Positions 1-64,000 are shown, numbered from the stretch's first letter. The stretch is 64,000 nt of DNA from Lingula anatina (GCA_051362555.1 CM120642.1:31992001-32056000); one strand, 5' to 3'. The notes: a model not told the origin generated them from the letters alone. Numbers and translations: made by a program.

Positions 1-138
1 ATCTCACAAACAGTATTTCCAAAACAAGGATACTTATTGAATAACACTGCAGTAGACTCAACACATCGTAGAACCACTGAAACATTAATCAGACAGCAAA
101 GAGTCGAGACAAGTACTTATAACAAATTCACAACTCAC

Positions 139-1268
139 GCCAGCCTGACTCCATCCCTGAGGTCCTTGGACAGCTTGGTGACGGCAAAATCAAACTCGTC
201 CAGGGCAGTTTGAGCGTGTGTGATCTGACAGCCCAGGTAACCAAGGTGACGGATGATGTCACCCTCGCCACGGAGATAGTCCCTGGAGAACTGCAAGAGG
301 AGGTCGCGGCTGGCCTGGAAAGATGAATGACAGAAAATACCTTGAGTAAGTGGTGCAAGTATGCTGTTACATGAGAAGGAGGGACTAAACTGCACTGAGT
401 AAAAATCTGCTACTGACGTAACAGTCGGTGCCAAATACTTATTTGGCTGCAGGCCTTTGAAGAGAACAGGGTTTGAAAACATACAAGCCCAAAACACAAA
501 CAGTCTCTAGTAAAGGAATAAAATTACAAAAATTATTTTTCTTGCATTTGCTGTCAGACCAGTGGCTGACATTGCTGACAGATTATCTATGAAAGGCTCC
601 GGAGGCAAGCAGGTGATAACACATTTAATGTCACTGATTTTTAGAGAAAAGTAACCATCATATCTGACAAGATGGTGCAAACATTACATGGACAAGTCAT
701 TTTACCATTATAATATCAAAACAAAAATGAGTCGACATTTATTTTCAGCCATTCAGTTGTAGACTTACCTTGAATTCAGAGTCCTTACAAAACAAGCAGG
801 GGTCGTGCTCAATGAGTCTGGCTCTCTTAGCGGTGTCCAGGAAGAAGACCAGGACCAGGAACTTCTTCAAGGTGAACTGGGCCAGGGCCTCATCATAGCC
901 TGGAAACAAGATAAAACGGTACACAAAATTCCCTAATTTGTCCTTTATCTAAAAAACTTTTCTGAAATTTTCTGCCTCTTCTCTGACTGGGAAAAAAAGA
1001 GTGTGGAGGTTACTTACCGTCTCTATACAGATGTGGAACAGTGGGATGGGAGTACTTGGCTGCAATATCTGGGTTGCCAAGCAACCGGGTCAAGATGAAC
1101 CTGGACATGCCCAATACATCGTGGTTCGACTGCAGCGGCAGGATCTCCCCATAGGTAGTCTGTTCAAATACATACAGTGAGGCATAAAGTTAATCACACT
1201 GTTTATAGTGTCAAGTTCTTTACAGTATGAGCCAATTGTATTTATATTGCAGACATGAGCCTAAGTTT

Positions 1269-1310
<42 letters not shown>

Positions 1311-4300
1311 TCTGAACATTTATCATGGGACCCAACACCTAACCTTCACGAATCTCAGGAACCATCAGATTTGAATTTAAAAATTCCTTTTTTCCAGAAT
1401 GCTGAATATTCGTCTGATATTGCATGCAAGCATGAAATATGAATCACAATCTAGAACGTTAAACCCAAATAATGCCCACAGAATTGTGTGTGAAGAACAA
1501 CTTCATAATAACTAGTACCTTTAAAAAAAAGAGTTTGGAAAATGTAAGAGTCAGGGGGAGAGAAGAGGAGTGCAGCTCTTTTATGAGCTTTATGGGGTCA
1601 GGGGATATAAATACGACACTCAAATATCTGTAAAACTTGTGTATCTCTACTAGGTGCACAGCTCACCTCCAGTCCTATCCTCAGCCATAGTGGGTTGTAG
1701 GAGAGAATCATGTCAAGGACAACTTGTTTTATACCTGAAACAATATCAACACATGGTTTTCTTTTACTTTTAAAAATACTATCAAGGGTTATAGATATAT
1801 ACCAAAAAAGACGGTCATCATTCAAGGATCTCAATATTGCACATGCTTAGTGCAACACTTAGTGGTCAAGATTAAAATGTGCATTTTGTTATCAAACTAT
1901 ACTTGTATATCATTTGGATGAATGGTGTCTTTTGGCATCAATGACATACATCAAGAAGTATAAATTGCAGTAAGTCAGCTCATACCTACACATACTCAGA
2001 CATTCAATACACTCACCAAGATCTGCATGCAGCTTCCGATCTTTCCTGACAGCAAGATGACCCGTTTCTATCTCCGCCTCGATCTTCCTAACACCCATCA
2101 CAAATGTCTCAGACTGGAACAGCAAGCAGGCAGTTCTCCTCAAGCGATTGAGGCGCCTCCTGGCAGAGTACGCCCTCAGGGAGAGGATTTCTTTGGTTGG
2201 GGCCAGTTTGTTCACTGTGACTGAGGTCACACACAGGGAGCCAGCATCAACTGAACACAGGGGAAAAATGATTGAATTAGTGTTAATTTTATCAATGTTG
2301 CCCTGCTATGAGAAATTGACTTCTCAAGAATAGATAAAAAATATTTTTTCAGTTGTGAGTTTGACTTTGTGAATTACTATATGAAAAAATAATCAGATTG
2401 CACTTTTCAAGACCCAATTCTTTAAACATCTAGAAAAATCTCCACAACTATCAAATTGACATCTAACAAGAGAAGATCAGTTTTGTGTTAAGTAGGGAAG
2501 ATAGTTGCTGACATCAATTCTTACCTTTGCCAGGTTTCCTTCCATCCCCAACATCCTCCTCTGGCGTTAGGATAAAGTTCAGCCACCTCTCAAAGCCCTT
2601 CTCTTGCTTCTCTATCCACCTTTCGTCATAGTACATGTTCTTAGACGCAAACGGCATCGGGTGTCTTGGGATGGCTGCAAACAGAAGCACAGGTAACTTG
2701 AATGAATGTTTAACTTGGTCTTATTTCTTACATAATTTTTTAAAACTTAAAATTAGGTCTGAGAGAACTGACAAAAGCATGCAGCGTACACTTCAGAGAA
2801 GCCTGGTCAGTGAACTGCTTTAACGGAACTTAAAGGGAACTGCCGTGTATGATTGTTTGGTTTTTTAAAATGTAGCAGTATAAGTCTGTGACAGGAGCCT
2901 AATTGCCAGGTTATATGTAACAGTATATAAGGTTATATGTAAGTACCCGTTTTGTTTGCCGTCTTCATTAGCACCAGTTTTGATGGAGCCAGACCCTTCA
3001 CAGGTCTCTTGGTCTTCTTGGCATCTTTGAAAGATTTTGCTTTTTTGGCAGACACTGCACAATGAAGAAGTTGAACAATTTAAACACGGTAAGAAGTCTT
3101 GGCTTTTGCCATTAAGTCCAGAGCAAGCATCACAATATTTTAAAAAGATTTATTGATCTATTTTTATCGTTATTCAAAGTGCATGTGGAGTTTTAAGTGT
3201 TACATGTAAGACGCAGAATTACCAGAGCTGGACTTTCTCTATATAAATCAAATCTACATCTGCCAGCCAGACTACTCACCAGCCTTCCTGAGCTGCTCAG
3301 TTCTTGTAGGTTTTCTCTCAGTGGACAAGATGGACTTCACAGGTGTGACCGGTGCCACAGCTTGAGCTCCACTGGACTCCGCAATGTCCTTGTTGAGGGA
3401 AGTCACAGAATCACTTGGCTTCACCTTCTTCTGCGCGCCTACTGCAGCTTTCCTGGCTTCACTCTGGCTGCGCGTCGCGCTGTGTGTTCTCTTCTTTTTG
3501 GCTGCTGCAGACACCGTCATGGCTCTGGACAGGTGCCCCTGGTTGCTGGATGACACAGTTTTTAATTGTGGCTTTTGTAACTTTGTTTGTGGATCGTTTG
3601 GTTTGGATTGAACCGTAGCTTTATTTTGAAGGTCAGTTTTCTTCTTCGGGGAGATTTCCACAGAGTGCACACCTTCATTAGGCACTTCTTTCTCTTGGTC
3701 ACTTTCTTCCTGTACCTCATCAAGATGGCTATCTGCAGTGGATGCAGCATGAGGTGGAACTTGTGCAGCAGCTGCCTTACCCCTGGCTGTGCTGGTCACA
3801 GCACCATCCACTGTCCAGGTGGTTCTCCTGGGACTCTGGCCATACTCCTCTGGCAGGGCTCTGGGGCTGGTATGGGGGAAGGGATGCTTAAAGACAAGAA
3901 CCAATGGTACCTGGGCCTCCTTTGGTGGTGTTGAGGGCAGAGCAGGAGACAAAACAGGAGAGTTTGCTGACTGAATCCGTCTCATTTCTTGCTCTTTCTG
4001 GACTGTCCATGTGGTTCGTCGAGGACTTTGTCCTAGGGCCTCAGGAATGTCCCTGAATAATTCTTTCTTCCCTTTACATAGCAGTGCTGCCTTGTCCTGC
4101 TCACCTGTCTTCGTCTTGGTGACAGTCAGTGTGCTAAGTCTCCTGGGATCAGGGACATCAGGTGTGGCACTGACTGGGTCCATCTGGCTCCTGGGAACAA
4201 CAACGTTTGTGTCCTCATTGGTAGGTTTGACCTTGGTCACTGTGTCTGAGATCAATCTCTTGGGGACGATCCTTGGCGTGCTGGACAGCCTCTGCTTCAG

Positions 4301-7258
4301 CTCCGTCTTCACAGTCTCTAGCTGCTGCACCAGGACATCGTGAGGGATGGACTTGTCAAACAACTCTCCTGGACTGTGCTGTAATGTGGCCTGGGGCTGG
4401 GGCACAGTGTAGGTCTCCTGCAGGAAGGAGTTAGGAGACACATGAACTACATGGTCTGTTTCCCTACCGAGTGGTGTCTGTACCTCCACAGCAATCTCCC
4501 TTGTCAGGGGCTGGGTCTTCTTGCAGGAATTCTGCAGGAACGAATTGGGGGTCACTTTCATGTCTGTCTTGGTGCCCATGTTGAGGGGCGTGTTCAAGTT
4601 GGGCTCGTCTGGAGACAGCTGGGGTCGGGAGGACCCCTGGAGGAAGGAGTCAGGACTGAGGTAGCCCACCTTGGAGGGCGTGTCCTCCATGTATGCCCTC
4701 TTCATCTTCAGGTAGTCTGCCGGGGGAGTGTCCAGGTACAGAGGGGTTTTGGTTTCACTGACCTGCTTTTCTACAGCTTCATAGACCTCCAGCCCTGGAG
4801 CTGCTGTTTGGTCTCGGCTTGGACAGTCCTGTGGCACCACCTTCAGTTCTGTTTGTACAGCTGCTATTTGAGCAGTTTTCTGCTGGGCTCCATACTCATC
4901 TTCTGTCAGTTCATTGATCTTCGTAAAGGTCAGTGATCTACGCATATTTTTTGGTGTTCTAGGCAGTAAGGCGGTAAAATCAAAATCAGACACTTCACCA
5001 CAAGTGTAGGTTGCATTGTCATTTTCTGCTCTGTCACTGTTGTCTTCTCTGGTCACTTCTGGTGTGTGGGTTTTGTTCTGGATTCGTACAATTTCTGGTG
5101 TGCGCGTAACGTTGCAATCTGTCTTCAATTCTGGAGAAGTAAGGGCAGTAGCCTGTGGTGCCGTGGTTTTCTCTGGCGTACCAGTCCTGTTCTGCACTCT
5201 ACTCACTTCGGGTGTACTTGCAGTTCCAGTCTCTCTACTCACTTCAGGTGTACATGCAATTCCAGTCTCTCTGGTCACATGGGTGGTGTTCTGGACTCTG
5301 TTGTGGTCTGGAGAGTGGGTAGTGGTCTGAGCCCTGGTCACTGTGTTCTTAGACTTGGTGACCTCACGGAGGACTTTCCCATCAGGAGTGGACACTGTGA
5401 CGATGGTCTCTGTTATAACACTGTCCACTATGACGTCAACTTCAGAGTACTTGGCATGACCATCTGATGTTTTGTGGTAGGTAGGTTCTTCCAGTGACCC
5501 TTCAGAATGGACAGGATCCCCTGTATGGCCCTCATTTGGCAGGTTTTCCTTGGTTTCTGCACCTGCCTCCAATTTTGTGATGGCAGGTACAGCTGCCTGC
5601 TTGTTCTCTGTATCAGAGAGGTCCACTGAATTTTGGTCGTAGCTAATCTTCAGTGCAGCTTTGGCAATCTTTTCCTGCTGTTTCCCCGAGGAAGTCCTCT
5701 CTGGCTCTGTGTTGGGGATGTTCTTGGACTGCAGAACAGTGAAAGGTTTACTTTTACTGCCCCAATGTTTTCTGACCTGAAACAGAACATTTTCAACAGG
5801 TCAGTACAGCATAGCTTGCCCAACATAACAACAAATGACCTTTTACGCGATTCAAAATACTGTCATATTTCGTATTCTATTTATCATGAAGTGTTTCTGT
5901 TCATCTTAATTTAATGTGGAAGATAAAGCAAACAGCATCATGAAACATTCATGACATATGAATTATGAAGGATTAGATATATTGGAAGCCACAGTTTAAG
6001 TAATTATACAAACAGTACTATTTAAACATTTGTCACATGCAAAGAATAAAGAAATGATTATGGATTTAAGAAAAAGGTAAGAATAAATGGATAGGGGGCC
6101 TTATGAATGAGGGCTTGGGGGCTGTTTAAGAATTAGGAAAAAAAAATTCATTTAATATTTTTAAAAAATCATGTCTGAGGAGGTCTTTCATACCCTCTTA
6201 GGCTGAGGAGGGGCCAGCGCTGTGCCATAGACGATGGTTGTCAGTCTGTATGCATCATCGACATGAAACTGAATCATCTGGCGGCAGTTGCCTTCTTCTG
6301 CAGGCTCCCACACTATCTCGAGGCAGAGGTCACTCTTGGCGGCCACTGTGAACTCCACCATGTCTATACTGAAGTTCTTCTTGAAAGGGAATTTCTCGAC
6401 TACCACATCTTGGTCGTAGTCGTGAGGGTTACGAACCAAGAGTTGTCGCTTTCTTGTCTTCTGCAACTTCACCTGAACAAAATAGAATAACAAAACATAA
6501 AAGGGAGTAAAAGTGATTTAATATTAAATAATCAATATAAATAATAAATAAATTTATTTAAATAATATAAAATCTGGGGTAGCGCTAACACTCGCCAATT
6601 TAGCCAAATGCTAAAACTGACATAAATTGGCTAAACAAAAAGGGCTTGATTTAACTTGTTTTAGTCAAATTATTATAACCATTTGGATAACAAATTAACA
6701 AAACAGTGGTGATTTGGCTAAGCAAAAAATAAATTGCTAGTGCTACCCCAGAAAATATTTAATTTCTTGCTTGTCCCTTTGATCAGTATTCCTATGTGAT
6801 GATTTTAGTAGGATTACTTTTTCTTTTCATAAATATTTAACAGCCAAATAAAAATAATAAAAATTCTTGTAAAAAAAAATAATGCTTACTTATCCTCCCT
6901 CAGTCATTAAAACAGCTGAAGTTTTAGCATCCATTGGGTAATTCAAAGTTGTCAAAGTTCAAAGATGACTAACATCAAGCTTTTAAAAGTAGAAAATAAT
7001 TCAAACCTTTCCAAAGTCTATCCTGGGTGGCTTGGTAAAGTGCGTCAACAGCAGCACCTCCACGTCTGGGGGTGCTGGCTTTGGGTCATTCTCATCTGCC
7101 AACTTCACCGGAGGTGTGTTGGTCATGAACCATGATCTCCGCCCCTTTTTCTTGGTAGGGTTAACATTTTCATCAGCTGGTATGGTGGGTGTGGTCAGTA
7201 AGGGCTGGTCAGTATTCAGGACGGTTGGCGCCAACAAACTGGAAGGGTCAGCTGCCAT
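139..7258 (-). CDS. ASPM: Abnormal spindle-like microcephaly-associated protein (Asp/ASPM), 5' part; gene continues past the left edge
   Basis: Frame-consistent GT-AG exons in transcript order: 7007-7258 (ATG 7258), 6194-6472, 3280-5776, 2947-3054, 2525-2674, 2017-2250, 1667-1734, 1018-1159, 769-899, 139-314. They encode an ASH domain ([18 protein letters not shown]...[19 protein letters not shown]), a long S/T-P-rich region, the hallmark [49 protein letters not shown], and the start of the CH domain ([20 protein letters not shown]). A probable non-coding first exon ends at 8077 (minus-strand GTAAGT donor at 8071-8076). Confidence 0.96.
1270..1308. repeat. Poly-A tract (A39) in an ASPM intron
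   Basis: Homopolymer run; similar runs at 18052-18088 and about 22417-22442. Confidence 0.9.
6573..6752. mobile_element. Small degenerate MITE-like element in an ASPM intron
   Basis: Terminal inverted repeats TCTGGGGTAGCGCTA / TAGTGCTACCCCAGA, with internal TTAGCCAAAT/ATTTGGCTAA inverted sub-repeats. Confidence 0.5.
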
Positions 7259-8099
7259 TGTGACCTGAAACTTGAAATATATGATACTGATGTATGATTG
7301 ACGGTAGCTACTGCATGGCTAAGGTGTAAAAAAAATCATGTACTACTACACGATTTTGGGAGTTGGCATCAAGCAACAGCAGCAGGTAGTGGCCTCATTT
7401 TTCAGCTTGTCAAATACCATACTTTTTTTTTACATTTTTGTAAAAGTTTAAAGTGAGTAAAAGACAAATAAATGGTTAAGTACTAGTATGGCAACTTTAT
7501 TAAATTTGTTTAAAATACATCACTGACTTTGATCTCATTCTTTATCTTTATTACTATCATTATTTTATTTATTTTCATTACGATTTACGTCTGGTCTTCT
7601 CTTAAACTGCCATGCAACATGTCATGTCTATGTATATTTGAATAATTAAAACGTACAAATATATACATATCTATAATGTATGCAAATTTAGAAGACTATC
7701 AGTTCTAATTAACGGATCACTACACAGGTGCTGTATCCTCGAATAATTTAATATGGTTTTGAAACCGATCAAAAAAGCCAGGACAAAGGCACTTTTTAAT
7801 ATGTCGGCTATGTTGAAACGTTCTTTTGTCTAATATATCTGACACTTTAACTAATAAAACCCTTCTCTACTACTCTGAGAAACGATAATTATGGCATCAA
7901 ACTAAATATGTGACAAAATCGTAGAATTGGAATATTATTTGCATTGGCTTTCATAAGGCCAGAAAACATAAAGGTTTATCAGATCTAAGCTGTGTGTTGA
8001 GTAATTAAGTGACATATTGCAAAATATTCATCGAAATGTATTCCCTCTACATACAAACATGTTTAAAACAACTTACTTTCACTCCTGCTCAGGAAACTC

Positions 8100-8280
8100 T
8101 ACCAACATATCATGTTTTCAAGTTGAATTTGGAACGTTTCCACATGTAACCAATCAGACACCGTGTTGTAAAACAAAGAACCAATCAAAATGCTTTTAAC
8201 AATTGGCCTTTTAAATTTCAACCGGAAGTTGAAACCGGAAGTTTATGTGTGTCATGTGATCGGGTCAAAATGGTGGATTG
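8100..8280. promoter_or_regulatory. Bidirectional promoter shared by ASPM and the CTR2-like gene
   Basis: CCAAT at 8150-8154 and 8181-8185 (31 bp apart); ATTGG at 8202-8206; CHR-like CTTGAA on the minus strand at 8117-8122; tandem ETS ACCGGAAGT at 8221-8229 and 8234-8242; M-box/CLEAR-like GTCATGTGAT at 8251-8260. The cluster lies between the divergent first exons. Confidence 0.65.
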
Positions 8281-8372
8281 AAGTCTGTGTTTTTAACGCT
8301 CTCAGAAATTCAGCATTTTTCTGCAATTCCACAGAATGCAAAGCCTTTAAGTCGCCATCTGATGTGTTCAAA

Positions 8373-9727
8373 ATGATGGGAATGGTATGTAAAACTTAAA
8401 ACTTTTAGCATTCACCTTTCAACGCCGTAATCGTCTTTAAATTAGTAAAGTAACTTCCCTCATAAAGACGAGTCCACCAAGGCAATGCGATTACATCTGT
8501 CAGACTAAAATATGCGCAAAACGCCGCGATACACAAGCAAAAAAAAATTAACGAGTCCAGTCGCAAATAAAGAAAATATCTTATAAAAGCGAATCATAAT
8601 TACTAGCTAATTATTACCGTTGATACAACTTGAGTCCACACGATGTTGGCATGTGCCTATCTGTTAAGTTGTTTCAACGATTTTAGTTACCTGGTTATAT
8701 ATTTCGCTTTTATATCACCATATTTATTGGGAATTACCATTTCCTGTGTTGACTTGCCACCTATAAGTGTAACTGTATTGCGCTCTATTAGGGCGTATTG
8801 TGCATTTAAATGGGATCACAAAATTGAAGTGAAGGGGATCACAAAATTTTTGACTTAGGCTCATCTTTCATAAGGACGCAAGTATCAGAACATCATGTTA
8901 TGTATAGAGTTATTGATACATTATGTGCACGTTTTCTTAATCTGTTTCAGTACTTTGAATTTAAGGACAGTTTACACAACTTCCTTATATATGGATGGAA
9001 CACATCTACCCTAAGTAGTAAGTACAGTAAAGCCTAGCCAGAGCCTAGTTTTTTCTGTTTTATTCAGTTTCATGTAAATGTCGAAGACATTTTTTGAAAA
9101 CTGTTATATTTTTTTTAATGTGCTTAAGTTGGCACACACATTCTTGCAACATCAAACCAAAAACTGTATTAAACAATTATGACGGCCCACTTTTAGCAAA
9201 ATGAAAATTGCATTTTCAGAAGTGCTGATTAGCAGTTTTCCTCAAATGTGCCATACACTCCAATACAGCACAACACTGTAAAACTGAAAAAAAAAAAAAA
9301 ATGAAAAAAATTTTAAAAAAACCTGCCACAAGTATAATGAATATGATTCAAATTGTCCACCATGTTGGCAAGTTTCTTTTCTTGGCAATATGGTGGGTGA
9401 CCCAGTGTAATGCATTGTGTTGCACTGTATTGTGTCATATTGCACATTTTAAGGAGACCCATAAATCACTTGCCTTAGTGCTGACGGGAATTTATTATAT
9501 TATTTTATTTATTTTAGTGTTTTTCCAAATGTTTAGCAGGATACATTTATTGACTCAAAATTATTGACATTGATTATATGAAAAAAAGAAAGTAATTTGA
9601 GAACCTCCTTTGGACTAGAATAAGACTAAATTTAAAACTAAATTTTGTATACTTTTTTTTTTTGCATTTGTTAAGAAAAGGAATTTGTTTTATCAATTTA
9701 TTTGCTTTGTTCTTGTTTTCCTCACAT

Positions 9728-9783
<56 letters not shown>

Positions 9784-12700
9784 TTTATTATGCAAGATTT
9801 GTTATGACATAGATATCACAGATATGGCAAAAGGAAAGGTTTATTTTTGAATATATCATTTTCATCCTAAAAAATTAGTTAAAGGTATAAGTACTATAAG
9901 TGTTTGAACATGCCTCAAAGTCCTCTTTGTATGTTGTTATATCCTGTAAAGCTACTTATCTTTCGAAGTTCAGACCTTAAAATTACAAAACTCCTCAAAT
10001 ATAAGTTAATAATGAGTTAATGTTAGAATAAATTTTCCTTTCTCTCTCTCTCAAAAAAAAAAAAAAAATTAAATTTGGCATGAAAATCCTATATAGAGAA
10101 TACCTTTTATTTAAGATTTCTTTAATTCCAGCATTTTTCTCTTTCCTTGTTCTTCCAGTGTGCTTCTTATACAAAAGCAAAGTATTCAATACATTTCATT
10201 TGATTATTTCAGCATTTAACATTTAATGAATATTTTCCTCATTCAGGTTTCCTGGTAATTATTGCAGTGTGTTTTGCCCTGGCACTATTAATAGAAGGAG
10301 GAAGAGCATTACATTCAATCCTTTCTCACAGGGCAAACTTAAGCCCACTTGTTTATGCAAAAACTAGCAGAAATGTTGCAGAGACCACACCGTTACTTCG
10401 TTCACTTATTATTCCCACCAATGTTGACCAGATTGTAAAAAGAAAGTAAGAAAAATAGTGTTTATGTATTTTAGACTTTTTACATTGCACTGTCTAACAT
10501 CTATAGCAGATCATTCAGTGTTGTGTTTCAACCCTAACACATCGTAGATTATCCACAGATAAAATTTCACTGAAGTGGAATTAGTGATTGACCTTTAACC
10601 AGTGCTTTTTTAAATAATTTTCCAACAGTTTTGATCATCATTTTTTTTTTTTTTTTTGCTTTTGCTTGCTTTGATAATTTTTATTACTTGGTTTATGGAT
10701 AATATTCAGGTAAATTTATTCCTTGATTGATGTTTAAAAGTCCATAAACTTGAGTAACTGATTTTCAAAGCCGTGATTGTTTAGCTTACAAAGCTTCTCA
10801 CTTCCTCTGTTGTTTGCATCTTATTTTTCAACTTATTCCTATCACATTCATTTTATGGCATTTTATTGTTAGAGGGGTTTCATTGACTGTGTTTATTTAT
10901 AACTCTCCAAACTGTCAAGGCATCCAACTTCAATGGAACCGATTGTTTGATGAGGTTTAAATCCAGTGATACTTGTATCTGTCCAGGGCCCTTCAAAAGA
11001 GAGGAAGGACCTCGCCAATATCATAATTCCCTGATGACACAAAATGCTGTTATGAATACCTGAATAGATATACCACTGTTTTTTTTTATTCAAAATAGGT
11101 ATGGGAAATTACTTTCAGAAAAAAAGTATGCTGATGGATAAGCCTTACAGTAGATTCTACTCTGTCTCTCATTAGGTTTTTTCTTTTTTTTAATTGTTGC
11201 TATCTTTAAAGGTTTTGTAGGCACCATCTTCATTTTCTTCTTTGCTGCCATGATGTTGGAGGGAATTATGGGAATGTTGGCTAGTCTTAGAGATAGGAGT
11301 AAGGTGTTACCAGCATCTGTCAAAGAAAGGTTGCTTGAACCCATCAGTGAAAATTCTCCTCTCATTGGCAAAAGCAAGTCCTTAACTGAATCTGGGGAAA
11401 AACTTATTAAACAGAAAAAGTAAGGAACTATCCTGGACCCGTGCTTTATTAATTGTTTTGAAAACCTCACACTTACAAACATTAACCCTTATCCTATTTT
11501 CCACCCTGCTCTCGTAGCTGACAATTGACTCTTGGCTGATTTACACAGCTTGAGTTAATTGTCAGTTTTAACTTTACATCTGACTATTGATTGGGACGTC
11601 TTGATAGTCCGAAGGTTCTTTGGTCCAAAAAATCATCACATTTTCATCAATTTTTTTTCAAGGGTTCATTGGTCTGAAGGTTCTTTCTATAGTGAACATT
11701 TGGACCAATGAACCTTTTGACTATTGAACTTTTGGACTATTGCTACGACCCCCTTTTGATACTTTAACTCTGAAAGTCCTTATTTTAGATGCACAAATCT
11801 GTCATTTTTGGTTTATAGTTTCTTTTTTAAAGTACTACTTGACCTTTGCTAACAGCAGCATGTGAAATTTTTTTCATTTGATAAAGATGACTTCACATTT
11901 GCTTATTATGCTGGTTTACCATCGATTTGATGATTAATAACAATTTGATGCATAAACTAAAATTAAACTTATGTCACCCAGCAACAAAACTAACTAATAG
12001 GAATAGCATCCCTCTCTATAGCAACATAGCTATAATGCAAAATGGTAAGGTGAAAATATTCATATTGTATGTAACGCTTGTGGCGTTAGGTAACTGTAAT
12101 GTTGTTACCCTACAAAGATTTTAAAAAGTTTCTTGGCATGCTCACTTCAAAAATAATTGTCATTGTAAAAGTTAAATGTTCCTTTGTTTTCAAAAATGAA
12201 TTTTTAAATAATTTAGGAACAGTGTGGCATTTAAAAAACTGCACTGTGGTATTGACAAAATTTTGTTTGACAGAAATGATTGCATAAGATAAAAATCATA
12301 CATGTACTGGGTATACTGAGTATTTGAAATTATTGGATAATTTAAACTTCACTTAAGAATTCATATTTGTATGTAACGTGAATTTTCAATCACATTTGGT
12401 ACATGATATTAAAACTTCAGGATAAAGTATCATATTGGGATGTCCTTGCTGCATGTGGCCAAAGTGGTGGTAGCCTATGTGGTCATGCTGGCGGTCATGT
12501 CTTATAATGCATGGGTGTTTGTTACTGTGGTTATAGGTAAGTGGACAAGACTAGGACAGTGGCTTAGCTGTCTGGCAGGCCTACTGAAGCTGCTAAACAA
12601 TAATTAATTACCCACTATCAGCTTCAGTGAGCATGACAGACATCTAAGCGGCTTAAGTTGATAGCAATTTAGCGAGAATCTCCATGGAGAAAAATCGATC

Positions 12701-13066
12701 CATAGTTAGTATGTTAGGGTCTGGGAATAGCCCCAAGGATACTGTTTGGAAGACTTTGATTTATTATTTTTTATGATTGCATAAATTTTGTTTTACAAAC
12801 TGATCAAAGCAGTCTGTGATCTCTTTGTTGTTAATGCTATTCTCTGTCAAACATTTTTGTGAAGACAAGAAAATATTACATAGTTACTGTGTCAACTTAC
12901 GTACATGGTGTTTGTCAATATTTCAGGCAGTGCTTTGGGATACTTGATTTTTGGAGCCATTCAGCATAAGATCACCACTGCTGATACGCCTGACACTCAC
13001 ATAATAAATAACCAGGATGACCTGCTAGGCACGCACTCACAGACTAGCTATGAGCCTATTGGTTAA
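8373..13066 (+). CDS. SLC31A2: CTR/SLC31 copper transporter, CTR2-like (isoform using exon 3A)
   Basis: Exons 8373-8384 (MMGM), 8951-9017 (YFEFKDSLHNFLIYGWNTSTLS), 10247-10445 (TM1 plus loop), 12421-12536 (AYVVMLAVMSYNAWVF, the MxxxM motif of TM2), 12927-13066 (GSALG GxxxG of TM3, stop TAA). All phases are consistent. The short N-terminus, lack of a C-terminal HCH, dileucine ETTPLL and C-terminal YEPI fit a CTR2-type endolysosomal protein; the CTR1/CTR2 assignment is inference. Confidence 0.9.
9732..9780. repeat. (GA)n microsatellite
   Basis: About 24 perfect AG units in CTR intron 2. Confidence 0.95.
11212..11419 (+). CDS. Alternative duplicated exon 3B of the CTR2-like gene (putative mutually exclusive with 10247-10445)
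   Basis: T-rich tract plus AAG acceptor and GTAAGG donor. 208 nt, phase 1 in and phase 2 out like exon 3A. Open frame FVGTIFIFFFAAMMLEGIMGMLASLRDRSKVLPASVKERLLEPISENSPLIGKSKSLTESGEKLIKQK aligns with 3A FLVIIAVCFALALLIEGGRAL...ETTPLL...QIVKR. Confidence 0.8.
11593..11753. mobile_element. Degenerate foldback element with ~16-bp sub-repeats
   Basis: Left half repeats AGTCCGAAGGTTCTTT/GGTCTGAAGGTTCTTT; right half has the inverted GGACCAATGAACCTTT/GACTATTGAACTTTTGGACTAT. Confidence 0.45.
12560..12735. mobile_element. Partial copy of a palindromic dispersed repeat (same family as 62570-62815)
   Basis: Shares TAATTAATTACC...CAGCTTCAGT...GACAGACATCTAAGC.GCTTAAGTTGAT.GCAATT.AGCGAGAATC...GATCCA...GGGAAT with the VARS2 intron copy. 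Confidence 0.7.
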
Positions 13067-16000
13067 CTCTAACAACATCAAGAAAGAATAAAAAACTGAA
13101 GATGACTGTGATTATTTCTAGGACGTGAAAATTGCTTGAGGACAAGATGGACATTTTAGTTGTTCATGGGGATTGTGAGGATATTTTAATTATGTTTGGA
13201 TGGCAATCATGCTCTGTAATATTTATTATAAAGAACATAAACACATACAATTATATGCATGCCCACACCAACTTGACATTTAGTGCTATTGCAAGGTCAC
13301 AAGCAGTAAAAAATAATGACTTAGATATGAAATAAATAAAGAGGGAAAGAGAATAGAATAGAAGCAAGAGTACACATCAGCAAAATATTGTAAATATTTT
13401 TATACAGTGCAATAATGGTTTTTTGTACTCTGGGTAAATATGCAGGGTTGTTTGTGAAGAATGTGACAAAAAAGTAAACGTAAGGGCAAACAATGTTAAG
13501 CTAAATCAAGGAATTGATGAAGTTAATTAAAATTCAGTAGTCTGTGTATACTACAAGGACAGTAGCAAACAAGACTGGGGCTTTCATTTGGTATATTAAT
13601 CAGGAATATTTTAGTGTGCTCATGTATTTAATAAATATCAGAAAGTAATTGGCTCAACTCCAATGTTAAGAGATAATTGACATGATATTGGTCTCTTAGT
13701 TATATGTTTTTAAGCATATAACAAAGAGAATATCATAGCATTGCAAGAATATCATAGCATTGCAAATCAGGAGTTATAGGAAGAAATGATAACTTATACC
13801 ATTAATCACTGATTATTGGCTTTAACTTATTGACATAGTGATATAATGCTTTTAATACATGTGCCTGGCAGTCTTTCTTTACTTGGGTAATTTTTAAAAT
13901 ATTTTCATGTCTTAAAATATATAATCAAATAAATTTTTTGCAAACAAAGCGTGTGCAGCTAATTGTTTTAGTCATATAAATATAACTAAAAGGCAACAAG
14001 TCGGCTTTCACATTAATTTTTTTGCATGTGTATTAGATAATTTTAATAGGAAGTAGTTTCATTTGCTGGTCATTGATATAGGCTTTTTCGGTATCGTACT
14101 AGGTAAATATGAGATCTTTAATCATACATTTCACTTAATGTTTGTTCCTGTACCTGAAACTTTTAATGTAAGTCTTTCAGTTGCACTTCTTTTCTGTGAA
14201 ATTTGGAGATAATAGCATGATTTATCTAGAAATCCTTATTCACCCCCACACAAGTTGTGCACTTTTGGTGTTTGAAAATTGGTATCACATTTTAAAGGTC
14301 CACTTACATCTCTGAAAATTGCACTGAACTACCTTTAAGGTGACATGCCTTAGACAGCTTAAAACCAAAAAATTAATAAAATTTCTATTTAAAGTCATGC
14401 TGCCATGTCAACTCTCAGATAAGGGATATCAATTCCATGTAAGCAGCACGCAGCTTTAATCCAGACATAAGCCCCCCTTTTTAAAAAAATCTCTGAACAT
14501 TTAATTTGAGACCAAATGCTTAATGTACTGAGGAACTAAATCGGGGTTTGCCCCACGGCACATCAGAATTGAATCCGAAATTCTAGGATTCCACAAAAAA
14601 AATCTGTGCATGCTATATAAGTGATAGAATCCCAGTAAAAAAATCTATAAGGAGTGTAATGCAACTCCATCTGTATATACAAAACAAGTCGGTTTCTTAA
14701 GCTTTTTATTACACACTGACAAGATTCATACAAAAGATAATTTATAAGCTTTAATACAAGTTGTGATATAAGGCAACTATTACACCATTATCATGTAGTG
14801 CACCTTAAACAGTGTACTTATTGATCATGTTACTATGTACAATATATTCTACACATTATCAATGGCACTGTACATACAACTGGAGCTGCTAGAAAGTAGG
14901 ACAAACTAATAAAGAATAACTTTACAACATAAACAAGGCAGCAAAGCTGTCAAATGGACAGATATGCAAATGACAAAAGTGATACTGGTGGCATTAAAAC
15001 GGTCCAAAAATGAACCAATTTAGCAAAGAAACTGCAGTTACTGTAGTTTTTGACCAATTTTAATGCAAAATTACATGATGCTAATAGTACAAACACTATC
15101 AATTTTTAATTGTACGTTAAAGATGTTGTGGACATTCAGAAAATGAAAACTTCAATATTAGTTTTTACTTTATGGTGTTTATGGACAAAATAAGCCAATA
15201 AAACTTGCAGTGATGACAGAAACAAGTGAAGGCAATGTCCAGATATATAGCATATGTCCATCAAATTGGAAAAGATTCTAACATTGCGGTTACATAAATT
15301 GATTCAATTTATCAATTTACAAAAATTAATAAATAAAATATTGAAGGCATTAAGTCTGTTACATACAATTAATCGAAAATGTTTTTATTAAGACCTGCAT
15401 AAAGATAAAGATTAGATGCATCAGATTAAGAGTGAAATGACAAATATCAATTAATCTGTCAAATGTCAATGATACTTAATGATACAAAGGTGAAATACCT
15501 TGAAATCTTAAACATCCACTATTACCAATCTGGAAAATTACCTACCAAATATCATCTGGGCAACTCATAATCATTCCTTTACACATTATGAGTTGCTTTG
15601 GAGGCAAGACAATAAAATGCTTTCACGGATGTTGCTGTTCAGATAATTCAAAGTTTTACAGATTCTCAGATTTCCAGTAAATTCTTATCAAACCCAATTT
15701 CCATCCCTGGGTTTATGTGGGGGACCTATGAACATGACCTTGTATGTACCTTTCAATATTAAAAATGCTTTAATCTTATGCATCATACAGATCTAGATGC
15801 ATTAAATATGTTTAGTGCCAGACTAACACGAGAATTACTTTCAATAAAACTTATGTGTAAATTCACTGTCATTCTAGCAAAAATCTTCAGGATGCAATTT
15901 CATAGAGGACTAAATTATAAATTATTTCAGTCACGAAAGTGAATGGGTACTTCTCTGCTATTTCCATTGCCTAGCAGACTGCACAATCTGAGATTCACTG

Positions 16001-16504
16001 GACTCTGACGTTACCATTTCAAGCCACGTAGACAACACCATTCAAATGTTTCTAAGGAATTTGCTCCAAAGAAAAATTTAGAAACATACATAAAAACACT
16101 TAAGATTCCTTTTTAAAATAATTTCCACAATCATGTATTTACAGAAAAGGTGAATTTGGTCCCCATATTAAAGCAAATGAATTAAAACAAAGAATAAATA
16201 AGATGTGAAATGTCCTCTGTTCGAGTAATATTCAAAGATGTGTCATAACAATGGTTATTTGAGGGTCATTTTTAGCCATGTTCACAATAGACTAAGGAAG
16301 ACATGGTTGAAGTCCAGATAACCAGCTAAACATTCTTAATTAACTCTAATTTTAGCGTTGAATCAATGGAAAAAGAATATTAATGGTGAAATTTAAGTCA
16401 ACATCTTTTAAAATAAATCAATATTCAACCAATGGTTTAATATTACTATACATATACCAGTTTGGATCCAGCCGAACAATGGTCTGGCATCAAGAATGGC
16501 CATT

Positions 16505-18048
16505 TTAGAGTTGAGAAGCTGCTGAGAGGATGCTATCTCCTTTGATAAGTTCTGTTAGCAGACTGAATGTTGGGATTGTTCCTGCCATGTGCTTCCTGAC
16601 CAGTTGTTCTTTGGCTATGACTGCAGTCTGCGTGAGCTCTCCAATGCGCAGAAGAAGTTCGCCAAATTTCGTTGGCATTTCTGGGAAGTGTGTAGAGGTG
16701 TAAGTGAGGAGAGCCTCGTTGATGTGGTCTTGATATTCACGGATGCTGGTTGGATTCTTCAAACCATCAATATCTGAAACAAAGTAAAGTTTAAAACATT
16801 TATTAATACTATAATAATAAATACTGTAACATATATAAAAAATTCCTTTTGATACGACATTGCGAACCAGCAAAATGTATGGCTGCTAAAAATAATGAAC
16901 CTTGTATTCATTCTGAACTACGTCTATTTTAACTATAGCATTTTGTTGCAAACAACAGTTGAAAACAGAGCATTTTCTATTTACATGTTAATTATTATAA
17001 AAAGTTTCTGTGAAGAGTATTAAGTAAAACTTGTTTTCCTCACTATCTACTATTTAAGAACTTTTGATAGCGGCATAAACTAAACACAAATATCGATGTA
17101 ATATATAGCAGTTTATTTAAGTGCATTTGAGAACCTAACAAAGGAAGAACTGGACAATGGTGACCAACTATTGCTGAAAACATACCAACTAAAAAGATGC
17201 ACTCCACCTACCGGGAGATATTAACACTAGCACCTTGAAGCAGGCATACTCATGCTTATCCACTTTTAACCTGCGCAGGTGCTGAGTTAAGTTCAAAAGA
17301 CGTGTAAACGTCTCCTCTACTTCAATGGCCCGCGCCATCTCTAGGGTCATCAGCTTGCCGTTGGACAACAGAAGCTGGTTCTGGACGCCAATGGACCGCC
17401 AGCAGCAGCCCACCAGGAGCAGCTCCGACCATGCATTCTGTAGCATCAAGATCTGATCATCGGTCTGAAAACACAAACTTGGAGATTATTTTTCTATATT
17501 TTTCAAGTGCTACCCCGAGACATGATTTTGATATAGGAAAAAATGGCTTCTTAACCTTATGGGAGGCCACATATCATATGGAAGAAAAAAATGGATTTCT
17601 GTTGAAAAAAAAAAAAAAAAATTGATGAAAAAAAGTTGAAAAAGCGTGCTGAATGCACAAGTGCTTTTAAAAAAGCATCTTATGACATGTAAGCAAGGAA
17701 CCGTTTGATTTTTCCTTTTAGATGATGTGCAAATCAAGAAAATTCTTTAGAATGTAAATCTTGACTTTTTTTACCTAATAAAGTCAAGATATTTCATCAG
17801 TGAATTCAATACAGTTCACTATTATAATCAAGATATTTCATCAGTGAATTCAATACAGTTCACTATTATAATCAAGATATTTCATCAGTGAATTCAATAC
17901 AGTTCACTATTATAATCAAGATATTTCATCAGTGAATTCAATACAGTTCACTATTATACAGGTAACTTTGTGAACATAAATACTGGTCAATGACCATAAA
18001 CAAATAAACTTGTCAAAAACTATTCCACAAGATTACTTACATATATAC

Positions 18049-18090
<42 letters not shown>

Positions 18091-20694
18091 CTCATATAAC
18101 TCCAAGGAATATATTATACCTCTATTCCAGCAAAATCGGGGAGATTCCTTGCCCATCGCACTATTTTATACAACCTGTGGTCAGCTAGGTGAAGTAGAGA
18201 GTTGTACTGGTCTCTGTCTGAGGCCGTCATCCTATCCTGACAACACGCGGCCACAGGTTCCTCGTCAGACAGTAGGGACTCCACATTCATGATCTCAGTC
18301 ACTATGGAGGGGAGCACGGGGACCACAGCACTGGGAGACTTGAGAGTGGAGCCCAAGGGACGATTTAAGATGGCCACCAAGCTCGGGTTGGCACTGGCTG
18401 TTTGTGCATTGGGGGGCGTCCGTAAAGGCGTCAGTTGAAGATTTGACGGTGATGAAGTGAGACTTCCGGGTGAACTGTACGAGCTTCTGCCTCCTCTGGT
18501 ACGATCTACTCGTATGGCTGGGGATGGAAAATAAAGTTATCAGATTAATCATGACGTAAAAAAACAAAGTGTCTCTTTACGTTTCAAAGCAAGAAACTGC
18601 AAAGAAAACCTGATCAACTTATTGACTAGTTATCATCGCAATTAACTAGTTATAACTGAAACTTTATACTTTATTGACATAACCATGGGTTCCTTTAATA
18701 TCTGCAGTGACAGAGCTATCAAAATGTCCTGCAATCCAAATGCCTTAATGAGAAAATGTTTCATAAAATTAAGCCCAGAGGTAGATCTATGCTATTTCAT
18801 TTCAAACCTGTGAAATTGGTTACCAAGGTCATGCTATGGAACCTACATAACTGCATTATAAAGCCCACTGCCATTTAGCTGCAGTGTAATTTTATCATAA
18901 CAGATTTTGATCAGCTACCAGCACAATACACATATTTACCCTCATTTTACTTTCCCACATATCATGTATACACATATAAGTGTATATTAACTGTTATTGT
19001 TGTTCACACACACAGTTTTCCTGAGGCAGATGTCAATTTTATAAAATTCTTGGATATATCCAAACATCTTGATACAAATCTTTAAGATTTGTAGTTATTT
19101 AGATGATCTGATTTTTTTTATTTAAAATAAATTTTTCCTTTTTTTACTACAGATTAAGTTACGAATTAAAAAAAAATATCCACACATTTTTTCCATTTAA
19201 AATTTTTTTACAAATTTCAAAGCACGTAACATTTTAACCTTTATTTATGAATCAATTATCTTCATCTAATCTTTCAGACAACTACTGAAATATTGAAATT
19301 CCTCTCCATACCTTCCAGCCTCATGCCGCCCTCCAGACATTTCTTAAACCTGCAAGACGGACACTTTTTTCTGTTCATCACATTGACATCGCAGTCCCCA
19401 TTCCGATGACAAGAAAAATCCTTCTTGTTCTGCACCGTCCTCTTGAAGAAACCTTTGCAACTTTCACATGTATAAATACCGTAGTGGAACCCTAGAACAA
19501 CAAGAGGTATTGCAATCAAATAAGTTGATGGTACACACTTTACTTCTGTATAACAGCAACTGTCTAACAAACATGGCATATATCATCATAAAGGCTTAAA
19601 TTTTCTGTCAAAGTAGTAAACAGTAGTAAAAGTACATGTGTAGCAGTATTTGCATAAACTAGTTCCATCTGATTCCTTCTTTAAGAGAAAATATTGTAGA
19701 AATGTGCAGTTAATTTGTAGAACCCAATGTAGCACAGCAAACAATGACAAGAAAACAATCTTTTTCCCATAGGTCCACTCTACACACCTGAAACTCTGTC
19801 CCCGCAAATAGGACATGGTCCTTTGTCTGCATATTTCTCTAACATAGCTGCCATTGTGGATTGCTGCGGGGACTGAGCTGTAGCAGGGGATGAACTGTTA
19901 ATGATATGGGAGGCCACGTTGGACAATTCAATGATTCTCATTTTGCTAGGAGTTCCATCCTGGTTAATTGTATACATTGCTCTCTTCCTCGACCCATCTT
20001 CATAACCTGCCATGTCAACTATCGTCTCCGTGGTGGCCACAGGAATGTCACCCCCGGACAGCTGTTGTTCCTCCTGGGAGTTGGCTATCAGTATAATCGG
20101 CGCCTCGGCCTGGTTTTCACTCTCGCCTTGACTCTTGGCATGGTGGTTTGCAATAGCTGCCAGAACTTTACCAACATCAAAATCCCCCTGAACGTTAATA
20201 ATCTGTTGCCTGGCCACCCCTGCCTGGGTGTCGCCACTGTCACCATTAGGTTCCACTCTGATCACCAGTCTCTGTCCACTCTTTTGTTCCAACACAATCC
20301 TGGTCTGATTGTCACCATCTTGCGTCTCGACCACTTGCTCCGCGACCTCATCAACCCCATTGTTCTCATGCCTGTCCATCACGATCACCTCCTCCTGTCC
20401 CTCTGGGCCGTGATCGAGGTACACCACCCGTTCATGGATCCCGTCTTCGTGACCTCCCTCCTCTACTATTTGCTCCTGAACTCCGCCTTCGACTCCCACC
20501 TCGTGGCTGGCTGTCTCCAGGAGGTCTGAGGAAGCTACCATGTATCCGCCCCCTGGGTCTGAGGACAGGTTGCCTGCTGCTGTTGTTATGACGGTATCTG
20601 TGTGGTTTATGTGGTGGTTTGTAGATGTGGCTAGCTTTTCTGTCACTGCCTGTAGCAACACAGGAGATATGCCAACATCTGTGTCTTCACTCAT
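16505..20694 (-). CDS. Hr39: Nuclear hormone receptor HR39 / FTZ-F1 beta (NR5B1)
   Basis: Exons 19788-20694, 19312-19491, 18120-18517, 17212-17464, 16505-16773, all phase-consistent. C4 zinc fingers [33 protein letters not shown] with the NR5 P-box ESCKG. The FTZ-F1 box [14 protein letters not shown] is HR39-type (NR5A has DRMRGGRNKF). The LBD has [16 protein letters not shown] and AF-2 [11 protein letters not shown] probable 5' UTR exon ends at 21534. Confidence 0.93.
17784..17958. repeat. 44-bp minisatellite, 4 copies, in an HR39 intron
   Basis: Unit TCAAGATATTTCATCAGTGAATTCAATACAGTTCACTATTATAA starts at 17784, 17828, 17872 and 17916; copies are essentially identical with no spacers. Confidence 0.95.
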
Positions 20695-22027
20695 ACTGAA
20701 AATCTGTAAATAGAAACAATTGAAGTGAAGTATGCAGTTAATTGAAAAGGGTATTTGTATTTTATATTATGTATACCTTGGCAATCACACTTTAACCCAG
20801 TCTCTCTACAAAACCACCCATTTAGTTCACAAACCAAAACAATGGTATATTTTAATTAATAAAATTAAACAAATGTTGCTGAAGCACAAGGAAATTTAAC
20901 AAATTACTGCAAAAATCACATTTTCGATGACACAATCACCATCCTCACTTGACAGGGATTTAATTTAATTTTTTTTTTTTCAGGAAACTTCAAACAGCAG
21001 AATGATCGAGTTACACATAATTATAAACTGCTCCCCTTTTTTAAATTTTAAATCATAAGATGTACTCTTTTCGGGCCAAGTAATAATCAATATATCCAAT
21101 AAAATTGATTAAATAGCATGCCGTTAATGATTAAAGAGTTAAAGAAACTTAGAGATAAAATCTGCTGTCAAACTGTAAACACGAACTGCACTATCCTGTC
21201 AACCCTAAATAGGTCAAGGACAGCCATCTTGAAAACGTAGAATTTTAGGCGGTAAACCAAATCTCCGACTTCATCCCAAACCTTGTTTTCCCCCATTCGT
21301 GCCCAAAATGTATAAATCTTCATTCCATATTTAAGTCAACAAGATCCAATCAGACGTTTAATTGTACTGAAAACTTTTTAGATTTCTGTCTGCAAAACGG
21401 CGACTATGTCAAGGTCACCATAAGGCACGCTGTACTCTTTTTCAAACGAAATGTATGATTTGAAACTGTTCTGTGAATCAGTAAGCATAATGTCGACTTA
21501 ATATTTCTACGCTGGTAATAGACAGCAACTTACTTTTGATCTATGCTGATCAGCTATCTATAAATCTACAGATGTTGTAGCGGGCAAAATGCTGTTGACA
21601 ACTCGACGTCCATGACCTTGTTGAAACACAAAGAACCACCATAATGCCCGAAAGGATACAATACTAAAGGAAAGATAAAATTACACATAATTTGCATTTT
21701 AAAAAGCAAAAAATCGTTTGCTCTTCTTACAATATGAACTATTTACCTTGTTAGCAGTTAATGCAAACCCTTACAAATATTTATCTGCATTTATTTTATA
21801 TATCAAACTTCAGTTCTCCTTACTAGCTCTTTACAAGTCGCAGTAAAAGCTTGACCTTAACATAAGAGAAATAAGTGAACAATAATAAAAACGTATACAT
21901 TACACCCTGGTATCATATTTAAATAAGTAATGTATAAGTCAATGATATTTTCAGTTAATTCCATTTATTCATTTATTTTCTGAAAAAATAAAACTGCGGA
22001 CTGAAATGACTCACTTCCGGTGTAAAC

Positions 22028-22403
22028 ATGAAAGTGAAGTGGAAAAGCTTGCATGGGTGTCTTTGGCTCGTTATCCAAATTGCCTTTTCTCAGGAACTAA
22101 CGTGTACCAGTACAGACAGCTGCTCATGTACACTATCTGATGGACATGGTAAAATTGACTTAAAGAAATTGAAAGAAACTGTTTCAAACAGGGTTAAGTT
22201 GCCGGTGTTTTGGTTCAGTCCATGTCATTCAATCTCTGTTGTTAACTCAAGTGGTAATTGTAGTAATGTCAATCTTTGTATGCAAGATAAAAATGAGCAT
22301 TACCGCTGTCTTGGAGCCAGCAAGCCAGAATTTCATGTCGAGGAGAGAAATGGAGTAAGATCATTATTCCTGAAGTATGTCACAAATAATGGTAAGTCAC
22401 ACA

Positions 22404-22438
<35 letters not shown>

Positions 22439-23105
22439 AAAACGGTTAAACCAGTTCTGTTTCATCTTGAAATATTTAATTAATATCAAAAATTACTGTA
22501 ATTCATGCTCTACACTGAGTCATGAATTACAGTAATTTTTAATATTAATTAAATATTTCAAGATGAAACAGAACTGGTTTAACCGTTTTTTTTTTCAAAT
22601 GCTGCCACCTTCAACTTCAATACTTGTACTGACTTCTGCATTTCAAAACTGTACGTTGATGTTTGACAGGTGGCAAATTTCTTTAGGAAGTAGTGAATTA
22701 GATAATCTTGCGACATTATTTCATGGCAAATATCTTTTTAAATTATCAAAAAGATTTCCTTTTCCTGGATGTAAATTCATCAAGAAGTTTTTCATGTACT
22801 AAACATGGTTCAAAATATTTGTTCATTTAATATGGAAATTTATTTCCATCTTAAACATGTTGGCTTCCTACTTTTTCTTTTAGGTGCTCACACATTTAGC
22901 CGAGTGTACCTGCAGTGTTCACCAGATGTGCCTGATGCAATATTAACAGGAAACATGGTGAACACATCTTTCTATAATCTCACACTACACTCCCAGCATT
23001 GCTGTCCACTTAAAGCACAAGATACACTCAGCACAGGCAGCATACTCTTGATAGTGTTTTTCACTACTGTGACTTCCTATTTTGTTGTTGGTGAGTAGGT
23101 TTTAT

Positions 23106-23146
<41 letters not shown>

Positions 23147-23552
23147 GGTTTTAAGTGCAATCATTAGTGTAATTTAGTGACTTTATATTTGAAATATTTC
23201 ATTTTAGATGAAATTTTTGAAAGAATTATGTCAAATTTTAGTCTTCAAGTGAAATACATATCCCATCAGTACAATTTGTGAGATGAAATGAAATGTTATA
23301 AACAGACTTGTCAAATATTTCTTCTGCTTGAACAATGAACTAAGTTGACATGTATTATAACAATCATAATCTTCCCCTTCGTTCCCAGGTGTGTTATACA
23401 ATAAGACGGTGTATGCGGCCAGTGGAACGGCACTTATCCCTCACTACCAATTCTGGTCTGATTTGCCAGGACTTATAAAGGATGGGTATCTCTTTTTTAT
23501 CAGCCCATGCCTTGGGGACAGTGTGGAATACAAGTATTATCAGAGACTTTAG
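22028..23552 (+). CDS. Single-MRH-domain type I membrane protein (cation-dependent mannose-6-phosphate receptor / ATG27-like), 244 aa
   Basis: Exons 22028-22391, 22884-23090, 23389-23552. Signal peptide; Cys pattern CSC...GKIDL...FSPC...C...NLC...RVYLQC...YNLTLHSQHCCP; TM LSTGSILLIVFFTTVTSYFVVGVLY; family cytosolic motif G..LIPHYQFWSDLPGLIKDG; C-terminal YQRL (YxxPhi). An ETS site ACTTCCGGT lies at 22013-22021. Confidence 0.85.
22433..22595. repeat. Near-perfect ~160-bp palindrome (foldback) in intron 1 of the MRH gene
   Basis: A10-CGGTTAAACCAGTTCTGTTTCATCTTGAAATATTTAATTAATATCAAAAATTACTGTAATTCATGCTC, loop TACACT, then the inverted arm ending ...TTTAACCG-T10, with one mismatch and one bulge. 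Confidence 0.9.
23108..23143. repeat. (GT)n microsatellite
   Basis: About 18 GT units just after the exon 2 donor. Confidence 0.95.
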
Positions 23553-26396
23553 TACTTAATCTTTTTTTTTTGTTAAATGGTTAACAAGATTCCACCTTCT
23601 CAAAAATGTTGTTACTAGTAAACAGTTTTACTACCTATGGTCACAGTTTTGTAAGAACCTTTAGCCATTTTTTTTCTTTTTTTGTTAAATGGTGAACAAG
23701 AGAGGTTACTTTCTCAAAAATGTTACTTGTAAGCAGGTTTACAACATGTGGTCACATTTTTGTAAGAGTGGTACTCAGAACACAACAAAAGCAGGGTGTA
23801 GGTAAAACTACCACATCTATTTCTGTGGCAAATGTCATGATAAATCCATTCATTTTATTTCATTTGTAAATAGAAATATTGTGAGTGGATCTGATATGGA
23901 ACTTACCATTGTCTTTTTATTTTTGAATTTTAATGACTAAATAACCTCTACTTTTTAAATGGTAGAAAAAGGAATGTTACCCTCTAGAATAATTCTTGAG
24001 CCAAGTAAAGTATGTTGATAGGTCTCAATTTTATTTTTACCTTGAAATATCCCCCTCAGGCAGTGGCTACTCCATAATAGCCAAATACATTGTATTTTTA
24101 CAGGCAAAGTCAGTTGATTTACTCTTTAAATGTATTGTTTGATATCTAGTCTTTTAAATACATTGCAAATGGTCACATATTATCATTTTATAATGAACAG
24201 TTTTGTAACAAAAGGGCAAGTTGCATGTTTATATGAAAACATGTACCTACTATTTACTTGTTTTAAATTATTTTCTACAGTATATTGACATTTTTACATT
24301 GTGAGTTTTTTATCTTTTCCTTTTATATTTCCTTATCTTATAGAAGAGAAGTAGAGCGCTATTTGAGAGCCGAGTTTGGTTTATTTTGATCTCAGTATCG
24401 CATCCCACCATGCTTTTTAGGCAACTGATTTCCATGTTTTCCAAGATACGTGTATGCAGTCATTCAGATGTTTTTGATTGTTTGTTTGAAGTTATATTTC
24501 AAGTCAAAGTTACTGACTTAGTCCCATTTTTTGGAAATTTTTATGTTTTTAGATTTTTTTTAATGTTATGCCTCAAAAACCCTTATAACTTATAATATAA
24601 GCATAGGTAATGTGATAAATAATAAATGTTTTGTAAGCACAAAATTACAATGTGTCTTATTATTTTTTAATCTTCCTCAATTTAATTTCTGTCCACAAGG
24701 TTAATAACTAAACAAGAGATAGTATCACAATTTTCTCCTTTTATTCAGAAATGGGCTTACCCATATTGATAAAAGCATAAAGATGTGTACAAAACTTCTC
24801 CACAGATTCAAATAAAAGAGCTGTGTGCATGGTTTTATAACTAACTTCAATCAAATTTAACACTTAAAAACCCATTTAAGGCGTTTTGAGTTACAGCATT
24901 TAGATTAGAGGAACACTTATACTCAGACAAAGAAACACAGCATTGCGTGCATTGTTGCTCCTTTCTAAATAATCCTATCCTTTATACAGACATTCTCTGA
25001 GGTCAAAGAAAACAGAGTGATGATCTATTTTCCATTTCAAACATGTCTGATTTGAATATTCCTCTTGTTACCAAAAGCTACCTTACCCATCTTAAAAAAT
25101 AGCTAGTATTCTAGTTCTGCTCAGAGATAGTTGTACATTCACAATATGCAGTTATAGATATTGTTGCATAAAGTTTTTCAGTCTTACATTGTGCAGCTCT
25201 TCCCCGTTTGAGGAACATTTTCATTAAAAAAAGATCAAACATTTCAAAGGATGAAATCTTTAATACACAATATATGTTAAAACAGAGATTGACAACAGTT
25301 GACTTTGTTACAGAGAATACTAACCTTTCACATATTTATTGAACTAACAAGCTACATCCTTTAGTAGTATAAGAGAAGCTTTTTTTAGCAGCTTCAGTAT
25401 TACACTTATTTCTTACAGAAATATGTAGTTCAATGCTTATTTTTGCACTGGTATGTTTTAGAGCATGACAGAATCCCATTGTTTTTATTTAATTCAACTT
25501 ATTCCATATATCTCACCAAATTAATATTTAAAAATTCAAGTCAAATTAAAATATGGTCAATTTACAATTGTTAACAGTTTTCTCATTTTGGCTCTCATAA
25601 GGACCAAAAGCCAAAATACTGATCATGAGTTGAAACTATTCAAATGAATTTAAAATGGGGCATAAAATCTTAAAGATAAAATCAAAGCTCTGATGCTTGG
25701 TGGTTGTGATGGACTTTTAGAGTTTAAAAATGTGGCTGAAAACAAATGCAATGCTGCATATTGCACCTTTCTCAAAAATACATTTACATACTGACCCAAT
25801 ATATTGTACATAAGACTCATTATTTATACATGCTTTCACTTAAAAATATTATCACTTTTTATTGTCTTAACTGAAAAAATAGGGTCAAATTAACTTTAAG
25901 CCTTATCACATACAGCAGAAAAAGTCCATGTAATCAAAAGTTTTCCTAACATAAAAAATATCATTTAAGTGAGCTTACAAAACAATTGTTGCTGCAATTT
26001 CTTACAAACTTAATTGATCTCACCCATTATTCTTATGTATTTGAATTACAACATCATGACACTTAGGAATTCCATATATTGGAAGATGTGTACAAAAACA
26101 ACTTTAAAAGCATGGACCAGTTCAGAATGCTATTAACATCAATACTTTATCAAACTCGAGAATGTGGAAGATACAACAGCTGTGAGGTTCAGATAAAGCA
26201 ATCTTTAAACCCAACTTGTGACTTCATAAAATCACCCAACCCATACAGCATGCTAGCACTTTGGCTGATACAAATTTACAAAAGGATTCAATTTTCACAG
26301 GACTGACCACATAGCCATACTGCAGTACTATAATCCCAGTCACAATTCCAACGTTCACAGTATTATCTTGTATTTGGCTATTATGTGTTACACAAG

Positions 26397-26530
26397 CACA
26401 CCTAACACAGTCACACCCAACACAGTCACACCTAACACAATCACACCCAACACAGTCACACCCAACACAGTCACACCTAACACAATCACCCCCAACACAG
26501 TCACACCTAACACAGTCAAACCTAACACAG
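26397..26530. repeat. 15-bp tandem repeat (~9 copies) in the probable FAM102 3' UTR
   Basis: Unit CACACC(T/C)AACACA(G/A)T repeated head to tail. Confidence 0.9.
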
Positions 26531-27176
26531 ACAAGCTCAACATAAATATTCCAATATTTTACCACCAATTCCAATATGAAACAGATAAATCAATGAAAAA
26601 ATATTCACAAAAAAGGTCCACCCAACTTAAACATGCCAAAAAGAATTTTAATTGTAAATGCAATATTGTATTATAATTAAACCTCAAACATCAAAATTGT
26701 TTAAATAATCACTTCATACTTATACAGATATGTTGGCATTACAAATATGCAGGCCTTTCTCTACATACTGGTGATTATATCTCTTTCAAGACAACACATA
26801 AATTACTCATATTCACATACAATGCTTACTCTGTATTTGACCATCATCCCCGAGTTCCACATTCAATTGGAAAACTCTCTAATAAATGAATATGTTTCCC
26901 TCTTTGACTACAGAAGCAGTAATAGTAAGCATATGCCAGGTGGAGGAGGGGCACTGCCAGCTCGTTAACACTCAGAGTGACAAGTCTTGGCTAAATAAAC
27001 AAAAAGGTATCCTATTCATATGATGCATGTAAGTTATCTTATAAGCCTAGAAGTACGCTGCATGAGTTTCTTTCTTCTGGTTTGTTCTTCCAGTAAAACA
27101 CAGCTGCCCTAACAACGAAGATGACCATGGTTTGGTTTTGAATGTGACTGCAAAGTCATATGCCTGACATCATTTT

Positions 27177-27206
27177 GGGGGGGGGGGGGGGGGGGGGGGG
27201 AGGGGG
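27177..27206. repeat. Poly-G tract
   Basis: G24 followed by AGGGGG; G-quadruplex-capable on the + strand. Confidence 0.9.
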
Positions 27207-28107
27207 TACAGGGATTAGAAAATGATCCTTTCAGCCAAGAGCTCTGCTCTAAATCAAAAGTTGTAGGTTCTATGCCGTTATCATAGTAATAAGGTCCAAA
27301 GAGCACCCAATATAAAATTGTAATATTTGGCAATTGTAAATTGTAATTGTTGGCTACAATCCTGCATTTGCTGACCAGTATAGAAAATACCTGGCATTAC
27401 CATTATAGTAGCACATCATTAAAGTAATTACTCACCAATTTTTTAACAAAACTGATTTATAAAACAATAACCATGTCATAAATTGAATATGGTTATCCCA
27501 CACAACTGGGAAGCAAGTTGGGTTTATGTCAGAAAATGTGTAGTAGGAAGTTACTTTAAATGATAAATACTTGAAATTTACAGTCTTGGAAGAAAACAAA
27601 ACTAAATTTAGATGTTTAAAAAATTTTGAGCAATTTCTGAATTATCTGAACCTGTCTTTTTGCCCACATAGTCCTGTAAGAGATGTGTTGGCATGAGAAT
27701 TGTCCCGTGTCACCAATGTCTTATATGTGACATTTCTAATCCAGTGTCAGCCCTCTCCAAGATGTGTTGACAATTAAAATCAATCCTGTCACTACTGTCT
27801 CTTATGGGACATTTTAAAGACCTTGGATTCATATGGTACAGAGAAAAGGCCTTTAATATCTACCTCGGGTATATTTGTCTCCTAAGTGATCTAACATCAC
27901 ACAAACACAGCTGTCATCTTCATCAGTTTTAGTCACCATTTTGTGATATGTTTGTACTGAAATTGGCGTGGCTGAACCTGTAACGGTACCTTGTATGGTC
28001 CTTGTTGACACACGCTGTTACCCGTCACCACTTTCTGTGACATAAGTTCCACAGCTGCCTTGTGTACGACACAGCTGACACCAGAGTCTGGTGGAAAGTC
28101 AGCAGTG

Positions 28108-40706
<12,599 letters not shown>

Positions 40707-41305
40707 TTACGGTTGGATGTAACCTTAGATTTTTTCAATTCGGGATGTAAACATGGCTGTTATCTTATCTAAAGTCAGCGCACAGTGGTCTAGACGGATT
40801 ATTGGTTCCTCTCCTCTGCCGTCTTGGAAGGGTTTCTCTAAACGCGTTCCATTCTGATTTTCATTTAGATCAACTCCCTTATATCAAGTTTTCAGTGTGT
40901 AATGTTCAACTACTTTTCCCTGTAACACATTCCTCGCCTGGTATTTGTTACGCGTAGATTCTGTATTCCGTAATCCTATGATTAAGTCGACACACACAAA
41001 CCGTCCGCTCTAAACAAGCAAGCTGCTGGGTGTTGACATCTGAACTTTAGTCCCGCACTTAATAATCTTGGAGTGCCCGTCTGTCATAGATTCATTACAA
41101 ACGCACAACAAATAGTAACAGTGATACCATTTTATAGAAAAATAATCTGAAGAAAATTACAGCTTTGTTAGTTCTTTTGGTGATCCCTGTTTAGAGTCAG
41201 TATGCTTACTGATGTTGTTCACCAATCAAAACGGTCGAAGCTTTTTACTCCGTAGCACGAAATGTTGAAAACCAGACGAGTTCTGTCGAATAATCATATC
41301 TAGCA

Positions 41306-44300
41306 ATGTCTTCATCTGCCCCCGAGGGGCAGGAATCAGTCTCGGAAGAAGAGGGGACGAGGTATCTCGAGCTCTTTGAAAAGTTGGATGTTAACAAAGA
41401 TGGCAAAGTTGACATTGAAGACCTCAGTCGATCTCTTCGAGAGATGGAATCTTTCGAAAAACACTCTTGGGATCAGGTGCAGGATCACGCCAAGGTGGGT
41501 TAGCTTAAACACCTGTTAACACGGAATGTTCACAGAACACATTCGGGGAGAGGTGACACTTCAGTTAACTGGTGATTCTGAAACGCCAGTCTACGTCACA
41601 ATGGCAATTTTATTCTAGTGATGTGATGGTGAACTGTGTAGTCCCTTGTAGAGGCCATGCTTCACTGACTTTTGTTTTGAGAAAATCATTATTAATTGAG
41701 TATGACACGAATGACAGTTCATTCATTTCTTTCTTTTAATGGGTCAAAAAAATGAGGTCGGTCTTTGAATGATGATTAGATCAGTTGAGAAAACAGTGTA
41801 TATATGCATACTATTTGTCAATGATGTATTATCATTATTAAATATCAAGTAGTTCTATTGTTATTTTGACAGCAGCCACTTATAATGTATTATAACGTTT
41901 ATGTTAAAATTTAAATGTAAATGTTTAATTTGTAATTTTCCATTTTAGAAAATATTTGACAGAACAGACTTAGATAAAGATGGTCACATTACATTCAAAG
42001 AGTTTGTCCGCTATCTCTCAGAACATGAAAAGGAACTCAAATTGGCTTTCCACAAGTTAGATGAAAACAGAGATGGTAAGTGGTTTGTAATGTAGTTGTA
42101 TAGCCAGAAATCAGTATTGTTATACTATTGCTCATAAAACAGTGTGCTGCAGTGTAAGTATTAAAATATTTCACTCATTGCTCATCCAACTGACATCCAT
42201 ATTACTACTTATTCGGTACAAACAATGTGCAAGTAACTAATACTATAGGCAATAGTCTAGTATGAGGTTTGTGTAGTTCATAGACTTAAGTTATCAAGAT
42301 AGATGTTGAAGTGAACATGTCTAAGCCACATGTTATCTCTTATTTTCATTCATGTTATCTGGTATCTTTTTTGCATTTCATTTATACATTTGATATTGTA
42401 GTTAATATTTGCAGTTAAACAGACTTCAGAGTCATGTCCCCTAAGGCTGTTGTAGGATGTTCTTGTGTATGAATTATGCACCAGTATCTAAAGATTTATG
42501 TCTTTTCAGTATGATGCAATTTATATTATACCATTGAACATTTTACCAAGGTATTCAGGAAGTAGAATTCCAAAGTGTTTTTTCACCAGCCTTAATTGCA
42601 CTAGTTCCAGTAGTTACTATGCAGATTTATTAGGCTGGCAGATTAATACTCATTTTTTCAAGGTCACAAATTTAAATTTTATGCCAGTAAGTTCCATATC
42701 AATCTCATGTATACTTTGAGTACAAGAGAGTTAATGTCACAAGATTCAAAAGTGTCACATAGGCAGGGAAGAAATTGTCTATTAGTAGTACATGACAAAT
42801 ACTTGTTTGATTCTTGTAAAGAAAATACCTACAAGTTTCAGCATGAAATTTTAATCCATAATCAATGTTGGCTGTTTACCTTTAGCAAACTAACTGCTAA
42901 AGTCATGATACCTGCAACAAAGGAGAGTTTGATAGCCCAGATCCTGTATTGTTAAGATGGCATAACTGTATACTACAGGCTTGGAATGTCAAATACACGC
43001 TGGGCATTGTTATGTGCAGGGAATGAATGGGGTAAAACCTTGGAATTCTCTTGCTCTCACCTTCAAATCCACGAACTACAGATTTGTCCAACAGTAACAA
43101 ACTTCGGTGTGACACCGACTTATTTCTTGGTGTATGTAGTAGGTACGTTTAATTTACCATTATAATCTTCCCCAAAAGTTGAAGATGATTTACCTTGGTG
43201 GAGATAATGCTAATTTCAAAATATAAGGAAGATCTGTGCCAGAAATGTCATATAGTAACTGTTGCTTACCCCAACTTGTAGATCTATGTACCTGACATAT
43301 TTTTGTATTGATCTTAGTAAGAAGCTTTATCTTAACTCTGCTTTTCATTTCCTCTGTAGATAAAGGGTTATATGGCATATTGATTGCGGAGTGATATTTG
43401 CCTTTGTAGTTAGAATACTAATTTATATCAAGATACACAAACCCTGGGGATTACACCATGGAGGGTATGCAACTCCTAACGCCTGTCATGCTAAACTTTC
43501 TCCTCCATTGTTCAATCCAGATTATGCATTTTTAAAGCTAAGTGATTTTATGTGTAACAAGAAAATTTTCATTAAATTAATGACTGATAAGATGGTGAAA
43601 ATGATAAAATCTTTGTCTTTGGTGTATTTTGCCAAAAGTAGTGGTTGCTGCATGAATTCCAGCAAGCTTGTCATCTAGTTTATATAAAATTTATAAAGTT
43701 GTGTTCAGTTCTCAAAATTTGAAATCAGTCATTTATTGCATATTACTTGTGCTGAATAGCATATAGAAATGTGATTATCTTGTTTATTTACAAATGAAAA
43801 GTTTCAACGTGGTATATTGCAGTAATTTCAATCTAGTGCCTGGAATTATAAACTGTGTACTTGTTCCTGACCTGATTTGAACTCGTGTTGAAGGCACTAT
43901 GTTCACCACTTTTTCTGTATCCAGGACCTGAAATATGCATGCTTTGTCACAACCTTTTTTACAAAATGACTCTTCCTTTTTTACAAATTAGTGATAAATA
44001 TGCCAATAAAATTATAAATTTATTGTCAGAATTCAAAGTCAAATATTTATTTGAGTAACATAAACTATTATATAAAGTGTTAAGGTGACCTCAGAAATGG
44101 TAACTCGCAGGTCATTGGTGCATTATCTTGTAGCACATGATCATGCAGTGATGCTAAGGTCACTGCAGTGAAATATTTCATTGGTCATCAGAGATAAAGG
44201 TCTTCCAGTTTGATGCGGAAGTCCAGATATATATAAATGAATTAAACAAGGCTACATAGAGCTGTGATGGTGACAATATCTTTAAAATTTAAAAAAGGTC

Positions 44301-47300
44301 ATCTTCTGCCTCTGTGTCATTGTTAATAATAAAAATATGGTATTTTATCTGATTGCTGGCCTACTATAATATGAAATCACGCTGGCCTACTATATTATAA
44401 AATCATGCTACAGTTCGTATTATAAATATACTTTGTGTATTTTAGTAAGCATGTATTAGAACATGTAGGACCAGTAAGCTTTTATGTTGGTCTGATTGAT
44501 CAAAAACAAAAAAAACTATACCTCTTGCAAAGTGAGCCAGCTCTTGTTCAGTTTTATCAACATGGGGATTGCTAAGTTATCCATTATTGCTGGGAAGCAC
44601 TGAATTCTCAGCTGCACTAATACATAGTCTATGTTTGCATGGAATGTATCCAGATTGCAATTGCTGACTTGTCTAGGCAGACTCCCAGCAGCAGAGAAGG
44701 AAAATCTATGGGTTGTTAACATTGCAAAGGTTGTTTTGTGTGTTCAAGATGGATATGCCCTACTCAACCTTTCATCTCAACGTTATTTTACTTCCATCAT
44801 CTGCAACAAGTCTTTTAATGAATTAAACAACTGTGTCCGTGTACCCATGTGGAGTGTTTCTAGATCAATATGACAGTTGGCCAGACACTAATTTTCCAGT
44901 TAAATCTATGTGTATTCTGCAAGTGCTTGAGGGAGGCATTAATGGATGAAATTGTTGCTTATGCAACCAAATTGCACTCTTTCGGGAATGCTGTAACAGT
45001 CAAGTATTTTTCAGATATAGGGGTCTTTTGGACTGCTGGAGTTTTAGGTCTGATAGTCTGTCAGCTTTTTTTTTCATCCATCTCTCAGTCAATCTGTCTG
45101 TCCGTACGTCTTTTTGTTAGCAGCAATAGCTTGGAATCCCAACCATATTTTTCTTTCTTTTTATTTTATTTTATTTATATTGTGTTTTTGCTTGACAATT
45201 AATTTTCTCATTTATAAATGTTAAGTTCTGAAGACTATGCTAGTACATCAGTAGTCAGGCAGCTGGCCAGCCAGTACAGGTGTGCTAGTACTATCAGGTT
45301 CTGTAAGTTAACAACCTGCACCTACCTCTACCCTCTGCCATGTACTTCTGTTTGTACTCCCAGGCCCTTCTTACCTCGGGCAGTATTTAACTTATCCAGT
45401 CTGTACAGGTATACTTTTAGAGGTCCTAACATGCAAATCAGTCTACATTTTTTGTATCCTTTTCATAAGTTATCCACAAATATGCCTTTTGTTGTTTAGT
45501 TAAGTTGGCTAGTTGGTTGTGTCATGCTCAAATGCTCCATTTAGGTGACTTCCATACACAATAGTTAGGCTTTTAACATTAAAAGTGAACTGGTCCAGAT
45601 TAATGTATATCACTGGATGTGAAAAGGGCTACAAATCCATGACATTGAATCATTCAGTTTCTATCTGAAGTTTCTTATTAACTTTGTTTCATCATTATTA
45701 AAAAAGTTAATTTTAATCATTTGTTTTTTTTAATATATATTAGGTGTAATAGACTCCCATGAGATTCAAGCATCATTCAGAAAACTAGGCATTCATATAG
45801 ACAGGGAGGAGGCCATGAAGTTACTGCACAGGTAGGCAGTCATTACTTATCGTATTGACATGCTGAAGAATAAAAGCTTTTGTGCATTTTTGGGCTGCAT
45901 TGGTATAATGCTACATATTTGCAACTGGCACCTTGAACGATGATAAATAAGTTCTTAGATACAGGAAATCCTGACTGCTACAAGTTCAGTGTTGCTTAGA
46001 GAATATAGTTTAAAAGTACTTATATGCTTCAGTTGCAAGACCTCACTTATTTATTTTTATTTAACATTGCATTTTTGTTGAATTTTTGAAAGTAAAAGAA
46101 AAAATGCATGTCTCAAGTGCTTTGCCTGTCAGTGTCACTGTCAAGGGAAACAATAAGAAAAAACTGATAATTTTCAGGCCATTTTACATCTAGACATTTA
46201 ATAGCAGCAAAAGTATTGGTTAGGTGCTGCTAAAATGAAAAAAAAATTCAGAACAAAGCTCATTTTTTTACAATCCAAAATTATAGAAAGGTATTTTCAA
46301 TCCAGCCTGGTAAAATTCATTTAGTGTTGGTGAGCTGCATGATCACAAGAGAATATATATGGTCATATTTTAGGATGGACAAGGACAAAACCCTAAAAAT
46401 CAACTGGGATGAATGGAGAGATTACTTAACCTTTCATCCAAACTCGGACCTTCATGATATCGTGCACTACTGGAGACACGGGGTAGGTATTATTGACATG
46501 AGCACAACTTCTTGAAGGTTTAGAAAATCATTTACAGTGCTTAATTCAGAAATGTTGAAATTATCCATGTCCTGCTGGTCATATCTGATAGATACGATAG
46601 ATAGCTAGGATCAGTGAAAATTCTGCTCAATCGGTCCAAAGAACCAGTAACAGTTTTAAGAGCTGCCATTAAGAATTAATTGTCAGTCTGGCAAACAGGT
46701 CTTTGGTCCAGCAAACTTTTCATTCCTACAGGTCTGTACTAGTAACTGTTTTAAAATTTCCAGCATGTCTGGAACTCCTCTAATACAGGCACACGCTGTA
46801 ACCTAAACTTGGTCCCTGTTTTTCAGTCAGTGGAAATTCAGGTTAAGTTGCATTCCTTCAACAAGAAGTTGAACCCCAGAGTTGCTAAACATGTTTTGAT
46901 GACAAATATGACATTTAATTCTTGATATAGAATATCAGATATCAAAATAATCTTGATACATAAATAACTTTGGAATTTGGAATACATTATTTTTCAGAAA
47001 AAAACAGCACCTTAAAGTGTTTTTTTTTTTTCATTATTGAAAACATACTTTTGTTGCTGCTGATTAAACAGATGAAGGGTATTATTTTACTGAATTAGGG
47101 CAATGTTAAGATCTTAATATAATAATATGTTAAACTGCTATGAGATTTTAACATTTTGATCATTCTCTTTCTGGGGACAATGGCTATCACGATTCCCCTT
47201 TTATCCTGTTGTTAAATGAGGCATAATCCTTTATAAACCATGTATTATGTGTACTGAACAAATAGATTTGTTTACCTGTTTATAAAGGTCATTTACAGTC

Positions 47301-50300
47301 TCAGATTCAGTATTTTATTAATGTCCACAACCAGTACATTGCTGACGTAGATAAGTAGAAAGAATTAAGTCACCGTGACATAGATACCCAGTACAAAGCG
47401 GAAACCATGACTTCATGGAAATGCTATTTTTAGGAGAGATATCCTCATACTTTAGTGACGTCAGTCAGTTATCATGCCTCTCCCACACAAAAAAGTAGGT
47501 CACACTCCATTCACATGTTAGTACACACTGAACAGCATACAGCATGGATGGAATGGAGATAGGACTGGATTATTTTGACTCTTCTTCTTATGTAGTGGCT
47601 TTATTTTTGTTGAGGTTGAACAGGGAAAAATTAAAAATGGTAGGTTTTGTTAAAATTCTCTATTATTTATTGTATACTTAGTTGTAGTACATGTATTTGG
47701 TTTCAATATTGTGTGAAACTTTTGTTATAAATAGTATATTCAGGAAGATAAGTCTCACTGAATTTTTTGGTGATATATCCTTTTTCAGGAGAAACAAGAT
47801 TTTCTTTCACTTATCTAGTTTTTAAATGTTTCTCTTTCCTACATTTGTTCAAATTTTATTTGTTTTATTTCAGAACGGTGCAAAATTAAGTAGTTATCTT
47901 ATTTAAGGCTCACTCTCTAACATGTGGCAAGTAAGCTAAATGTTGAATTTCCCCTCCACATTTTTATTGATATTTTGGCACTGTCCACCGCCTAGGCACA
48001 TTTGACCATTTGAAATCTTTCTCAAACCCTTTTCTCACATTTTGATGAACACCTATGTCTCTCCTTATTCTGTTAACCTTATATATAAATAAGTTGTGAA
48101 AACGAGAAACAGTTTCTCCATTCTTTAGATGACATGCAAACATGTCTGTCCAATAGTAAAAGTTTGAGTGAGTCCTAATGTATTCATTCAAAATTTGAAA
48201 AGCTGAATCTACCTTTTGATTATAGTGTCTGTCAACAAGATCACCCTTTAAAAGCCTAAATGGAAAAAAGAGATTCATTTGCAAGGTTTGCTATTTCCCT
48301 TCAAGTTTATAGACTTTGGTGAAGACAGATTAGTTCCTGATGATTTCACAGAAGAGGAAATGCAGGAAGGGGTATGGTGGCGACACCTGGTGGCAGGGGG
48401 TGCTGCAGGGGGGTTGTCGCGGACGGTCACAGCCCCCATCGACAGGTTAAAGGTGCTACTGCAGGTGAGCACAGGAACCGTTTGTTGGTGCCGTTGAATT
48501 AACGCACTTCCGTTTTTTATTATTTTTTTCATATTAACCCATGACTGTTGATACGCGTCGCGTGTCAAGGTTATTCCAATGGATATGCATGGTGGATGGT
48601 GGCGGCACCTAATGGCCGGAGGTGCTGCGGGCATGGTGTCCAGGTCAATTACTGCTCCTATAGATAGGTTGAAGATCCTACTTCAGGTAGTGTGCCCCAC
48701 TGGGCAGTTTTAAATTTTTTTTCCACTCCTTTGTTGTACATATATTTGAAATACTATAGTTGAAATGTTTGCTGGGAGTGACAATATTTACTGCTGCTGG
48801 TTGGAAGAAAAAGGATAATGTAAGCTTGGCAGTTATTTGGGAAAACGTATTGCCTTTGGTTGAATTGTTGATTGGAAAACCACCTCTGGGTAAAGGGTAT
48901 ATGCATGAGCTTTTATTATGTGATGCACACAATGTATGCTTTTAAATGGGGTGTTCCCAATATAAATACCTGCCTATATAGATCATATTTGATGTGCAGT
49001 AATTTGTATGATATATATATTATATTATGTATATTTATACATTACCACCAGGTGTCTCTGGTGTATAAGCTGCAATAAACTTCACTATATTTGTACTGCT
49101 TTTTTATATCAGCTAGCATGTAGCCTTTGTGCATGTGATTTTTCTCTCCCAGCATGAGATTTTCACCCACTTGAATAATGTTGTGCCTTTTAGCAAAGTA
49201 CCTCACATTGTTTCTATAGATAAGTAGAAGTTGTGAAAAGTATACTAGCTTTGCAAACATGTCTTGTTACCCTACATAGAGAGTAATGTAGGCCTCGTTT
49301 TCACCTCAGCTATAATGTAATTATAAAATTTAGTTTAGATCTTAATTTTCTGCTTTTCTTTCCGCTTTCTCTAAATAAATGATCTTTAGTAATATCTTTT
49401 AGAAATGGTGATAAATAACAACTGCATGTATTGATTTGTGTGAAAACAGTTGCGAATGCTATTTTGAATTTAGCAATGTGCATTATGTACATGGATAGGC
49501 TAGAAACTTTATCTGGTTTGCTTACTTATTATACAACATATTTAGAACTACTTGATTTAGATTGAAATAGATTCCTGCATGGCAGATCCAATTATATTGC
49601 ATATTACGCACCTCAAAACTCCTACTTGTTCATAGAGCCTGGAGATAATACAGATTGCACTATAGATGGCAGCACCTGACTGTCACATTTTTTTCCCCTG
49701 CCTATCTTTTTTGCATAGTCAATGCAAAAGGTGGCAGCACGTGCCACCACCACCACCATCTATCCAAGGTAAAGCTTTTATATTCTCTTCTAAACTGAAC
49801 TGAAGGCTATGAAACAATCTTAGGTGCAAAATTATGATGATAATTCCTTATCAAACTGTTGAATTCTCTTTGGATAATATTTTTGATTTCTTATGGAAAT
49901 ATTTTGCTGGTGCATTTTATTTTCAAATGGAAATTTATTTGCCATGTGTAGTTTAATTGAATATTTTCTTTTAGGTGAAGGATTCTATCTGTAATTTATG
50001 TAAAAATGATTTTCTCCTTATGGGTTATTATTACTAACACTTGTAATTTCACCATTCCTTTAGATATTACTTATAGCACTCATTGAATTGTATGTTGACA
50101 AAATATTATACCATACCTAAGTTAACATGATCTAATAATTATTGATTTATTATTTAATGGTGCAAAACCTTTGTTTTTATCTTTTTGATTTATACTTATT
50201 TTATTATTCCAAAATTTCCTTTGAAATTAGTGTGATTTGTTTTGCATTGTTTTTAGTTGCAGTGGTTTGAATGAGCTCTTTTCTTATTTTTGAAGATTAT

Positions 50301-53249
50301 CTTTGGTTTGATCTATGTATTAAATGTACAATTTTTTGAAAGTCTAAATGAAAAAGTCATTCCTTTTTGTTAAATATTTTGCAAAAGTGCTGATTTGTTT
50401 GGTATAAATTTGAATTTAAATATTTCATTTGTTCAATTTTGATAGTTCTTCAACCTTATTTCTCAATCACATTGAAAGTGTGCATGCCATTAGCAGTAGT
50501 ATATAGGTATATTTTAATTCATGGCACCATGGCATAATTTTAGTCAAATTGTTTTGTTTCATTATGTTTCAGTTTTTGTACTGATTTTTATTGATTAATT
50601 AATTTATTTATTTTGCAGGTATATAGTACAAATCAGAACAAACTAGGTGTATATAGTGGATTTAAGCAGTTATATAGAGAAGGAGGTGCCAGAGGACTGT
50701 GGAGAGGAAATGGAATCAATGTCTTAAAGATTGCCCCAGAATCTGCAATTAAATTCATGGCATATGAACAGGTGAAAATTTTAAAGCAGCAAAAGAGTGA
50801 AACTATTATTTTTCATAGATGGAACCAGCTCCTATGGGACCATTGATGAATGTATTATGAGATGAACAGTTTAACACGTCTCCTCTTGGCTTCTAGTAGA
50901 ATTTTTTAAAAAGCTGATGATTATACATGTACATTGAAAACAAGGGGAGGCGTGTTAGTCTACTAGTTCAATTGCATTCAGCGAGAGCCCCTGCAGAGTT
51001 GGAATGATATACATAGAACAATAGTTTCATTGGGAGTGGTCCCAATGTGTGGACTTTTGTTTTTAGGAATAGCTTGAATATTAGATATTTATTATATCAT
51101 GTGGCTTCCATTTAAAACATTGCAAACGTGACGTTTTTTAAATGGAAGACACATGATATAATAAATATGTTATACGTGAGTATTGATATTTGTAGTATAT
51201 GACAAACAAAATTATGATTTTGGGAAAAAAAATGACTAAATTTTTTGTTGTTGTTTTCCAGATAAAGCGTAGCTTCAAAGATCCATATAGTGGAGAGATA
51301 GCACCAGTCCACAGGTTTATATCTGGTTCTTTGGCTGGAGCTGTGGCACAGACAATTATATATCCCATGGAGGTAAGAATTGGGCCATGTACGCCCACCA
51401 AACAACACAATCTCTTCCCATGGAGGCAAGAACTGCAAAAGACAGTGAACACCCACCAAACATTGTCTCAACTAACTCAATCTCTTCCCATGGAGGCAAG
51501 AACTGCACAAAACAATGTACACCCACCAAACATTGTCTCAACTAACACAATGTCTTGTGCTGTAATGTATTGCCTCATTGATGTCATAGTTGATAACCTT
51601 TCCTGTCTGAATTTGTTGAATGTTTTGAGGTAACATTTCGTACATCAGTCCTCATACAGCTCATACTTTGCCTGATGCACACTTTTCAATGAAAATATTG
51701 GGACAACAGTTTTGTGGAAAGAAATCTGTAGCTTAATTTTTGTTTGTATAAGTTCTGTGTTCTGTTTCTAGGTCATAAAAACAAGACTGGCCCTGGGTAG
51801 AACTGGAGAATATAGTGGAATTGTTGACTGTGTTTCTAAAGTGGTCAAACACGATGGTGGGATGTCTTTATATCGGGGGTACCTACCAAATCTGGTTGGG
51901 ATCTTACCCTACGCAGGGATAGATCTGTTTATTTATGAGGTGAGTTCAAAAATGACTTTGCACTGTTAATTTTAAACTATATTCAATATGGTCAATATAG
52001 TTTTATTTTGCTTCATGAACTTGAGTTTTAGAGATAATAATTTTACTTAGGAACAAATTATTCATGAAAGAGCTATGTTTCCCCCTTGTCACAAGAGCAT
52101 CATCAAATACTACCCTGAGTGAGAATGGTTCACAAGTCTTACTACCAACATCCAATGTCTTGTGAGTATTCATCCTTGTTATGCTTTTGTGATAAAAGTG
52201 AAATGTAGCAGTTTTATAGATAACTTGTTCCAAAGTAAGTTATTATTATTATCACTAAAATGTCAGTAAATAGAACGGTAAAAAGAAATCCTTGAACCAT
52301 GAACAATCCAATGGATTTTTTTTTTTTTTTTTTTGCTTCTGTTTCTTAATTTTTTTACACCAGTTTTCATGTTTTCTCTATAGACATTAAAAAGTAAGCA
52401 TAAAGCCTGGTACCCAGACCACCAAGACCCCTCCATCATCTTCCTCCTCTTCTGTGGTGCTACCAGCTGCTCGTTTGGACAGCTTTGTACATATCCCCTG
52501 GCATTAATACGAACCAAACTACAAGCCAAAGGTGAGCAGATATTATAATAGCATTGATACGAACCAAACTACAAGCCAAAAGTAAAAAGATGTTGCATTG
52601 ATACAAACCAAATTACAAGCCAAAGGTATGAAAATGTTAAAATAGCATTACGATGAACCAAACGCCAAGCCAAAGGTAGAAAAATATGGTACATTTATCA
52701 ATACAAACCAAATTACAAGTCAAATGTTAGGAGATCTTATAAAAGCATTAATAGAAACCAAACTACAAGGCAAAGGTAAGAATATATAGCTGGTAACATG
52801 GAAAACAGTTAGTTTAGTGAGGCAAACGAATATTGCAGATAAACACAATTTCAGTATTAGCTGCTGATTGAAGAAAAGTTACTACTTTATTGTTTGTTTT
52901 GTAGCTAGACTTCTAATTTTGATTAAAATGGCAGCTATTAGCAAGTGTTGAAACATTTGAAAGTAGTACAATGTGTATGGTGCAAATTTGAAAGTAATAC
53001 GAATATTCTTCTTAGCAGGTTTAATCTGATTATTGTGGCAACAATTTCTTTTAAATTATTATTTCAGGCAAGCTTGGAGGAAAGAAAGACAGTTGGATAG
53101 GTTTAGGCAGGACAATTGTGAAAGAAGAGGGATTCTTAGGACTCTATAGAGGAATTATCCCCAATTTTGCCAAGGTGTTACCAGCAGTCAGCATCAGCTA
53201 TGTCACTTATGAACATGTACGGAAATTGCTAGGGGTAGATATGTCATAG
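41306..53249 (+). CDS. SLC25A25: Calcium-binding mitochondrial ATP-Mg/Pi carrier SCaMC (SLC25A23/24/25 co-orthologue), isoform using exon 5A
   Basis: Exons 41306-41494, 41949-42075, 45744-45831, 46374-46482, 48306-48464, 50619-50771, 51262-51372, 51772-51939, 52384-52531, 53068-53249, all phase-consistent. Four EF-hands ([48 protein letters not shown]). Carrier motifs PIDRLK, PMEVIK and [11 protein letters not shown] (SCaMC-typical), plus [25 protein letters not shown]. Confidence 0.96.
48570..48686 (+). CDS. Alternative duplicated exon 5B of SCaMC (putative mutually exclusive with 48306-48464)
   Basis: TCAAG acceptor and CAG|GTAGTG donor. 117 nt, phase 0-0. Encodes [39 protein letters not shown], versus 5A ...[33 protein letters not shown]. 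Differences in the shared part are mostly at third codon positions. Confidence 0.85.
51363..51551 (+). repeat. Tandem repeat copying the exon 7 end and donor of SCaMC (3 copies)
   Basis: TCCCATGGAG|GTAAGAA...CCCACCAAACA is followed by two intronic copies TCCCATGGAG|GCAAGAACTGCA...CACCCACCAAACATTGTCTCAACTAAC. Confidence 0.85.
52501..52783 (+). repeat. ~50-bp tandem repeat copying the exon 9 end and donor of SCaMC (6 copies)
   Basis: Unit GCATTAATACGAACCAAACTACAAGCCAAAG|GT... at about 52501, 52551, 52595, 52645, 52695 and 52745. Confidence 0.9.
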
Positions 53250-56200
53250 CTTTCTGATCACATGTCAGCTTTATTTATGATCATTTAAAAACCTGCAGCA
53301 GACGCTAAGCGGGGAATTTGACGATTCCTTTCATGTCAACAGTCAGCTTCATGTACAACCACATAAAAACAATATTTTGGGAGGTTTGATGATGACCAGT
53401 ATGTATTATAACCTCCTGGATACGCACACAGCTGTCATGTGACCAGTTACAGCCAATGGGATGTAAGCTTCACATTCTCTGCAGGACTGCCTTTAGAGTG
53501 ATATTGACATTGCATTTTCTGGTGTTTTAAGTGATTTTTTTTTCTTACATTCAGCCATCAGTGTTTTTTGATGTCATTTGTGGCTTACAGAAGACAATCA
53601 ACTTGCTCATAGTTCTCTTTCTGGGAATAGATGCAGCCAGTTTGTCAACAGATTAAAAAAAGGGACTGCCAATAACAAAAGTGACTGATATTTATATCAA
53701 ATACTTAAAAAAGGTGCACAAATAAGAATCAGTGCTCAGAGAAAAGGGATTTAGATAGGGTTGACTGGACTCCCTCAGTACCACTAGAGTGCAACAAGGA
53801 ACTTGTTATACTGTGGGATGCAGGACGCAATGCTCTTTGTCCATATTAATGTGATATTTTGTTAATGTTCAGAGTTGTTGTTTTAAAGAATAATGACCAA
53901 GGACTTGAGAATGAGTATTACTCATTTGTCATTGAACTTTGAATCTTGCAGTGTAAATCTTCTTTGCATGTGGTCTGTATCTTGTTCTATTTCAGTCCTC
54001 ATCAGTGTTAAATATTCTGTAGATGTGATGCAAGGGAGTTCTCCGAGTCACGTCAGTGAGACACATTTTGTGCAATACTTGCCAGTTTTATATCTCTCTT
54101 TAATAACTGAAGTTCTTTTCATATTGAAAGGCACCTAACTATAAATATATATGTAGTACTAAATTGAGGGTACTGTATAGAAAATAATAGGATTAGTCAG
54201 AGTTAGGCAAATATTACACAAAATGTGTGCATCACTGACGCCATTCAGAGAACCCTTTTCTTTTTGGAATGACCCGTGAATGAATTGTTGACTGATGTTT
54301 ATCTGTTAGGTTTGGCAAACTACATCCCAAATGATTGTGTCATGCTAATAATTCTCATTGTTTGTTCATCATTTACTTATTCTATCAAATATGAGAGGTA
54401 CTGTAACAATTCTAGTTGAATGTAGCTTAAAGCTTTAAGTAATTGACTCATCTTATAAGGTAAACAGTTTTTCCCCTAGTTGTTTTAATTTATTACCCCT
54501 CTCTAAATGTAATAGATGCATTTTAGTAAAATTTTCAGACTGGACCAGAAGTTGGTTAACTTAGAAACAATTAGTTTTTGGTGGTGATCCTTCAATCAAT
54601 GATCAAAAATGAAAATTCAGCTGCCTTGGCAAAGGTCTACTGACAAGTGTTTTCTACTCGTCATTTAAATAATCATTGCTTCTTTGTTGTGCAATATAGT
54701 GCCATACTTGGTCCACCCAAGGTTTGTGTGCGTTTTGCATTTAGAATCAAAATTTTTTGTCTTATGAGTAAGAGCAATTTGATGAAAGTTAATGCATCTT
54801 CTGACAGAGCAGGCTTTGGCTTTTTTCCCCAATTATATTTGTCAGAACTTATCTTCTTCCCCATTCCGCTTCCCATTGTAAATGTTGACAATTTTAATTA
54901 TTGTGGTCGACTTAACTGTAAATTTTAAGTAGTAAATCTTTAACGAAAATGATTATTTACCTATTTTTCTGAAATCTTAGTAATCAACAAAAAGATTACC
55001 AGTTCCTGATAATGATGAAGACAGTGGTTGCATTATATGTGAGGTGTGAACCAGAAAGCTCTATCAGCTTTAAATAAATACCAAATATTTCAGCACAAAA
55101 AATACTGTCATTTGACAGGGATCAGACTCCAGAATGTGGAGTATATCTGCTGGTGAGGTTATTATTAATGTAGTAAAAAATATGCATTTAAAGTTAGAAA
55201 ACTTGGACTAAAAAAAATCATTATCTGAGCACTTAGTAGTGCGACTTGAACACTATGGCATACAGCTGGTTAAAATATAACTTTGACATAGAAAAATCTT
55301 AGGGCACTGCACTTTTATGCAGGAGAGATGTTGAGACTGTAAAAAGATACATAGATATATTTTAATCTGTTGAACATTATATTGTCATAAGGTCTGGGTT
55401 GAACTGAGAGGCCGAATGCAAGCTTCTTGCAGGATGTGGAAGGTTGTGCATCCACCTCTCATTTATTTATATATATTTTCTCTCTGTGAAATGATGTATG
55501 AATGGAAGTTGTAATTATGTTTATTGTGATCTTTCCACAGTATGATCACTTACTTTTTTTATACTTTCATTGATGAATAAAATGTTATGAAGTAAGTATT
55601 GTCAGCTGAAAAGTCAAAATTAAATTGTTTTAATTTAATTCTGCTTCAAAATTTTATAAAAAACAACCTGAACTAATTTCCTTCCATCTGATTCTGCTAT
55701 TTCATTTGCAGTGACCTGTTTTTAAATTGCGCCAAAATATTCAGTAATACAACTAAAAATCAATTTGGGAACAAGCCCAACTTAACCAATTTCATTCAGC
55801 TGTTTGTTTGGAAGAAAGTAAACAATGCCCTGAAAGTTCAAACATCTTTTGTGAAAACATTTTACAACAACTCTATCACAAAAAGTTTGAAAGTTTGATA
55901 CCATCTGAAAAAACAAATCTGGTAGCATCTAAACAAGTCTGAATACAAAAATATGCTGTTTGGACAGCATACATTGTGGTTTGGTCCAATGAGACAACTA
56001 TTCGTTTTGACCATTCATCTGTTAAGATGGCATGCAGGCATTCTTATGACATGCATGACATGGCATGCATGGCATTCTTATGACAAAGGATTAAATGGAA
56101 GAGTTTCATCTTCTGGATGACTCAAATGTTCCATCATTTCCTTCAAAAAGGCTGGCATTCACTTACAGCTTACAGGGTATAAAATTTCCCTAATGTTTTA

Positions 56201-56384
56201 TTTGACTTCCATCTTCACCTATGATGTTCTTGTCTTGACTCTTAGCGCCATCTACCAGTGCATTAAATCAACATATTGTAATGTATAGGATCATACAGTG
56301 GCTTCCTGGCGCCGCCTTGGGAGCCACAGAAGACTCCTGCTGCCATCTACTGGTGTTTTCATCCAATATTATGTACAGCTTATG

Positions 56385-61275
<4,891 letters not shown>

Positions 61276-61500
61276 TTGCTTTATTTTCTAACCTCCACCT
61301 GAAGAAAACAAGATAGGCTTTAGCTTTTAGTTTTACCTTACGAACCAGATTTAATTTTAAGAAGACAACTTCCAAAATCATTCACAGATTTGTTCTTCTT
61401 ATCAGAATTTTACATTTACTTAATGCTTCACAAAACACACAAGCTGAGAGCAAAAAGAGACAAAAATCGGTTTCATAAAGAGGCTGGGTCACGGTGACCT

Positions 61501-64000
61501 ATGGCGTCCTCATGGAAGCTTCTTGTGCAAAGGCAAAGAAACACGTTGCTTAAATACTGCAGTTCCCCTTGCGTCAACTGTCAGATAACCAGGAGACATT
61601 CTAAACTTCAGAGGGATTCCTATAAGTTACGGAATTATGTTTATACACGGTATTCGGTTCGTGCTTACAGCGCGGAAAAAGCATCACCAAAGTCTGCAAA
61701 GAGCAAGGAGAAATCCAAAGAAAATGTGAAAGTGGAATATACTATTCCAACAGTAAAAGGCGAAAAAAAAGGCAAATCGACATAAGAATCTATATTCAGA
61801 TTAAAAGGAATAAAAATTTGTAGAAACATTTGACTTAGTTGAACTATCTTTGGTTTTTCTGTTACTTAAGGTGTTAGAATGAGTACAGGTACATGCAGTA
61901 ACTTATGATTTGATTAATTTCTGCAGGTGCAGTTCAGCATATATTGCAAACAATAGCATTTTCAATTCTCATATTTCTATCCTGTCATCAGATGTCACCT
62001 GCCCTTTACCCCAGTCTTACAGCCCCAGATATGTAGAAGCAGCGTGGTACGACTGGTGGGAGAAGAGTAACATTTTCACTCCAGAGAATACAGATAAGGT
62101 TTGTACACAGGGCTCCTTTAATTAGGTTAATGAATTGAAAAAAATTAATTAGTACCTTAATGGACATTCTGATTACTTTTACTAAACTAAATCACAGTAT
62201 TCAGTTTGACTAGATAAATGAACACTATATCCATGTATAAAGGCTCATAATTAAATAGACTCCTTATTTTACCTAGCATTCATTGAGTGAGGAGAAGTTT
62301 GTAGTCATGCTGCCACCACCCAATGTGACTGGAACTCTCCACTTGGGGCATGCACTGACCAACTCCATACAGGACGCCATTGTCAGGTGGTCAGTATGAT
62401 GTTTGTGTTAATTTCATGCGTATTTTACAGATCTTGTGGAACGAGGAGAATCATATTTTATTTTTTAAGTACTGAAGTGACACCACATCACATAACACCA
62501 TACATTACTATAGCACGTCAAATGACATAATACATGCTATACCACACATATCACATAACGCTAAAACTCGGTTCCCATACCTAGATGGATCTAACAGGAT
62601 CAATCCGTCTCCGAGGGGTTTCTCACTACATTGCTTTCAGCTTAAGCGGTTGATGTCTTGCACTCCTGCTAAAAGCTGCTGAAAGATAATTAATTACCAC
62701 CTAGCAGCTTCAGTAGGCGTGACAGACATCTAAGCTGCTTAAGTTGATTGCAATTCAGCGAGAATCCTCTTGAAGATAAAGTGATCCACAGTCAATATGA
62801 TACGGTCCGGGAATGGTCCCTATATCGTAACATATCATACCACACAACTTGATATCATAACATATACCATGCTATACCATCTTTATATCTATTGTACACT
62901 ACAGGCACAGAATGCATGGTCGGCAGGTGCTCTGGCTACCAGCCACTGACCACGCAGGTATAGCCACTCAGGTGGTCGTAGAGAAGAAGTTGTGGAGGGA
63001 GAAGAAAATGACCAGACATGATATTGGAAGAGAACAGTTTCTGGAAGAAGTGTGGAAGTGGAAAGAAGAGTATGGTTTAGTTTGGTGATTTGAAGTATAT
63101 AAATTGTTTTGAAATACACACATTTTTTATAGATTGATTTTTAAAGCTATTCTTATTTACTTCATGGCATATTTTGTGTATTTTCCCTTTGATTTGAATT
63201 GGATAGGTGCTACCAGATATATATTACTGACATTTTTCTTAAAACTTTGTCTAGAAAGGGTGGAACAATCTGTGACCAGCTCAGGAAGATGGGATCATCT
63301 TTAGACTGGAGCCGTGAATGTTTTACAATGGACCCAGTAAGTATTTGAATGTTAAACAAAGACCAGAGTCTTGAATGGTAATGATAGGTATTGTCATAAC
63401 ACATTTATAATTGTGGATAATTGTAATATTTTTATGCAGATTTTCATGTTAAATTTACCAAATTAAACAGGTCTCTCACTGGCTGATGAAATGAATTGCA
63501 ATAACACAAAATCTGTTCATTCTAAAACACTGTCGTAACTCTTTCAGAAATTGTCTGCTGCAGTGACGGAAGCTTTTGTACGTCTCCATGACGAGGGTGT
63601 TATTTACCGTGGCACCAGACTGGTCAACTGGTCATGTGCCTTGCAGTCTGCTATATCTGATATAGAGGTAAGTTATCTCATCTTATCTCATGTCTGGGTT
63701 TCAGCTTCATACTATAATAATGTATTACCTGTTCTGAAGAATTACCCTTGTTATTATTTCTTTTCATAAGTAGTAAGTAATTTTTTTCTGTTAACCAGAA
63801 TTCCTATGAATTGGCAAGAATCTTTCTCTGATTTGATAAGAAAAAGGCAATAAATGATCCCTGTATCTGACAGTTTGATTGATTTTTGAATCAAAAACTT
63901 ATTTCCACACGCCCAACACAACCCATATTTATTATGTATTCTACAGGTGGAGCCAGTTGAAACTGAAGGAGAAATGACTGTGGCAATTCCAGGCTATCGG
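61501..64000 (+). CDS. VARS2: Valine--tRNA ligase, mitochondrial type, 5' part; gene continues past the right edge
   Basis: Exons 61501-61771 (Arg-rich, acid-poor presequence-like N-terminus, no GST-like domain), 61992-62098 ([23 protein letters not shown]), 62277-62389 ([15 protein letters not shown], the HIGH motif), 62905-63069 ([13 protein letters not shown]), 63255-63336 ([14 protein letters not shown]), 63548-63667 ([16 protein letters not shown]), 63947-64000. Confidence 0.93.
62570..62815. mobile_element. Palindromic MITE-like element within a degenerate (CATAC/CACAT)n tract in VARS2 intron 3
   Basis: Imperfect inverted arms (TTCCCATACC...CTTAAGCGG / ...GCTTAAG...GGTCCGGGAA) around a central TAATTAATTA. 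A second copy lies at 12560-12735, and pentamer-like tracts flank both sides (about 62480-62560 and 62820-62880). Confidence 0.65.

Follow-up and report, generated by a model that had tools for sequence, protein, structure and literature searches.

The window analysed here is a stretch of 64,000 nucleotides from the brachiopod Lingula anatina (GCA_051362555.1 CM120642.1:31992001-32056000), and all positions are counted from its first letter. It contains a copper transporter gene of the SLC31 (CTR) family in which two alternative versions of exon 3, termed 3A and 3B, encode the first transmembrane segment (TM1) and a cytoplasmic loop. The features of the locus are listed below, with the reads joining each alternative exon to its neighbours summed over eight RNA runs.

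3275-7318, minus strand: ASH-domain gene (Pfam ASH, E 7e-19), head-to-head with the transporter
8222-8242, no strand assigned: two tandem CCGGAAGT boxes (at 8222 and 8235), immediately 5′ of the transcript start, within the head-to-head gap
8264-8384, plus strand: exon 1, 5′ UTR and first four codons, ATG at 8373 (from molecule ends and junction reads)
8951-9017, plus strand: exon 2, common to both isoforms (from junction reads)
10247-10445, plus strand: exon 3A, 199 nt, RefSeq isoform X2; 78 reads in, 90 out
10446-11211, plus strand: intron between 3A and 3B, 766 nt
11212-11419, plus strand: exon 3B, 208 nt, RefSeq isoform X1; 546 reads in, 260 out
12421-12536, plus strand: exon 4, common to both isoforms (from junction reads and homologue alignment)
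12927-13580, plus strand: exon 5, common to both isoforms (from the frame, the depth of reads and the ends of molecules at 13580)
16508-17485, minus strand: exons encoding the ligand-binding domain of a nuclear hormone receptor (Pfam Hormone_recep, E 3e-10), tail-to-tail with the transporter

The tandem boxes are presumably ETS-type sites, and the gap in which they lie is possibly a bidirectional promoter common to the transporter and the ASH-domain gene, which we take to be ASPM-like. RNA molecule ends cluster at 8264-8277, and the junction between exons 1 and 2 is read in all eight runs. Two short upstream ATG frames can be seen by eye in the 5′ UTR (8337-8376), one of which overlaps the start codon. 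Intronic repeat elements at 11560-11760, which has internal inverted repeats, and at 12560-12730 attract many partly matching reads from elsewhere.

Gene structure and identity

The coding sequence is assembled from 8373-8384, 8951-9017, either 3A or 3B, 12421-12536 and 12927-13066, giving an open product of 177 amino acids with 3A and 180 with 3B. Exon 2 encodes the short luminal or extracellular N-terminus up to the start of TM1 and ends in phase 1. Exon 3A supplies TM1 and a conserved cytoplasmic loop (with PLxY, ETTPLL and LxIP), while 3B supplies a Met-rich TM1 and a diverged loop in which the dileucine word is kept as ENSPLI. Exon 4 carries TM2, with the MxxxM filter and a conserved His, and the start of TM3; exon 5 carries the remainder of TM3, completing GxxxG, and a C-terminal tail with the word YEPI, followed by a stop codon at 13064-13066 and a 3′ UTR to about 13580.

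The first-pass annotation of this DNA, made from the sequence alone, had proposed the coordinates, lengths, phases and borders of the two exons, all of which agree with the sequence. Each exon follows an AG (CAG for 3A, AAG for 3B), begins with GT and ends in AA|GTAAG; both have lengths of 1 modulo 3, are entered in phase 1 and left in phase 2, encode the same region of the protein, and are free of stops in one frame only, the frame that had been proposed. Inclusion of both exons leads to a stop at 11282-11284 and skipping of both to a stop at 12423-12425, so that, as had been claimed, either event breaks the frame. Open intervals bounded by AG and GT are common here (41 of 121-300 nt in 9018-12420, many of them nested), and the case for an exon pair therefore rests on homology and on reads, not on geometry. 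The peptides of 3A and 3B align with a score of 48.5, compared with -7.4 +/- 7.8 for shuffled sequences and a value that none of 2000 shuffles reaches, at an identity of 18-23%; aligned over the loop only, which removes the composition bias of the transmembrane segment, they retain a z of 3.5 (p 0.0025). Likeness between the introns flanking 3A and those flanking 3B is confined to AT-rich sequence, in a comparison made without a shuffle control.

A search with the 3B peptide retrieved isoform X1 of the Lingula anatina 'probable low affinity copper uptake protein 2' at 100% identity, and the 3A peptide retrieved isoform X2 of the same protein at 98%. Searches of longer proteins with the exon peptides returned the Lingula isoforms only (1 of 35 and 1 of 105 candidates), in a protein library clustered at 50%, which would mask close isoform pairs. 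RefSeq holds both isoforms at two near-identical loci on two scaffolds, which differ at one residue and may be haplotypes; the window products differ from their nearest records at 2-3 residues. The exon pair is thus already in RefSeq as unlabelled isoforms X1 and X2, and the description of 3B as a hidden exon has to be dropped.

By its sequence features, the gene is a CTR2-side SLC31 gene of L. anatina. The two isoforms score 83.3 and 77.7 bits against Pfam Ctr (PF04145; cut-off 25.3), have a short N-terminus without a Met/His-rich domain, and do not have the C-terminal HCH motif. A quick tree of 100 proteins (98 picked near-full-length proteins and two more, with partial and very long matches excluded) places the gene in a group of 64 rows with vertebrate CTR2 (SH-aLRT 97); the opposite group, of 36 rows, is rich in HC-type tails and is labelled by tail motif only. 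The MxxxM residues of TM2 (M118 and M122) are invariant in 97 of 97 homologues, and the glycines of GxxxG in TM3 are found in 92 (G135) and 91 (G139) of them. Both motifs, like the TM1 Glu, are common to the two isoforms, in keeping with the proposal that the pair combines the same filter with a different TM1 and loop. The 'EG' described at the end of TM1 in both exons is present in the window, although its Gly is Ala in both RefSeq 3A proteins. Structural models of both isoforms have three long helices (25-57, 86-118 and 123-150 with 3A; 25-58, 85-121 and 126-153 with 3B), with a pLDDT of 94-97 over TM1. Compared with known structures, the 3B model, the one model searched, best matches salmon Ctr1 (6M97/6M98; Foldseek probability 1.0, TM 0.55), at an E of 0.013 that falls short of the 0.001 mark.

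Exon use in RNA and the maintenance of exclusivity

Eight of the nine raw RNA runs listed under the same species label were mapped (X1-X8, names unrelated to the RefSeq isoforms), from studies P1 (X1-X3), P2 (X4-X6) and P3 (X7-X8); the share of reads used was about 6% for each of X1-X6 and about 25% for X7-X8. Counts are of reads, not fragments, and likeness cut-offs differed between the two mapping rounds. All four junctions predicted for a mutually exclusive pair are read: 9017>10247 by 78 reads, 9017>11212 by 546, 10445>12421 by 90 and 11419>12421 by 260, summed over the eight runs. The first count includes 25 reads listed as 9018>10249 (6 in X4 and 19 in X6, with one letter between the blocks), which we read as 9017>10247 with an allele at 10248; this allele, in the second base of 3A, would turn the codon at the junction, immediately ahead of TM1, from Ser into Arg. 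Neither a join of 3A to 3B (10445>11212) nor a double skip (9017>12421) is among the joints listed for the eight runs, which are of short reads and list a joint when it has at least 3 reads at two starts; the listing covered every joint in the first mapping round and all but five in the second. The use of exactly one exon per transcript, deduced in the first-pass annotation from the frame, is borne out by these reads, in which 3B is joined to the common exon 2 and not to upstream exons of its own. Reads into and out of each exon are as follows.

Run X1 (P1): 3A 0 in, 0 out; 3B 161 in, 85 out; 3B share 1.00
Run X2 (P1): 3A 1 in, 0 out; 3B 155 in, 84 out; 3B share 0.996
Run X3 (P1): 3A 2 in, 0 out; 3B 213 in, 83 out; 3B share 0.993
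Run X4 (P2): 3A 9 in, 7 out; 3B 3 in, 1 out; 3B share 0.20
Run X5 (P2): 3A 1 in, 15 out; 3B 9 in, 0 out; 3B share 0.36
Run X6 (P2): 3A 22 in, 8 out; 3B 0 in, 0 out; 3B share 0.00
Run X7 (P3): 3A 21 in, 29 out; 3B 2 in, 3 out; 3B share 0.09
Run X8 (P3): 3A 22 in, 31 out; 3B 3 in, 4 out; 3B share 0.12

The 3B share is 0.99-1.00 in P1, 0-0.36 in P2 and 0.09-0.12 in P3, a difference in which effects of tissue, stage, treatment and genotype are inseparable, the samples being known by code only. Junction reads of 3B reach 19-25 per million records in P1 against 0-1.1 elsewhere, and those of 3A stand at 0-0.17 in P1 against 1.7-5.0 elsewhere. Because 3A falls about tenfold or more while 3B rises, P1 reflects a switch and not an addition. 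The locus therefore holds a real, expressed and strongly switched pair of mutually exclusive exons, a conclusion we hold with near certainty; the near-complete switch between samples goes beyond anything in the first-pass annotation.

Further features of the reads concern the samples and the exons themselves. Across 8100-13700, most reads of P3 match the window at 90-99% and carry many fixed differences, which suggests a distinct population or a cryptic species; the P3 samples also use both exons. At 11396, inside 3B and beside an A-rich run, 111-150 molecules start in each of X1-X3, amounting to about 40% of local depth; mis-priming is the likely source, and a truncated 3B transcript is possible. 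Among the best-supported read-level variants listed, three lie inside 3A, all of them silent, and one lies in 3B (K to E).

Several ways of keeping the two exons apart were considered. Steric exclusion, for which the distance from donor to branch point would have to be below about 50 nt (PMC5740500), is set aside, since the 766-nt intron is far longer and the AG-free zone before 3B spans only 34 nt. Incompatibility of U2 and U12 sites is likewise rejected: every donor is of GTAAG type or GTATG, and RTATCCTY does not occur in 9018-12420. A scan for docking and selector pairings covered the 25 longest of 281 inverted pairs; among these, the pairs close to the exons consist of poly(A)/poly(T). 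A scan for splicing-factor words gave no TGCATG and one ACTAAY. Under the 50-nt rule of nonsense-mediated decay, a stop more than 50 nt before the last exon junction marks a transcript for degradation. The stops in both wrong products lie beyond this limit (251 nt upstream of the last junction after double inclusion, 111 nt after double skipping), and decay coupled to the frame thus likely helps to enforce exclusivity. Frame-shifting lengths of this kind are found in 60% of human clusters (PMC5740500). Decay could not cause a shift from 99% to 10%, and we therefore infer a regulated factor. The acceptor of 3B, an AAG behind a tract of 68% T, is a plausible candidate for the target of such a splicing factor; that of 3A is a CAG behind 49% T.

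Ancestry of the exons and consequences for the protein

Exon 3A resembles the corresponding region of orthologues in Tubulanus (48% identity), Owenia (42%) and Lineus (38%), to which 3B is only 20-23% identical. Of 97 homologue loops, 22 match the loop of 3A at z>5, among them those of nemerteans, an annelid, molluscs, a bryozoan, an echinoderm and a hemichordate; none of the 97 matches the loop of 3B at this level, its top score of 4.4 being to an unrelated-looking loop. An NPL-like word is found in 18 of the 22 loops like 3A, PLxY in 13 and LxIP in 18, and 15 are exactly 55 residues long. The dileucine-like word [DE]xxxL[LIF] occurs in 13 of them, or 8 in the strict form [DE]xxxL[LI], and is therefore conserved but not universal. 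The 3B loop, at 58 residues, keeps the dileucine word only and has neither PLxY nor LxIP. In a tree of the exon alone (25 of 35 rows, with 10 short or divergent loops dropped), the branch of 3B is 1.39 long and that of 3A 0.65; the tree neither unites 3A with 3B nor rejects that clade (p-AU 0.46), and groups 3B with a shrimp CTR row (83/87) under a long-branch warning. A kinship with the shrimp row was rejected as a long-branch join, the 3B loop scoring a z of 4.2 against it, which is not the best of the 97. Nothing like 3B was found in relatives among the homologues compared, and none of the six same-cluster isoform pairs compared from other species differs by a swap of exon 3. Exon 3B is thus likely a derived, fast-evolved copy and 3A the ancestral type; the simplest account has exon 3 duplicated in the lineage leading to Lingula and 3B changing fast thereafter, and the pair may be confined to lingulid brachiopods.

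The comparison also brought out variation of the loop in other lineages. In P0103 (Mercenaria isoform X2) and P0090, NPLTYG is kept, a 19-residue part holding the dileucine and LxIP is absent, and the loop is 36 residues long compared with 55, so loop variation by splicing may occur in other lineages too. The chiton Liolophura sinensis has two CTR2-side genes (P0084 and P0100), one with a conserved and one with a divergent loop, possibly the same outcome reached by gene duplication. The fixed-length cytoplasmic loop with NPLxY and LxIP is a feature of CTR2-side proteins of invertebrates, from nemerteans to hemichordates; the vertebrate CTR2 rows do not have it, and the literature examined describes no function for it.

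The two exons also differ at the inner end of TM1, in a substitution that the first-pass annotation had not picked out. At position E+3, three residues after the TM1 Glu, Lys or Arg is found in 88 of 97 homologues and Met in one; 3A has Arg and 3B has Met. As had been claimed, 3B brings four additional Met, TM1 containing four in 3B and none in 3A. In salmon Ctr1, where E+3 corresponds to K83 (E80+3), it is TM1 that makes the pore narrow towards the cytoplasm, Zn is coordinated by E80 and H135, and a positively charged cavity is likely rate-limiting (PMC6437178). The replacement of a basic residue by Met at E+3 is the change that points most specifically to a possible difference in function. 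Two points weigh against a reading in terms of the pore exit: the nine homologues without Lys or Arg at E+3, which include the closest nemertean orthologue, and the side chain of K83, unresolved in the crystal (PMC6437178).

Differences in the loop concern its conserved words and its predicted order. Loop residues 71-90 are modelled with confidences of 76 and 81 in 3A, as short helices, and of 62 and 69 in 3B, in alignments that hold homologues of the loop for 3A only. Acidic dileucine and YxxPhi words act as adaptor sorting signals. An acidic dileucine is present in both exons, as ETTPLL in 3A and ENSPLI in 3B, and the C-terminal YEPI, a YxxPhi word, is common to both isoforms, and by default the two are therefore not expected to differ in compartment. 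The first-pass annotation had the trafficking loop swapped between isoforms; the loop does differ, 3B lacking PLxY and LxIP, but the putative sorting signals themselves are kept. It had also spoken of two channels, of which two products stand and channel status is overstated for a gene on the CTR2 side. According to a review, mammalian CTR2 does not transport copper unaided and works via CTR1, by a mechanism described as unclear (PMC11918410), so that possibly neither isoform forms a channel alone.

Interpretation and known systems

The reading we favour, at a probability of roughly 0.55, is that this CTR2-side gene splices exactly one of 3A and 3B in a sample-dependent manner, and that 3B is a derived exon which retunes the exit of the pore and drops contacts made by the loop. 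Its directly observed parts are the four junctions, the switch, the frames and the common TM2 and TM3. The process can be divided into three steps: duplication, choice of exon and assembly. Tandem duplication of exon 3 would have given rise to 3B, which diverged fast while 3A retained the ancestral sequence. A tissue- or stage-specific splicing factor would then choose between the exons, the AAG acceptor of 3B being the weaker and lying behind a U-rich tract, and nonsense-mediated decay would clear the rare products of double inclusion and double skipping. Both proteins would form CTR trimers with two identical Met rings and an identical Glu/His pair; in 3B, the Met at E+3 and three more nearby would lower the positive barrier at the inner constriction and add soft ligands there, altering the flux of Cu(I). 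Both isoforms would likely still reach endosomes or lysosomes, because the dileucine is kept in both and the YxxPhi word is common. A bolder version, which is tentative at best, makes 3B a second copper channel encoded in one gene, with a Met-rich inner TM1 that takes away the conserved positive charge of the pore exit, perhaps an additional, third ring of Met, and an almost all-or-none switch in a copper-hungry tissue or stage. If true, Lingula would provide the first case of mutually exclusive exons in SLC31, and with it an experiment of nature on the limits of CTR2 flux.

The alternative nearest to the view of the first-pass annotation is that the switch acts on trafficking or partner binding and not on the pore: having lost PLxY and LxIP, 3B would be sorted or recycled differently, bind CTR1, a chaperone or an adaptor differently, or serve as a non-conducting subunit in mixed trimers. 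The conservation of LxIP (18 of 22), PLxY (13 of 22) and the 55-residue length (15 of 22) in loops like 3A, the greater confidence and short helices of the 3A loop model, and the dependence of mammalian CTR2 on CTR1 (PMC11918410) all speak for it, and we consider it possible, if rather unlikely. It has to contend with the dileucine in both exons and YEPI in both isoforms, with the exchange of the salmon Ctr1 loop for an unrelated protein with activity retained (PMC6437178), and with the fact that PLxY and LxIP have no known partner in the literature examined.

A neutral account, by which 3B is an equivalent duplicate that has drifted and the exons divide the expression domain between them (subfunctionalisation), would fit the retention in 3B of all core residues (the TM1 Glu, a hydrophobic TM1 and the dileucine), its long branch (1.39 versus 0.65), and the standing of the loop as the most variable part of the family. 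We judge it improbable, given that 3B has stayed open and in phase at an identity of only 18-23%, has retained the dileucine although the other conserved loop words are gone, is the form found in the samples with the highest expression, and has lost the E+3 residue kept in 88 of 97 homologues.

The switch might instead be genetic, a cis variant in P1 disabling 3A or strengthening 3B as a population polymorphism. All three 3B-dominant runs do come from P1 and have near-identical allele patterns, and populations visibly differ, as the reads of P3 illustrate. P1 nevertheless shares many alleles with P2, where the 3B share is 0 to 36%, a few 3A junction reads persist in P1 (1 in X2 and 2 in X3), and total expression there is several-fold higher, which fits an effect of tissue or stage; a genetic switch is thus distinctly unlikely. 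Less probable still is an ancient pair, present in the protostome ancestor, with the 3A type surviving in most lineages and the 3B type in some arthropods; the grouping of 3B with the shrimp loop (83/87, loop z 4.2) would be its trace, but this join is flagged as one of two long branches, none of the 97 scores passes 5 and another reaches 4.4, and the six same-cluster pairs show no difference in exon 3. The idea that 3B is a pseudo-exon, results from misassembly or belongs to a separate gene, as the 41 chance open intervals and the two RefSeq scaffolds might suggest, is refuted by the 546 and 260 reads joining it to exons 2 and 4 and by the listing of both isoforms at both RefSeq loci.

Set beside known systems, the gene agrees with the SLC31A2/CTR2 family in passing Pfam Ctr, in its short N-terminus, MxxxM and GxxxG, and in having no C-terminal HCH, and differs in its two alternative exons for TM1 and the loop. 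Salmon Ctr1 is its best sequence match (profile E 1e-42) and shares the Glu/His pair and Met rings; it differs in the long metal-binding N-terminus and HCH tail, both CTR1 features, and its K83 corresponds to Arg in Lingula 3A and Met in Lingula 3B. The closest parallel in splicing is SLC39A14 (ZIP14), a metal transporter with regulated mutually exclusive exons, 4A and 4B (PMC10470845), which are 170 nt each, not a multiple of 3, and encode peptides resembling membrane segments (PMC10470845; PMC5740500). Its fold and metal are unrelated and its exons equal in length and visibly similar, whereas 3A and 3B share 18-23% identity and extend into a long cytoplasmic loop. The versions of exon 4 in SLC12A1 (NKCC2) also encode a transmembrane segment and alter ion affinity (PMC6873903); there are three of them, in another family and with measured function, compared with two in Lingula known from sequence and reads. 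SLC25A3 is a further transporter precedent (PMC5740500).

Mutually exclusive splicing is a well-known mechanism, and the pair is apparently undescribed for SLC31. No description of such exons in this family was found in the accessible open literature; the available part of PMC7318467 has no case of CTR splicing, and the ten accessible supplements of the human catalogue of mutually exclusive exons have no row for SLC31A1 or SLC31A2 but do list SLC39A14 (PMC5740500).

By what means CTR2-type proteins move copper, and whether they can do it alone, is an open question (PMC11918410) for which the Lingula pair offers a natural test. The two isoforms are identical save for TM1 and the loop, and direct swaps between them can probe the inner end of TM1 and the conserved loop. 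With this pair, a family of metal transporters joins those in which mutually exclusive splicing tunes a membrane segment.
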